Position numbers and translations under genes: made by a program. The notes beneath the pieces were generated by a model, which saw only the letters and a program-made list of their open reading frames with translations, made no database searches and was not told the DNA's origin. A stretch of DNA of 64,000 nt from contig OZ244170.1 in assembly GCA_965216565.1 (NCBI GenBank), positions 864,001 through 928,000 on the forward strand. Direction: 5' to 3'. Shown here piece by piece: positions 1 to 64,000 of the stretch (positions are counted from its first letter, which is position 1; every line of letters starts with the position of its first letter). The DNA is from Bythopirellula sp. (GTDB lineage Bacteria; Planctomycetota; Planctomycetia; Pirellulales; Lacipirellulaceae).

Positions 1-176
1 TCGAGCACGATCAAATCAGGATTTTCCTGTTCCGAAATCTGATCCGTAAGCAGCGGCGCAGTACTGGGGCGGGGAGATGTAAGCACCTCGGCACCTTGGC
101 GGCGGAGTAGAGTGCTAAGTAGCTCTCTGTTCTCGCTGGAGGCATCAATGACCAAGACTCGGGCGTTATTTTTCAA
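1..176 (-). CDS. response regulator receiver-domain protein, N-terminal part (runs off window start)
   Basis: Manual translation from TTG at 176 (GGAG RBS at 185-188): MKNNARVLVIDASSENRELLSTLLRRQGAEV...PDLIVL(D). Not in the ORF track. Confidence 0.7.
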   Translation of the reverse strand, partial: MKNNARVLVIDASSENRELLSTLLRRQGAEVLTSPRPSTAPLLTDQISEQENPDLIVL

Positions 177-350
177 GCGAAAGGCTCCGCTAGTGATGGG
201 TAGGTTTTGTTGGTGGGCGACTCGGGGGGGCGCGAACCATAGAAACTCGATGGGCCCGTGTCAAAGTCAAAGCCTTCGACAAAGTTGAAAGTTAAAGGTG
301 TAAGTCAGGGTGCTCGGGAATTCGAAAAACACTCTCAGCTACCTCAGTAA

Positions 351-412
351 CTGTCATTCCGAGGTCTGCCGAGGAATCTGGCTGGACCCCTCGGCAGACC
401 TCGGCGTGACAG
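351..412. repeat. palindromic intergenic element, TGTCATT..GGTCTGCCGAG family, copy 1
   Basis: CTGTCATTCCGAGGTCTGCCGAGG...CCTCGGCAGACCTCGGCGTGACAG inverted arms; related copy at 61394-61508. Confidence 0.8.
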
Positions 413-771
413 AACGCTTTGAGTTTGGGATGTACTATCCGAATTCCCGCGCACCCTCTAGTAGATGTCAGCCAGTGTGTTGGAAGTGACAAGAGAGAAC
501 TCGTCTTAAAGGCTTCAGAGTTGAATCTCTGGGCGAGATTGGTCCGCTAGCATTCGCGGCTCTCATTTCAAAACACCCTAGAATCAACGATGTTTTCTGA
601 TGGAAAAGAGAATCGAGAAATGCTCTTTACGCCGCAGGGTGTTCTCGACACAATACGCCCCGCAATTTACCAGCCACCCCCCGGGCGAAATCGTCTGGAG
701 TGTTTCCGCAACTTGGGTGGTACCTACTTAAGATTGGTCAAGGAAGACCCTATCCAGCAAGGAGTGCTGAC

Positions 772-1410
772 GTGAGATCTCTGCTGCTCTCAGCCATCGT
801 TTCCGGATGTATCCTAGGTTCTGTCAGTGAGGCATTTGCCCAAGGCGCCTCGCCCAGTGCCAACGCAACTCGCTATGGCACGGCCGTTGTCGACGTGAGT
901 TACATCTTCAAAAACTATTCGCAATTCACCACTGCCATGAAGGGCCTCAAGGCCGAGATGGAACAAATCGATGGGGAACTTAAAAGCGAACGACAAGCCA
1001 TAGCTTCGAAAGAAGAACAACGCAAAACTCTCAATCCAAACACTCCTGATTTCAACAAGCTTGATGAAGAGATCGCGCGGGCAACTGCCGATTTTCAAAT
1101 CAAGGCAGGACGAATTCGTAAGCAGTTTTTGGAGAAAGAAGCCAAGGTGTACTACCAAACTTACCTGCAGGTAAGTAACGCAGTGCAACACTATGCCCAA
1201 AGCCACAATATTGGTTTGGTGCTTCGCTTCAATGGTGACCAAATTGATCCCAACGCTCGGGAGAAAATTCTGCATGCCATTAACAAGCCTGTGGTTTACC
1301 AGAACAACATCGATATTACCCCCGATGTTCTGGCACTGCTGAACCGAGGTGGGGCTCCAGGTGGATTGTCTCCAACCGCAACTCAGCCTCAGAACACTAC
1401 TCGGCGTTAG
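772..1410 (+). CDS. skp: OmpH/Skp family periplasmic chaperone
   Basis: GTG start after GGAG; signal peptide; AVVDV motif, coiled coil, C-terminal IDITPDVL; adjacent to lpxC-lpxA. Confidence 0.85.
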   Translation: MRSLLLSAIVSGCILGSVSEAFAQGASPSANATRYGTAVVDVSYIFKNYSQFTTAMKGLKAEMEQIDGELKSERQAIASKEEQRKTLNPNTPDFNKLDEEIARATADFQIKAGRIRKQFLEKEAKVYYQTYLQVSNAVQHYAQSHNIGLVLRFNGDQIDPNAREKILHAINKPVVYQNNIDITPDVLALLNRGGAPGGLSPTATQPQNTTRR

Positions 1411-1498
1411 CGTAGGCGGGAGGGAGTGTTGTCCCAACGAAACTCTGTTTCTTGCCAGGCAATGCTCTTTCGATGCCGCTTTCATGGGGGCCCATACC

Positions 1499-2374
1499 AT
1501 GTTGCCAAATAGATCGCCACAAACCATCAGCCGCCCGGTCTCCGTCCACGGCAGAGGTTACTGGAGTGGAGAAAAAGTTCGGGTGGAATTCCGCCCGGCT
1601 CCGGTCGGCAGTGGCATCCACTTTGTGCGAGACGATTTGGGCCCAAACGCTCGGATACCAGCCCTGGCGACACATCGAATTGATGTGCCGCGGCGGACGA
1701 ATCTGGCGAACCACTCGGTTAGAGTCGACATGGTCGAGCACATCTTGGCTGCATTGGCCGGTTTGGGTATCGACAATTGCGATGTCGGCGTAAATCAGCA
1801 AGAAATGCCGGGTGGCGATGGATCGTCGAAGGCCTATGTTGAAGCCTTGGACTCCGTTGGCATCGAGCAGCAGAACGGCGAGCTTTCTTGCTTCGAGATA
1901 AGCGAAGTGGTCCGTCAAGAGTGTGGTGAGTCTTGGATTGAGGCACGCCCCGCTACGAATGGCCAGTATTCGGTTCGCTTCGAACTAGATTATTCGCATG
2001 AGCCGGTTGTTGGCCAACAAGTCGCAGAGTCAGTTGTTACACCGGAGCTCTTCCGACGCGAGATTGCCCCCTGCCGAACGTTTGTGCTGGAACGCGAAGC
2101 GCAGGAACTGCGTCGCCGAGGACTTGGCGAAGGTGTCACGAATCAAGATTTGCTAGTCTTTGGCGAATCGGGACCGATCGACAATACCCTACTGTTCGAC
2201 AATGAATGTGCACGGCACAAACTGCTCGATGTTATCGGAGATTTGGCACTGACGGGTCATTCCCTTGTGGGGCAAATCATCGCTCACCGAAGCGGCCATC
2301 GGCTCAATTCGGCGCTGGCCGAAGAACTTATTGCCAAGTTTGCTGATCAACAACCCATCCGAGCCAGTGCCTGA
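1499..2374 (+). CDS. lpxC: UDP-3-O-acyl-N-acetylglucosamine deacetylase
   Basis: QTI..PVSV.GRG, VEHILAAL, MPGGDGSS, RHKLLDVIGDL, SGHRLN motifs. Confidence 0.93.
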   Translation: MLPNRSPQTISRPVSVHGRGYWSGEKVRVEFRPAPVGSGIHFVRDDLGPNARIPALATHRIDVPRRTNLANHSVRVDMVEHILAALAGLGIDNCDVGVNQQEMPGGDGSSKAYVEALDSVGIEQQNGELSCFEISEVVRQECGESWIEARPATNGQYSVRFELDYSHEPVVGQQVAESVVTPELFRREIAPCRTFVLEREAQELRRRGLGEGVTNQDLLVFGESGPIDNTLLFDNECARHKLLDVIGDLALTGHSLVGQIIAHRSGHRLNSALAEELIAKFADQQPIRASA

Positions 2375-2397
2375 GGACTCCCCCGAGACCAATTGTT

Positions 2398-3207
2398 ATG
2401 TCTATTAGCATCGCAACCACAGCCTGGATCGATCCCCGAGCGGAAATCGGCGCTGAAGTCGAAATCGGTCCGTTTTGCTCCATAGGTGCAGGCGCAAAGA
2501 TCGGGCGTGGTACGCGACTGATGAACAACGTGACCTTGATGGGCAACGTTACCTTGGGTTCAGAGAACGTCCTCTATCCGAATGTCGTTGTCGGAGCCGA
2601 GCCTCAGGACATTAGCTACGCTGGTGAAGAGACTGCCGTTGTGATTGGCGATCGGAATACCCTGAGAGAAGGTGTTACGATCAATCGCGGTAGCGAAAAA
2701 GAGGATGGTTTGACCCGCTTGGGGAATGACAATTTTTTGATGGCTAATAGCCATGTGGCGCATGATTGTAAGCTGGGCAGTCACATTGTGATTGCCAATG
2801 GCTCGCTCTTGGCAGGGCACGTTCATGTAAACGACCATGCTTCGATCTCGGGTGGATGCGCAGTGCATCACTTCGTGACTGTTGGGAGCTACAGTTTCTT
2901 GGCAGGACTGAGCCGAGCATTGCACGATGTGCCTCCCTATATGCTGGTCGAGGGTATCGCGGCCAAACCACGGTGTATCAACATTGTGGCACTAAAACGA
3001 AGTGGATTTTCCAACGCCGCCATCGATAGCCTGGCAGCCGTGCATCGTTTGCTCTATCGATCGAAGGTCGGTATTGCCCATGCCCAGGAGATTTTGCAAT
3101 CGAAGGATCAGCTCACTCCAGAAGTTGAGAAACTGTTTGCCTTCATCAGCCAACAACAAGAAGGTCGGCATGGGCGCGGTCGCGAAGTAACTCGGAGGGC
3201 CGCATGA
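2398..3207 (+). CDS. lpxA: acyl-ACP--UDP-N-acetylglucosamine O-acyltransferase
   Basis: Hexapeptide repeats, GAEPQD, REGVTINRG, HVAHDC, LAGHV, DVPPY. Confidence 0.93.
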   Translation: MSISIATTAWIDPRAEIGAEVEIGPFCSIGAGAKIGRGTRLMNNVTLMGNVTLGSENVLYPNVVVGAEPQDISYAGEETAVVIGDRNTLREGVTINRGSEKEDGLTRLGNDNFLMANSHVAHDCKLGSHIVIANGSLLAGHVHVNDHASISGGCAVHHFVTVGSYSFLAGLSRALHDVPPYMLVEGIAAKPRCINIVALKRSGFSNAAIDSLAAVHRLLYRSKVGIAHAQEILQSKDQLTPEVEKLFAFISQQQEGRHGRGREVTRRAA

Positions 3208-4322
3208 GCCGACTAAGACTTGCCGTTGTTGGTGCCGGGCACCTGGGACGAATTCACGCTCGATTGGCGTCGGAAGCAGAGAACATTCAACTGCAGGCGG
3301 TGGTAGACCCCGTCGCCGAAGCACGCGAACAACTTGCCGAACAACTCCGAACCCAAGCTGTAGGCGATTATCGCGAACTCTTTGGGCAAATCGATGCGGC
3401 AATTGTCGCCAGTCCCACTTCGACGCATTGTGAAGTCGTCAGCGAATTGCTTCGCGGCGGTGTTCATGTGCTCGTTGAGAAACCGATTACCACCACCGTA
3501 GAAGAAGCCGATCAGCTGGTGGCGCTAGCTCGTCAGCAGCAACTAATCTTGCAAGTTGGGCATGTCGAGCGATTCAATCCCGCACTGACCAGTGTGCAGG
3601 GCAAGCTTAACGATCCAAAGTTTATCGAGGCCCGCCGACTCAGCGGCTACACCTTCCGCTCGACGGATGTAGGTGTGGTGCTCGACTTGATGATTCACGA
3701 TATTGACGCCGTGCTGAGCCTTGTGCAGTCGCCTGTGGAAGAGGTGGAGGCACTGGGAGTTTCGGTCATGGGCGATCACGAAGATATGGCCAATGCACGA
3801 ATTCGGTTTGCCTCGGGTTGCATTGCCAATCTCACCGCATCACGCGTGAGCTACGAAAACCAAAGGCAAATGCAGGTGTTCACACCGAGTTCCTTCGCGG
3901 CTATTGATTTTGGGAATCGCAATGCGACATTCGTTGATCCTGCAGAATCTATTCTGGAGCGATCGTTCGCAGGCGAATCGCTCTCTGGTCCAGAGCGGGA
4001 GCACATCAAGAACAATCTATTTGAATCGCTCCTCTGTAAGCAAACGAATCCTCCACAAGAAGTCAACGCAATTGTTGAAGAGCAGCAAGACTTTGCACTA
4101 GCGATTGCGAGCGACAGCCAACCACAGGTACCCGGCACCGCGGGACGAGACGCGCTGGCCGTGGCCCACCAAATTCTTGATCAGGTGGCCCAGCACCAAT
4201 GGGATGGCAAGCAAGGACTCCGGCAGGGCCCCTTAGCTCTTCCGGAAACACCTCACGTGCTTTCGGTCGCCGATCACTGGTCCGTCGACGACACAGTGAT
4301 TCTCCGCCGCAAGGCTGGCTAG
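3204..4322 (+). CDS. Gfo/Idh/MocA family oxidoreductase (GnnA-like candidate)
   Basis: GAGHLG Rossmann motif, VEKP, GHVERFNP, DLMIHDID; ATGA overlap with lpxA. Confidence 0.85.
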   Translation: MSRLRLAVVGAGHLGRIHARLASEAENIQLQAVVDPVAEAREQLAEQLRTQAVGDYRELFGQIDAAIVASPTSTHCEVVSELLRGGVHVLVEKPITTTVEEADQLVALARQQQLILQVGHVERFNPALTSVQGKLNDPKFIEARRLSGYTFRSTDVGVVLDLMIHDIDAVLSLVQSPVEEVEALGVSVMGDHEDMANARIRFASGCIANLTASRVSYENQRQMQVFTPSSFAAIDFGNRNATFVDPAESILERSFAGESLSGPEREHIKNNLFESLLCKQTNPPQEVNAIVEEQQDFALAIASDSQPQVPGTAGRDALAVAHQILDQVAQHQWDGKQGLRQGPLALPETPHVLSVADHWSVDDTVILRRKAG

Positions 4323-4339
4323 CTATTTAGTTGCGACTA

Positions 4340-5815
4340 CTACGCCAAGTCGCGATCTTCGAAGAAGAATAGCGCTAGCAACATTGCAGCTGTGCAGTAC
4401 AGGGCACTGTATAGCAACGTCATCAGCAAATACTCCGGCGGCACGGGCGAGGAGCCCGCGATGGCACCCTCGATTTCATAGTGGTCGAGCACCGGCACCA
4501 GCGCAGCAATGAACTGGCCGATGAATTTCACGAAGACGAGCCGCCCCTCCAAGGCGGCTGATTTCACAATCAAGGGGCCGAGGTGGCCGAGGACGTAAAT
4601 CGATCCGCAGATTACCAGGTTGGGCAGCATCGACATGCGAGTGGAGATGGCGACGCTAATTGCGGCAATGACCACGGCTTCGAAAAACGCCAAAACCAGT
4701 CCTGGGACAATCCGCACGACCTCGGCGTAGCACTCTTGCCATTCGGGGGTCAATTTAGACGATTCGCGGGCGTCGTACACCACCTTGATCGAGACGCAGA
4801 ACAGAAAAATCAGTCCTAGGATGATGAACATCAGCAGGATGGGCCAGATGATTCCCAGGAACTTACCCAGGATAAACTGCCGGCGTCCTACGGGCTTTGA
4901 GAGGACGGTGAGTGCCGTTCGGCCTTCGATTTCATCAGAGACCGAGACGCTCGCGGTCCACAGGGCCACGATGATCGCCAAGATCTTGATTGTGACCATG
5001 CCAGAGGTCATCAGCATCTTTACATCTTCGCCGAAGGTGTTGTATGGAATCACGACAAAGGCGAACAGAGCCACCGCGCCGACTGCCAGCAGCAGCAAGT
5101 ACAACGGTTGGGTAACGGCTTCCTTCGCCGTGGCCGTGGCAATGACAGACACTCTAGGCGCCAGCCAATGCACCAGGAAGTAGATCGCAAAGAGTGAGAC
5201 AACGCTCGTGGCGGTGATCACCAAATCATGCACCTCGGGCATTTCGACGTCAGTAGTAAATGTACCCGTCACGGTCGTTGGCAGGCCACTTTCGTTGGTG
5301 AGATACAGCGTTTGGAAGTCGTCCTCAAACCCTCGTTGCAAATTACTGCCTGGCGACCATTGGTACAGGTCACCACTGCTTCCCTCGACAATTAGCAACG
5401 GTTCGGAAAACCCTTTCTCCGGCTCCGTGTGGATTGCAATGTCTTCGCCACTCTCGAACGAATAGCTTTGGATTTCGTCTACGCGGACCGGGAGGTCCAC
5501 CTCGAAGTCGGATGTCTCAGCCGGGACATCGACCGTGAACACTTTCTCGCCCACGTCAGTCATGCGGCCTAACGAAGCCCACATGCGCTCCAGGGGCATC
5601 AGCGGACTGGCCATCACAGCCAATATGGCCAAGGCAATCAGCGCGTACGAGATGGGCAGCAGGATGCTCTCTTGGACGGTCGTCAGCATCGATCGACCCC
5701 AGCGTCGGTTTATTGCTGTCGCAATTCCCCAGACGACTAGCAGAATGAGAGAGCCGATGGTGGCCCCGCAAGCGATCAGCCACACGGGCGTTAACCAAAC
5801 AGAAAGATTCGACAT
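4340..5815 (-). CDS. ABC-2 type transporter permease with an extra soluble loop
   Basis: Multiple TM helices; DEIEGRTALTVLSKPVGRRQFILGKFLG; C-terminal FEDRDL. Confidence 0.8.
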   Translation of the reverse strand: MSNLSVWLTPVWLIACGATIGSLILLVVWGIATAINRRWGRSMLTTVQESILLPISYALIALAILAVMASPLMPLERMWASLGRMTDVGEKVFTVDVPAETSDFEVDLPVRVDEIQSYSFESGEDIAIHTEPEKGFSEPLLIVEGSSGDLYQWSPGSNLQRGFEDDFQTLYLTNESGLPTTVTGTFTTDVEMPEVHDLVITATSVVSLFAIYFLVHWLAPRVSVIATATAKEAVTQPLYLLLLAVGAVALFAFVVIPYNTFGEDVKMLMTSGMVTIKILAIIVALWTASVSVSDEIEGRTALTVLSKPVGRRQFILGKFLGIIWPILLMFIILGLIFLFCVSIKVVYDARESSKLTPEWQECYAEVVRIVPGLVLAFFEAVVIAAISVAISTRMSMLPNLVICGSIYVLGHLGPLIVKSAALEGRLVFVKFIGQFIAALVPVLDHYEIEGAIAGSSPVPPEYLLMTLLYSALYCTAAMLLALFFFEDRDLA

Positions 5816-5944
5816 AAGGGTACAGACTGTCCGTAGAATTCAGGTAAGAGAATTGGAACGACACGAGTTTCGACAACGAGACTGTGAGACATCGTTAGCG
5901 GTCTGGGCTCGACGCGGAAATACGTTGGCCGCACACGAACAATC

Positions 5945-6235
5945 TTAATAGCGGATGTCGAAGTTGGCAAACTCGTCCGTGGCGGTTCGCCGATCGTGCG
6001 AAACGTGTTCCACGTGCCCAGACATGCGATTTGCTAGTTCCTCGTGGAATTTGTCCAGTTGCTCTCCGGAGCCCTCGGCTAACACTTCAACCGAGCCATT
6101 GGGCAAATTGCGGACATAACCCACCACGTCGAACGAGCGGGAGACGGCCCGCGTGGTATAGCGAAAACCAACGCCCTGAACCTGACCTTCATACAGAGAA
6201 TGCCGGCGCTCCAATACGGTCGTGGTCGCACTCAT
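5945..6235 (-). CDS. acyP: acylphosphatase
   Basis: GQVQGVGFRY and GYVRNLPNGSVE signatures; ATG at 6235 preferred as start. Confidence 0.9.
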   Translation of the reverse strand: MSATTTVLERRHSLYEGQVQGVGFRYTTRAVSRSFDVVGYVRNLPNGSVEVLAEGSGEQLDKFHEELANRMSGHVEHVSHDRRTATDEFANFDIRY

Positions 6236-6559
6236 CTTGTCTTGTCTCCTGTCATCAAAAAAAAGAACCGAGAGAAATCGTTCAAATTTCTGGATTCCGT
6301 TCCTGCGATATCCACCCTCGACTCTGCTCATAGATTCCAGACTGGCTAGTATATCGAGTGGCGATTCGTCCTACTAGAACCCGCGACGATTTCGGGCGAT
6401 TTGAGGCCTTCAATCTTTGGTCCAGCCGGCGGCACGCTCGTCTCCGGGATCTGACGGTTCGCGTGGCGATCTCGCTAATTGGTGGCTGTTGGCAAGCCTA
6501 TTGATGAAGGCCCGATTCGTCTTGACCGTTCGGTCTGGTTTACCTACTCTCCCCCGATC

Positions 6560-7609
6560 ATGGTCCGCCTGTTCCGTACATCCTGCGCCCTTTTTGCACT
6601 TTGTTGCCTGGCTCCTTCCCCCTCTTGGGGTGAGTTTGCTGTAGATTCCAATTCCGAGCAGCAAGAAGATGGTGCCTCGGAAGGGACCGATGGACTCCTC
6701 GTCCTGCGAAATGGCAACTTGCTATCGGGAAAGATACTGCGTCAGCAAGACCGATACCGAGTGGCCACTGCCACGAGCGAATTATTCGTGCGGGCTGACA
6801 AGGTAGAAATGTTCTGCCGTTCGATCGATGAGGTCTACCAACGTCGCCGTTTGCAACGCACAGGTTTGACGGCCGACTCGCACATCGAATTGGCTCGCTG
6901 GTGTATGCGGAATGGACTGCTGGAGTACGCAGCGCGTGAATTGCTTGATGCGCGGACCATTGATCCCGATCACCGTCGGCTACTCATGGTCCAACGGCAA
7001 CTCCAACTAGCGTTGGAAAATCAGCAGAGCACGCCCCAACAGACTACACAGTCTGACGAGCCGCCCGCGAAGATCGAGCAGCAAGACCTGGAAGATGTTC
7101 CTTTATGGGCCAGAAAACTATTTGTGCGTCAGATTCAACCGCTCTTGGTCGATTGTTGTGCCACTTCGGGCTGTCACCAGGTCGGCTCCACCGAATTGCT
7201 GCAGATCAATCGCCTGGCTGTGGAGGGTCCCGGACATCCGGGCACCACATTGCGAAACCTGTCGGCAATTATGAAGCAGGTGAATTTGAGCGAGCCAGAG
7301 GAGAGCCCGCTCCTGGTTCATGCCAAGCTCGCTCATGGAAAACAAGGTACTCGACCGCCACGCGCGTTGGAGCGTCATCAGTATCAGATGCTGCAAACTT
7401 GGATCCAACAAATGGCGGTGGCTCGCAGCAACGCCCCGGTCAACGAAGTCCGGCTCGCAGAATATCAAGAAGCCAGTCCCGACGATGCATTGCCGCTGAT
7501 TCGCCAGGCGCTCCAAGAAGAAGCGCAGGCACAGAATGAAGACGCGGCATCGAGCGATCCGTTCGATCCAGCTCGCTTCAACCAACAGCATCACAGCGGC
7601 GACGAGTAG
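6560..7609 (+). CDS. secreted hypothetical protein with a CX4CH motif
   Basis: Signal-peptide-like N-terminus, LRNGNLLSG, LARWC, IQPLLVDCCATSGCH. Confidence 0.65.
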   Translation: MVRLFRTSCALFALCCLAPSPSWGEFAVDSNSEQQEDGASEGTDGLLVLRNGNLLSGKILRQQDRYRVATATSELFVRADKVEMFCRSIDEVYQRRRLQRTGLTADSHIELARWCMRNGLLEYAARELLDARTIDPDHRRLLMVQRQLQLALENQQSTPQQTTQSDEPPAKIEQQDLEDVPLWARKLFVRQIQPLLVDCCATSGCHQVGSTELLQINRLAVEGPGHPGTTLRNLSAIMKQVNLSEPEESPLLVHAKLAHGKQGTRPPRALERHQYQMLQTWIQQMAVARSNAPVNEVRLAEYQEASPDDALPLIRQALQEEAQAQNEDAASSDPFDPARFNQQHHSGDE

Positions 7610-7681
7610 CGAAGACCAATCGTGGCGACCATGATCAGACTCGCAACAGTCTGATTTGGTGACAAGTCGGCTTGGTGACTT

Positions 7682-7903
7682 TCAGTTTGCCTCTGCCACT
7701 TCTACCGCTGGATCAGGCAGTGAACCTTCGTACTGGCCCGAATTGCTCGCGTAATTGCCAAACGCACTGCCTGCCCGGCCCTCGCAATTGCAATAGGGAC
7801 CATCGGCAACCGGGGGCAGGTAGTCGTAGCGACAACTGCCGCACATGCTGCATCCTGTGGAAACTAACAATAACGTCGCTACGGCCACGAGCTTGCTGCG
7901 CAT
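7682..7903 (-). CDS. small Cys-rich lipoprotein
   Basis: Hydrophobic leader ending STGC (lipobox-like), then CGSC..DY. Confidence 0.65.
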   Translation of the reverse strand: MRSKLVAVATLLLVSTGCSMCGSCRYDYLPPVADGPYCNCEGRAGSAFGNYASNSGQYEGSLPDPAVEVAEAN

Positions 7904-8035
7904 GGTGGGTCTTCTTTCAAACGCGGGAACTCAAGTTAGAAACGCGAAAGTGCGGGAACACTCGCGTACTAATCCCATCGACACTTGCGGAAGTGGCGCT
8001 GAAATAAATCAGCGATGACAGCAGTGCTGGCTGAC

Positions 8036-8725
8036 TCAATCCGCGGGCTTCGAGATTTTTAGTGCTTGGTAGATCCGCCCGTCGCGCAGGGTATTGGCCA
8101 AGAACTGGACGCCGTCGAAATCGTGTACGTGACTACGTCCAGCCGGCACGGCCACTGTGTAGGCACCGGAAGCCACGCCAGCTTGGCACCCGATTTGGCT
8201 ATCTTCAAGAATCATCATCTCTGCCGGTTCGATGCCGTGCTGTCTGGCCGCTTTCTGATAGACATCCGGGGCTGGCTTGCCTCGTTCGATGTCCTCGCAA
8301 GTGAGCACAAAGGAAAATCTGCCGCGGAGGTCAAACTTGTCGAGGGCAGTGTGCGCGAACTGTCGATGACTGCTGGTTGCGATACCCTTAGGAATATCGG
8401 CCGTCTCTAAGCTATCCAATAGAGTCAGCAAACCTGGCATGGTCTCGAGTTTGTCCTGCATCAGCCGAAACATAATCTCACGCGACTCCTGAAACAACTC
8501 GTCCACGGTCTCGGTGAGCCCATGCCAGTCGATCATTAGTTGCAAGGCAACGTCAGCCTTGCGACCCATCATCTGGTCGAGCAGATCCTGCGAAGATATC
8601 TTGCCGCGGCGTTCGAGAAGGACGTGATCGACTTCCTGGTAGAGATGTTCTGTGTTGAACATCAATCCATCTAGATCGAACGTGACGGCGCGAATAGAAC
8701 TTGGTGGACTTGGGAAGTCAGTCAT
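8036..8725 (-). CDS. HAD family phosphatase
   Basis: FDLDG, ATSS, KPAPD, EDS motifs. Confidence 0.9.
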   Translation of the reverse strand: MTDFPSPPSSIRAVTFDLDGLMFNTEHLYQEVDHVLLERRGKISSQDLLDQMMGRKADVALQLMIDWHGLTETVDELFQESREIMFRLMQDKLETMPGLLTLLDSLETADIPKGIATSSHRQFAHTALDKFDLRGRFSFVLTCEDIERGKPAPDVYQKAARQHGIEPAEMMILEDSQIGCQAGVASGAYTVAVPAGRSHVHDFDGVQFLANTLRDGRIYQALKISKPAD

Positions 8726-10386
8726 GGCTTCGGTGGGGCTTCTTTGGGTGAGTCATCTGAGGCTGGTGAGACGTCATAAATTGAATACCAAGCATTTCCA
8801 TAAACTTGCGGAAAGTCCAGAGGAGGATATTCGCGAGCAATCACATAATCGATCTTATACTTATTGGCGAGTTCTCGAATTCGCTCGGTTCCCAGTAGGG
8901 CCAGGGTGCCGACGGGTACCATCTGCCCGAATTCATCTTCGACTAAGAACACATCGCTGTAACGGTTGAACCAGTCGATGAGGGAGGCGGCATCCTGGGG
9001 GACATCTTTCCAAGTGACCAGGCTTTTACGCCCCGCATGCCAGGAGAGGGACTGCGAGGTACGCGGGACCAGGAACAAATCGTCAGGCGTGGAATTTTGC
9101 TTGGCCCAATCGCAGGCTTCGTGCCAGGCGACTACACCGGCAAGTTTGGCGTCCGCGGGGGCAGCGGGGAATCGCCAGCGGCTGATGCTGGCGTCGGCTA
9201 AATGCCAGGCAGGCAGCAGTAGAGCGATTCCAAGAGCCGCGGGGGCCAACTTGTTTCGCTGGCGGAATAGCCTGGCAATCCAAAAGCAGACCAGCAAACT
9301 TGCGGCGAGCGCTACGCCCGCATCGGCTAGGCGGAACCAATAGTATTTGAGAAGCGGAGCAACACTTTGTTCATCGTTGTATCTAGCCAATTCCACTAGG
9401 AGCCCAATGACACCAATCAAAAATGTAGCCGCCGAGAACCGGCAAATTCGATCCAGAGCCAAACCTTGACGCTCGCTGACGATGGTCGAGTTCCTGACTT
9501 TCGTGCGGAGCAACCCCCAAAGATACAAAAAGCCCAGCAGTGGTACGGCAAATCGCCGAGCGAGCATGACAATCCGTTCGGGCGTCTGATGCAGAAGTGC
9601 CAAGTGGTGCCTGAGACGCTCGAAGACATAGATGCGAGCCGCTTCGCGGCTTTCCTCCGCAGAAACTTGGGCGGTTAGTGCCAGCGCCGGCAAGATGCCC
9701 GGCAATGCCAATAAGAGACCGAGAATGAGAGAGGGCCCCATGCTGAGGAGAGAAGGACGCGTCTGGCGAGATTCAAGTAACCAAACCAGGCCAGCCGCGA
9801 TTGCCGCCCAGCCACCGACCAGCACGTGGAACGCCCCCCCCAAACCAAACCAAGGCCAAGCACGATTCCAACGCCCCTGAGACAGATTAGCAAGCCCAAG
9901 GAACACGCACGGATAGGCAAAAGTTTTTCCTTCGACACCACCCACAACCCATTCGCCAGCAAAGTTCATGTTGCTGGTAAGCCAAACGAACAAGGCCGCG
10001 GACAGCACCGAGGCAAATCTGGCATCGGTCACGCAGCGACTCAAACGCTGCCAACTCCAGGCGAAGGCCAGCCACGCCGCTAGTCGGCCAATCCAGGCCA
10101 CAGTTGCCAGCGAGAAGAATTGAGTCAGCCAGCCAACCGTCCAGTAAAAGGTGAGATGTGCGTCAGCCGACTCCAAAAAAGGATCGCCTGCACACCAGTC
10201 GGGCTGCCAGTAATGTTTAGCCTTGGGGAGATAGTGCGATTCGTTCACCTGTGGCGGAGGCGCTCCGCCGTGAACAAAGCAGACGACCAAGATCAGCGCA
10301 ATTTCCAAGTAGCGTTGCCAATTGCTTTGCTCGCGGGGAACATCATGTTCTGAAACTGCGGTCGCCATGCACTTAGCGTAGGACAA
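8722..10386 (-). CDS. polytopic membrane protein (DUF6798-like)
   Basis: Many TM helices; VNESHYL, GEWVVGGVEGK, WKDVP; start codon uncertain. Confidence 0.65.
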   Translation of the reverse strand: MSYAKCMATAVSEHDVPREQSNWQRYLEIALILVVCFVHGGAPPPQVNESHYLPKAKHYWQPDWCAGDPFLESADAHLTFYWTVGWLTQFFSLATVAWIGRLAAWLAFAWSWQRLSRCVTDARFASVLSAALFVWLTSNMNFAGEWVVGGVEGKTFAYPCVFLGLANLSQGRWNRAWPWFGLGGAFHVLVGGWAAIAAGLVWLLESRQTRPSLLSMGPSLILGLLLALPGILPALALTAQVSAEESREAARIYVFERLRHHLALLHQTPERIVMLARRFAVPLLGFLYLWGLLRTKVRNSTIVSERQGLALDRICRFSAATFLIGVIGLLVELARYNDEQSVAPLLKYYWFRLADAGVALAASLLVCFWIARLFRQRNKLAPAALGIALLLPAWHLADASISRWRFPAAPADAKLAGVVAWHEACDWAKQNSTPDDLFLVPRTSQSLSWHAGRKSLVTWKDVPQDAASLIDWFNRYSDVFLVEDEFGQMVPVGTLALLGTERIRELANKYKIDYVIAREYPPLDFPQVYGNAWYSIYDVSPASDDSPKEAPPKP

Positions 10387-10399
10387 TTCCCAAATTGGT

Positions 10400-10460
10400 G
10401 TAGCTGAATTCGCAAGAATTCAGAATTCGGATTGGCTGCGTTCTTGCGAATTCAGCTTCC
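10400..10460. repeat. GTAG-type REP-like inverted pair, copy 1
   Basis: GTAGCTGAATTCGCAAGAATTC ... TTCTTGCGAATTCAGCT; second pair at 13526-13585. Confidence 0.8.
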
Positions 10461-10468
10461 TGCGACCG

Positions 10469-11962
10469 TCAGTCCGCCAGCTTGGGGAACTCGTCCTTGA
10501 GTGCGGCGTATAGATCTTGGTAGGTAGGGAACGCCGCGTCGTAGGCTTTTCGGTTCTTGGCGATCGGTTTGGTGCTAGACGCCGTCTTGACGGTAGCCGT
10601 GCAGGCTTCGCTAATATTCTTAAACCAACCCGCACCCACGGCAGCAAGCAGGGCCACCCCATAGCCTGGCCCCTCATCGGCTTCCATGGCGGTCACCGTT
10701 TTGCCGAAGACGTCGGCCTGCATCTGTCGCCAGAAAGGACTCTTCGATCCTCCGCCCGACGCGCGAATCTGCCGTACCGGGACGTCGAGTTCCTGCATGA
10801 TGGCGAGCGAATCGCGAAGCGAGTACGTGACACCTTCTAGAATCGAGCGGGAAATGTGTCCCCGCGTGTGTTTGAGAGTGAATCCAATCAGGGCTCCTCT
10901 GGCAAGAGGATCAAGGTGGGGAGTACGCTCTCCAGATAGGTAGGGCAAGAAATACAGCCCCTCGGAACCGGGCGGGACACCGTTGGCTTCGCTAGTGATT
11001 TGGTCGAATTTGGTTCCCGGACAGAACGCGTCGCGGTACCAACCCAGTGAGCCACCCGCATTCAGCGTGACACCCATCATGTGCCATTTGCCTTTCACTG
11101 CATGGCAGAAGGTGTGGAGGCGTCCCTGGGGATCGAATTGGGGTTTGTCGCTATGGGCGAACACCACGCCTGAGGTGCCAATCGAGGTGGCTAGCATGCC
11201 CGATTTCACAATGCCATTGCCCACGGCACCAGCGGCACAGTCGCCCGCCCCGCCAACCACCAAGCAATCGGTCGTGAGCCCCAGCTTTTCGGCGGCCTGT
11301 TTGGTAAGAGAGCCGGTGACTTCCTCCGACTCGAAACAGGAGGGCAGCAGGTCAGCATCCAAGTCGAGCTTTTTCAGCAGTCGGCTCGACCACTTCCGTT
11401 TCACGACATCGAACAGCAACGTCCCGCTGGCGTCGCTTACATCGGTGGCATACTCCCCCGTCAAGCGGCGGCGGATTTCGTCTTTTGGGAGCAGCACTTT
11501 CTTTAGCTTTTTGAAGTTGCGAGGCTCGTTATTTCTGAGCCAAAGGATTTTTGGTGCCGTGAAGCCCGTGAGCGCGGGATTGGCAACCATTTTGATCAAT
11601 TGCTTACGACCCCCGGCCGCTGCTTCAATCTCTTCGCATTCGGCGGTGGTGCGTTGATCGTTCCAAAGCAGGGCAGGGCGGATCACCTTGTCTTTGCTGT
11701 CCAGAAACACCGAGCCATGCATCTGCCCGGAGAGCCCAATTGCCTTCACGTCAGAGGGTTTGAGTTTCGCCTTCTTGACGACCGAATGGACAACTTTCAC
11801 TGTGGCCTTCCACCAATCTTCGGGATCTTGCTCGCTCCATAATGGTTTGGGGTGGGCACAGGGATAGCCTGTTGCTGCTTGGGCGACGATCTTGCCTTTG
11901 GCATCGATGGCCAGTGCTTTGGTGCCTGAGGTTCCGACGTCAATTCCGATACAAACATTCAT
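10469..11962 (-). CDS. xylB: xylulokinase
   Basis: FGGY kinase motifs: GIDVGTSG, SGQMHG, LWNDQR, YLSGERTP. Confidence 0.9.
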   Translation of the reverse strand: MNVCIGIDVGTSGTKALAIDAKGKIVAQAATGYPCAHPKPLWSEQDPEDWWKATVKVVHSVVKKAKLKPSDVKAIGLSGQMHGSVFLDSKDKVIRPALLWNDQRTTAECEEIEAAAGGRKQLIKMVANPALTGFTAPKILWLRNNEPRNFKKLKKVLLPKDEIRRRLTGEYATDVSDASGTLLFDVVKRKWSSRLLKKLDLDADLLPSCFESEEVTGSLTKQAAEKLGLTTDCLVVGGAGDCAAGAVGNGIVKSGMLATSIGTSGVVFAHSDKPQFDPQGRLHTFCHAVKGKWHMMGVTLNAGGSLGWYRDAFCPGTKFDQITSEANGVPPGSEGLYFLPYLSGERTPHLDPLARGALIGFTLKHTRGHISRSILEGVTYSLRDSLAIMQELDVPVRQIRASGGGSKSPFWRQMQADVFGKTVTAMEADEGPGYGVALLAAVGAGWFKNISEACTATVKTASSTKPIAKNRKAYDAAFPTYQDLYAALKDEFPKLAD

Positions 11963-12169
11963 ACGTTGCCATTCCTTAGATTCGCGAGAGCCACTTGGGC
12001 CTTCGAGCGACTATTGCGATCGAAACATAAACCACGGATAAATTTCTCGCACCGTCTGTAGTCTTTTATGGTGCCGAGCGGGCCGCTGCAGATGGCAGCT
12101 TCAAGCGTTACAATTAATTGTTTCGCTCGCCCCGAGTTTTCACTGTTGTAGCAAGACCATAGGTTACAC

Positions 12170-13495
12170 ATGATTGGCCGTCTATTGCTAGCCGCAATAA
12201 TTTTGAACCTGACAAGTTTGGTCGGCTGCGATCAGGAGTCGCAAAAAACAGCATCCGTTTCTCCAACGGCTCAGACTCGTCGCGCTGCTGTCTCCCTGAA
12301 ATTATTGGTCGTTGGCGATCCCCAGCTAGCGGAGGCCGTGCGATTGCAGCGGGGTGAATGGGCCGAGCGAAGCGGCGGAGAACTGATCGTTCAAGAGGTC
12401 AGCCGAGAAGAGTTCCAAACCGCCGAATTGCCCAACGCCGATGTGATTATCTACCCCACACAGTATCTAGCCGAGTTGGTCGTCGGAAAACAACTGCGAA
12501 CCATTCGGCAATCTGTGCTCGACGATTCTCGGTTTGTGTTTGACGATCTCCTGCCAGTCGTACGCAACGAAGTGATGCGCTACGGTGGTGAATTCTTCGC
12601 GATTTCTTTGGGTGAGGCTCCCTTGATGCTTGCTCGCGTTGCCGGCTCGGATGACGAAACTGAAGCCGAAGCTGCACCAAATCGGGCGCCGACTTGGACT
12701 GAACTCGCGAAGCTCCATCTAGAAGGGCGGCCAGCGGAGGAACTTATCGCTCGAGCGGCAAGTTTTGTCGATCCTCAATTACGCAGCGAGCTGCTCTTCG
12801 ACCCCAAAGACATGAACCCACGCCTGACGGCCCCTCATTTTCGCAGAGCACTGGAGCAAATGGCTTTAGGTGGTGGAAATAGACCAGAGGCAGGCGGCTA
12901 TAAAGTAGCATGCCCTACTGCTAGTGCATTGGGGGATAGTCAAAGGTGGCGACTTTCGAGACTGCCTCAAGCCGAAGAGACGTATAACTCGATTCGCGAA
13001 CGCTGGGAACCACAAACGCTAACTCCCACCTTGGCGGTGATTGGATTTGCTGGTCGAGCCGCGAGCGTGACATCCTCCACTCGAAACGCGACGTCGGCAT
13101 TCAAATTGCTCGGCTGGTTAGGCAGCGGTACGCCAGCTATTCGCATTAGCAGCAGTAGCGAGGAGACAACCTTCTTCCGCAATTCGCAGCGCCGCCAATC
13201 GGAGAAGTGGCTGGGCCGTTCGAATGAGGGGGCTGCAGCACCCATTGCGGCTTTGCTCTCAACCGACGAGCCTTTCTTGATGCCTCGTATTCCAGAAATA
13301 GACCGATATCTCGACGTGCTAGACGAAACCTTGAAACAAGATCGGGCCCTTAAGCAGGAAGATAGAGGCCAGGATATCGCCGAGTTGCTCGAATCTGTAT
13401 CAAAGAGATGGCAAGAGCTCACGGAGAAGTTGGGCCGAGAGCGTCAGTTGCATTGTTACCGGCTCCATTTAGGCCTGGAAAGCTGGTCCGATTGA
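12170..13495 (+). CDS. lipoprotein, extracellular solute-binding-like
   Basis: Lipobox LVGC; weak resemblance to sugar-binding proteins; divergent from xylB. Confidence 0.6.
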   Translation: MIGRLLLAAIILNLTSLVGCDQESQKTASVSPTAQTRRAAVSLKLLVVGDPQLAEAVRLQRGEWAERSGGELIVQEVSREEFQTAELPNADVIIYPTQYLAELVVGKQLRTIRQSVLDDSRFVFDDLLPVVRNEVMRYGGEFFAISLGEAPLMLARVAGSDDETEAEAAPNRAPTWTELAKLHLEGRPAEELIARAASFVDPQLRSELLFDPKDMNPRLTAPHFRRALEQMALGGGNRPEAGGYKVACPTASALGDSQRWRLSRLPQAEETYNSIRERWEPQTLTPTLAVIGFAGRAASVTSSTRNATSAFKLLGWLGSGTPAIRISSSSEETTFFRNSQRRQSEKWLGRSNEGAAAPIAALLSTDEPFLMPRIPEIDRYLDVLDETLKQDRALKQEDRGQDIAELLESVSKRWQELTEKLGRERQLHCYRLHLGLESWSD

Positions 13496-13525
13496 CTCAG
13501 GCCGAAGAGCTTGCATTGCGCGGCC

Positions 13526-13585
13526 GTAGCTGGATTCGCAAGAATTTCGAAGCCGGAGTAGCTGAATTCTTGCGAATCCAGCTAC
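13526..13585. repeat. GTAG-type REP-like inverted pair, copy 2
   Basis: GTAGCTGGATTCGCAAGAATT ... GAATTCTTGCGAATCCAGCTAC. Confidence 0.8.
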
Positions 13586-13876
13586 TTCGAATTTGAGCGG
13601 AACGAGCCGAGGCGCCCCGCCCCAGGCCAACCGACGAGGGGGCAATTCGGCCCGCTGGTATTTGTGTCCGTTTGACGACTAGTTTGACGACTAGGAAGAC
13701 ATTTAGTCGTTCCAGAAACGGTGCCTTTACAACCGTCCTACACCTGCTCTACGGGTTGTCAAAGCGGAGGGGAAGCGTTAGCCTCAAGGGTTCCTATTTG
13801 TTCTATCCAGCCCGTCATACGGGACTGTTTTTGCTCCGTCCCAAACTTAGACCCCCGATCTTAGACATCGCTCCCC

Positions 13877-15121
13877 ATGATTCGTAGCGCTCAGGACGAC
13901 CACCGTATCGTGATCACTGGAGTGGGGCTCACTGCGCCTAATGGAAACAACTTGGCCGACTACCGGGCGGCCCTGTTGGCGGGCAAGAGCGGCGTTGATC
14001 GCTACCACATCCGCTACGTGGGCGATACGCTCGCTGGCCAGTGCGACTTCGACGAACTGAAACATCAAAAGCGCAAGGAATTGCGACGCGGAACCCGAGC
14101 CGGCAGCGTCGGCATCTATTGTGCCAACGAGGCGATCGCCGATTCGGGCATCGAATGGTCGGAACTCGATCGCAACCGAGTGGGCGTTTACGTTGGCGTG
14201 ACCGAGCACGGCAATGTTGAGACCGAAAACGAGATTAACGAGATCAAGGCGTTTGATTACGACACCAAGGTTTGGTCGCATCATCACAACCCACGTACCG
14301 TGGCGAACAACCCCGCAGGCGAAATTACGCTGAATCTTGGCATCACGGGACCTCACTACACGATTGGTGCCGCCTGTGCCGCAGGTAATGCCGGTTTGAT
14401 CCAAGGCGCTCAGATGCTGCAACTGGGCGAGTGCGACCTGGCCATTGCCGGTGGACTTTCCGAAAGCATTCACACTTTTGGCATCTTCGCCGGATTTGCG
14501 AGCCAAGGGGCACTTGCTGCCAATGTCGATCCGGCCAGTGCCAGTCGTCCCTTCGATCGCGATCGCAATGGCATCGTGGTTTCGGAAGGGGGGTGCCTGT
14601 TCGTATTAGAGCGTTACAGCAGCGCTGCACTACGCGGCGCAAAAATCTATGGCGAACTGGTTGGCCACGCGATGACCAGCGATGCCAGCGACTTTGTGCT
14701 TCCCAATCCAGAGCAGCAAGCTCGTTGTATGAATTTGGCGCTCGATCGGGCTGAGCTTAATGCCGAGGATATCGACATTGTAAGCACTCATGCCACTGCC
14801 ACGGAAAGTGGCGATATCCAGGAATGTGCCGCATTGCGACGTGTTTTCGGCGATTCACCAGAGGTGTTGATCAACAATACGAAGAGTTTCATCGGTCACG
14901 CAATGGGAGCGGCTGGATCGTTGGAGTTGGTAGGCAATTTGCCGGCTTTCACAGATAATATTTGCCATCATACGATCAACGTCGACCATCTCGATCCGCA
15001 ATGCGAGTTGCCGGGATTGGTGCTCCAAGAGCCAAGAACAAAGAAGAATGTCGAGTATATTCTCAACAATTCCTTTGGAATGTTGGGGATCAATTCGGTG
15101 GTGATCATCAAACGAGTGTAG
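13877..15121 (+). CDS. beta-ketoacyl-ACP synthase (FabF/FabB family)
   Basis: Intact C-H-H triad: AACAAG, THATAT, KSFIGHAMGAAG; also RPFDRDRNG and NSFG. Confidence 0.92.
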   Translation: MIRSAQDDHRIVITGVGLTAPNGNNLADYRAALLAGKSGVDRYHIRYVGDTLAGQCDFDELKHQKRKELRRGTRAGSVGIYCANEAIADSGIEWSELDRNRVGVYVGVTEHGNVETENEINEIKAFDYDTKVWSHHHNPRTVANNPAGEITLNLGITGPHYTIGAACAAGNAGLIQGAQMLQLGECDLAIAGGLSESIHTFGIFAGFASQGALAANVDPASASRPFDRDRNGIVVSEGGCLFVLERYSSAALRGAKIYGELVGHAMTSDASDFVLPNPEQQARCMNLALDRAELNAEDIDIVSTHATATESGDIQECAALRRVFGDSPEVLINNTKSFIGHAMGAAGSLELVGNLPAFTDNICHHTINVDHLDPQCELPGLVLQEPRTKKNVEYILNNSFGMLGINSVVIIKRV

Positions 15122-15194
15122 TCCCCGGCTTTGCCGCGGGATTGTGAGAACCCTAAACTTAGCCAATCAGATCCTCCGGCAGAGCCGGGGGCTA
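15118..15194. repeat. REP-like pair TAGCCCCCGGCTCTGCCGGGG, copy 1
   Basis: Inverted arms GTAGTCCCCGGCTTTGCCG / CCGGCAGAGCCGGGGGCTA; copy 2 at 50464-50546. Confidence 0.75.
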
Positions 15195-15222
15195 GCAAAG
15201 AATTATCACAAAGAGAAATAAC

Positions 15223-15483
15223 ATGACTAACGAAGAGATCCGAGAAGAAGTCCTCGACATCCTTGAAGTAATTGCTCCCGATGAAGACTTGAGCAATCTG
15301 GACGATGGGGTGAATTTCCGCGACCAGCTTGAACTCGATAGCATGGACTTCTTGGATATCGTCATGGAACTACGCAAGCGTCACCGCGTTCAGATCCCCG
15401 AAGACGACTATGTCAATCTGGCCAGCATGGACTCGACGGTCACGTATCTCGAACCGATGATGAAAGACATTCAAAAGGTTTGA
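15223..15483 (+). CDS. acyl carrier protein
   Basis: 86 aa, acidic, LDSMDF phosphopantetheine site. Confidence 0.92.
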   Translation: MTNEEIREEVLDILEVIAPDEDLSNLDDGVNFRDQLELDSMDFLDIVMELRKRHRVQIPEDDYVNLASMDSTVTYLEPMMKDIQKV

Positions 15484-15493
15484 GTGGAGGCAG

Positions 15494-15604
15494 GAGTTAG
15501 TGACTAAGAGCTAGAGACTAGGGAACTCTAGAAATCCGATCCTTGGTAACTTGGGCCTTGCTCTTTTCTCTCAACTAGCCCCTAGTCCCCAAATCCTAGC
15601 CCCT
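15494..15604. repeat. inverted arms of 7-nt tandem units (GAGCTAG / CTAGCCC)
   Basis: gagttag tgactaa gagctag agactag ... caactag cccctag tccccaa atcctag. Confidence 0.65.
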
Positions 15605-15607
15605 CCC

Positions 15608-16984
15608 ATGTATGACACGATTATTATCGGCGCTGGAATGTCGGGGCTGGCGGCCGGGATTCGTCTGGCGTATTACGATCAGAAGGTCTGCATTCTCGAA
15701 CGGCATTATACGATCGGCGGGCTCAATTCTTTCTACCGCATGCGAGGGCGCGACTACGACGTCGGCCTACACGCGCTCACCAATATCACTCCTAAAGGCA
15801 CCAAGAAGGGCCCGTTGGCGCGACTGTTAAGACAGCTGCGCATGTCTTGGGACGAGCTGGAAATCGCCCCCCAGGTGGGCTCGGCAATCGTTTTTCCGGG
15901 CACGAGTTTAAAATTCACCAACGAGCTCGACCTGTTGCGCGCAGAAGTCGCCCGCGAATTCCCTAACCAGATCGATAACTTCGAAAAGCTGATCGCATCG
16001 GTTGTGGAGTACGACGATCTCGACGAGTCGCACCAGCATATCTCCGCACGCGAGCATCTGGGAACGATTATCACTGAGCCGTTGCTGATCGAGATGTTAT
16101 TTTGCCCACTAATGTTTTATGGTTCGGCTCGCGAGTACGACATGGATTGGGGACAGTTCTCGATCATGTTCCGCAGCATTTTTATGGAAGGCCTGGGGAG
16201 GCCGTTTGCCGGAGTGCGGTTGATCCTCAAGCAGTTGGTGCGGAAGTTTCGAGGGCAGGGCGGCGAGCTAAAGCTCCGTGCGGGCGTCAAACGGCTGATT
16301 GTGGAAGACAGCCAGGTGCGCGGCGTCGAGCTAGAAAGCGGCGAAGTGATCGAGGGTCGCCGTGTGCTTTCCTCTGCTGGTTGGTGCGAGACGATGCGGA
16401 TGTGTGACGATGGAGAGCCCGTGGCCAGTCGGGCACCAGGGAAGCTGAGTTTTTGTGAAACCATCGCCACGCTCGATATCCAACCTCAGCAGCTCGGTTA
16501 CGACCGTACCATCACGTTCTTCAACGATTCGGACAAGTTCGACTGGTCAGCCTCCAACTCGCCCTGTGATGTGCGGAGCGGGGTGATCTGTTCTCCGAAT
16601 AATTTCGAATACGGTCAGTTGCTTGACGAAGGCACGATGCGTATCACCGTGCTGGCCGATTTCGACTATTGGAAAAACTTGGACGAACAAACGTATGCCC
16701 TCGAAAAGCTCCGGTGGTACGACGCGATCACCGAGTCGGCCGTGCGATTTGTTCCCGACTACCGCAATCGGGTGATTGATACCGACATGTTTACGCCCAC
16801 CACCATCGTGCGATTCACGGGGCACGACAATGGGGCCATCTACGGAGCCCCAGAGAAACAAATCGATGGCCGTACGCACCTCAAGAACCTGTTCGTCTGT
16901 GGCACCGACCAAGGCTTCGTCGGTATCATCGGCAGCGTCACCAGCGGCATCGGCATGGCTAACCAGCATTGTTTGCGGGATTGA
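15608..16984 (+). CDS. phytoene desaturase (CrtI)-like FAD oxidoreductase 1
   Basis: IIGAGMSGL FAD motif, DVGLHA, TPTTIVRFTGHDNGAIYG, NLFVCG. Confidence 0.85.
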   Translation: MYDTIIIGAGMSGLAAGIRLAYYDQKVCILERHYTIGGLNSFYRMRGRDYDVGLHALTNITPKGTKKGPLARLLRQLRMSWDELEIAPQVGSAIVFPGTSLKFTNELDLLRAEVAREFPNQIDNFEKLIASVVEYDDLDESHQHISAREHLGTIITEPLLIEMLFCPLMFYGSAREYDMDWGQFSIMFRSIFMEGLGRPFAGVRLILKQLVRKFRGQGGELKLRAGVKRLIVEDSQVRGVELESGEVIEGRRVLSSAGWCETMRMCDDGEPVASRAPGKLSFCETIATLDIQPQQLGYDRTITFFNDSDKFDWSASNSPCDVRSGVICSPNNFEYGQLLDEGTMRITVLADFDYWKNLDEQTYALEKLRWYDAITESAVRFVPDYRNRVIDTDMFTPTTIVRFTGHDNGAIYGAPEKQIDGRTHLKNLFVCGTDQGFVGIIGSVTSGIGMANQHCLRD

Positions 16985-17072
16985 GGTGATTGAACGTGAG
17001 AGTATCTTCACACAGCGTATCCTCTCAAAAGCGAAGTAACTAACTCATTGATAAATCACTCCAACTGGAGCT

Positions 17073-17725
17073 GCCCTGAAAGGGCAAGGTACGACAGCCC
17101 AGGGCGCTAGCCCTGGGTGCGGAGAGAACCCAGTATTTAGCCCTGACGGGGCGTCATAATGGTTTGAAAAACGAGTTATTATGGCTCAATCATTGTCCAA
17201 CGTTCTCTTGCATCTGGTATTCAGCACGAAAAATCGGCGTCCCTGGATTGATGCACAAATCGAGTCTGAAATGCACGCCTATTTGGCTTCTGTATGCAAG
17301 TCGCTGGGATGTCCCGCGCAAAAAGTCGGAGGTGTTGAAGATCACGTGCACGTTTTGTGCTTACTCTCTCGGACGATTGAGATCAGTGATTTATTGGGAA
17401 AAATCAAGGCAAACTCGTCACGTTGGATTAAAACCAAAGGGCCAGGATACAGCGAGTTTTCATGGCAAAACGGATATGGTGCGTTCTCAATTGGGCAGTC
17501 CCAGTTGGAAGCTGCCAAAGAGTACATCGCAAATCAAAGGGAGCATCATCGAGGCCGATCTTTCCAAGAGGAGTATCGAGCATTGCTGGAAAAGTACCGC
17601 GTCGAGTATGATGAGCGTTACGTTTGGGATTGAGTTTTAGGCCGCTCCGTTGGAGGTCTGGGTTGTAAATCGATCCCAAACCCAGGGCTGACGCCCTGGG
17701 CTATCGTAGGTCGGCCTTTCAGGCC
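17073..17725. mobile_element. Y1 (HUH) transposase element bounded by 46-bp palindromic inverted repeats (IS200-like or REP-associated)
   Basis: Left arm GCCCTGAAAGGGCAAGGTACGACAGCCCAGGGCGCTAGCCCTGGGT; right arm (reverse complement) GGCCTGAAAGGCCGACCTACGATAGCCCAGGGCGTCAGCCCTGGGT. Confidence 0.8.
17181..17633 (+). CDS. tnpA: IS200/IS605-family tyrosine transposase TnpA
   Basis: HLVFSTK, DHVH (HUH), WQNGYGAFS, catalytic Tyr in YIANQ. Confidence 0.92.
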   Translation: MAQSLSNVLLHLVFSTKNRRPWIDAQIESEMHAYLASVCKSLGCPAQKVGGVEDHVHVLCLLSRTIEISDLLGKIKANSSRWIKTKGPGYSEFSWQNGYGAFSIGQSQLEAAKEYIANQREHHRGRSFQEEYRALLEKYRVEYDERYVWD

Positions 17726-17771
17726 TGAATTCTAAAAACTTGTCCTCGCCCAAGAACCACACCGCTGACCG

Positions 17772-19220
17772 ATGCCGAAAGATTTTCTGAAAGATGCTCG
17801 GGACGAGTACGATGTGGTTGTCATCGGCAGTGGCCTGGGGGGGCTGACTGCGGCCAATATGTTGGCTCGTAACGGATACAGCGTTCTATTGCTTGAGCAG
17901 CATTACAAGCTGGGTGGCATGGCCACGTGGTTCAAACGGCCCGGCGGGCACATTTTTGACATCTCGTTGCATGGCTTTCCCTACGGCATGGTGAAAAGCT
18001 GTCGGCGGTATTGGAACCAAGAAATAGCCGACTCGATTGTGCAGCTCAATCACATTCGGTTCGACAATCCGATGTTCTCGCTAACTACGACGTTCAATCG
18101 CAAGGATTTCACGAAGTTATTGATCGAAGAATTTAAAGTCGACTCGGAGGCGGTGAACGGGTTCTTCGACGCCGCACGACAGATGGACTTCCAAGACGAT
18201 CAGCATTTGACGACACGCGAGCTATTCGATCGCTTTTTCCCTGGACGCGAAGATGTGATTCGCCTGTTGATGGAGCCGATCACTTACGCCAATGGAAGTA
18301 CGCTCGAAGATCCCGCGATCAGCTACGGGATCGTGTTTTCAAACTTTATGAGCAAGGGCGTGTTTACGTTTCAAGGCGGCACCGACCGACTCATTAAGTT
18401 GATGGAACAGGAGATGATCGACAGCGGCGTCGACATCCGCATTAAGTGCGATGTGGAAAAGATTAACTGCGAAGGGGGGCGGGTCCGCTCGGTTGTGGTG
18501 AATGGACGTACGATCAAAACGAAGGCCGTCGTTTCCAATGCAAATCTCAAGCAGACGATTTTCCGCTTGGTGGGAGAAGATAAATTCGATTCCAAGTTTG
18601 TGGAAGATGCTCGGGCGGTACGGTTGAATAATTCGAGTACACAGGTCTACATGGCACTGAAGGAAGACGACGAGATCGACGAGTCGACCGGGGACTTGCT
18701 ATTTAGCTCCACCGCCCCGCTGTTCCGCACCGATCTGCTCCTCAGCCGCGATATTACCAGTCGTACGTATTCGTTCTACTATCCCCGCACACGTCCCCAG
18801 GGGAAACCACGGTGTCTGATCGTTTCCAGCACGAATGCCCGTTACGAAGATTGGGCGGACCTCTCGGAAGAAGAGTACGAGGCGAGCAAGCAGGACCTCG
18901 TGGAAACCACGCTCGACGCTTTGGATAAATACGTGCCCAACGTTCGCGAGCGGATCGACCATGCCGAGGCTTCCACGCCGCTCACGTTCAAGCATTACAC
19001 GCAGCACATTGCGGGCGCGAGTTTCGGGACCAAGTTCGAGGGCTTACGAGTGAGCTTCGATGTGCCTAAGCAAATCGAGGGGCTCTATCACGCTGGTAGC
19101 GTCGGCATTATCATGTCCGGCTGGCTAGGGGCGATGAACTATGGGCGAATGGTTTCCAGCGACGTAGATAACTACCTGGCCACCAACTCGTCCCGTCCCG
19201 CGGCTGAGGTTGGTTCTTAA
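17772..19220 (+). CDS. phytoene desaturase (CrtI)-like FAD oxidoreductase 2
   Basis: [27 protein letters not shown]...GASFG, GLYHAG. Confidence 0.85.
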
Positions 19221-19230
19221 GTTTTTGTCC

Positions 19231-19454
19231 CTCGCATAGGCGCTAAGGCTCACAGACTAGGATCATGCTCAGGTACGCAAAGCCTTAGTAGACAGGATGA
19301 CTGGATTGGCCGGATTAACAAGATAGGATTTCATCGTTGCAAGCTATTTCAAATTCCATAGCGCGTTTAGTCTCCGGACAATGATTTTTTGTTGAACCGG
19401 TCACACTTTTATCAAGTCAAATCGCTCACTTTGCGGCTTAGCGCCTTTGCGAGA
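19231..19454. repeat. composite inverted-arm element (outer CGCAAAGGCGCTAAG family, nested CAGGAT 9-mer arm)
   Basis: CTCGCATAGGCGCTAAGG (19231) pairs with CTTTGCGGCTTAGCGCCTTTGCGAG; inner TAGACAGGATGACTGGATT matches the arm at 55410. Confidence 0.7.
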
Positions 19455-19467
19455 GACAATTCAAAAT

Positions 19468-19929
19468 ATGACCCTCGAAACCATCAAAGCGGCTATTCCG
19501 CATCGGGAACCATTTCTTCTTGTTGACGAGATTGTGGAACAGACCGCAGAGCGTATTGTTTGCCGCAAGCAGTTCAGTGGCGACGAATTCTGGTACCAGG
19601 GGCATTATCCGGACTATCCACTGACGCCTGGAGTCCTGCTTTGCGAAGCGGCCATGCAAGCGGGAGCGGTATTGCTTTCGGAGATCACGAAGCAAGCGCA
19701 GGAGAACGAAATCCCTGGCGGTGTGCCGGTGGCGACGCGGCTGAATAACGTGCAGTTTCGCAACATGGTCCATCCCGGACAGAGTATTCAGATCGAAGTC
19801 GATCTCATAGAGCGTCTCTCGAATGCCTATTTCATGAAGGCCAAGGTTACGAACGAATCCACGGGCAAACTGGCCGCGCGGCTGGAGTTTGCCTGCACGG
19901 TCGCACCGCCGGAGGCCAACGCTCCGTAG
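19468..19929 (+). CDS. 3-hydroxyacyl-ACP dehydratase, FabZ/FabA family
   Basis: IPHREPFLLVD; GHYP...PGVLLCE His/Glu dyad. Confidence 0.88.
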   Translation: MTLETIKAAIPHREPFLLVDEIVEQTAERIVCRKQFSGDEFWYQGHYPDYPLTPGVLLCEAAMQAGAVLLSEITKQAQENEIPGGVPVATRLNNVQFRNMVHPGQSIQIEVDLIERLSNAYFMKAKVTNESTGKLAARLEFACTVAPPEANAP

Positions 19930-19945
19930 GGAGCGGTAAACGTTC

Positions 19946-20758
19946 ATGCCTGCCGATTTTCTCCAACTCGCTGGGAAGCGCATCGTGGTATTCGGCGTGG
20001 CCAATCGCAAGAGCGTGGCCTACCACGTGGCTCAGGTTCTCCAAGAAGCCGATGCCGAGGTAATTTACGTCGTCAGGAGCGAGGACCGCCGGCAATCGGT
20101 TGGCAAGCTTATCGGGGATCGACCTCTTTACGTTTGCGATGTGGAGCATCAGGACCAAATCGATCATCTGGCCGACGAACTCAAGCAGAGCTACGACGAA
20201 CTTCATGGCATCGTGCATTCCATCGCCTTTGGCGACTACTCAGAGGGGCCCAAGCCCTTCCACGAAACAAGCAAGGATCAAATGCTAAGGGCCTTTGATA
20301 TCTCTTGTTTTTCACTGGTGGCTATATCCAATGCTCTGAAGAATTCGCTCGTTAAGGATGCCTCTGTGGTAACGATCTCGATATCTACCACGCGGATGGC
20401 TAGTGAAAACTATGGCTTTATGGCCCCGGTGAAAGCAGCCCTCGATTCCAGCCTGGCATTTTTGGCGAAATCGTTCAGCCGATTTTCGGAAGTTCGTTTC
20501 AATGCCGTTTCGCCTGGCTTGCTGAAAACTTCCGCTTCGGCGGGTATTCCCGGCTATGTGGATAGCTATCTCTATGCCGAGCGAGCGACGCTTCGGCACC
20601 GCGCCGTGGAGACTGGCGAGGTGGCCAATGCGGTGGCGTTTTTGCTCAGCCCCCGATCGAGTGGGATGACCACGCAGCGGCTGGTGATCGATGCTGGGAT
20701 GGAGGTCAACTACTTCGACGAGGGGCTTATTCAAGCTCAAAGTCCCGAAAAACCGTAA
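19946..20758 (+). CDS. enoyl-ACP reductase, FabI-like SDR
   Basis: [22 protein letters not shown] (YxxMxxxK), T.ASAGIPG. Confidence 0.88.
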
Positions 20759-21120
20759 GTTATTCTGATATCAATAAATCAAATGTCCTAACGGGGTCTT
20801 TCGCTCAGAGCTGTTTTTTTACTGGAATCGCGTTATAAAACCTCCTAGAGAGGTAACAGTTCTGGCAGTATCTAAGCCTGAATGATATCCTTGAAGTAGA
20901 GGCGAAGACCAGAACCAAGGGGCGGTTGGTGCACATTTTGGTGCTGACTATTCCGAAAAGGCCTGACTGGCTTCCTATGCAACAGAGAAAACTTATCTTT
21001 ACGGACGGTCGTCCCGATGGTGGTGGCGCATGACGCGTTACAATCATGTAGAATCTACGTGATGATTTAGCCCTGACTCGTTCTGGGTGCAATCGGCTGT
21101 TGGACCGGCTTGGCAACCAA

Positions 21121-22671
21121 ATGTCAAAAGCAGTGGCACAAAGCTTCCTGGATCTTGTGAAACGGAGTCAACTGGTTGAAAAAGACCAGCTGTCGAAGTT
21201 TCTCGACAAGTACCGCAAGGAGCACGACGGAAAGCTCCCCGAGCGCCAAGAGGCGCTAGCTGAGGCAATGGTCGACGCCGATCTCATAACAGATTGGCAA
21301 TCGGAAAAACTTCTGGCCGGAAAGCACAAGGGCTTCATTCTCGGCAAATACAAATTGCTCCGCCACTTGGGCAAAGGGGGCATGAGCCAGGTCTACTTGG
21401 CCGAGCACATCATGATGCGTGTGCGGCGGGCCATCAAAGTCTTGCCTCCCAATCGGGTTGAGGATTCGACTTACCTGGAGCGATTTCGCATTGAAGCCCG
21501 AGCCGCGGCTAAGCTCGATGATCCAAATATTGTCCGGGCTTACGACATCGATCAGGATGGCCGAACTCATTATTTGGTCATGGAGTATGTCGAAGGTAAG
21601 GACCTCCATGTATTAGTCAAAGAGAAGGGCCCGCTCAAGTTTGAAGTGGCCGCCGACTACATTGCCCAAGTCGCACGCGGACTGTCGCACGCCCATGCGA
21701 TGGGGCTCGTGCACCGCGACATCAAACCGGCGAATTGCCTGGTTGATAACAATCAGGTCGTCAAACTGTTGGACATGGGACTGGCCCGGCTTATCGATGA
21801 CGAAGAGTCTCTCACTCTCGACAACAACGAAAACGTCCTGGGCACAGCAGACTATCTGGCTCCCGAGCAGGCAATCAACAGCCATAAAGCCGACAAGCGG
21901 GCAGATATCTATAGCCTGGGCTGCACGTTGTACTTCCTGCTGACGGGGCATCCCCCATTTCCCGAAGGTTCAATCTCCGAACGCCTATTAAAACATCAAA
22001 CCGACAGCCCGCCGAGCATTCTCAAAGATCGGCCGGATGCTCCACCGATGCTTTTGAATATTTGCGAACGGATGATGCTGAAAAACCCTGACGAGCGTTA
22101 TCAGTCTGCGATGGACGTAGCCGATCGGCTTTCCGAGTGGCTGGAAGATCGAGGCCATGTAGTTGGCGATCTGAAAAAGAAATCGGAGTCGGATTCCGGC
22201 TTCGGCAGCGATTCTTTCCGTCGTTTTGCCAATTTATCGAATCCAAGTTCGGCGGATTCGGGCAGCAGGATTCGCGGCAAAAGCTCCACCAAAATCCCCA
22301 AAGTTACCCGACCTGCGGTTGCTCAGGAGCCAGAAGAAGAAATTGGTCTGGCGCCGTTAGAGGAAGAGAAGCCCCAAGAAGACGAGAGCGTCGACGATTT
22401 GGCAGCAGCTACCGATGACCTAACCAGTGCCAAGTTCGAAACGGTTGCCACCGAGCCACGTAAATCGCTGATCGAAGAAACCTTCGAAGCGGAAGCAGCT
22501 CAGGAAGACAAAGCCAAGGAGCGTTTCCAAAAACGCCAGGGAGAGTTCGACCCACTGCGACCTCCTGGCTATAGCGGTCCCAGCTATGGAACGCCAGGTT
22601 GGGTTTACGCCCTCATCGGCGTGGGAGTCTTGGGATTGATCGGATTGGTGAGCTTCTTCGCGTTTACTTAA
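21121..22671 (+). CDS. Hanks-type Ser/Thr protein kinase with C-terminal TM anchor
   Basis: LGKGGM, AIK, HRDIKPAN, DMG, GTADYLAPE. Confidence 0.93.
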   Translation: MSKAVAQSFLDLVKRSQLVEKDQLSKFLDKYRKEHDGKLPERQEALAEAMVDADLITDWQSEKLLAGKHKGFILGKYKLLRHLGKGGMSQVYLAEHIMMRVRRAIKVLPPNRVEDSTYLERFRIEARAAAKLDDPNIVRAYDIDQDGRTHYLVMEYVEGKDLHVLVKEKGPLKFEVAADYIAQVARGLSHAHAMGLVHRDIKPANCLVDNNQVVKLLDMGLARLIDDEESLTLDNNENVLGTADYLAPEQAINSHKADKRADIYSLGCTLYFLLTGHPPFPEGSISERLLKHQTDSPPSILKDRPDAPPMLLNICERMMLKNPDERYQSAMDVADRLSEWLEDRGHVVGDLKKKSESDSGFGSDSFRRFANLSNPSSADSGSRIRGKSSTKIPKVTRPAVAQEPEEEIGLAPLEEEKPQEDESVDDLAAATDDLTSAKFETVATEPRKSLIEETFEAEAAQEDKAKERFQKRQGEFDPLRPPGYSGPSYGTPGWVYALIGVGVLGLIGLVSFFAFT

Positions 22672-22802
22672 GGAACCGAGGAAGAATAACTTTTTCCGAA
22701 GAGGCTAGGTCGTTTTCACCGTTTGGGTTCCGCCGCACCCTGTACTTATCGCGGTGTCTTGGCAGACACCGCTAACTCAGGCGAAAGTGCCAACCGGCCT
22801 CG

Positions 22803-23864
22803 CTACTGGGAACTCTTATTCCCGGCGACCAAACTCTTTTGCCACTCCAGGCCGATCATTTGGCAGTTGATCCCCGAGCCAATTCCGAGCAGAGCGACGC
22901 GATCGTTCTCTGCGATGTGCCCCGACTCTGCTGCTAAGGCTAACGTCAAAGGCAAAGCGGCTGCGCCTGTGTTGCCGAGCCATTCCAGGGTGGCATAGTC
23001 GAGTGTAGGCGTGAGATTGAGAGCTTCGAACAATAGTTTGCGATGTGCCACACCGACTTGATGGCAAATCGTTTTGTCGATATCGCTCCGCTGCCAAGTG
23101 GTATCGGCGAGAAATTGCTTGAAAGTATGCTTGCCCGCCGCCACACCATGGGCCATTAACTGTTCGCTGTCAGTCTGCATAAAAGTTTCCAGGCCTTCAC
23201 TCTTACAAAGCAGGTGATGGTTGGTTTCGGCTCGAACGGTCGACGTGCGAAACCGATTACCAGACCGCGAGAGCGACTCGTCGCACAGCAGCATCGCGAC
23301 GCTTCCCGAGCCGATGGTCAAGGACGCAACCAGCAACTTAATATCCTGACGCGAGAGCGACAGGTCGGTATTCAGCCGCTCGACGGTATTTTCCACGAGC
23401 GTCCGCCCACACTCGGTGCCAACCACCAGCCCTGCACGAATCTGCCCGAGCTCGATCATATTGGCCAACTGGACGGCACCGCTGAGAATACCCAGGCAGG
23501 CGTTCGAAACATCGTAGATTAAGCACTCGCTGGGCAGTCCCAAGGCATGATGCACCGAACAGGCAGTGGCTGGTTCGAGATGATCGCGGCAGACTGAACC
23601 GTGGATAAGAGCACCGACATCTATCGGGTCGATATCGGCTGCTTCCAATGCCCGCCGACCGCTGTCGATACTCACACTTCCCGGCGTCGTGCCAGGAGGG
23701 AAAAATCGTCGCTCCTGAATGCCCGTCATCAATTCCAGCCGACCTTCCGGCAACCGCAGTCGTTCGTAGGCGGGCGCGAGTCGCGATTCGAGTTCCGCAG
23801 AACTAACCGCTTCCTCGGGCAACGTATAGCCGAGCGATTCTAAGCAGACGCGCTGATAGTTCAT
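22803..23864 (-). CDS. oleA: OleA-type 3-oxoacyl-ACP synthase III / thiolase
   Basis: TGIQERR, RDHLEPATA (Glu typical of OleA), NACLG, HQVG, GNTG, LGIGSGINC. Confidence 0.75.
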   Translation of the reverse strand: MNYQRVCLESLGYTLPEEAVSSAELESRLAPAYERLRLPEGRLELMTGIQERRFFPPGTTPGSVSIDSGRRALEAADIDPIDVGALIHGSVCRDHLEPATACSVHHALGLPSECLIYDVSNACLGILSGAVQLANMIELGQIRAGLVVGTECGRTLVENTVERLNTDLSLSRQDIKLLVASLTIGSGSVAMLLCDESLSRSGNRFRTSTVRAETNHHLLCKSEGLETFMQTDSEQLMAHGVAAGKHTFKQFLADTTWQRSDIDKTICHQVGVAHRKLLFEALNLTPTLDYATLEWLGNTGAAALPLTLALAAESGHIAENDRVALLGIGSGINCQMIGLEWQKSLVAGNKSSQ

Positions 23865-23974
23865 GGTGGCTCGGTATCAGAGTGGTTGGGGGAGGTCGCT
23901 GTTGGAGATTTGCCGACAATCCACCACAATAGTGTTGAAATCTAAGGACGTAAACGGCCTCAGGGAAAACACAA

Positions 23975-24697
23975 ATGACAGAATCGCCAGCGAACGAGTC
24001 GAATCGAGGTCAGTGGGCGGCTATCGTGTTTGCTCTCGCGCTCCCCAGTTTAGTGACATTGGCGTATTTCGTATGGGCCGAACAATTTGCCGGCATGGTG
24101 CAGCAGGTGGTTTATTCGCTCGCCAAGGTGGTCCAGTTCGGTTTTCCGGTTGTTTGGGTCTGTTGGGTTCTTAAGGAACGCCCTCGGTGGCAACAGCCAA
24201 TCACGCGAGGACTATTTGTCGGTGTGTTGTTTGGATTGGTGGTTGCTGGGGCGATGATGGCTCTTTATTTCGCCTGGCTCCAGTCGGCCGACTTTTTTCA
24301 GCAGGCGGCTACCGAGATACGTGGCAAGATCAATGATCTGCAGGTGGATGCACGGTGGAAATTTGCCCTGCTGGGAGTGTTTTACAGTTTGATTCACTCT
24401 CTCTTGGAAGAGTATTACTGGCGGTGGTTCGTGTTTGGCCAGCTCAAGAAAGTGGTTCCACTGGGCTCTGCCGTTGTGATTTCGTCACTGGGATTCATGG
24501 CTCACCACGTGATTGTATTGGCAGATTTCTTTGGTAGTACCTCGCCTGTGACGTGGCTATTCTCGCTGTCCATCGCGGTGGGCGGTGCTTTTTGGGCATG
24601 GCTCTACCATCGCAGCGGGTCGCTTTTAGGACCGTGGATGGGCCATTTGTTGGTGGATGCAGCGATTTTCGCCATTGGATATCAAATTGCATTCTAG
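23975..24697 (+). CDS. CPBP (CAAX/Abi) intramembrane metalloprotease
   Basis: EEYYWR, FMAHH, H..VD motifs; multiple TM helices. Confidence 0.85.
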   Translation: MTESPANESNRGQWAAIVFALALPSLVTLAYFVWAEQFAGMVQQVVYSLAKVVQFGFPVVWVCWVLKERPRWQQPITRGLFVGVLFGLVVAGAMMALYFAWLQSADFFQQAATEIRGKINDLQVDARWKFALLGVFYSLIHSLLEEYYWRWFVFGQLKKVVPLGSAVVISSLGFMAHHVIVLADFFGSTSPVTWLFSLSIAVGGAFWAWLYHRSGSLLGPWMGHLLVDAAIFAIGYQIAF

Positions 24698-25210
24698 GTC
24701 TCAAAAAACCACTAATACACTGCGAATATCGGTGTTTAGGCAATCCACAGCATCTTGTGCCAGCAAAAAAACTTTGGCCCAATATGGGCTAACTACTTGC
24801 AACCCGTTCGCAGTGCGTTAAATTCTTGCCCTAATGACTTGCATCTCCTAACGACCGAGTGACACGGTCAACAAAACTTACGAGGAGTTTTTCAGAGCTG
24901 CGATAGGGACATCGATTAGGGCATTCCAAATTCCATTTAGGTGTTGTTTGGAAGAGTCGTCTCGTAGCGGGTTACATTCTAGAACCAACGAATCTTGCAG
25001 GTGCCAAGGAAGGTTGCCATGAGAGCTAAGATTGTACGAAGCCATATTATGCTTCAAGTACGTGATGCACTCGTAGAGCACGATTTTTCGATCTAGAGAT
25101 TTAGACTGCGCGAGAAGCTAACAGGTTCGATTATTGTACCTATCGCATTGAATTACCCTTGCCAAGTCACGCAGGTGCGGCTTGCCGTATCAGAAAGGGA
25201 GTGCGAAGCG

Positions 25211-25954
25211 ATGACCAAGCCATTGATTGGAGTCAATGCCGATTTTCGCCCAGGGAAACAGGATGGACCCGACTACAGCTACGTAGCCTCAGGCTACTAC
25301 GACGCGATTCTACAAGTGGGAGGAGTGCCAGTTCTGCTGCCTCCCTATCAATCTTACGAAGACATCGACGAGGTGCTAAACCGACTCGATGGAGTGATGC
25401 TCGTTGGCGGAGCCGATCTCGATCCGCGTCGCGATGGTTGGATGCTTCATCCTACCGTCCGTCTGCAGGATCCTCGCCGCGAGTCGTTCGATCGCGCTTT
25501 AATCCACAAAGTCGCGGATCGCCGGATGCCTGTGCTAGGCGTTGGAGCTGGTATGCAACTGCTGAATGTGTCGCAGGGCGGCAATTTGATGTTGCACATC
25601 CCCGAGGATATGCCGACCGCTCTGCCGCATCTCGATCCTTTGGACTCGGCTCATCGCCACACGCTGGAGATTGCTCAGGGTTCGATCATGGATCGCGTTT
25701 ACGGCGACGGCGAGTTGCGTGTGAATAGCATGCATCACATGGCTGTCGACGAAGTGGCGCCCGGCTTCGCCATCACGGCCCGCTGCCCAGACGGCATCAC
25801 CGAGGCCATCGAAAGTCAGATGCCAGATTGGTTTGCGTTGGGAACTCAGTTCCACCCCGAAGCGTCTACTGCTTCGGCACTAGACATTCGCATCTTCGAG
25901 GAATTCCTGGCAGGCGTCACGGAGTACCACGGCGCGATGCGACTGGTTGCTTAG
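25211..25954 (+). CDS. peptidase C26 / gamma-glutamyl-GABA hydrolase family protein lacking the catalytic Cys
   Basis: GGADLDP, VNSMHH, QFHPE present; nucleophile elbow reads GVGAGMQ; GGGAG RBS. Confidence 0.85.
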   Translation: MTKPLIGVNADFRPGKQDGPDYSYVASGYYDAILQVGGVPVLLPPYQSYEDIDEVLNRLDGVMLVGGADLDPRRDGWMLHPTVRLQDPRRESFDRALIHKVADRRMPVLGVGAGMQLLNVSQGGNLMLHIPEDMPTALPHLDPLDSAHRHTLEIAQGSIMDRVYGDGELRVNSMHHMAVDEVAPGFAITARCPDGITEAIESQMPDWFALGTQFHPEASTASALDIRIFEEFLAGVTEYHGAMRLVA

Positions 25955-26035
25955 ATAGTGCGTATCCGGCCCCTTCAAGTTTTACCCGTCTGGGGCCGAA
26001 AAAAATGCTCGCAGGAAGCGAGCACGTGACCCAGG

Positions 26036-26079
26036 GCCTGACGTTGACATGGGATGTCAACGCCAGGCCTTATTTTTTG
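26036..26079 (+). terminator. rho-independent terminator
   Basis: GGCCTGACGTTGACAT-GGG-ATGTCAACGCCAGGCC stem followed by TTATTTTTT. Confidence 0.75.
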
Positions 26080-26123
26080 ATAGCTGTTTAAACTTAGCTC
26101 GAGTACTTCAGTAGCAGGTGAAG

Positions 26124-26377
26124 CTAGTTCTTCTTAATCATCCGATAACCGGCTAGAAGAATAATCGCACCAACAACCGCGATAAAGAAGCTGCGAATAT
26201 CAAAGCCGGAAACGGTTCCCAATCCCATCAAAGTGCCAACGTAACCGCCGACGAAGGCCCCCACGATTCCGATGATGATGGTGACAATGCATCCACCCGG
26301 ATCGTCGCCCGGCATAATCCACTTTGCCAATGCTCTCCTGCAATCAAGCCAAACAAAATCCAAGACAAGATTCCCAT
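26124..26377 (-). pseudogene. GlsB/YeaQ/YmgE family membrane protein, frameshifted
   Basis: GGAG RBS, ATG at 26377 giving MGILSWILFGLIAG; after an extra GA (~26334) another frame continues ALAKWIMPG...IIGIVGAFVGG. Confidence 0.8.
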
Positions 26378-26453
26378 CGATTATTCTCCAGTTTCGTAAA
26401 CATAAACGATCTCGGTCCGCGGCCTTCATCGTAACCCACGGAAATGGCGCTGA

Positions 26454-27026
26454 CTATCCTAGCAAACGGACAAACTGTCGCATCCAGGCCGGGTTTGCAG
26501 GCCAAGCAGGTGCCGTAACTAGGTGCCCGTCCACGCACACACTGTCGAGACCTTCGCTCGGCGTATCCCAGATGGCACCCGCCCGTTCCAATTCTGGTTG
26601 CAAACTTGGATAAGCTTGGCAACGTTTACCGTCCACGATCCCTGCGGCTGTCAAGATATACGGTCCATGGCAAGTGGCGGCGATCGGTTTCTTGGCCGCG
26701 TCGAATTGCTGAACAAGTGAGAGCACTTCTTGGTTCAATTGCAAATACTCGGGCGACCTTCCCCCGGGAATAACTATCGCATCGTAATCGTCGGCCGAGA
26801 CACTGGCCCAATCGATGTTGATGGCAAAGTTGTGCCCTCGTTTTTCGGTGTAGGTTTGGTGCCCTTCAAAATCGTGGATGGCGGTTGCCACGGTATCGCC
26901 TGCCTGTTTGTCGGGACAGGCTACATCGACCTGGTGTTCCAACATCAGCAGAATTTGCAGGGGGACCATCGCTTCGTAGTCTTCGACAAAGTCGCCAACC
27001 AGCATCAGAATCCGTTTTGCGCTCAT
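26454..27026 (-). CDS. DJ-1/PfpI family protein
   Basis: GDFVEDYE, IPGGRSPE, ATCHG, VTAPAWP. Confidence 0.9.
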   Translation of the reverse strand: MSAKRILMLVGDFVEDYEAMVPLQILLMLEHQVDVACPDKQAGDTVATAIHDFEGHQTYTEKRGHNFAINIDWASVSADDYDAIVIPGGRSPEYLQLNQEVLSLVQQFDAAKKPIAATCHGPYILTAAGIVDGKRCQAYPSLQPELERAGAIWDTPSEGLDSVCVDGHLVTAPAWPANPAWMRQFVRLLG

Positions 27027-27030
27027 CGCC

Positions 27031-27423
27031 TTACTCCGGAAGTTTCAAGTCAAAGATGAATTCGGGAATCCGTTGGATCTCACCCGCCGAGTTGACACAA
27101 GCGATTGTGCTCTTGCCTTCTACCAGCAATTCTTCTTGGCAAAAGATCTGATACGAATGGTCGATTCGGGCCGCTGTGACTCGTTCCACTGTGGTCACCA
27201 CACGCACAGTATCCCCGAATTTAGCAGGTTGAATATACCGGCACGAGACACTGTGGACGACCAGGTAGGCACCTTGCCGTTCGAGCTCCGCATACTCGAA
27301 GCCCATGGCGGCGAGAAAGCGAACTCGGGCTAATTCGAAATAGGTGAAGTAATTGGCATGGTGGACGACACCCTGGGCGTCTGTCTCGGCGTAGCGGACT
27401 TCGATTTCAATTTCGTGTTGCAT
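27031..27423 (-). CDS. acyl-CoA thioesterase (YbgC/4HBT family)
   Basis: VRYAETDAQGVVHHANY. Confidence 0.9.
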   Translation of the reverse strand: MQHEIEIEVRYAETDAQGVVHHANYFTYFELARVRFLAAMGFEYAELERQGAYLVVHSVSCRYIQPAKFGDTVRVVTTVERVTAARIDHSYQIFCQEELLVEGKSTIACVNSAGEIQRIPEFIFDLKLPE

Positions 27424-27761
27424 GGCAGGCGCTTGGTTTTAAGTGATGCGTAGCGAAGCATCGTAGTGGGCCAGCGCCCCAGGAGTCTAGTACCCGCAGG
27501 GCCCTCGGCTGGAGTTTAGAGACCGGTCAGACTGCGTATTCGGAATTTATCAGCGTCGCTATGGATGAAAGCGGGTCTGACGAGCCCGAATGCTTAGTGA
27601 ATAGCCTCCCAGTAAGTTGCAATTCGATGCACGGAACTCTATATTGTGCCTAGGTTTGAGTGTATAAACGACGGCTCATAACCAGCGCAGCAAACCACGC
27701 GTTGGATTTGTCGATGGTTTTGACGCCGTTGATTTTGACATAGTCTCGAAGGGAGGAAGCC

Positions 27762-28253
27762 ATGAGCAGCGGTGAAGGTGCCGGCATCGATTTCGCAACC
27801 ATGCGGGGCCGAGACTATCCCTCAATTCGCCAATTTACCGTGTTCCTCGAAAACCGAGTGGGACAGCTCTCCGAAGTAGTGCGACGATTCGAAGGAAGTA
27901 GCGTTAGAATCGTTGCCCTTTCCGTCTCCGATTCGACCGATTGCGCAGTCGTCCGGTTCTTACTCAGCGATCCCGAGCAAGGGCGCGAGGTGTTGGAGCG
28001 TGCCGGGCTGGCCATGGTGGAAACCGACCTGATCGGCATTGAATTACCCGACTCCCCTCAGCCGATGTTGCAGGTTTGCACCGCCTTGCTGCAATCGGAG
28101 GTGAATATCTCTCAGGTTTATCCCCTGCTCGTTCGACCCCGTGGCCGTCCTGCGGTGGCGTTGATGGTCGACAATATCGACATCGCAATCGAGACACTCG
28201 CCGACAAAGGATTCGTGGCGATCAACGAAGACGATCTGAAATCGGAAGACTGA
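27762..28253 (+). CDS. tandem ACT-domain protein
   Basis: QFTVFLENRVGQL; GGAGG RBS. Confidence 0.8.
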   Translation: MSSGEGAGIDFATMRGRDYPSIRQFTVFLENRVGQLSEVVRRFEGSSVRIVALSVSDSTDCAVVRFLLSDPEQGREVLERAGLAMVETDLIGIELPDSPQPMLQVCTALLQSEVNISQVYPLLVRPRGRPAVALMVDNIDIAIETLADKGFVAINEDDLKSED

Positions 28254-28347
28254 GGACGGTTTTGAAATTGCCGTCTGGTGGATAGATTTCCAATCGACGA
28301 CAAACGGTCTTTAGTTACAAGTAGCACTTATCTGGAATAGAGCGGCG

Positions 28348-29061
28348 ATGGCAATTCAAGTAACTTGTCCCGGGTGCCATACCCGGTTCAGCGTAGGGGA
28401 CCAACACGCCGGCAAGTCTGGTGCTTGCCCCAAGTGTAAGGGAGAAATTCAGATTCCCGAAAAGGGGGACGAAGTCGTTATCCATGCCCCCGAGTTGGAA
28501 GCGGGAGCGAAAGACGCCAAGGGCCGTTCGGTCCTCAAGCCAATTAAACGCAAGGAAGCCAAGTTTAGCGTGAGCATCACCGCCATTGTCGCGGGGCTTG
28601 TATTGCTTAGCGTAGCGATTGCCTGGCTGATCAAACAGAATGATCTAGGCGACAGCCTGCTTTTTGTGTTGGGCGCTGGGGCTGTCATTCTCGGTCCACC
28701 TCTTGCGTATGCCGCCTATACGTTTCTCCGTGACGATGAAATGGGCTACTACCAAGGCGTTCCGGTGATGGTGCGGTCGCTTGTGTGTGGGCTAGTTTAT
28801 GCATTGCTTTGGGGAGTGTATATTTTTGTTGGCAATCAGGTTTTTGGTAATGATGCCTTCGAAGAAGGGCTGAACATAGTCCAAATTCTTGGCCTTACCG
28901 TACCCATCATGGTTGTCGGTGCAGGAACGGCGTTCGTGAGCTTCGATCTGGAAATACTGACGGGCTTTTTTCATTACGCCTTGTACTTTGTTGTAACGGT
29001 ATTCTTACGTTGGGTGATGGGATTGGCACTGTTGCCAGGGCTCGTGCTGGGAGGCTCCTAG
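28348..29061 (+). CDS. zinc-ribbon membrane protein
   Basis: CPGC..CPKC followed by about 5 TM helices. ATG at 28348 and TAG at 29059-29061 read on the + strand; the ORF track labels it minus in error. Confidence 0.75.
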   Translation: MAIQVTCPGCHTRFSVGDQHAGKSGACPKCKGEIQIPEKGDEVVIHAPELEAGAKDAKGRSVLKPIKRKEAKFSVSITAIVAGLVLLSVAIAWLIKQNDLGDSLLFVLGAGAVILGPPLAYAAYTFLRDDEMGYYQGVPVMVRSLVCGLVYALLWGVYIFVGNQVFGNDAFEEGLNIVQILGLTVPIMVVGAGTAFVSFDLEILTGFFHYALYFVVTVFLRWVMGLALLPGLVLGGS

Positions 29062-29127
29062 AGCTCAAGCCTTAACGCCAACTTCTTGCAAACGTTACCG
29101 GCACTCACCTAAATTCGTGCCACTGAA

Positions 29128-30468
29128 ATGCCGATGACAAACTCGCTGCGAGATATTCCTGAGTTGGCAGCCTTAGGGAACGGTCGACGCCTAGTAAGGA
29201 TTCCGCCAGAAATCGACGTCCCGCTGACGCCACGCGTCCAGCAACTGATCGATTCGCCCGAGTTCCGGCGCCTACGGGAGATCAGCCAGCTTGGGCTCGT
29301 TAGCTTGGTCTACCCGGCCGCGCACCACACTCGGTTCGAGCATTCGCTGGGCGTCTATCGCATGGCATTGTTGTTTCTGGACCATCTGGCCGAGGACAGT
29401 CGATTTCAATCGGCGGTTGAACCCCGTGACGCTGAGCGGTTTATCGTCGCCTCGCTCTTACACGATTTGGGGCACTGGCCGTTTTGTCACCCGATCGAGG
29501 ATATCAGTCTACCGAAGATTCCTAACCACGAATTATTTGCCAACAGTTATTTGCTCGAGGGTGAAATTGCAGACGCGCTCCGCGATCAGTGGGACATGGC
29601 TCCCCGCGAAGTGATGGCGATGCTCTCCGGAAAGCCGTCTGATCGCAGCACCCGGATTTGCAAGAGCCTGCTCTCAGGTCCCATCGACGTAGACAAAATG
29701 GACTATCTGATGCGGGACAGTCTGCACGCGGGAGTGCCTTACGGACGGAATTTCGATCAGTCGCGGCTGATTAGCAGCTTATGTCTTAACGAAAATGGCG
29801 ATGGGTTGGGTATTACCGAAAAAGGCAAGACCGCGGCAGAGATGATGGTGTTTGCCAGGTACGTGATGTTCAGCGAAGTCTATTGGCATCATACAGTTCG
29901 CGGAGCCACCGCTATGCTGCAGCGAGCTTTTATCATGCTGCACGAAACTCTCGACCTCGACGCCCTATTCCGCATGTCGGAGCGGCAAATGATCGAGACG
30001 ATGACAGCGGCCGCAGGGGATGGCCCGGCCGCGGATCTTTTAGATGGATTATTCGGCCCGTCACGACGGATCTACAAACGAGTCGCCCAGTACAGTTTGT
30101 TCCAGGCTCCTGAGATCTATCAGCTACTAGCCCGTAAACCATACTCTTGGTTGATTCGCTGTGCCGATAATTTTGCTACGGTGGCGAGTACTGCGCTGTC
30201 GCGGGTTGTAGCACCGCATGAAGTGCTGTTCGACGCACCACCGGTCGAACTGGAAGTAGAATTCGAGATGGATGTCTTCTTTGCCAAGGAGAATTGTTAC
30301 CGCAGCTTGGGTTCGATCTCGCCGGTGGTGAAGACATTAGCTCGTGAGCAATTTGACGATTATGTCAAGCGCGTGCGAATATTTGCCCATCCGCGTTTGG
30401 CAGAGGATCTTCGCAATTGCATGGGCCTTCCCGACATGTTGGCAGAAGCGGTAAGCCAGACGGGTTAG
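29128..30468 (+). CDS. HD-domain phosphohydrolase (dNTP triphosphohydrolase-like)
   Basis: RLREISQLG, TRFEHSLG, LHDLGH, DVDKMDYLMRD, VYWH. Confidence 0.85.
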   Translation: MPMTNSLRDIPELAALGNGRRLVRIPPEIDVPLTPRVQQLIDSPEFRRLREISQLGLVSLVYPAAHHTRFEHSLGVYRMALLFLDHLAEDSRFQSAVEPRDAERFIVASLLHDLGHWPFCHPIEDISLPKIPNHELFANSYLLEGEIADALRDQWDMAPREVMAMLSGKPSDRSTRICKSLLSGPIDVDKMDYLMRDSLHAGVPYGRNFDQSRLISSLCLNENGDGLGITEKGKTAAEMMVFARYVMFSEVYWHHTVRGATAMLQRAFIMLHETLDLDALFRMSERQMIETMTAAAGDGPAADLLDGLFGPSRRIYKRVAQYSLFQAPEIYQLLARKPYSWLIRCADNFATVASTALSRVVAPHEVLFDAPPVELEVEFEMDVFFAKENCYRSLGSISPVVKTLAREQFDDYVKRVRIFAHPRLAEDLRNCMGLPDMLAEAVSQTG

Positions 30469-30613
30469 TTAATTTCACACGATGGGTATCTCAAAAAATA
30501 ACCCGGTATACTGCTTTTTTCATTTGTCTTTAGATCCGCGTATTTTCCTTCGCGGCCTAGAAACCAACGTATACCACAGGAGAATTGCTATTGAAATTCG
30601 GTTCGGATTCTGA

Positions 30614-30637
30614 GAACTTTTTTTAGCCTCCTGCGTC
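30614..30637 (+). promoter_or_regulatory. possible ECF-sigma promoter
   Basis: GAAC-N16-CGTC, ending 11 nt before the ATG at 30649. Confidence 0.35.
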
Positions 30638-30648
30638 CTTAGGGATAG

Positions 30649-30867
30649 ATGGACGCATACTCCTCAAGGAATCAACCGATGAAGTCAACTGAAAAGCTTA
30701 TGCCGGGGACTTCGAATTCTGAAAGTGTTGAGAACGAAATATCGCGTCTTTCCTGGGCAGTTGTCGATGGCCGGGCCACCGCTGAGCAACGCGAGCGCCT
30801 GGCTGAATTGGTGAGTGCCCAACACAGCCGGCGTCATCCACCCACCTCTGGGAATTCCATTCACTAG
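30649..30867 (+). CDS. small hypothetical protein
   Basis: 72-aa ORF; helical EISRLSWAVVDGRATAEQRERLAELV segment. Confidence 0.5.
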   Translation: MDAYSSRNQPMKSTEKLMPGTSNSESVENEISRLSWAVVDGRATAEQRERLAELVSAQHSRRHPPTSGNSIH

Positions 30868-31039
30868 TCGGTGCAAAAAACCCTCCGTGATAAACTGGAG
30901 AGTCTGCGTCTGACTTGACGATAGGGTATTTTAGGCAGAGCTGATGCTCTGTTCTGGCCCGCAATGGACGCGTGTCGCCCGCCGCTCCCCGCCCTCCTAG
31001 ACAAAGCGGTCACAAGTTCCTCCGACCGTCACGCCGTCC

Positions 31040-31669
31040 ATGATGCCTCAAAGTCCGCACTTCTTGCTTTTTTCCGAAGCAAGCCAGGATGAGTCTGCCA
31101 CGTTGAAGTGGCGATTCGTACTCCAAAACGTCCGCACTAAGCAGCGGCTCACTGCGACCGATTCGGAGCCGCTTGAGAGCTGCAGCGAGCGATTAGAGCT
31201 GCTTGCCGTCGTCCGAGGCCTAGAGGCGCTCGAATGCCCAGCGCAAGTCACACTGGTCACCAAGAGCCGCTATGTTAGCCGCGGCATTAAGAAGGGTCTG
31301 GCCGAGTGGCGCGAGAACGATTGGAGCTGGGAACGCTTCGGACGAATGGTCGCCGTACGCGATCATGACTTGTGGAAACGTATCGATCGTGCCCTCAGTT
31401 TCCATGAGGTCGACTGTCAGGCGTGGCTGTTCGAAATGCCGGAGCGACATTCCGTGCAGCCCGCCGCCTGTGGGGCTTCGACGGAGACCTCATCTACAGA
31501 ATCTGCCGGGGAGCCCAATTCTCCACGTTCGCATCAGCGTAGCCGCCTGCGGTCGCCTCGCAAGATTAGAAACCGGAAGGCAACGTCCTGGTCGGGCCGT
31601 TGGACAGAGGCGGTCGATGCTCTTTCGCGTCCGATGGGGTTATCGCTGGGGTCCGGATCGGCCGGATAA
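31040..31669 (+). CDS. RNase HI-like protein with degenerate active site
   Basis: RLELLAVVRGLEAL, SRYV..G...W..N.W, DLWKRID; catalytic Asp residues altered. Confidence 0.75.
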   Translation: MMPQSPHFLLFSEASQDESATLKWRFVLQNVRTKQRLTATDSEPLESCSERLELLAVVRGLEALECPAQVTLVTKSRYVSRGIKKGLAEWRENDWSWERFGRMVAVRDHDLWKRIDRALSFHEVDCQAWLFEMPERHSVQPAACGASTETSSTESAGEPNSPRSHQRSRLRSPRKIRNRKATSWSGRWTEAVDALSRPMGLSLGSGSAG

Positions 31670-31753
31670 CCTTCCTATCTCAGCTAGATTTTCATTGTTT
31701 TCAGTGCCATTGACGCCTCATTTGAATTAAAACAGTAGAAGAAGGATCGAATC

Positions 31754-33976
31754 GTGCGTTCCCAAGTTGATGTAAAGCAAATAGCACCAGTAGTTTATGG
31801 TTACCACGAGAATCCGTTTAACGTCTTAGGACCCCATCGGATCGAGGATAATGGCCGCCAGGCGTTGGCGGTGAGGGCATATTTACCAGAATCTCAGCAA
31901 GTGTGGCTCGTCGATCCCCTGAAAGGATCGTCCCAGCCCATGCGACAGATTCACCCGGCTGGGCTGTTCGAAGCAGTCACCAGTCCGGAGATTTTCGATA
32001 AAAAAATGGGCCGAAACTACCAGTTCCGATCCATCAATCAGTCCGGCGAACAAACCACAATGCACGATCCCTACTCATTTGATCCGTTGATTTCAGACTT
32101 CGACCTCCATTTGCTCGGCGAAGGTCGTCACTGGGATTGCTACCGCAAACTAGGTGCCCATCGGCGGGAAGTGAATGGCATCGAAGGCGTGAACTTCGCC
32201 GTGTGGGCTCCAAATGCTGAGAGCGTCAGTGTTGTGGGCGACTTCAACAAATGGGATCGCCGCACCCATGCCATGCGTAAGCACGGGCCAGGAGGAATTT
32301 GGGAAATCTTCGTTCCCGATTTGAAACTAGGGACCCTCTACAAGTTTTCCGTCAAGCAGCAGGGCGGGCATGTGATCGACAAGATCGATCCCTATGGTTT
32401 CGCCGCAGAGGTGCCACCGCTGACTGCGAACATCGTTTCGGATCTTGATGCCTATCAGTGGAAAGACGACGAGTGGATGAACAGTCGTGAAATCCACAAC
32501 GGTCTCGACGCGCCGATGTCTGTGTACGAGGTTCATTTGGGGAGCTGGCGACGCAACCACAATGGTGAAGGGCAGTGGCAGAACTATCGTGACCTGGCTC
32601 ACCAACTGGTCGACTACTGCAAAGAGATGAACTACACCCATCTCGAGTTGATGCCAGTGAGCGAACATCCCTTCACGGGTAGCTGGGGATATCAAACCGT
32701 CGGTTACTTTGCCGCGACCAGCCGCTACGGTTCACCAGAAGACTTCCAGTACTTTGTCGATCATTGCCATCAGAACGGAATTGGCGTGTTGATCGATTGG
32801 GTGCCGGCCCATTTCCCCAAAGATGGCCATGGCCTTGATACCTACGACGGTTCCGCACTCTACGAACACTCCGATCCTCGGCAGGGCGAGCACCCTGACT
32901 GGGGAACCAAAATCTTCAACTACGGCCGCAACGAGGTTAGCAACTTTCTGATCTCAAACGCATTGTTCTGGCTGGACAAATACCACATTGATGGCTTGCG
33001 AGTCGATGCAGTCGCCTCGATGCTTTATCTCGATTACAGTCGGGAAGATGGTGACTGGATTCCCAACGAATTCGGCGGACGCGAGAATCTGCAAGCGATT
33101 GATTTCATTAAGGAATTCAATGAGCAAGTTCACCTCCAATACCCTGGCGTATTAACAATTGCTGAAGAGTCAACTGCCTTTGGCGGTGTGTCGCGGCCAA
33201 CGTATCTGGGTGGACTCGGTTTTAGCCTGAAGTGGAACATGGGCTGGATGAACGACACGCTCAGCTACATGCGGCACGAACCGATTCATCGTCAGTACCA
33301 CCACGATGAACTAACATTCTCACTCATTTACGCCTTCAGCGAAAACTTCGCTTTGCCGTTTTCGCACGACGAAGTGGTGCATGGCAAAGGGTCGCTACTC
33401 GACCAAATGCCCGGCGACCTGTGGCAGCGATTTGCCAACCTGCGGTTGCTCTACGGTTATCAGTGGACTCATCCCGGCAAGAAATTGCAGTTTATGGGCT
33501 GCGAGATTGCCCAGTGGCAGGAGTGGGATTGCGAGAGCGAATTGCAGTGGGACTTGCTGCAATGGGATCTGCACAAAGGCATGCAAAAAATGGTCTCTGA
33601 CCTAAATGATGTGTACCGTCGCGAGCCGGCACTTCATCAGGTCGATTTCGACTGGACCGGTTTCGAATGGATTGATAGTCACAATTACACCGACAGCGTG
33701 ATGGTCTATATTCGCAAGGCGGAAGATCCGGACGACTTTATTTTCGTCGCGTGCAACTTTACGCCCGTCGTCAGGCACAACTATCGTTTGGGCGTGCCGG
33801 CTGAGGGTTGGTATGACGAGATATTCAATACCGACTCGCAGTTCTATGGCGGGAGCAACGTCGGCAACTACCCGGGTGTGGAAGCTCAGCCAACGGAAAG
33901 CCATAGCAGGCCGTACTCCATCGAGCTAACCCTGCCCCCGCTTAGCGTTGTGATGCTCAAGCCGCGCCGACAATAG
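31754..33976 (+). CDS. glgB: 1,4-alpha-glucan branching enzyme
   Basis: [45 protein letters not shown]. Confidence 0.96.
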
Positions 33977-33985
33977 CAGGCGACT

Positions 33986-36241
33986 TTACTCGCCCGTACC
34001 TCGCAAGAACTGCTGCAAACGCTGGCCATCTAAGCCGGCTCGCTGGAATATTTGACCAATCAAGGCCCGCTGCATGCGTTGCGAGCGGAAGGCTTGCATG
34101 ATTTGCATCGCCTGCGAGGAATTTACCTCTGCCAGGAACGCTTGGTGAAGCTCGTCTTCGGTGCGTTCCTTTTGATCGACCCGCACGACATAGACGTCTG
34201 AACCGTCGAAATTGGGTAGTGCCACTACCTCGTTATCTTCCAAGGTAAAGACACGCTTGAGAAACTCGTCGCCAATGTGCTCCAGCGGAGGTACTTCGCT
34301 GAGTCGGGGCCCACGTCGCATCTCGGCCGCTGTGCTACCAAAGCTAAACCGGCTGAAAAAGTCGGTGACCACAACTTCATACTTCTCTTGATCGACGGCC
34401 GCCATCAGGGAAGAGCCTTCCTCCTCGGCTTTCTTGGCGATTTCCTGGCCTTTCTCTAGCGCCAATCGTTTGGCTTCGGCCATCTTCCAAGCTTCAGCAA
34501 CCTCTTCGCGGGCTTCTTCGAATGGTGGAGTCTGGGGAGCAATATCCTCGACTTTCAACACCAAGTAACGATAGCCATCGATGTCTACTGCAAGGGCAGG
34601 TTGGTAGGGCTTGAGCGTTTGGAAGGCCATCTGCACGACCGGCATAGTGGCCGTTTGCGAATCAATCGCCTTGCCAACAGCTGTCTTGCTTAGCTCCGAG
34701 GCCGTCAGGGGAACTGTCTCTTCCAGAAACAGGCCCTTCTCCTCGGCTAAGCCCGACAGGTCGGCCAATTCTTCCGGTACCTCAGGTGGATCGGTTTTGT
34801 CCGCCTCAGCAGCAACAACCTTCACTCCGTAGCGATTGTAGACGCTCGTGAGTGTGCTGTAGGCGCTATCCATTGCGCGAGACATCTCTTCAACCGCCTT
34901 ATCGGTGGCAAGTTGACGCCGAATTTGGTCGCGGACTTTGTCCAAGGGTTCGTAACGCGATTCGTCGTCATCTTCGTCTGCACCATCTTCTTCTGCAACG
35001 GTATCGGCTTGCTCCGATTCCTCAGAGTCGTCTGTATCGTTGGACTCGACATCGGTTTCGTTGCCAGACTCCTCTAGATCATCCTGGAAGGCAGCGAGGC
35101 GGAAGGGGCTTGGTTGGGAAACATTACCAGAGTCTTCGCCGGCAGGCTTTGCATCGGCGTCGTCTGATTCTTCCGAGTCAGATTCCGCTTCTTCCGAGTT
35201 TGAATTCTCCTCCGTCGAGTCTGCGTCGTCTTCTGATGCATTTTCGAAAATCTCGTCGAGCATGCCCGAGTTGTCGTCATCGAAGACCGAATCGAATTTA
35301 ACAAATTGAGTTCGTTTGTTGCGTTCGTAGTAGTCGGCGATTTCCTCGTCGGTCACCTTGTCGAGCATTTTTTCAGTCCAGGCCGTTACGTCGCCCAGCA
35401 GGAATTTCAGCTTCACCTTTCGGGGTTGTCTAAAACCGGCAGTCGGCGCTGGAAATTCCTTTCCGCCACGTCGGACGACACCGCCGTCGAACTGATTCTT
35501 GTGGCTTTCGTAGAAGTCCACGAGCTGCACCTCGGAAGGTTCTTCCACCTGGGAGAGGAAATCTTCGGCAGGAAGTATGGCTGCTTGGAGTTTGATGCGA
35601 TTGTTGAGCGTCAGCCATTCGTTCCAAATCAGCGAAGGATCAGCACCTTCCAACGAAGTGGAAAGGCTCTGCATATAGTTGTTGCCGAGCAACAGTTCGC
35701 GAAGGCCTTCGAATAAAACTTGTTCGCTCGTGGCGGGATTTTTGTATCGACCGACCCGCTGCAACACCTGGCTGATTTCGCCATCTTCTACCCGCCCCAA
35801 ACCAATCTCGCCCAGGTAGTGGTTGATGATTTCATCGGAGACGACCATCCCAGAATCCTTGGCCAAGTCTGCCAAGACCCGATCGAATACGACTTGTTCC
35901 GCAACTGTCTCTGGCTTGGCATCTCGATTGATGAAAAAGGGAGTCACAGACGGTTCAATATTGGTACCACCTTCTGCTTCGACGCGGGAACGACCGCCCG
36001 CATAAATATTTTGTAGCACTTCGCTAATGAAGTAGCGTCTTTGCTGCAGATTTCGGATTTCTCCAACGGTTATTTCGCCGCCCGACCAGCTCGTGACAAC
36101 TGTATCTTCGCGTCCATTCTGGTCGGAAGACATCATGCTGGTAAACATGTCTGCAAACACAAAGACAACCATTGCCAGCACTGCGGCAACAGCTAGAAAA
36201 ACCTTCTGGTGCTTGCGGAATAGGGAAAACGGGCTCGCCAT
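33986..36241 (-). CDS. SurA/PpiD-like membrane-anchored chaperone (hypothetical) with a long acidic insert
   Basis: FRKHQK plus N-terminal anchor; VTDEEIADYYE; PLDKVRDQI; FEEAREEV. Confidence 0.6.
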   Translation of the reverse strand: MASPFSLFRKHQKVFLAVAAVLAMVVFVFADMFTSMMSSDQNGREDTVVTSWSGGEITVGEIRNLQQRRYFISEVLQNIYAGGRSRVEAEGGTNIEPSVTPFFINRDAKPETVAEQVVFDRVLADLAKDSGMVVSDEIINHYLGEIGLGRVEDGEISQVLQRVGRYKNPATSEQVLFEGLRELLLGNNYMQSLSTSLEGADPSLIWNEWLTLNNRIKLQAAILPAEDFLSQVEEPSEVQLVDFYESHKNQFDGGVVRRGGKEFPAPTAGFRQPRKVKLKFLLGDVTAWTEKMLDKVTDEEIADYYERNKRTQFVKFDSVFDDDNSGMLDEIFENASEDDADSTEENSNSEEAESDSEESDDADAKPAGEDSGNVSQPSPFRLAAFQDDLEESGNETDVESNDTDDSEESEQADTVAEEDGADEDDDESRYEPLDKVRDQIRRQLATDKAVEEMSRAMDSAYSTLTSVYNRYGVKVVAAEADKTDPPEVPEELADLSGLAEEKGLFLEETVPLTASELSKTAVGKAIDSQTATMPVVQMAFQTLKPYQPALAVDIDGYRYLVLKVEDIAPQTPPFEEAREEVAEAWKMAEAKRLALEKGQEIAKKAEEEGSSLMAAVDQEKYEVVVTDFFSRFSFGSTAAEMRRGPRLSEVPPLEHIGDEFLKRVFTLEDNEVVALPNFDGSDVYVVRVDQKERTEDELHQAFLAEVNSSQAMQIMQAFRSQRMQRALIGQIFQRAGLDGQRLQQFLRGTGE

Positions 36242-36673
36242 AGATGTGTCCGGGAAGATCGAAGACCGATTTGCAGCCACTTGACAGCTTGACCGGTGCA
36301 GCAGTAATGATTGTGGTAATGTACCACCGATTAGATGGCCCGTGATTCTATTGCAGATTGACGTAAATGCAATCCCAATCGGTAGTGTCGGCGAGAGCCA
36401 GCGTCAGGGGACGGAACCCGTCGGGTTGAGTGGAGACCAAATTGGAATCTCTCAAACTGCCCAAGTTAACGGATAAATGCCGCCCAAACGGGGGGTTTTT
36501 GTCGTTTGGTTCAGACCAATGGCAGAGGTACGAAGGGTTGTTTGTCCGGTTGAGGCTGGTAAGGATTGGTCCGATCAACAGGCGGAACGAGACTTTACTC
36601 ACGCCAGACCCATATATATGCGGATAAACAACCACATTAGCCCATCCGGAACGAGAATCAGACTTTATCAACC

Positions 36674-39424
36674 ATGGCGAAGAAAAAGACATCCTCCGCA
36701 GCCAGTGGCAAAGGCCAGGCCCTGGTAATCGTAGAATCGCCGGCCAAGGCGAAAACCATTGGCAAATATCTTGGCAAAGGTTTTCGTGTTGAGGCCAGCA
36801 TCGGCCATATTCGCGACCTGCCCCAAGGTGCCAAGCAGATCCCTGCCAAATATAAGGGAGAGAGCTGGTCGAATCTCGGCGTCAACGTCGAGGACGAGTT
36901 CAAGCCAATCTACGTCATCCCTCCCGGCAAGTCGAAGCAGATCAAGCTGCTGAAGGATCAACTCAAAGAATCGAACGCTCTGTATCTGGCGACGGACGAA
37001 GACCGCGAAGGAGAGGCCATCAGTTGGCACCTGATGGAAGTCCTCAAACCGAAAGTGCCGGTGCATCGGTTGGTTTTTCACGAAATCACCAAAGATGCCA
37101 TCCAGGAGGCATTGGCCGGTCCTCGCGAAGTGGACGAAGGGATGGTGCGTGCTCAGGAAACTCGCCGTATTCTCGATCGCCTCTTTGGCTACGAAGTTTC
37201 GCCTTTGCTGTGGCGGAAGGTTCGGCCAAAGCTCTCGGCTGGACGCGTGCAAAGCGTAGCCGTGCGTTTGATTGTCGAACGTGAACGCGAGCGGATGGCT
37301 TTTGTTTCGGGAACTTGGTGGGACTTGCTTGGCATGTTTGCTAAAGACGATGGTCAGTCCCTTGAAGCACCCCTGATGACCGTCTCCGGCAAAAAGATCC
37401 CCTCGGGAAAAGACTTCGATTCAACGAACGGCAAGTTGAAGAGCGACGACTTTATGTTGCTCGACGAACAAGCGGCTCGTGATCTGATTGCCAAAATCCA
37501 GCAGGGCGAATTTAAGGTTACCTCGGTAGAAGAGAAACCGTACTCCTCGAAGCCTTCGCCACCGTTTACTACGAGTACGCTGCAGCAGGAATGCAATCGC
37601 AAGCTCGGCTTCACAGCCCGTCGCGCGATGCAGGTGGCCCAGAGCCTGTATGAAAATGGCCACATCACTTACATGCGAACCGACTCGACGAATCTAGCCA
37701 AGGTGGCGATCGAGGACGCCCGCGACCTCGTCGAGCGTAATTACGGGGCCGACCATCTTCCCGACAAGCCGCGGGAATATAAGTCGAAAGTTAAGAACGC
37801 CCAGGAAGCTCACGAAGCGATCCGCCCTGCAGGCCATCCGTTCGAATTGCCCGAGGCAATGAAGACGCAGCTTAACAACGACGAATTTCGATTGTTCGAT
37901 TTGATTTGGAAGCGGACGATTGCCAGCCAGATGGCTGATGCCCGTGGCCGCCGGATTGTGGTGGTCATCGAAGGCGAAGATTGCCGGTTCCAAGTCAGCG
38001 GTAAAACGATCGACTTCCCCGGCTACTTGCGGGCTTACGTCGAAGGCTCTGACGATCCCAACGCCGAATTGGCCGATCAGGAAAAGGCGCTGCCCAATGT
38101 CGAGGTCGGCGAAGTGCTCAAGTGTACGTCGCTTGATGCCAAGGAGCACTGGACGCAACCACCCGGACGGTTCAGCGAAGCCTCGCTCACGAAGGCTTTG
38201 GAAGAACGCGGTATCGGCCGACCGAGTACTTATGCGTCGATTATCGATACAATTCTGGCGCGTAACTACGTGTTCAAAAAGGCTAGCGCGTTGGTGCCCA
38301 CCTGGGTGGCGTTCTCGGTGGTGACTCTACTCGAAGAGAATCTCGAAAACTTAGTCGACTATCGCTTTACCGCACAGATGGAAGATGATCTCGATTCGAT
38401 CAGCCGCGGCGAGCAGGGGCATATTGACTACCTGGAGAAATTCTACTTCGGCAACGGCAGCCCTGGGCTCAAGAAGCAGTTAGAAAACAAGATCGATGAG
38501 ATCGACCCGGCCAAGATCAGCCGTATCTACATCGGCCAGCCCGAAGGTGGCGAGCCTGTTTATGTGCGTGTCGGACGTTACTCTCCCTACGTGGAGCAGG
38601 GAGAACGCACCGCGTCGCTCAAGGATGAAACTCCACCCGACGAGGTCACCCTGGAATCGGCTCTCAAACTTCTCGAGCAGGCCGAGATCGCTGAGGAGCC
38701 TTTAGGCACCTGCCCCACGACCAACAAGCCAGTGTACCTGAAGGTCGGACGCTTCGGTCCCTATGTGCAGCGCGGCCATCCCGATGACGAAGAGAAGCCC
38801 CAGAATGCGGGTCTGCTGAAAGGCATGGAGCCGGAACAGGTCGATTTCGAAACGGCACTGAAGCTGCTTTCGCTGCCGCGTGAGTTGGGCGTTCATCCCG
38901 CCACGGAAGATTCGCGTAGCGAAAAGCCGGTGATGGCCTTCAATGGTCGTTACGGACCGTACGTGAAGTGTGGCGACGAAACTCGATCGTTGCCGGCAGA
39001 AGTTTCGCCGCTGGATGTCACGATGCAGCAGGCGGTGGAACTGTTGGCCCAACCGAAAACTCGTGGACGGGGTGCCGCGGCAAAGAAAGAGCCGCTCAAG
39101 ACGTTCGACCCTTCGCCCGTCACCGAAAAGCCAGTCCAGATTCTTGATGGTCGCTATGGGCCATACATCACCGATGGCGAAACCAACGTTTCGCTCCGCA
39201 AGGGGATGGTGACCGAAGAGATTACTTTTGACGAGGCGGTATCGATGCTTGCGGAAAAGGCCGCCCAAGGCCCGCCGAAGAAAAAGAAGAAGAAAGCCAA
39301 AAAGAAGGCCGCCAAGAAAAAGTCGACAACCAAGAAGAAATCTACAACGAAAAAGAAGGCGGCGAAGAAGAAATCCACGACTAAGAAGTCGACAGCGAAG
39401 AAAGCAACTAAGAAAAAGGCTTAG
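36674..39424 (+). CDS. topA: DNA topoisomerase I with Lys-rich C-terminal tail
   Basis: IVESPAK, ATDEDREGE, GRVQS, YMRTDS, AHEAIRP, GRYGPY repeats. Confidence 0.97.
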   Translation: MAKKKTSSAASGKGQALVIVESPAKAKTIGKYLGKGFRVEASIGHIRDLPQGAKQIPAKYKGESWSNLGVNVEDEFKPIYVIPPGKSKQIKLLKDQLKESNALYLATDEDREGEAISWHLMEVLKPKVPVHRLVFHEITKDAIQEALAGPREVDEGMVRAQETRRILDRLFGYEVSPLLWRKVRPKLSAGRVQSVAVRLIVERERERMAFVSGTWWDLLGMFAKDDGQSLEAPLMTVSGKKIPSGKDFDSTNGKLKSDDFMLLDEQAARDLIAKIQQGEFKVTSVEEKPYSSKPSPPFTTSTLQQECNRKLGFTARRAMQVAQSLYENGHITYMRTDSTNLAKVAIEDARDLVERNYGADHLPDKPREYKSKVKNAQEAHEAIRPAGHPFELPEAMKTQLNNDEFRLFDLIWKRTIASQMADARGRRIVVVIEGEDCRFQVSGKTIDFPGYLRAYVEGSDDPNAELADQEKALPNVEVGEVLKCTSLDAKEHWTQPPGRFSEASLTKALEERGIGRPSTYASIIDTILARNYVFKKASALVPTWVAFSVVTLLEENLENLVDYRFTAQMEDDLDSISRGEQGHIDYLEKFYFGNGSPGLKKQLENKIDEIDPAKISRIYIGQPEGGEPVYVRVGRYSPYVEQGERTASLKDETPPDEVTLESALKLLEQAEIAEEPLGTCPTTNKPVYLKVGRFGPYVQRGHPDDEEKPQNAGLLKGMEPEQVDFETALKLLSLPRELGVHPATEDSRSEKPVMAFNGRYGPYVKCGDETRSLPAEVSPLDVTMQQAVELLAQPKTRGRGAAAKKEPLKTFDPSPVTEKPVQILDGRYGPYITDGETNVSLRKGMVTEEITFDEAVSMLAEKAAQGPPKKKKKKAKKKAAKKKSTTKKKSTTKKKAAKKKSTTKKSTAKKATKKKA

Positions 39425-39428
39425 TTTG

Positions 39429-39833
39429 ATGACGCTGCGGAGTATTATCACAGATTCAGTCGTCCTCCCAGCCCCTGCCTATGAACTGTTCGAGATGTAT
39501 CTCGACTCCCGACAGCATGAGGCCATTACGGGGCATCCGACGACGGTCGATTCGAAAACTGGTTCACCATTTAAGGCCTTCGATGGTATGCTCACCGGCA
39601 CGATGTTGCGTGCAGTTCGGCCGCAACTCATCGTGCAATCTTGGCGATCGGCCCACTTTCACGACGACGATGTCGATTCCACGCTGATACTTATGTTCAC
39701 ACCAGCCGGCGACCAAGAAGGCCGCATTGATCTGGTGCATTTAGACGTCCCGTCACACGATTACCAGCAGGTGGTCGAGGGATGGAAGACGCACTATTGG
39801 GAGCCATGGCGGAAGTATCTTGGCTCTCATTGA
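39429..39833 (+). CDS. SRPBCC/AHSA1-like protein
   Basis: IVQSWR, GWKTHYWEP. Confidence 0.8.
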   Translation: MTLRSIITDSVVLPAPAYELFEMYLDSRQHEAITGHPTTVDSKTGSPFKAFDGMLTGTMLRAVRPQLIVQSWRSAHFHDDDVDSTLILMFTPAGDQEGRIDLVHLDVPSHDYQQVVEGWKTHYWEPWRKYLGSH

Positions 39834-39842
39834 CGAGAGACG

Positions 39843-40250
39843 TTAGCCGGTCGGTTCGGGGGCCAATCCCTCGGCCACGGCATATGCCGTGGCGTGACTG
39901 CGGCAGTGCGAGATGCTGATGTGCATTTTGCGGATGCCGGACTGCTCGAACACTTCCTTGGCTCCACCGCAGAGGGCGATGGTCGGTGCTCCGCCTTGCT
40001 TGTTCCGTACTTCGACATCACGCCACGAGATGCCGCGTCGCCAGCCGGTACCCAATGCCTTCAGCACGGCCTCCTTGGCAGCCCAGCGACCAGCGTAATG
40101 CTGGGTGGCGGCCTTCTTGGTCGAGCAATAACCGATCTCATGCTCGGTATAGACGCGGCGGATAAACAGGTCGCCGTGGCGTTCGATCATCTGCGCGATT
40201 CGCAGACACTCAATGATGTCGGTGCCAATGCCAAATATTTGCGTGGACAC
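39843..40250 (-). CDS. acpS: holo-ACP synthase
   Basis: GIGTDI, RWAAKEAVLKALGTG, ISISH. Confidence 0.93.
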   Translation of the reverse strand: MSTQIFGIGTDIIECLRIAQMIERHGDLFIRRVYTEHEIGYCSTKKAATQHYAGRWAAKEAVLKALGTGWRRGISWRDVEVRNKQGGAPTIALCGGAKEVFEQSGIRKMHISISHCRSHATAYAVAEGLAPEPTG

Positions 40251-40292
40251 GATGGACTGCTTTCCGCTTTTATCAGATTGATTAAACTAGGA

Positions 40293-40384
40293 GCCACGGA
40301 GATCACAGAGGACACGGAGAAACGTGGACATGCTGTGTTTATCTCAAGGATTTCTTTCTCTCTTATCTCTGTGAACTCTGTGGC
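40293..40384. repeat. inverted arms of 9-nt tandem units (CACAGAG)
   Basis: gccacggag atcacagag gacacggag ... ctctgtgaa ctctgtggc. Confidence 0.75.
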
Positions 40385-40407
40385 ATTTGATTTTAGTAAT
40401 AGACAGT

Positions 40408-41376
40408 CTAGTAGCCCTTCAAACCACAGGCGTTCTGGGCGCGTTCCAGTACCTCTCCTGCTTTGCGGCGAGCCAGCGAGGCACCGGTTGCCAGGATATC
40501 GCGTACGTCATCGGGTCGAGAGGACCAATCGTCGCGTTGCGCGCGCGCTTCGGAAAAGAAGGCTTCCGCAGCCTCAGCCAGCGACTTCTTTACGTCGCCA
40601 TAGCCAAAACCTCCGCGACGGTACATGGCCGCCATCTCCTCGCATTGTTGCTCGGAAGCCACTAGCGAGTAGAGCTGATACAACACATCGTTCTCTGGTT
40701 CCTTAGGCTCTTCCATTGGACGCGAGTCAGTGGCGATCCGCATAATCTGTTTCCGCTGTGGTTTGACTTCGTCGAACACGGCTAGAAAGTTGTTGTAGCT
40801 CTTCGACATCTTTTCGCCGTCGGTACCAGGGACTCGGGCTGAGCTATCGAGAACTTTGGCTTTCGGCAAGACGAAGACTTCACCAAACTCGTGATTAAAA
40901 CTGCCGGCGATGTCGCGGGTAACCTCGATGTGCTGCACTTGGTCTTCACCCACGGGGACAATGTCGCTGTCGTAACCTAGGATGTCGGCTGCCTGGAGCA
41001 CAGGGTAGGCAAACAAACCCACGTCAGCGGAAAGTCCTTTGGCCTTTTTATCTTTGTAAGCATGGCACCGTTCGAGGAGGCCCATCGGTGTGCCTGTCAT
41101 CAGCAACCAGCAAAGTTCGCTAATCTCGGGAACATCCGACTGCACAAAGAGCACCGCCTGCTCGGGATCCAGCCCGAGGGCGAGCAAGTCCATTGCCGCG
41201 TCGAGCGTGTACTGTGCCAATTGCTCTTGATCGCGGACGGTGGTCAGGGCGTGCAAATTGGCGATGAAGTAAAACGCCTGCTCGTTGTTTTGCAGATCGA
41301 TGTACTGTGTGATCGCTCCGAAGTAGTTGCCCCAATGAGGCCGCCCGGTTGGTTGGATACCGCTGAGTACACGCAT
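40408..41376 (-). CDS. trpS: tryptophan--tRNA ligase
   Basis: [33 protein letters not shown]. Confidence 0.96.
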
Positions 41377-41382
41377 GTGGAA

Positions 41383-41477
41383 ATGTAAGATGTTAGATGT
41401 GTGATTTATGATGTAGATGGAAGTTGGACGATTGCTCAGAGAATAACATCAACAATCACACATCTCACATCATACAT
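41383..41477. repeat. inverted arms of 7-nt tandem units (ATGTNNG), copy 1
   Basis: atgtaag atgttag atgtgtg atttatg ... catcaac aatcaca catctca catcata cat; overlaps the pyrD stop codon. Confidence 0.75.
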
Positions 41478-42387
41478 GTAAGGTTCCTACGACTTCCGCC
41501 ACACTTGAGGCACCGAGCTCGGCGAGGGCACCGGGTAGTGCGTCGAGAATCGTCATCGAGGCAGTTGGATTGTAGAAGTTCACTGTCCCCAGTTGAACCG
41601 CCGTTGCCCCGGCGACCAGGAATTCCATCACGTCGTCGATCGTGGCGATGCCGCCAATCCCAATGATTGGCGTGTCGGTTGCTTGAGCCGCTTGGTAGAC
41701 GGCTCGGAGCGCGATCGGTTTGATAGCCGGGCCGCTCAGTCCGCCCATCACGTTGCCCAGCAGCGGCTTACGAGCCCGCCAATCGATGGCCATGCTAAGG
41801 CAGGTGTTGACCAGAGAAAGGGCGTCAGCGCCTCCCTGAGCTGCTGCGGTGGCCATCTCGGGCACGCTGGTGACGTTGGGTGTAAGTTTGGCAATCAGGG
41901 GGTGCCGGCAGGCCGCCCGGCACTCGGCGACGAGTTTCTCGCACATCGCCGGATCGGTGCCAAAGTCGACGCCACCGCTGACGTTGGGGCAAGAAACATT
42001 CAGCTCGACCGCTCCCACGCCCTCGTGCTCTGCAAGCTGCGCTGCCATGGCCACGAATTCATCGTGAGTGCGTCCCGCGATGCTCACCACGAGTGTGGGC
42101 TCCAGGCTCGCCAAGTAGGGTAGGTGGTGAGCGACGAAGGCGTCGATGCCGTCATTGTCGAGCCCGATCGAATTCAACATCCCCGAGGCCGTTTCGACGG
42201 TTCGCCAGGGTGCATTTCCTTGCCGGGGCTCTTTGGTGATCGTCTTCGGGAGAATTCCACCTAGTCGAGACAAATCGACCAATTTCGCCATTTCGCGTGC
42301 GTATCCAAAAGTTCCAGAGGCGACTAGAACGGGATTGGCCAATTCCAATCGGCCTAGGGTCACACTTAGTTCGACTTTTGAGGACAA
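41470..42387 (-). CDS. pyrD: dihydroorotate dehydrogenase, family 1B catalytic subunit
   Basis: [32 protein letters not shown]. Confidence 0.93.
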
Positions 42388-42576
42388 CTTCGGTTCTGAT
42401 GCGATTTGGGGAAGGCCGATTGTTAGCGGCTGGTTGGAAGGGGGGATTTGTTCCCCTAGGGATCACCAGCAGCAATCTACCGTAGAATCCAGAGTACGGG
42501 GAGGCGGGCGCGCAAAGATAGCGCTGGCCTAGATTTCAGGCTTTGACGAGATAAGCTTGGTTAGCCTAGGGAAACC

Positions 42577-42792
42577 CTAAATGATGCCGCCGTGAATGCT
42601 GTGTGGCTGCAGATGGGAGGGTTGGTCAAGAAACCAAATCCGTTCCCATTCATCCAATGCCTGACGCAGGTTTTCGGATGTGAAAATCAGCTGCTGGGCA
42701 CGTCGGGCCGGATCGGCCGAGTATCCTGGCAGCAAACAGCCTGTACACGACAGGGTGCAAGCGGCAATCAGCGCAAAAAGCCAAATTCGCAT
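42577..42792 (-). CDS. small lipoprotein
   Basis: GGAGGA RBS, ATG at 42792; leader ending CTGC; ERIWFLDQPSHL. Confidence 0.7.
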   Translation of the reverse strand: MRIWLFALIAACTLSCTGCLLPGYSADPARRAQQLIFTSENLRQALDEWERIWFLDQPSHLQPHSIHGGII

Positions 42793-43144
42793 TTGGTTGC
42801 TCCTCCATGAGCATGCGAAACAGACCGTCGTCCAGGGGGGAAGACGCCTATTTCTGTGCGACGAGCCAATTGATCTAGCTTCCCAGACCTTCTGACACGT
42901 CAGTCCCACAATAGTGATAAGTAGTTTGGGCCGCCTTGCTTCCGTCAAATCTTGACGGTAGTCGGGCGAGCCCTGGTAGAAAAGTCGGCGGAGACTAGCG
43001 AAATCGCCCAACTGCGCCGAGAGCAATATCGGACCCCACGCGTGTTGGGCTTCACCAAACCTGCAGGCTGTTAAGATAGGCAGAGACAGAACTGCTCGCT
43101 AGCAGCACAGCTACCATCACCTTGGCCTCAGACGCGGAAGGGCT

Positions 43145-43561
43145 TTAGCCCCCGGAGTTCGACTCGTAACTCGTTGCAGGCGAGAAACTTTGGTCGGGCG
43201 AAGGTGGCGCGGGTGCCGTTTGGTTAGCAGGGGGGGAGTTGGCATTCGCCTGTTCAGCGGCTGCTTGCTCAGCAGCTCGACGTTCCAACTCACGGACCCG
43301 CTCTTCCATCTCTTTGCCCGGCTTGAACGTCACCACAAACTTTTCTGGGACAAAGACTTTCTCGCCGGTGCGGGGATTGCGAGCCTTACGGGCGGCACGC
43401 TGCTTGACCTCAAAGACGCCGAAATTACGGAGCTCGATGCGCCGATCCTCGACCAAGGTATCAACGATGGCATCAAAGGTTTTCTGGACGATTTCCTTAG
43501 TCTTTAATTGGGTGAGACCAATCTCCTCCGAAATGGTCTTTACGATCTCTTTTTTCGTCAC
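43145..43561 (-). CDS. HU/IHF family DNA-binding protein
   Basis: [24 protein letters not shown]. Confidence 0.93.
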
Positions 43562-43927
43562 GACGAGGTCCCCTTGATTGAAAAGGATCGCTGCTAGGAT
43601 GGGCGAGGAAACGACCCTATTTCAATGCAGCTTATCGCTCCAAGTGTAATTGTCATAAGCATTAGTGTCAACAATACGGACGCTGGCAGGGGTTTGTTCG
43701 CCCCGCCGATTATCGCTGACTAACTCACTGAAATCGACTCCAGCCGTCTTCCGAAGCCGCAATTGCCCTGTGATTCAAGCGTCCTTGGGCCGAACGGCTA
43801 CAAATCGCCGTAAGGCCAACACTGGCTGAGACTTGGCGAAAAAAGATTCGACAATCTTGTCTGTCGGCCCCGGTTTTTGAGTTCAGGTAATCTGAGGGGA
43901 ATCGGGGGAATGCCAGGAGAGCTGGCC

Positions 43928-44380
43928 TTACACTCGAATGACGTCTGATTGCTGCTCGATGATCTCGAGTTGGTAGAGCTTTCCTTGATCGCATCCCGGG
44001 CAATCTTTGCCAGCTTCCTGCCAGGCTTGAGGGCTGCTCAGGTTGCTCTTCCAAAAGGGCCAAGTCCGACATTGGCGGGGGCGGTGCTCATAGACTTGGC
44101 ACTTTCGCGTATCTGGATCGAGAAACACACAGTCGTAGTTTCTCTTAGGCAGTTCCTTCAAACTCCGCCGGATGCCCACCCCTCGGACGAATCGACGCTC
44201 GAACTCAGCGGAGGAAATATCGAAATGGCCGGCTAGCGCGTCGATCTCTGCCTGATTGACCCAGATATAACCAGGTGCCCCGCTGCAACAATTCCCGCAG
44301 CCTGTGCACTCGAACCGCAGGCCCTTGTCATACCAGGGAGATTCGTCAGTGGTTTTCGATTCGGAAGATTGTTTGGCCAT
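43928..44380 (-). CDS. YkgJ family cysteine-cluster protein
   Basis: CTGCGNCC, CVFL, C.VYEHRPRQCRTWPFW. Confidence 0.9.
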   Translation of the reverse strand: MAKQSSESKTTDESPWYDKGLRFECTGCGNCCSGAPGYIWVNQAEIDALAGHFDISSAEFERRFVRGVGIRRSLKELPKRNYDCVFLDPDTRKCQVYEHRPRQCRTWPFWKSNLSSPQAWQEAGKDCPGCDQGKLYQLEIIEQQSDVIRV

Positions 44381-44419
44381 CGTTTAACACGGCTTAGGGT
44401 AGGAAAGCTAAGTCTTCAT

Positions 44420-44453
44420 CCCCACCCCCGTTTTCGGGGGAGGGGTTAGGGGA
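44420..44453. repeat. CCCTCTCCC/GGGAGAGGG-type palindromic repeat
   Basis: CCCCACCCCCG..CGGGGGAGGGG; related copies at 50397-50425 and 52843-52908. Confidence 0.6.
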
Positions 44454-44472
44454 GAAGGAATTGATCTCAGGG

Positions 44473-45645
44473 TTAGTGATTTACCGAGGCCAACTCGGAA
44501 AGCAACTCGAGCGTCTGGTCAATCTCGGTGGAGGTGGTGGACCAACCGGGGCTCAGACGTACTGTGCCTCCGGATTCGAGTGTGCCGAGTGCCTGATGCA
44601 TTCGTGGAGCGCAGTGTAAACCGGCTCGCGTCTGAACGCCACCGGTGACATCGAGCGCGGCAGCCAATTCCTGGGGGTCATATCCTTCGAGAGTGAAACT
44701 CACGACGCTGGTTCGGTTTTCAGTTGTCTTCGGCCCATAGAGTTTCAGCCCTGAGATCGTCTGCAGTCCATTGAGAAGTTGATTGACGAGTTGCTTTTGA
44801 TCGGCCTCGATTTCGGCTACGCCCCGGCTCTCGACAAATTCCACAGCGGCTGCCAATCCGGCCAATCCCGGCAAATTGTGATTCCCCGCCTCGTACTTGT
44901 CGGGCATCGTATTGGGTTGTTGATCCGATTCGCTTGCCGATCCGGTCCCGCCATAGCGCAAAGGACGAATCTGTTGCTCGACGCCGGGGCGGATGTACAA
45001 CAGACCAGTCCCCAAGGGGCCTAATAAACCCTTATGCCCGGAGGCGGCGAGCAGGTCGATTCGATCAGCCTCGACATCGAGAGGCACGTGCCCCAGTGTC
45101 TGCGCTGCATCGACCAGCAGCAGGCACTCTGCCTCGCGGGTGATTTCGGCGATTCTACGAATCGGTTGCAGCGAGCCGGTAACATTCGATCCATGCAACA
45201 CTGCCACTAGTTTGGTTGAGGGCTTTATGGCCTGCTGAACCTCGTCGGGCGAGACGAACCCTTGGCTATCGCATTGGATGTAGCTGACCGAGATTTGTCC
45301 GTCGTCGGTGAGTGCCCTCAAGGGCCGCAGAACTGAGTTGTGCTCGCAAACGGTGGTCACAACGTGATCGCCCTCGCTCAAGCAACCAAGGATCGCCAGA
45401 TTGAGCGAATCGGTGCAGTTGCCGGTGAAGACCACCTGCCTGGGCTGCGAAGTGCCGATTATTCGAGCGGCGCCTTGCCGAGCCTGCTGAAGAATTCGAT
45501 TCGACTCCACCGCATGAGAATAGCCCGCGCGGCTTCCGGGAGCGCCGATCTCGCGCAGGTAGCGATCCACGGCCTCGTAAACGCATTCAGGCTTGGGCCA
45601 ACTTGTGGCGGCGTTATCGAGATAGATACGGCTCTGCACGCTCAC
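44473..45645 (-). CDS. cysteine desulfurase family (class V aminotransferase)
   Basis: YLDNAATS, EHNS, DAAQ, SGHK, RAGLHCA; GTGA overlap with moaA. Confidence 0.9.
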   Translation of the reverse strand: MSVQSRIYLDNAATSWPKPECVYEAVDRYLREIGAPGSRAGYSHAVESNRILQQARQGAARIIGTSQPRQVVFTGNCTDSLNLAILGCLSEGDHVVTTVCEHNSVLRPLRALTDDGQISVSYIQCDSQGFVSPDEVQQAIKPSTKLVAVLHGSNVTGSLQPIRRIAEITREAECLLLVDAAQTLGHVPLDVEADRIDLLAASGHKGLLGPLGTGLLYIRPGVEQQIRPLRYGGTGSASESDQQPNTMPDKYEAGNHNLPGLAGLAAAVEFVESRGVAEIEADQKQLVNQLLNGLQTISGLKLYGPKTTENRTSVVSFTLEGYDPQELAAALDVTGGVQTRAGLHCAPRMHQALGTLESGGTVRLSPGWSTTSTEIDQTLELLSELASVNH

Positions 45646-46661
45646 CCGCCGATCTGGTACATAGCACGGGCAGGCCGCTCGAACTCTTCCGTTCCTATGC
45701 CGTGAGCCGCAGCTTTGGCCCCGACGCAGTCCCGGACCAACTCTCGAAGCTCAGCGTCCGTGCCCCCCGTCCTGAGTAAATGGCGGGCATCCCATTCCGT
45801 GGTGGAGAATAAGCAGTTGCGTACTTGCCCTTCGGCGGTGATGCGCAGCCGATTGCAGGTATCGCAGAAGGGTTGGCTTACCGGGTTGATAAATCCGATT
45901 CTGCCGCGACCGTCCGTGAATTGATAGTCGGTGGCTGGCTGACTGGGATCGCTGCGATCTATTGGTTTAAGGGCACAAAAAGCTTCCTCCAGCCTGGAGC
46001 GAATTGTCTGCCCCGTGAGAACTTCCTCGTCTTGCCAATTGCCATCCGCATCGAGTGGCATGAACTCAATAAACCGCAATTCGAAATCGTGCTGACGGGA
46101 AAACTCGGCCAGCGGAACCAGTTCTTCATCCGTGAGACCGCGAATAGCGATTGCATTGAGGCGAATTCTCTCAAAGCCAACATCCCGCGCCGCAAAGATC
46201 CCGTCGAGAACCTTCTGCAGGCCCTTACGTCGGGAGATGCGTTCGAAGGTGGCTTCGTTGAGTGTGTCGAGACTCACGTTCAATCGATCGAGCCCCGCCG
46301 CTTTGAGTGGCGCAGCTTGTTCGGCTAACAAGATGCCGTTGGTTGTGAGTGCCAAGTCCTCAATGCCCGGCACAGCCCTAAGCATGCGAATGAGCTCGGG
46401 TAATCCACTGCGGACCAAAGGTTCACCGCCTGTCAGGCGAATCTTGTTCACTCCAAGGCTGGCTGCAACGCGAACGAATTGTTCGATTTCTTCGAAGGCT
46501 AATAGTTCCTCACGGGGTCGAAATACGACCTCTTCCGGCATGCAGTAGAAGCAACGGATGTTGCACCGATCGGTAACACTCACGCGGAGATTGCTGTGAA
46601 CGCGGCCGAAGCGATCGACAAGAAGGCTCTGGTCGTTCGTGTTGGCAGGGGAGATTGGCAT
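45642..46661 (-). CDS. moaA: GTP 3',8-cyclase
   Basis: CNIRCFYC radical SAM motif, TGGEP, CDTCNRLR..C, C-terminal IGG. Confidence 0.95.
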   Translation of the reverse strand: MPISPANTNDQSLLVDRFGRVHSNLRVSVTDRCNIRCFYCMPEEVVFRPREELLAFEEIEQFVRVAASLGVNKIRLTGGEPLVRSGLPELIRMLRAVPGIEDLALTTNGILLAEQAAPLKAAGLDRLNVSLDTLNEATFERISRRKGLQKVLDGIFAARDVGFERIRLNAIAIRGLTDEELVPLAEFSRQHDFELRFIEFMPLDADGNWQDEEVLTGQTIRSRLEEAFCALKPIDRSDPSQPATDYQFTDGRGRIGFINPVSQPFCDTCNRLRITAEGQVRNCLFSTTEWDARHLLRTGGTDAELRELVRDCVGAKAAAHGIGTEEFERPARAMYQIGG

Positions 46662-46666
46662 CGGAT

Positions 46667-47119
46667 CTACGGAGTGTGGGGCTCAGGCGTTTCGAGCACG
46701 GTTTGTTCGCCGCTGGGGTGAACCCATTCGCTAGTGCCATCGGCCCAATGTTCCTGTTTCCAAATGGGTACGCGATCTTTGAGTGTATCGATAAGCCATT
46801 GCCCGGCGTCGAAGCTTTCGCCCCGGTGGGGCGTTGCCACCCCGACAGCCACGCTGGCTTCGCCCAAAGGCACCAGGCCCAAACGGTGGACCAGAATGCA
46901 CTCTGCCAGCGGCCAGCGCTCGCGAGCCTCCTCTTCGAGCTTTTCCATTTCCTTAAGGGCCATTTCGATATAGGCGTCGTAGGTCAATTCCACCGTCTCT
47001 CGGCCATCGGTCATTCGACGAGCGACGCCCAAGAACATGACCACCGCACCCGCCTCGGGAGACTGCAGTTTTTGGAGCAGTGAATTGCCATCAATTGGTG
47101 CGTGTGTGATTTCTATCAT
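46667..47119 (-). CDS. moaE: molybdopterin synthase catalytic subunit
   Basis: GAVVMFLG, HRLG, PHR, LK..VPIWK. Confidence 0.93.
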   Translation of the reverse strand: MIEITHAPIDGNSLLQKLQSPEAGAVVMFLGVARRMTDGRETVELTYDAYIEMALKEMEKLEEEARERWPLAECILVHRLGLVPLGEASVAVGVATPHRGESFDAGQWLIDTLKDRVPIWKQEHWADGTSEWVHPSGEQTVLETPEPHTP

Positions 47120-47148
47120 GATACTCCGAGACTCTTTCCGGCAAACGA

Positions 47149-47394
47149 TCATCCACCACTGACTGGCGGGATGCAGGCAATATCTGAGTTTTCTGTGATT
47201 GGTGTTTCGTCCGACGCGTACTCGGCATCAATGGCAAACAGTGCCCCTGCGAGAAGCGACTGCAAGGAAGGAACGCTTTCGCTAACTTTTTTTCGTAGGT
47301 CCGCGACATTAGCGCCAACTGGGAGTTCTACCTCCAGGCTCTCTGTGGCGGCTAATTGCCGTGCGGCTGCAAATAGTTGCACGGTTACCCTCAT
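47149..47394 (-). CDS. moaD: MoaD/ThiS sulfur carrier
   Basis: 81 aa, C-terminal PPVSGG. Confidence 0.9.
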   Translation of the reverse strand: MRVTVQLFAAARQLAATESLEVELPVGANVADLRKKVSESVPSLQSLLAGALFAIDAEYASDETPITENSDIACIPPVSGG

Positions 47395-50357
47395 GTTACC
47401 ACCAGTTCGCCACTCGTGCTATTGAGTGCATTGCGTAGTTCGGGCATTAAACCGTAGGCATGGGCAACAATTTTTACGGGGTGAATCGTGGGCTTGGTGG
47501 TTCCCTGCTCCATTTGAATTTTGCAGGTGCTGCATTCCGTGGTAGCAACGGCAAATTCACCTGTGCGGACGGCATTCAACAGCGGCAAACCGGCTCGTAA
47601 GCTATTGCGATAATTCTGGTGCTGAATGCCGTACATTCCTGCAATACCACTGCAGCCCTTTTCCAGATGTTTCACTTTCAAACCGGGAATCAACTCCAAT
47701 AAGTTGGACGCGGGAGTACCCGAACCAAGTGCCTTTACATGACACGGCACATGATACCCAATCGTGGTGGGTAGCGGACTGAAGTCGAGCTCCAGTTTTC
47801 CGCGTTGATGACAATGCCACAAATAGTGGCACGCCTCCATGGTATTGTCAGCCACCAGTTGAGCGTCGGTGTCCTCGGGTAGCAACGTGGAGTATTCGTG
47901 CGTTAACGCGAGGACGGCCGAGGGCTCGGTTGCCACAATCGTGTAACCCAGCCGCACCGCCTCAGCCAGAAGCGCGACGTTCGCTTCCGCCGCTTTGCGA
48001 GCCGGATCCAAGACACCCCGTGAGATCATCGGCATCGCCGCATGAACTTGCCGATCGGGAACGTAGACCGAGATGCCGTTATGCTCTAACACCGCCACCA
48101 AGGATTCGGCTAGCTGGGTGTCGCAGTAGTTGGCATAAGTATCGACGAAATAAAGGACCTTCTCGCCTTCGGTTCTTTGAGCTCGATTGATACGGCGCTG
48201 CACCGAACGAGTGAGAAATGGGCGATTGCTAAAGCGAGGCAGTTTTCGACCCTGAGCGATGCCGAGCGACTTCTCCATCACCCAACGCGCGATCCGATTG
48301 GCAATAGCCCAGTTCGCCAGTCTCGAGAAACGTGAACCAATCGCACAGAGGTCGTCGACGCGCGTCAGTAGCCAATCGAATAAGTGCTGGCTATTGGTTG
48401 CTACGTAAGAGGCCTTGGCTTCGATCATCAGTTTGGGGATATCGACTTCCGCCGGACATTCCAACCGACACATATGGCAATGCACACAAAGATCGGCGAC
48501 TTTTTTGAAATCGTCTTCCAGAATGGCACTGGCGGGCAGCGTGCCGGTGAGCAGCCCCCGCATAAGATTGGCCTTGGCCCGGGGCGAGGCCTCTTCACGC
48601 GGTGCGAAGCGAAAGATCGGGCACATGCGCGTCAATTCGGCGCGAGTCCGGCAGGTACCGCAACCGTTGCACACGCGAGCCGCATGGGCCATTTCTTCCG
48701 GTTGCCAATCGAGTTGCAATTGGGTTATTGCGGTTGTTGCCTGGCCATTGGTATCACCCGCAGCTGGACTTTCGGCGAGATCTTCCGCATAAGTTACCCG
48801 GCGCAGATTCTGAAGCGGTTTTTTATCCTGGGGAGGGACAATCTTCCCCGGGTTGAGCAACTCATTGGGGTCGAACAGTTCCTTGATTTCCGAGAATGCC
48901 TCGGTCAGCGGACCATACTGCTTTTTCAAATAAGGAGTGCGGCTAAGCCCGTCGCCATGCTCGCCACTAATCGTGCCTCCTGCATTCCACACTTCTCTAT
49001 ATATCTGATCGGCCAGTGTGCCAAGTTTAGCGACATCTGCGGGGTCCGCTACATCCAGGAACGGACGAATATGCAATTGGCCATGCCCCACGTGTCCGAA
49101 CAGCGAGGCGGTCACTTGCTGCTGCTTAAGAATTTGTTGCAAATGCTGGAGAAATTCAGGCAGGTGGTCCGGCGGCACGGCCACGTCTTCCACATAGGGA
49201 ACGGGACGCGTCGATCCTTTGAGACGATAGAGGGTCGGAACAAAACGCCGCGCTAATTGCCACAGCATTTCATGATCGATTTGGTCGAGTGCCAGATGCG
49301 ACCCTGAGAGCAGTTTGGCACGCTCTAGTTTGTTGATGGTTTCATTGAGTAGATCACGAATCTCGTCGATTGATTCGCCAGAAAACTCAACCAGCAGTAC
49401 GGCCTCAGCCACTTGGGGAATTAAGAATTCGTATCGCGGGTCGCTTTCGCGGGCCAAGCTCAGGTGGCGACGATCCATCATGTCGCAGGCTGAAGGCTCT
49501 AACTTGCGGATTTCTTGTACGGCACGAGCCGCATTGTCGATCGATTCGAAAAACAGCAAGACCGAGTTGCTATGGGTGGGAAGCGGAGAGGTTGAAACCG
49601 TTGCTGCGGTGATCAACCCCAGCGTGCCTTCGCTACCCGTCAGAAGTCTCGCAAGATGAAGTTTGCCATTCTCGCGGATGTCGTCTAATCGGTAGCCAGC
49701 ACAATTCACCAGGCTATGCGGCATGCGCTGTTCAATTTGCGCGTCGTGCTGGGACAGGATTTCGTCGACGCCGGTAACGAGTTTACCGACGAGCGATGTA
49801 TCGCCTTCCTGAGGTAGTTCGTGCGAAGCCAATTCCACAACATCGCCCGTGGCCATTACCACCTGCAGAGTGTGAACATGATTTCGGACCGACCCATAGC
49901 GGGCCCAACGACTGCCGCTGGCATCGAGGGCGACCATGCTTCCTATCGTGGTCACTTCGTTATTTGCTGGGTCGGGGCCAAACACGCGGCCCTGCTCGAC
50001 AAGTCGGCTATTCAAGCGATTCAGCACCACGCCGGCTTGCACGGTCACCAACCCATCGCCTTGGTAAGTGACGCGACGCATGTAACGCGAGAAGTCGACG
50101 ATCAATCCCTTCCCCAAGCATCCACCAGCCAACCCCGAGCCCCCGCCGCGCGGGTGCAGCGCTAACTCGTTCTCTGCCGCATATTTGACGGTGGCCACGA
50201 CATCGTCGAGAGTACGTGGGCGGACGACACCCAGTGGTGTCATTTCAAAGAGGCTGCCATCACTAGCATAGAGCGAGACGAACAACTCGTCGCACCGCAC
50301 CGCGCCAGAGATCTGACCACGCAAGTCTTCTTCGATGCGCTGTCGTTCGGCGTCCAT
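47391..50357 (-). CDS. FAD-linked oxidase fused to Fe-S and CCG domains
   Basis: PRGGGSGL, GSEGTLG, GEHGDG, NPGK, CNGCGTC, CVHCHMC..ECP; ATGA overlap with moaD. Confidence 0.88.
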   Translation of the reverse strand: MDAERQRIEEDLRGQISGAVRCDELFVSLYASDGSLFEMTPLGVVRPRTLDDVVATVKYAAENELALHPRGGGSGLAGGCLGKGLIVDFSRYMRRVTYQGDGLVTVQAGVVLNRLNSRLVEQGRVFGPDPANNEVTTIGSMVALDASGSRWARYGSVRNHVHTLQVVMATGDVVELASHELPQEGDTSLVGKLVTGVDEILSQHDAQIEQRMPHSLVNCAGYRLDDIRENGKLHLARLLTGSEGTLGLITAATVSTSPLPTHSNSVLLFFESIDNAARAVQEIRKLEPSACDMMDRRHLSLARESDPRYEFLIPQVAEAVLLVEFSGESIDEIRDLLNETINKLERAKLLSGSHLALDQIDHEMLWQLARRFVPTLYRLKGSTRPVPYVEDVAVPPDHLPEFLQHLQQILKQQQVTASLFGHVGHGQLHIRPFLDVADPADVAKLGTLADQIYREVWNAGGTISGEHGDGLSRTPYLKKQYGPLTEAFSEIKELFDPNELLNPGKIVPPQDKKPLQNLRRVTYAEDLAESPAAGDTNGQATTAITQLQLDWQPEEMAHAARVCNGCGTCRTRAELTRMCPIFRFAPREEASPRAKANLMRGLLTGTLPASAILEDDFKKVADLCVHCHMCRLECPAEVDIPKLMIEAKASYVATNSQHLFDWLLTRVDDLCAIGSRFSRLANWAIANRIARWVMEKSLGIAQGRKLPRFSNRPFLTRSVQRRINRAQRTEGEKVLYFVDTYANYCDTQLAESLVAVLEHNGISVYVPDRQVHAAMPMISRGVLDPARKAAEANVALLAEAVRLGYTIVATEPSAVLALTHEYSTLLPEDTDAQLVADNTMEACHYLWHCHQRGKLELDFSPLPTTIGYHVPCHVKALGSGTPASNLLELIPGLKVKHLEKGCSGIAGMYGIQHQNYRNSLRAGLPLLNAVRTGEFAVATTECSTCKIQMEQGTTKPTIHPVKIVAHAYGLMPELRNALNSTSGELVVT

Positions 50358-50463
50358 AAGTGCTCGGGTTATTGCCTAGAGTCTCGGGCTTACTATCTCC
50401 CCTCTCCCGTCTGCGGGAAGGGGGCATTGGCTGTTGTAGACGCTTCGTTATTTGGTCAGCCAG

Positions 50464-50546
50464 TTTAGCCCCCGGCTCTGCCGGGGGAACAATTTCATGT
50501 GAAAATCAGCTGGCAATTTGATCCCCCGGCAGAGCCGGGGGCTAAA
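50464..50546. repeat. REP-like pair TAGCCCCCGGCTCTGCCGGGG, copy 2
   Basis: TTTAGCCCCCGGCTCTGCCGGGGGA ... TCCCCCGGCAGAGCCGGGGGCTAAA, perfect inverted repeat. Confidence 0.85.
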
Positions 50547-50560
50547 ATTAATTACATGTC

Positions 50561-51037
50561 CTATGCCGGTGTGCGCGGCGAGTTTTCGTTCATCCGGGCG
50601 GCCAATTGTCTAAACTTCTCGTGCGTTTCCAAATCGAAACTGCCGTGGCTGTCCATATCTTCCACACCACGATACAACGCATTGCAGCGGTAACACATCA
50701 GGGCATCGCCCACGAACACATACAGCAACACGTCAATGAGTGCCGTGGCAAACAGAATTCCAAAGGTCCACAGCAAGTTTGTGTGATACCAGGCGATGGA
50801 ACTACCAATGATTCCGACCGCTACCAGTGCCACGCCGATTCGCTGAGGGAAATCCTTGCGGACGTATAGATCGGTACTAGGGCAAACCAAACAACGGCTC
50901 ACCCGCTGACCCTGAATCGCGTCTTGCGGCACGGCGAGTTGCTTGTCGCAGTGCAGGCAATCGAGGTGCCGCGTTTGCTCGTCAAACTCGGTGCGACTGG
51001 TGGCATCGCAATGCGGACAGGCGAAGGTTACGTTCAC
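50561..51037 (-). CDS. hypothetical membrane protein with CxxC motifs
   Basis: Four CxxC pairs, RKDFP, two TM helices. Confidence 0.7.
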   Translation of the reverse strand: MNVTFACPHCDATSRTEFDEQTRHLDCLHCDKQLAVPQDAIQGQRVSRCLVCPSTDLYVRKDFPQRIGVALVAVGIIGSSIAWYHTNLLWTFGILFATALIDVLLYVFVGDALMCYRCNALYRGVEDMDSHGSFDLETHEKFRQLAARMNENSPRTPA

Positions 51038-51058
51038 GGGGATAAATGTTGCGATTTG

Positions 51059-51151
51059 GGTGAGTATGTGAGTAGGTGAGTAGGTAAGGGGGAAAGCGAG
51101 AGTAAGAGGCCACGATCAAATAGCAACCTACTCACTTACTCACCTACTCAC
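51059..51151. repeat. inverted arms of 8-nt tandem units (GGTGAGTA)
   Basis: ggtgagta tgtgagta ggtgagta ... acctactc acttactc acctactc ac. Confidence 0.8.
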
Positions 51152-51165
51152 GGCGTGAGCCCACA

Positions 51166-52020
51166 TTATAGCGGAAACAGGCTCTCGGCAGACAGTAGCA
51201 AGGCCATTGTTTCGCCGACAAAAGTACCGATCACCGCGACGTAGAGAATGCCAGTGGCGCTCTGGGTATTGGGGATCTTCAGCGTTTGCCATGCCATCCA
51301 TGTGAGCGCAGCCACGCCCACCAAACCGAACACCCAGCGCAGCAGAACGAATAGAATCCACTGGGTGGTGATTGTGTTGAGATTTGACAGTTCCCCCCAT
51401 AGTCCTAGCGCCGAAACCAAGGTTTGCAGCGCCACCGCCCCCGCCATCGCCGCCAGCAGGCGATACAGCGGCTTGAGTTCCATCGTGGGCGTGTTGAGAT
51501 ACCAATGCCCCAGGAGCATCGCAGCCATCGTGATGCCTAAGAGGAGGCCGGAAGTGATGGTGGAGATTGCTCTTAGCAACTTTGGATTGAAACCTGCAAT
51601 CTTGCGATGCTCAGTGTTCGCGCTATTCTCCCCTGAGATTCTCGATTCATCGACTTCTTGAACCGCATCGTATTTGTATTGGAAGTTTGAAGTTACAGAT
51701 TCTGAATCTACAACCACTTGGACAAAAGACCCGGCCAGTGCGTTAATAGCCACCATAATAAGCATAAACTTTCCCGCGCGCGGTTTTTCGTACAACCAGC
51801 ACACGGCCCCAACATAACTTGCAATCGCTGCAATTACACAATTGGTGAAAGTGTTTTCAGCAACCGAATAGGTCAGCAGTGCGGCCAGCGCACTCAACCC
51901 CAGCGTCACATACAGATGATTACGGTAATAGCCACTCGTCACGAGCTTCGGCGAAGTGATCGCCATGCCCGTCGCCAAGCCAAACGTCAACCGCAATAAG
52001 AACTGGACTAGAAGGGCCAT
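51166..52020 (-). CDS. hypothetical polytopic membrane protein
   Basis: About 7 TM helices; AMLLGHWYL, TQSATGILY. Confidence 0.75.
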   Translation of the reverse strand: MALLVQFLLRLTFGLATGMAITSPKLVTSGYYRNHLYVTLGLSALAALLTYSVAENTFTNCVIAAIASYVGAVCWLYEKPRAGKFMLIMVAINALAGSFVQVVVDSESVTSNFQYKYDAVQEVDESRISGENSANTEHRKIAGFNPKLLRAISTITSGLLLGITMAAMLLGHWYLNTPTMELKPLYRLLAAMAGAVALQTLVSALGLWGELSNLNTITTQWILFVLLRWVFGLVGVAALTWMAWQTLKIPNTQSATGILYVAVIGTFVGETMALLLSAESLFPL

Positions 52021-52025
52021 GTTTA

Positions 52026-52109
52026 GTGTGAGATTTGTGATTGACGATGTATTAATTCGGTGGTCGTAGCGTTTCTGACATCATCAATCATAAATCAAAC
52101 ATCTCACAT
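52026..52109. repeat. inverted arms of 7-nt tandem units (ATGTNNG-like), copy 2
   Basis: gtgtgag atttgtg attgacg atgt ... aatcata aatcaaa catctca cat. Confidence 0.75.
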
Positions 52110-52769
52110 TCACTTCCGTCCGTAGATGAGCGTCATCACTTCCGAGCGGCTGGAGAGATTCGAGCGAAACAGCCCTTTCATCGCCGATGTCACACATAAG
52201 CTACCCGGCTTGCGGACGCCGCGGATGGCCATGCAGGAGTGGGACGCTTCGATCACGACCGCCACGCCCTTCACATCGAGTTCCTCGATTAGCAAGTTAG
52301 CAATCTGCTCGGTCATCCGCTCTTGCACCTGAGGACGATGCGAGACTTCCTCTACGACGCGGGCTAACTTGCTGAGGCCCACGACCTTGCCGTTGGGAAC
52401 ATAACCGATGTGGGCGGTGCCGATGAAGGGCAGCATGTGGTGTTCGCACATACTGTTGAAAGCGATATCGCGGACCAGCACCATTTCGTCGTATTCTTCG
52501 GTGAAGAATTTCTGCAAGTGCTTCCGCGGGTCGGTGTGCAGTCCGCTAAACAGCTCAGCATACATCCGAGCCACACGAGCGGGCGTCTCCAAGAGCCCCT
52601 CGCGTTCTGGATCTTCACCGACGGCCGCCAAAATCTCGCGTACGGCATTTTCGATACGCGGCAAATCGACTTGCGGTGCAGCGGCTTGACCGTTGGACTC
52701 GGAAAGTTCGCCGGACAGGGAACCCAGGTCGGCGGCAGATTGATCGGGCTGTGCGGAAGACGATGACAT
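52110..52769 (-). CDS. folE: GTP cyclohydrolase I
   Basis: ETPARVA, CEHH, GLSKLAR, QVQER, HSCM..RG. Confidence 0.96.
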
Positions 52770-52807
52770 GGAGATATTCGGTTAGCGTAGAAGGAACGGG
52801 TATCTTG

Positions 52808-52935
52808 GGAATCGGGCAGGTATAACTTCCGACTTCTCCTGTTCCCCTCACCTCGCCTTGGCGAGTCGCCGAAGGAGACCTACCCTCTCCCCACGGGGGC
52901 GAGGGGGGAATGAGAAGTTATTCCTGCCCGATTCC
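52808..52935. repeat. 22-bp inverted repeat enclosing a CCCTCTCCC-type element
   Basis: GGAATCGGGCAGGTATAACTTC ... GAAGTTATTCCTGCCCGATTCC, one mismatch. Confidence 0.75.
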
Positions 52936-53021
52936 TTGTTCAACTGATCCTACGCTGCGCACGTAGCGAGCGTCAACCGATTGCGGAGGGCGGAGCTCAC
53001 AATTCAGCCCGAAAGGGCAAG

Positions 53022-53738
53022 TCAATTCGTGCTAAACGGCGGCAGATAACTGGCCCGCGGTGCGGGGGGCTCGTCGCCGATCGTGAAGTCGAGCGATTCG
53101 ATAGCCTCGAGCAGTAAGGTAGCGCGACGATCGACGTTGCATTCTCCCAGCAGTCGACACTTTTCCTTGAAGTCGAGCGGTGCGGCAAAGCTTACCAAAT
53201 CGGTCAGCACGCTGAGCGGTACCTCCGAGGAGAGCAACTCGCGTAGAGCTGGGTTCGTTGGTTGGTCACCGGGCAACGATTCCTCGAACTGCTTCGTGAG
53301 CATCGTTTGCAGGGTCAATCGCTTCTCGTCGTTCTCCGTTGGCAGGTAGTCATCGACCAAGCTCACTTCGGCTTCGCGAAATGCGCGGACGGGTGGCAGT
53401 TCGTTCTCGATCTTGATTCGCTTTAGACCCAGCAGTAACACATTGTAATTGCCTTCGTCTGTGCGATGGTGCGTCACAATGCGTCCCAAGCAGGCGTGGG
53501 GTAATAGCGACGGGCGGCTTTCGTATTCTGGTTCCCAACCGGGCTGCAACATCGACATCGCAATCAAGCCATCGCTATCGAGCGCCTCGTTCAACATCTC
53601 TTTGTATCGCGATTCGAAAATATGCAGTGGCTGCATCACGTGTGGAAACATCACCAGATTCGGAACCGGAAACAACCGCACTTTGCCATTGAATCGGTCG
53701 GCATCGAAAGTCAAATCTTCAACATTCCACGGGAGCAT
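53022..53738 (-). CDS. LON substrate-binding (Lon N) domain protein
   Basis: LFPVPNLVMFP...PLHIFE.RY. Confidence 0.88.
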   Translation of the reverse strand: MLPWNVEDLTFDADRFNGKVRLFPVPNLVMFPHVMQPLHIFESRYKEMLNEALDSDGLIAMSMLQPGWEPEYESRPSLLPHACLGRIVTHHRTDEGNYNVLLLGLKRIKIENELPPVRAFREAEVSLVDDYLPTENDEKRLTLQTMLTKQFEESLPGDQPTNPALRELLSSEVPLSVLTDLVSFAAPLDFKEKCRLLGECNVDRRATLLLEAIESLDFTIGDEPPAPRASYLPPFSTN

Positions 53739-53799
53739 ATTTGTATTGCCTTGTTGAGGGTTTGTGTTTGTTGCAGAGCCAAGAAGTACGATTGTCGAT

Positions 53800-54183
53800 C
53801 TACTTCAAATGTATCTCAGGGATAGAATCGGCGACAATCTCGATTTCTGGAAACTCTTCTTCGCTAGCAAGGATTTCAGAAAAACACTCTTGGTATTGCC
53901 CCAGAAAACTATCCAGATCGAGCCCTTCGTACTCTGGACGGTATTCTTCGAGATAGTTGCGACTTGTCAAATAAACTTTTTTGGCACCGCGAATATTGCC
54001 ATTGCCAAAATGGTGGAGCGCCACCGCCACTTGGATCAAACCCTGATAAAACTTGCGGCCCGGTCCGCGATACTCAGTCCACAGTTCTTCCCAGGTTTCG
54101 TGTGCTTCGAAAAAGTCGCAGACGTTGAAATACTGGATGCCGGCAAGATAGAGCGGATCGTATTGCGGGCTCTCATCGGACAT
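53800..54183 (-). CDS. DUF309 domain protein
   Basis: FFEAHETWEELW, QGLIQVAVALHH. Confidence 0.85.
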   Translation of the reverse strand: MSDESPQYDPLYLAGIQYFNVCDFFEAHETWEELWTEYRGPGRKFYQGLIQVAVALHHFGNGNIRGAKKVYLTSRNYLEEYRPEYEGLDLDSFLGQYQECFSEILASEEEFPEIEIVADSIPEIHLK

Positions 54184-54397
54184 TGCGAATTATTTTCTCG
54201 GCGGGAATCAAAGTGGGTGGGTGGCAAAGTCGGGTGGGGGGGCAGTTGACCCTTCCGCAAATTATAGGCAAAAGCGCGAGATCGGACCACACTTGAAAAA
54301 CTCCTAGACTGTATGGTCTGTGAGACATCCGCCAACGGTTTTCTTCCGCTTAGCTAGGACTATTCTTTATCTCTAGTACCACAGAGCAAAGTGAAAC

Positions 54398-54592
54398 TGA
54401 AATGGGGACTGGCTCGTGATTGCGAAGTCTTACAATGAAATCGCTTACGCATAGACGCAATCGCGTGCCTGTCCCCATTTCGAGCGGGATCTACAGATGT
54501 TCCGTCGAAAAAAGGGACAGGCACGACGCCACTGCGAGAGCATTGGCTTCGATCCATTATCGCTCATCGAGCCAGTCCCTATTTTTCGACTC
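54398..54592. mobile_element. ~195-bp MITE/REPIN-like element, copy 1
   Basis: TGAAATGGGGACTGGCTCG..CGCGTGCCTGTCCCCATTT..AAAAAGGGACAGGCAC..TCGAGCCAGTCCCT.TTTTTCGACTC. Confidence 0.75.
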
Positions 54593-54725
54593 CTGGCACA
54601 GCGCTGCAGTACTAGAGTGCGTATGGATAAACACTCCGAGGTACCTTGACACTTCGCACTTCGGCAGCAAAATGACGCACTGACACACCAACACGCGTGG
54701 ACAACAAGGGAGTAGACTTCTGAGC

Positions 54726-55397
54726 ATGGCCGCTTCACGCACAAAATCGAGCGCCGAAGTTTCTCCTGAACTCAAAAAAGTCGCCCGCAAAGTCGTTACA
54801 CGGCTCAAGGCCGACTACCCCGATGCGGAATGTGCGCTGAATCATCGCTCCGCTTTTCAATTGCTAATTGCCACGATCCTTTCCGCTCAATGCACCGACG
54901 AACGGGTCAATCTGGTCACTAAGGACCTGTTCCAAAAGTATCCGAAGCCGGCTGATTTTGCGGCTGCTCCCGTCAAGGACATCGAGAAGGCGGTGAAAAG
55001 TACTGGCTTTTTCCGCAACAAGGCCAAGAACATCAAGGCCTGCAGTACCGAGCTCATGGAGAAACACAACGGTCGTGTGCCCAAGGATCTCGACGCCCTG
55101 GTGCAACTGGCCGGGGTCGGTCGGAAGACGGCCAATGTGGTACTGGGAACGGCTTTTGGGATTCCGACTGGTGTGGTCGTCGATACCCATGTGGGACGGA
55201 TCAGTCGCCGGCTTGGGCTTACAGAGCAAAAAGATGCCGTGAAGGTAGAAAAGGATTTGATGGCACTCTTGCCTCAGAAGGAATGGATCGACTATTCGCA
55301 CCGAATGATCCATCACGGACGGCAAGTCTGTGCGTCGCGCAAGCCACTGTGCGATGAGTGTTCCATGAAAAAATTCTGCCCTCAGGTTGGGGTTTGA
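54726..55397 (+). CDS. nth: endonuclease III
   Basis: LSAQCTD, HhH L.GVGRKTA, VDTHV, C-X6-C-X2-C-X5-C. Confidence 0.95.
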   Translation: MAASRTKSSAEVSPELKKVARKVVTRLKADYPDAECALNHRSAFQLLIATILSAQCTDERVNLVTKDLFQKYPKPADFAAAPVKDIEKAVKSTGFFRNKAKNIKACSTELMEKHNGRVPKDLDALVQLAGVGRKTANVVLGTAFGIPTGVVVDTHVGRISRRLGLTEQKDAVKVEKDLMALLPQKEWIDYSHRMIHHGRQVCASRKPLCDECSMKKFCPQVGV

Positions 55398-55409
55398 GGT
55401 GGAGAGGAA

Positions 55410-55569
55410 TAGTCAGGATGACTGGATTTGCTGGATGGCCCAGATGAGGGAAAAAAGAGTTGAAAACTCCGTAACTATTTCATCGTTTCCAAGTCAAATT
55501 TGCAGCGTGCTTTTGCGTCTATACGGAAATTGAATCCTGTTAATCCTGCCAATCCCGTAATCCTGTCTA
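55410..55569. repeat. inverted arms of 9-nt tandem units (CAGGATT)
   Basis: tagtcaggatgactggatttgctggat ... aatcctgtt aatcctgcc aatcccgt aatcctgtcta. Confidence 0.75.
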
Positions 55570-55618
55570 GTTTCAAACGAGCGCCGCGATCCATTAAGTA
55601 TTTGGGAGCCACAGTACT

Positions 55619-56194
55619 ATGATTCTTTCCGGCCGCGAAATCTTGCACCGCATGGGCGAGGACATTGAGATCGATCCGTTTCATGAATCGCATCTCAATC
55701 CTAATAGCTACAACCTGACACTGCACAACGAGTTGATGGTGTACGAAGAAGTGGTGCTCGACATGGCTAAGGCCAATCGGGTGCGACGGATTGAGATTCC
55801 CGAAGACGGCCTCGTCTTGAGCCCCAATCAACTCTATCTAGGTCGCACGGCGGAGCGGACAGTGACTCACAATCTGGTGCCGCAGATAGAGGGACGCTCG
55901 TCTGTAGGACGGCTGGGTCTGTTCGTTCATGTGACGGCGGGCTTTGGCGACGTCGGCTTTGCCGGCTTCTGGACGCTCGAGATTTTCGCAGTCCAGCCGG
56001 TGCGCATCTATCCCGGCACGTCGATCTGCCAGATTTTTTATCACGAAATCACCGGTGCCGTGGAAGAATACTCGTCGAAGTATCAGCACAACCACGACAT
56101 CCAACCGAGCTTGCTCTTCGAAGAGCTCGACCCCGAACACGAAAACGATCCGCAGCTCCCCCTAGACTTCGGCCTGGAACGCTCGCATAGCTAG
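55619..56194 (+). CDS. dcd: dCTP deaminase
   Basis: NPNSYNL, GRSSVGRLGL, GDVGF.G..TLEI, ICQI. Confidence 0.9.
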   Translation: MILSGREILHRMGEDIEIDPFHESHLNPNSYNLTLHNELMVYEEVVLDMAKANRVRRIEIPEDGLVLSPNQLYLGRTAERTVTHNLVPQIEGRSSVGRLGLFVHVTAGFGDVGFAGFWTLEIFAVQPVRIYPGTSICQIFYHEITGAVEEYSSKYQHNHDIQPSLLFEELDPEHENDPQLPLDFGLERSHS

Positions 56195-56338
56195 TGGATT
56201 TCGAATTGCGGATGTCAAATTCCGGGTGACTATACCTAGCCGCGATGCCACGGTTTACTCGCCGCGGCGAGCATCGCACGGTCTCCAGTGAGCCTCGGTG
56301 CCCAGAGCAAACATTGCGAATAACTCTCGAAAGAGATT

Positions 56339-57019
56339 ATGATGGCACTAAGAGGCAATACTCTAAGTGGCATCGCGATGAATTCTCTCACACTAGAACG
56401 TGGCTACGCTGCCAAGTCTCTTGATTGGCTTTGGACCGGAGGAAGAGCGAATAGCTATGCTGCCCGAAGGTTTCTTGAAGCCCTGAAAAGCCTACCTGCC
56501 GAAGCTTCGCCGAAGAACCGACTCTTGCACTATCGCCACGACTTTCGGCGGTTGTTGGAAGACCGACCGATAGAAGTCTTTCGAGAGCACCTGTTCGCTG
56601 CCGACCCGCTTACGCGATCGGTCGCCGTCTGGCTGTTGAGCCGGTGCATAACGCGCTTTGCCTTGTGCGACATCGATCGCTGCTGTGACGACCCATCGCC
56701 GTCAGTCCGCAAACATGTCGCCAAAGCTTTGTATCGCCTGGAAGCATGCCAGCTACTGCGGGACATGGCGGACCGTTATCCTCAAGATGGTGCATTGCAA
56801 TGGTTTGCCCAGGCGAAACCCAATGATATCGATTTTCGCGATCGCCTCGAAAGGTTTTCGAAGCACTCCAGTCAATCACAAATCAAGATGGCCACGGACG
56901 TAGAACCGATGACGCTGTGGTCACGCGTTGAAGACTGGTTCTTGTCGCCCCCGAAAAGTCGCAGCTACATGAGAAGAGTGCTCAATCGCATCCGCCGAGC
57001 TGTTCGCGGAACTTATTAG
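56339..57019 (+). CDS. HEAT-repeat-like hypothetical protein
   Basis: DPSPSVRKHVAKAL; start codon uncertain. Confidence 0.55.
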   Translation: MMALRGNTLSGIAMNSLTLERGYAAKSLDWLWTGGRANSYAARRFLEALKSLPAEASPKNRLLHYRHDFRRLLEDRPIEVFREHLFAADPLTRSVAVWLLSRCITRFALCDIDRCCDDPSPSVRKHVAKALYRLEACQLLRDMADRYPQDGALQWFAQAKPNDIDFRDRLERFSKHSSQSQIKMATDVEPMTLWSRVEDWFLSPPKSRSYMRRVLNRIRRAVRGTY

Positions 57020-57086
57020 ATCGAATGTAATCTTGTCGTGAATCTGTGAGCCGTAGGCGCAAGCCTCGGGCGTCTCACGGTAAGCT

Positions 57087-57282
57087 TGAAATGGGGACTG
57101 GCTCGCGATTGCCGAGTCAGGTCTTGGAATCGATCGAACTCAGCGGTAATCGCGTGCCTGTCCCCATTTCTGAGCGAGAGGCACCGTTGGCCCGTCAAAA
57201 AACAGGGACAGGCACAACGACACTGCGTGGCAGGGGGCTCGATCCGTGTTAGAGCGTCGAGCCAGTCCCTGTTTTTCGACTC
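57087..57282. mobile_element. ~195-bp MITE/REPIN-like element, copy 2
   Basis: Same four conserved blocks and spacing as 54398-54592, with diverged spacers. Confidence 0.75.
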
Positions 57283-57426
57283 ACGACACTTCACTTTTGA
57301 GCTCTAGGAGGATTCACAATCAGGGTGTGAATGGAATGAGCCGTGGACGCCTCGATTTTCGGTTAGAGAATAACCCTGCTCGACCCTAGCGAGTTCGGCT
57401 CATTTGCTTCGCAGCCACTCTCCCGC

Positions 57427-58980
57427 CTACATCACCGCGAAGTAGTTCTCCGCAGCGTAGTCAAAGTACTCATTGCACATCTGCGGAGGCACGTCGAGGT
57501 AATGGCAGTAATTGCGAATTTGCAGCAGCAAGTCACGCGGCTGGCAACAACGGTACGGACGATCTACTGCCTTATAGTGCTTGTCGATGAGGTGCTCGAC
57601 GGCATCGCTTACATGCTCCATGCCGACGATCTTCGCCATGATCTCAAACAATTTGCGAAATTCTTCTTCCGAGGGATCGACAACTTCAATCTTGTAAGGA
57701 ATACGCCGTAGGAACGCGTCGTCGACCAGGTCTTTTGGTTCCAGGTTGGTTGAGAAGATGATCAACTGATCGAATGGCACTTGGATTTTCTTGCCGTTCA
57801 CGAGTCTCAGGAAGTCGTATCGCTTTTCTAAGGGAACAATCCAACGGTTCAGCAATTCGTCGGTCGTCATCCGTTGACGGCCAAAGTCGTCGATCACGAG
57901 CGTGCCGCAATTACTTTTCAGTTGCAGCGGGGCCTCGCTGACGTTGACGCCCGTTGAGGCAGTCACTTCCAAGGCGTCCATGGTCAATTCACCACCGACC
58001 ACAATCGTCGGACGCTTGACTCGCACCCAACGCTTGTCAATCGACTCTTCGTGCAGCGCCCCGTGCGACGATTCCAAGGGCACTTCTTCGTGAAGGCCCG
58101 GATCGAATACCCGCATGATTTCGCCATCGATGGCGATCGTTCGGGGGATCCATACGTTATCGCCGAATGCTTTCGTCACCCGCTCGGCGATACTCGTCTT
58201 CCCGTTACCAGGGGCACCAAACAGAAACAAACCTCGACCGGAGTTCATTGCCGGTCCGAGTCGTCGCAGCATGCGTTTGTTAATCAGCAAATCAGAGAAG
58301 GCCCGATTCAGGTCTTCTTCGGTCGGGTGGACCTTAGTAAGCGTTTGCTCGGCAACGCTGGTTACATAAGCGTCCAAAGGCACAGGGGCGGCGCCGAAAT
58401 AGCTGCAGTACTCGGTGAGCTTCTTGGCAGACTCGCGCCCCTTGTCGGTGAGTTGGTAAACGTAGTCATTCATTGGGGCCGAGCCACGATAAGCGACTAA
58501 CTGAGTTTGCTTCAGCCCTGCCAAAACCGGTTCTACCAATCGGAACGGCATCGAGTGTTGTGTGGCAAGGTCGCGTCCACTTAGATCGCCGATTGCTCCC
58601 AAGAACTTGAGAATTAGGTGTTCGAGCTGTCCTTCGGATACGCCAGCTTCTTTCAGGGACTCTGGTTCTTTCGGAATCCAGGGAGCGTCTTCAGCCTCGG
58701 CATTGCGATGCACCTTGGATCGGGCATGCAAAGCGGATACCACCGAGGCATCGGTCGAGACCACGCTTGGCTTGTGTTCGGCAACTTGCGGAGGGGCAGG
58801 GGGGCTGACTTCAGCAGGTGCAACGGGCTCCTCAATCGCGGGACTGGAGGATTGTTCCAGCGTTGCTGTTGCGGAATGCGAGTCGGCGTTTTGCTCGTTG
58901 TTGGCGAGGCGATTAATTCGGTTGAGTAGCGCCTCGAGTTCGCCGCTATTTTGCTCTGACGTGCCGTTGGATTCTGCCAT
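57427..58980 (-). CDS. AAA-family ATPase
   Basis: Walker A GAPGNGKT, Walker [20 protein letters not shown]. Confidence 0.85.
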
Positions 58981-59401
58981 GATAGGATCTTGTTCGTGTT
59001 GGGGATATGACCGGAGCAAGTGTAGCCACGCGACACACGCGGATAGTGCGAGAGTTCTGCTTTGCAAACCTAGTTTCCGGATAGGGAAGCAGCAAATTTT
59101 TTCAGGACGGTCGTATGGATCGTGCGGGCTGTACTTGTGAAATAGCCGGAAAGGTAGCTATTTCAGTATTCTCAGGTGTCCCAATCGGTGGGCCAGGTCG
59201 TCCCCGACCCCGGACTCCCACGTAATGACGAGTCAACAATACACAAGAGTAATAGCCAAATTTGACAGATCTTGGCGAGGCTCGTCTCAGACTGGTACTG
59301 ACATCGGTTGACTCCTAGATTAGTCTGTTTGAGTTGCGGCATTTGTGACCAATTCGCGTCCCCATCCTCCGACAGCCCAGGCAATCGAGAGTTTAGACAT
59401 C

Positions 59402-60253
59402 ATGCAGTTTGTCATCACCGCCGTGGGTCCCGATAATCGTGGACTTGCGGATCCAATCGTCCATTGTGTTACTGAGATGGGGGCGAACATCGCCGAGATT
59501 CAGATGTTCGACCACGATCAGCAATCGGTCTTTTCGATGCTCACGCGAGTCTCCATGGAAGCAGCCGCTGAAGACGAGCTCAAACGCTCAATGAAAAAAG
59601 TTAGTGCGGAGACGGGGCTTTCAATTCGCACTTGGACTCCCAACATCGAAGGCCGACGCCCGCGGCTGGCTATTTGTGTGACCTATCGCAAGGAAACTCC
59701 CCGCGCCGTGTTGGAAGCTATCAGTTCTGGGACAATCAATGCTGAAGCCTCGTTGATGATCAGCAATCGCGAATCGTGCCGAGGACTTGCTGAGGAATTC
59801 GATCTGCCTTGGTTTAACATTGGCGATAGCAAAGGCAATGCGAACGACGAGCGAATGGTTGAGCTGTGCGACGAGCATGAAGTCGACTACATCATTCTCG
59901 CCCGCTATATGCGGATTTTGCCCCCGACGAGTGTCTGGGAATATGCCGGCGGGAGAATTATTAACCTGCACCACGGCTTGTTGCCAAGTTTTCCGGGAAT
60001 GCGTCCCTACCACGACGCGCATCAAGTAAGGATGCTAACCTACGGCGCAACATGCCACTTTATCGTGCCCGAACTTGATGCCGGCAATCAGATTATCAAT
60101 CAAGAAACTTTTAGCGTTCCTCCCGGGACTGGCATCGAAGAGATAGTCCGCCGCGGTCAAGCCGAGAACGAACCGCGCTGCCTCACCGAAGGCGTGCGGC
60201 GGGTCGTAGCCGGCGAAGTGCAACTCCACTTCAACAAAGTGGTTGCCATTTAG
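59402..60253 (+). CDS. purU: formyltetrahydrofolate deformylase
   Basis: N-terminal ACT domain; LARYMRIL, INLHHGLLPSF.G, GATCHF, LDAG. Confidence 0.85.
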   Translation: MQFVITAVGPDNRGLADPIVHCVTEMGANIAEIQMFDHDQQSVFSMLTRVSMEAAAEDELKRSMKKVSAETGLSIRTWTPNIEGRRPRLAICVTYRKETPRAVLEAISSGTINAEASLMISNRESCRGLAEEFDLPWFNIGDSKGNANDERMVELCDEHEVDYIILARYMRILPPTSVWEYAGGRIINLHHGLLPSFPGMRPYHDAHQVRMLTYGATCHFIVPELDAGNQIINQETFSVPPGTGIEEIVRRGQAENEPRCLTEGVRRVVAGEVQLHFNKVVAI

Positions 60254-60465
60254 CCACATCGAGTAATGGCGAGGTGTCGGTCACGCGGGTTATTGGTTCG
60301 CGATGTATCGATTCTGCATCCTGTGAGGCGGTTCGTGGCGTTTGGCTACGTTTTTCTTGACCTTTCTCAGGGTCGCGAATAACCTGGATTTATCGGAACA
60401 TCTTTATTCCGCCAGTGATAGGCGGCGAGTCTTCTTGGGACTTTTCTTTCGAGGCGAGTGATTTC

Positions 60466-61356
60466 ATGGCTATTCGTGTTGCCTTAACTTTGGCGTTGGG
60501 TTTGGTATTGGTTCCTTGCAGTTGGGCACAGACGGTGCGATTCGACACGAATGTCGGCAACATCGATCTAATTCTCAATCCCACGGCGAATCCAAATCTC
60601 AAGATCCACGTGGAAAACATACTCAACTACGTTGAGTCGGGCCGCTACGAGCAAGTGGTCATCAACCGGGCCGATAATGGAATCAATCCTAACGATCCCA
60701 GCGACGACTTTGTCATGCAGTTTGGTGGGTTTACCACAGATTCCCCGCTGTACACATCATTCAACGACTTCAATACAGTGCCATCTTTTGACCCAGTGAT
60801 TGTAGATGTCGATGGAGATGGGCAGGTTGACTTCAATACAGAGAACCTAAGTAACTTACGCGGAACGGTATCGCTAGCGCTAAGTAACAATCCGAACACG
60901 GGTACAACCAGCTTCTTTGCCAATCTTGGTGACAACGAATTCCTCAACGGAAGCGGTTTCGTCCCGTTCGCCCGCATTGCAGATATGTCGACCGTGGACT
61001 ACATCCTGAGTCTCAATCAGCAATCGGAGCAGGCGGCAGGGCTTGCTAGCTCGAATATTCCTGTCATGGGCGCCAACGACGACATGCTAGTTTACGTCCA
61101 GCGCGCATTTGTGCTCGATCCCAATCCGTTTGTCCCGGAACCAGAACCTTCCATGATGGAGCTAGCGACGCTACTGGCTGGCGACGATGACAATGGTGGT
61201 AGCGACCTGGGTGGTGGAATCTCAGAAGGCGGCATTGGTAGCGGTGGGGGGGGAGCGGCGACGATCGTTAGCATTCCCGAACCGCCAGCATTGGTGCTGG
61301 TCGTGGGTGCTTTCATGTTCTACGCCGTCCTAAAGGGGCCGCGGCGGAACTGGTAG
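60466..61356 (+). CDS. cyclophilin-type PPIase-like protein with PEP-CTERM sorting signal
   Basis: Signal peptide; TNVGNI, FVMQFGG, NLRGTVSLA, FFANL; C-terminal IPEP, TM helix, then basic residues. Confidence 0.8.
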   Translation: MAIRVALTLALGLVLVPCSWAQTVRFDTNVGNIDLILNPTANPNLKIHVENILNYVESGRYEQVVINRADNGINPNDPSDDFVMQFGGFTTDSPLYTSFNDFNTVPSFDPVIVDVDGDGQVDFNTENLSNLRGTVSLALSNNPNTGTTSFFANLGDNEFLNGSGFVPFARIADMSTVDYILSLNQQSEQAAGLASSNIPVMGANDDMLVYVQRAFVLDPNPFVPEPEPSMMELATLLAGDDDNGGSDLGGGISEGGIGSGGGGAATIVSIPEPPALVLVVGAFMFYAVLKGPRRNW

Positions 61357-61393
61357 CCCCCTCTAATAGCGTGGGGGAGACTGCAAGCTTACT

Positions 61394-61508
61394 TGTCATT
61401 TCGGGGTCTGCCGAGAAATCTAGTTTGCCCTGGAAATTCGCCCCGCGCAAGAGAAGTGCGATTGCTTCCTCTGGCGTAACGTAGATTCCTCGGCAGACTT
61501 CGGAATAC
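61394..61508. repeat. palindromic element, TGTCATT..GGTCTGCCGAG family, copy 2
   Basis: TGTCATTTCGGGGTCTGCCGAGAAATCTA ... TAGATTCCTCGGCAGACTTCGGAAT. Confidence 0.75.
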
Positions 61509-61858
61509 CTGCTATTGGCATTCCGAAAACCACGGGTCGAATTCTTAAGTCGAAAGATTCTCGAAATTTCTTATCTAAAATCAGGATTGCTCTTGTCCTG
61601 CTGCGGATGGGTTTCTAACATCCGCCCCGCCTCGCACTAGCGCGGCTACTCTTCTACCACCTTTTCAACTTATTTCGTCTCGATGATTCCAGTGTCGAAA
61701 GGTCCGGCAACGGGCTGCCGCATGGCGTTTGTCACTCGGATTGCGTTCTTCGGAACGTGTCCAGAGGGAGTGCGCGCACCGTTTGCGCTCGGAATCCGAC
61801 GAAACGATTGGTTGCAACACGGATTTAGTTCCTTTTGAGGCAACGGGAGACTCTCGGC

Positions 61859-64000
61859 ATGGACAAGCCGACATTTAGCTTCACGAATTCACTACTTCTA
61901 GTCGCCGCGCTGACGTTGGCATTGGGCCAGTCAGCCGATTGCTACGCGCAGTTAGGTGAGGGGAGCGTCATCGACGCGAATATCCCCACCAACTACTCTG
62001 GAGGTGGGAGCTTCTTCAATCGACAGCTGGGAACCGCCTTTCGGTTTGGTTACCAGACCGAAGGTTACGGTACCCAGGAAGGGATCGTAACGCTCGGCTC
62101 AATGAAGGTAGTCAACATGGAAGGTGCCACGTTCACCTTCGATGGGCAGGCCACGCTCAGCGACGAGTTTGGTGGGGGATACAATGCGGGCGTGTTCTAT
62201 CGTTCGCTAACAGATATTGGCTTTGGCAACGATTCGACCCGCATCAATGGCGTCGGCTTCTGGAGCGATGGCCAAAGCACGAGTGCTGACAACTTTTTCA
62301 GTCAGCTGGGCGTCACGCTCGAATCGTTAGGCGATTCGTACGATCTGCGGTTCCAAGGTAATTTTCCTTTGGACCGAATTAAAGATAGCGATACGCGACT
62401 GGTGGCGAATGCCGAGCCCCAGTTCCGCGATAACTTTTTGATGAGCGAGATTCTGCGATTCGAGCGAGATACCGCACTGACGGTACTCGATTTCGAGGGA
62501 GCAAAGCGCGTGATGGACCTAGAGGCTTGGGCCTTTCTGGGTGGTTACCATCTCACGGGAAGCGGCTACGATGCCACCGGTTATCGGGCCGGTGTGCGCG
62601 GATATGCCGTGCCCGACCTGGCGGTCTCCCTGCAAGTTACTGACGACGATATCTACCACACCAACGTGATGTTTGGCATCACTTGGTTTGTGGGACGAAC
62701 CAATACTACAAACGGACCTTGTGGGACGCTTCTCGATCGATTCCGCGAGCCTGTCCAGCGCAACGCCTATATTGCGACCGTGCAGCAGACGATCGACGAC
62801 GCCATCACTCCCTTCACGGATGTTGCCGACAACGAAGAGTTCTTCTTTGTGCATGTTGATAGCGACGCCGCAGACGGCGGAGACGGCACTTTCGAAAATC
62901 CCTTCAACGATCCGAACGACGTGAACAATGGTAGTTCCGAGGGCGATATCGTGCTGGTACATGCCGGTTCAGTCCTCGATGGCCGATTCGTTGCTCAAAA
63001 CGAGCAGCGTTTCTTGGGCGAAGGATTGGACCCCAACGGCATCCTGGTCGAACACCAGATCAACACCAACGAACGTGGACTTGTCACGTTGCCGGAAACC
63101 GAACCTGGGGCATTCACCTTGGATGCACCGATGATTACCGGGGTTCCCAGCGGCGGAGATCCGAACGATCCGAATGCGGCACTGGCTGTGTTTGAATTGG
63201 CTGACAACAACGAAGTGAACAACTTTACGATCAACGGCAATGCCGGTACTTCCGACGCGGCAGTCTACGCCAATGGCGTGCAATCGCCGCAATTGGCGAA
63301 CCTCGATATCAATGGGCCGTTCTTTAACGGTGTGGTCTTTACCGATGTCGCGGGCAATCCGTTGATCGAAAACTCAGTAACGATTGATGGCACGACGGAT
63401 CGTGGTATCTGGGTCAACGGTGGTGGCGGAATTGTGGGTGCCAATGCCATGGTCACCAACACCGAAGGCAGATCGGTCGTGGTTGAGAATCGCGATGCGG
63501 GTAGCGTGACCTTCGGCATTATCAACGATACGGGCGAGGGTATTCTGGCGCGTAACAATAGCGGTGGGACGATCACCTTCTCGAGTCGAGCCGAGGTGGA
63601 CGTCGACGGAACCGATCAAGCGGTGACGTTGAGCAACAACAACGGCGCTTCGATTACCTTCCAAGAGCTGCAAGCCATGAGTACCGACGGCACGACGTTC
63701 GCCGTCAACGGTGGTGGCACCATCAGCGTCAACAACTCGCAGGGCGACGACGGCAGCGACATCATCAACACGGGTACGGGCGATGCGCTTACCGTATTGG
63801 GTAACGACGTCGACCCCAACGCCAATCGCGGCAATCCCAACATCACTATCTTGGGTGATGTCACGAACAGCGGTGGCGGATTCGTCACGGATATTCAACA
63901 AATGGCGGGTGGATCGGTTGTGATCACTGGCGACGTGACTGACGACGATACCGCCGGCATGGGCATTCGCATTCGGGAAAACTCCGGCGGAGCGTTCTCC
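61859..64000 (+). CDS. large inverse-autotransporter-like protein (N-terminal beta-barrel, beta-helix-like passenger), truncated by window end
   Basis: Manual translation from ATG 61859 (GGGAG RBS): signal peptide, amphipathic strands (QLGVTLESLG..YDLRFQGNFP), RFREPVQRN, GDGTFENPF, G/N/T/V-rich repeats. Not in the ORF track because it has no stop in the window. Confidence 0.75.
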   Translation, partial: MDKPTFSFTNSLLLVAALTLALGQSADCYAQLGEGSVIDANIPTNYSGGGSFFNRQLGTAFRFGYQTEGYGTQEGIVTLGSMKVVNMEGATFTFDGQATLSDEFGGGYNAGVFYRSLTDIGFGNDSTRINGVGFWSDGQSTSADNFFSQLGVTLESLGDSYDLRFQGNFPLDRIKDSDTRLVANAEPQFRDNFLMSEILRFERDTALTVLDFEGAKRVMDLEAWAFLGGYHLTGSGYDATGYRAGVRGYAVPDLAVSLQVTDDDIYHTNVMFGITWFVGRTNTTNGPCGTLLDRFREPVQRNAYIATVQQTIDDAITPFTDVADNEEFFFVHVDSDAADGGDGTFENPFNDPNDVNNGSSEGDIVLVHAGSVLDGRFVAQNEQRFLGEGLDPNGILVEHQINTNERGLVTLPETEPGAFTLDAPMITGVPSGGDPNDPNAALAVFELADNNEVNNFTINGNAGTSDAAVYANGVQSPQLANLDINGPFFNGVVFTDVAGNPLIENSVTIDGTTDRGIWVNGGGGIVGANAMVTNTEGRSVVVENRDAGSVTFGIINDTGEGILARNNSGGTITFSSRAEVDVDGTDQAVTLSNNNGASITFQELQAMSTDGTTFAVNGGGTISVNNSQGDDGSDIINTGTGDALTVLGNDVDPNANRGNPNITILGDVTNSGGGFVTDIQQMAGGSVVITGDVTDDDTAGMGIRIRENSGGAFS

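Follow-up and report, generated by a model that had tools for sequence, protein, structure and literature searches.

The window analysed here, 64,000 nucleotides of a Bythopirellula genome of the order Pirellulales (G000; one contig, 94% complete), carries genes for a FabF-like ketosynthase (KS), an acyl carrier protein (ACP), two flavoproteins (FP1 and FP2), a FabZ-like dehydratase and a FabI-like reductase, together with oleA. All are present where the initial annotation had placed them, and gene calls and residues confirm six intact, co-oriented module genes with a complete KS triad (Table 1). That annotation had overlooked a transposase gene between FP1 and FP2 as well as a kinase gene in front of oleA, and the oleA that it correctly saw downstream is read from the minus strand, towards the module.

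Table 1. Features of the module locus and of the distant ole genes (positions in the window unless prefixed with G000).
Feature	Position	Strand	Remarks
FabF-like ketosynthase (KS)	13877..15121	+	Cys167-His305-His341 triad intact, K336
Acyl carrier protein (ACP)	15223..15483	+	Ser40 in DSMD motif
Flavoprotein 1 (FP1)	15608..16984	+	CrtI/amine-oxidase fold, own family, GxGxxG
Insertion with IS200/Y1 transposase (17181-17633)	17075..17723	+	between FP1 and FP2
Flavoprotein 2 (FP2)	17772..19220	+	CrtI/amine-oxidase fold, own family, GxGxxG
FabZ-type hot-dog dehydratase	19447..19929	+	His53, Glu67
FabI-like enoyl-ACP reductase	19946..20758	+	Tyr156-x6-Lys163
Ser/Thr kinase gene	21100-22671		between FabI-like gene and oleA
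OleA head-to-head condensing enzyme	22803..23864	-	convergent with module; Glu97, Cys123, His268, Asn298
oleC-oleD	G000:4936346-4939280		oleC 649 bits against a cut-off of 478; adjoining gene oleD-like
oleB	G000:4948496-4949374		45% identity to operon-encoded OleB of relatives

The catalytic residues of the type II FAS (fatty acid synthase) functions KS, ACP, dehydratase (DH) and enoyl reductase (ER) are intact in the module. The KS is a FabF-like enzyme dedicated to it, 33% identical to the housekeeping FabF of the genome and marked by two invariant family-specific motifs, EHGNVETEN and WSHHHNPRT, N-terminal of the catalytic Cys. The FabI-like enzyme shares 31% identity with the housekeeping FabI, and the ACP has no close paralogue in the genome. 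FP1 and FP2 are 23.7% identical to each other, and FP2 is strongly conserved across the phylum (54-88% identity). The ATG at 15608 was picked as the start of FP1 by comparison with the starts of homologues, and the true start of the FabZ-type gene is likely Met8. As had been reported, the window holds no fabG: the best FabG matches lie outside it, and the ketoreductase (KR) missing from this cassette has a housekeeping fabG counterpart at G000:3052244-3053080. The IS200-family insertion is a passenger outside the pathway. Its transposase gene is flanked by 44-nt inverted repeats (17075-17118 and 17680-17723), and of 80 related loci only 2 have a homologue at this position. A genome search for other copies of the flanks found none, and thus no sign of a REP family. 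Scans for promoters and terminators returned about as many hits as chance would give, 7 where 6.1 and 11 where 11.5 were expected. The six-gene arrangement itself is not a product of chance, because the whole set recurs in 33 of the 80 related loci, many of which are interrupted by contig ends. In several genomes the module is divided among separate loci (for example L089, L090, L097 and L105).

Database names read 'phytoene desaturase family', which would suit a reading as ordinary genes, be they housekeeping fab genes with carotenoid desaturases next to them or a cluster of the ladderane type. Profile scores argue otherwise: on CrtI, CrtD and CRTISO profiles with cut-offs of 238-587 bits, FP1 reaches 46-75 and FP2 88-107 bits, the highest score being 106.8 against a cut-off of 549.7. 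The best NCBIfam match of FP1, a carotenoid isomerase, scores 74.7 against 586.9 bits. In the flavoprotein tree, FP1 and FP2 branch apart from two above-cut-off CrtI-family proteins of another genome (G001), and the grouping with carotenoid desaturases that the initial annotation had considered does not appear; row L110_511 of this tree, a spurious ORF, was disregarded. A search of the whole genome for phytoene/squalene synthase (PF00494) gave no match, which extends the earlier observation that crtB is absent from the window. Nor are these the genome's only fab genes, since housekeeping fabG-acp-fabF, fabZ and fabI are located elsewhere, and 191 of 301 Planctomycetota genomes lack the module, oleA and pfaD alike. 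The desaturase-like proteins of anammox-type clusters, represented by G026 (L107/L111; taken as anammox-type by gene order), are 21-23% identical to the module flavoproteins and branch separately. The ordinary-genes reading is therefore largely refuted, and we give it hardly any probability.

AlphaFold2 models of the two flavoproteins (pLDDT 90 and 91) find their best structural matches in the carotenoid desaturases 4REP, the top hit (Z 30.9, rmsd 3.2, 432 aligned), and 4DGK, with TM scores of 0.57-0.74; the P. acnes fatty-acid isomerase PAI (2B9W) matches with Z 21.8. Identity to CrtI-fold structures in the structural alignments is 14-19%. Two proteins, P0121 and P0123, are in-frame FP1-FP2 fusions, and from these natural fusions we predict that FP1 and FP2 act as a pair or heterodimer. 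Two further candidates were put aside as probable artefacts: P0122, in which FP2 is joined to galactokinase, and P0124, where a garbled linker connects FP2 to FabI. Long frames around FP2 in G194, G004 and G241 resembled fusions but resolved into separate genes.

With 438.7 bits, the oleA product exceeds the PRK09258 cut-off of 285. Its top matches in the PDB are presumably structures of Xanthomonas OleA, and its residues E97, C123, H268 and N298, which we take to be the catalytic Glu, Cys, His and Asn, are conserved. The window indeed lacks oleBCD; these genes lie about 4 Mb from the module in contig coordinates. Elsewhere the association is tighter: in 26 of 61 genomes no more than 20 kb separates FP2 from oleA, 26 of the 33 loci with all six genes include an ole gene, and in L185 and L186 a single strand reads oleA-B-C-D-KS-ACP-FP1-FP2-KR-FabZ-FabI. 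A quick tree of OleA clusters by supplier, module or Pfa, rather than by host family. A branch with an SH-aLRT of 100 divides all 19 OleAs of pfa genomes from 30 OleAs of module genomes, and the OleA of G000 belongs to the module-type group. Families f4, f49 and f105 contain both kinds of genome, and their OleA follows the supplier.

Among oleA-bearing genomes, the distribution of the two systems is close to complementary. In the phylum sample of 301 Planctomycetota genomes, FP2 is found in 61, and it is these genomes that carry an orthologue of the module KS (E<=1e-120). The pfaD gene and the C-terminal PfaBC region are likewise found in one shared set of 48 genomes, and no genome has both systems. 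OleA is encoded in 109 genomes, which comprise all 61 with the module, 47 with pfa and one with neither, so that exactly one supplier is present in 108 of the 109. An order sample of 111 genomes, four of them in common with the phylum sample, yielded FP1 in 86 and pfaD in six, with no overlap, and oleA in 85 of the 86. The exceptions are G002 and G345 (oleA without either system), G299, G322, G334 and G355 (pfaD, with oleA absent at E<=1e-40) and G380 (FP1 without oleA). In G000 itself neither pfaD nor the PfaBC C-terminal region was found, and the best score for the multidomain PfaA (KS-MAT-ACPn-KR-DH) was 334 bits against a cut-off of 1010; its two type I PKS genes were accordingly rejected as Pfa. 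Because the genomes are related and each supplier moves with its own OleA type, the absence of overlap among the 109 reflects a few cassette swaps, in at least three families, rather than 109 independent events. Apart from the exceptions above, the module always occurs with oleA and never with Pfa in the planctomycete genomes searched, and it is thus likely a second route to the polyunsaturated chains of the C31 hydrocarbon. Co-occurrence, synteny and the OleA tree in this way support the proposed link to OleA, and the distribution supports the proposed role as an alternative to Pfa synthases.

In Shewanella, C31:9 requires Pfa, and OleA likely draws 16:4 from the ACP of Pfa; the product is all-cis and methylene-interrupted (PMC6463001). 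Although C31:9 has been described as a joint Pfa and Ole product, more than half of the sampled oleA-bearing planctomycete genomes lack pfa, and the module fills this gap exactly. Lacipirellula parvula, the one module-bearing species for which we found C31:9 data, encodes FP2 (P0113, 83% identity). In this species, n-C31:9 makes up 2.8% of listed lipids and is the sole hydrocarbon listed, and the species is able to ferment (PMC6995999). No pfaD scored above cut-off in 14 Lacipirellula genomes, from which we infer at genus level that L. parvula lacks pfa. On genomic grounds, the module quite probably replaces Pfa synthase as the supplier of OleA, and a C31:9 precursor is with comparable probability its predicted product. 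The combined reading, a dedicated type II FAS that makes a polyunsaturated chain for OleA and so yields C31:9 in Pfa-free planctomycetes, also appears probable.

A module-type OleA could produce a different olefin. The module may then supply another chain, conjugated or less unsaturated, while C31:9 would come from O2-dependent membrane desaturases, three genes for which (PF00487) are encoded in G000 and could introduce double bonds with O2. The separate position of module-type OleA and the single module-bearing species for which C31:9 data were found are compatible with this. However, the strict either/or relation with Pfa is what equivalent products would produce, and the lipid lists name n-C31:9 as the only hydrocarbon of L. 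parvula and report it also from Gemmataceae, a family in which Gemmata carries a pfa cluster. We therefore regard a different olefin as improbable.

For the C31:9 route, we propose that the module uses its own ACP to assemble a polyunsaturated C16 chain, predicted to be 16:4 n-3, and likely passes this chain to OleA. The KS would elongate using malonyl-ACP, although a single KS would need to cover the work of two KS domains in Pfa. FabG would reduce the ketone; it is presumably the housekeeping enzyme in G000, while 8 of 20 distant loci have a dedicated FabG flanked by FP2 and FabZ. The FabZ-type enzyme would yield 2-trans-enoyl-ACP. As with Pfa, a cycle could then have one of three outcomes: the FabI-like enzyme saturates the chain, or the double bond is isomerised from 2-trans to 3-cis or from 2-trans to 2-cis. 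FP1 and FP2 would act jointly as reduced-FAD enoyl-ACP isomerases. OleA would then join two chains, and OleD, OleC and OleB would complete the olefin. Pfa sets its cis bonds by 2,2- and 2,3-isomerisation in DH-FabA domains (PMC9702510). Since the module lacks FabA-like domains and has two flavoproteins, these are predicted to be the isomerases.

The same supplier role could be filled if the flavoproteins were FAD- and quinone-dependent desaturases that dehydrogenate ACP-bound chains, and the matches to carotenoid desaturases, 4REP foremost, are as compatible with desaturation as with isomerisation. Desaturation was suggested by the initial annotation, and such chemistry was put forward by Rattray et al. 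(2009) for C31:8/C31:9 of D. psychrophila; among 53 matches to a Thermodesulfobacteriota FP1 homologue, most of them without names, none was named as a Desulfotalea protein. The earlier statement that CrtI works without O2 is oversimplified, as the purified enzyme employs O2, for which quinones can substitute, while reduced FAD turns CrtI into a cis-trans isomerase, and CRTISO also isomerises with reduced FAD (PMC3382138). Given this versatility, desaturation is not the sole role and, in our view, not the likeliest one. Moreover, CrtI lengthens conjugation and gives all-trans products (PMC3382138), unlike the Shewanella-type C31:9, and a full elongation set (KS, KR, DH, ER) already makes one double bond per cycle, so that what the module misses relative to Pfa is isomerisation. 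By analogy, we tentatively favour candidate isomerases that set cis bonds, an assignment a little short of an even chance and likelier than desaturases, which we consider rather unlikely.

Both flavoproteins carry a His in a D-x-x-L-H motif where two CrtI-type proteins show G-P-T. Retinol saturase has a His at the same position. The flavoproteins might thus be reductases (saturases) or act after condensation, tailoring double bonds of the membrane-borne ketone or olefin instead of those of acyl-ACP, much as CrtI acts on hydrocarbons in membranes (PMC3382138). Against this, their genes are embedded in the KS-ACP...FabG-FabZ-FabI block, where they are retained when the ole genes relocate; the fused FP2-FabI form P0124, possibly an artefact, points the same way. 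We attach little probability to such late tailoring.

Should the module make 16:4 n-3 with discrete enzymes, it would reveal how a type II system programs the alternation of saturated steps with cis bonds, and the CrtI fold would gain a new chemistry on acyl-ACP. There would be a third route to all-cis methylene-interrupted polyunsaturated chains, next to O2-dependent desaturases and Pfa, with six to seven small enzymes and a CrtI-fold pair by which the cis bonds are set on enoyl-ACP. Among the oleA-bearing Planctomycetota sampled, this route would be the commoner C31:9 supplier, and it would likely occur in other phyla too; from the genomic patterns, we see the chances of this broader view as evenly balanced. 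If correct, pfa screens overlook many environmental C31:9 producers, and omega-3 engineering would gain a small modular substitute for Pfa megasynthases. With the module, the idea put forward in 2009 that an anaerobic route can do without Pfa becomes a defined set of genes open to testing, and the natural same-strand run of 11 genes in L185 could be expressed entire.

We found no published description of the module in the literature searched, and several known systems resemble it in part. The anammox FASII clusters (kuste3603-3608 and kuste3335-3352) and those of D. psychrophila (Rattray et al. 2009) are alike in KS, ACP, FabZ and phytoene-desaturase-like genes and in the general idea of an anaerobic non-Pfa route. 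The suggested anammox link, however, comes down to family-level likeness: the module has no non-canonical KS, and it has FabI and a tight ole link. A radical-SAM homologue occurs in 1 of 179 loci (one query), and none of 23 genomes of family f30, to which G026 belongs, has FP2, module KS or oleA. With CrtI, CrtD, CRTISO and PAI, the flavoproteins share the fold and FAD-binding motifs. They differ from the three carotenoid enzymes in falling under all family cut-offs, in the lack of a carotenoid backbone synthase in the genome searched and in forming a fixed pair with an ACP. OleABCD of Xanthomonas and Stenotrophomonas, which works on core type II FAS, is similar in its above-cut-off OleA and in the oleB, oleC and oleD of the genome, whereas in all 61 module genomes OleA is linked to a private FAS that has an ACP of its own, and not just to the housekeeping FAS. 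Closest in predicted product is Pfa-OleABCD (Shewanella, Geobacter; Gemmata and Planctomyces limnophilus with pfa types I and J), with which the module shares KS, ACP, KR, DH and ER functions and the oleABCD association, and which takes the module's place in 47 further oleA genomes of the phylum sample. Unlike Pfa, the module consists of discrete type II proteins with one KS, one stand-alone ACP and a FabI-type instead of a PfaD-type reductase; its cassette has neither FabA-like isomerising domains nor an acyltransferase, and in their company stand two flavoproteins that Pfa lacks.

We read the six-gene cassette of the window as a probable private fatty acid synthase feeding the OleABCD olefin pathway; the chance that it makes polyunsaturated chains by a new route we put at even. 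The six genes and oleA listed by the initial annotation were all found, along with a transposase and a kinase gene that it had overlooked. The closest named relatives of the locus belong to Bythopirellula and Lacipirellula. In alignments with 26-75 relatives, the catalytic residues of KS, FabZ, FabI and OleA, with roles as in the corresponding enzymes of E. coli and Xanthomonas, are all present and conserved. The dehydratase is FabZ-type, with Glu where FabA carries Asp.

Features of the module locus, with catalytic residues or placement
Feature	Position	Strand	Residues or placement
FabF-like KS	13877-15121	+	C167/H305/H341
ACP	15223-15483	+	
FP1 flavoprotein	15608-16984	+	
IS200-family (IS200/Y1) transposase	17181-17633	+	between FP1 and FP2
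FP2 flavoprotein	17772-19220	+	
FabZ-like dehydratase	19447-19929	+	H53/E67
FabI-like reductase	19946-20758	+	Y156/K163
Ser/Thr kinase	21100-22671	+	between FabI-like gene and oleA
oleA	22803-23864	-	E97/C123/H268/N298

The transposase is a passenger, since just two of the 80 related loci have a homologue at the equivalent position and 44-nt inverted repeats flank it (whole element, 17075-17723). The element, with flanks that are themselves palindrome-built, resembles a REP-associated tyrosine transposase, but the flanks have no further copies in the window's own genome (G000), where two transposase homologues (45% and 39%) lie elsewhere. The kinase has a hydrophobic C-terminal tail and keeps its position in close relatives; it is found at 40% identity or more in 13 of 80 loci, and its membership of the pathway is unsupported. 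KS residues 110-141 (window 14204-14300) contain invariant polar EHGNVETEN and WSHHHNPRT motifs in place of the GSGIGG region of ordinary FabF, and the acyl channel may be reshaped for kinked chains. Residue 146 of the module FabI (window 20381-20383) is Ile, the same column being Tyr in housekeeping FabI, which may give a wider pocket. At 8722-10386 (-), upstream of a xylulokinase-like gene, the window encodes a membrane protein of 554 residues that contains a DUF6798 domain and has no relation to the module.

G000 (5.2 Mb, single contig, 94% complete) carries housekeeping fabG-acp-fabF, fabZ and fabI elsewhere, at 31-35% identity to their module counterparts, which disposes of the possibility that the cassette holds the genome's only fab genes. 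Its oleC lies at G000:4936523 (649 bits, cut-off 478), directly followed by an oleD-like gene, with an oleB-like gene about 9 kb beyond. Searches of G000 found no pfaD, no PfaA above cut-off, no PfaBC C-terminal region and no phytoene/squalene synthase. Because oleA, oleB, oleC and oleD were matched and these others were not found, G000 has a complete Ole pathway, without a Pfa synthase and without a backbone synthase for any carotenoid desaturase. It encodes three membrane desaturases. About 16 kb from oleC, a FabF-like gene without the usual motifs and a gene for a membrane fatty-acid desaturase lie back to back (G000:4918181-4920839). Two type I PKS clusters are also present, at 2346484-2355657 and 4461333-4477115, the latter encoding two halogenase-like flavoproteins and a protein resembling acyl-AMP ligases, as judged by eye from the translations.

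One set of 301 Planctomycetota genomes was searched five times. FP2 (E<=1e-40) and the module KS (E<=1e-120) were found in the identical 61 genomes, pfaD and the C-terminal 1199 residues of PfaBC in the same 48, and oleA in 109. No genome held both suppliers, oleA accompanied the module in 61 of 61 genomes and pfa in 47 of 48, one genome (G002) had oleA with neither supplier, and 191 had none of the three. These results support the initial annotation's view of the module as an alternative to Pfa synthases; in the synteny and co-occurrence comparison that it proposed, run here in Planctomycetota, the module tracks oleA and avoids pfa. The OleA of G002, at locus L133 (G002:C81), sits on a long branch and is accompanied by a second, partial copy adjoining a kinase. 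Among 111 genomes of the window's order, four of them common to the larger set, FP1 occurred in 86, pfaD in six and both in none; oleA was present in 89 (85 with FP1, three with pfaD, one with neither). Sampled genomes are kin rather than independent, and a Fisher test was therefore given no weight; three families (f4, f49 and f105) that each contain both supplier types are better evidence.

In an OleA tree from a quick search, 30 of the 51 rows belonged to module genomes and 19, out of a possible 50, to pfa genomes, the other two being G002 and a FabH outgroup; all 19 pfa-type rows fell on one side of a single branch (SH-aLRT 100), whatever the host family. Each supplier brings its own OleA type, and module and Pfa cassettes appear to interchange as whole units, which supports equivalent roles for the two. 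Such replacement implies only a few independent events, and the products may differ. Five pfa-linked OleAs from the window's class and order (L114-L118, in G277, G297, G272, G403 and G314) share 36-47% identity with the window OleA, are about 40 residues longer, and look imported along with the pfa cluster.

Gene order ties the module to ole genes. Among the best 80 of 271 loci from an FP2 search, 33 had the complete six-gene module and 37 an ole gene, including 26 of the complete loci. Blastopirellula marina has oleC and oleD upstream of KS and oleA downstream of FabI. Among 20 loci from distant genomes, L086-L088 read oleA-regulator-KS-ACP-FP1-FP2-KR-FabZ-FabI-oleB-oleC-oleD on a single strand, L091 and L092 place oleABCD ahead of the module, and six (L089, L090, L097, L100, L101, L105) have a split module; eight have a dedicated FabG-like gene, which the G000 cassette lacks. 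A MarR-like regulator precedes KS in seven of these 20 (L086:11954-12694, L088, L091, L092, L096 and L103 among them), and no homologue of it was found in G000. Metagenomes gave 77 loci; of the 36 of at least 10 kb, 15 had an ole gene and six a dedicated KR, and L185 and L186 carry all eleven genes on one strand. Across 179 loci checked, pfaD was absent and a radical-SAM homologue (single query) occurred once. A contig labelled Granulosicoccus (L005) carries the module at 82-87% identity, accompanied by the kinase and oleA of the window's arrangement; this is probably a mis-binned planctomycete contig. Full-text literature searches, covering few subscription papers, returned no description of the cassette or of its exclusion with pfa; Rattray 2009 put forward the general idea for different clusters (PMC2649909).

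In Shewanella, formation of the polyunsaturated hydrocarbon C31:9 depends on Pfa, and the chain condensed by OleA is predicted to be 16:4 n-3 (PMC6463001; PMC4882568). Shulse and Allen described pfa clusters in Gemmata and Planctomyces limnophilus and suggested that they feed Ole (PMC3098273), and Gemmataceae produce n-C31:9 (PMC7534041). Lacipirellula parvula, a facultative anaerobe with n-C31:9 at 2.8% (PMC6995999), has an FP2 (P0113) at 83% identity and is the one species on which the link from C31:9 to the module rests. No pfaD above cut-off was found in 14 genomes of its genus (that of locus L010; a genus-level count), or in B. marina and four further module genomes.

FP1 and FP2 share 23.7% identity and are homologous over their full length. 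Both models are confident (pLDDT 91 and 90), with a CrtI/amine-oxidase fold and 4REP as best structural match (Z 30.9, rmsd 3.2, 432 aligned), and both proteins score far below the CrtI, CrtD and CRTISO profile cut-offs. In a 28-row tree, a comparison suggested by the initial annotation, each formed its own group (98 and 100), separate from two CrtI-family proteins and two desaturase-like proteins of genome G026. Gene order in G026 agrees with the anammox clusters of Rattray (PMC2649909) and Javidpour (PMC4790861); its proteins are only 21-23% identical to FP1 and FP2 and sit on separate branches, so the anammox likeness first proposed is no more than a family-level one. A search of longer proteins gave four matches, of which P0121 and P0123 are clean in-frame FP1-FP2 fusions; the other two look artefactual and were set aside. 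FP1 has 736 representatives (E<=1e-30, 50% library), a count that takes in other family members, and named homologues, as protein matches alone, come from Verrucomicrobiota, Lentisphaerota, Deltaproteobacteria, Thermodesulfobacteriota and Auribacterota.

The flavoproteins could act as desaturases, as CrtI does with O2 or quinones; however, the CrtI product is all-trans conjugated (PMC3382138), and we consider this the less likely role. Reduction and late tailoring each seem improbable. With reduced FAD, CrtI is a cis-trans isomerase, and CRTISO acts likewise (PMC3382138). The last step of each Pfa cycle is either a reduction or an isomerisation (2,2- or 2,3-) carried out by FabA-like domains (PMC9702510), and a planctomycete pfa cluster beside oleABCD (L131) encodes KS, AT, ACP, KR, PS-DH and FabA-like domains and PfaD. 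Because the module lacks isomerising domains and CrtI and CRTISO can isomerise, FP1 and FP2 would carry out both isomerisations on enoyl-ACP, a reading by analogy that we rank ahead of the other chemistries while holding it at somewhat short of even, and KS, ACP, KR, the single FabZ-type dehydratase and the reductase would run the elongation cycle. Module and Pfa synthase have KS, ACP, KR (in the module, in cis or borrowed), dehydratase and reductase in common, whereas the module has two flavoproteins in place of the isomerising FabA-like domains.
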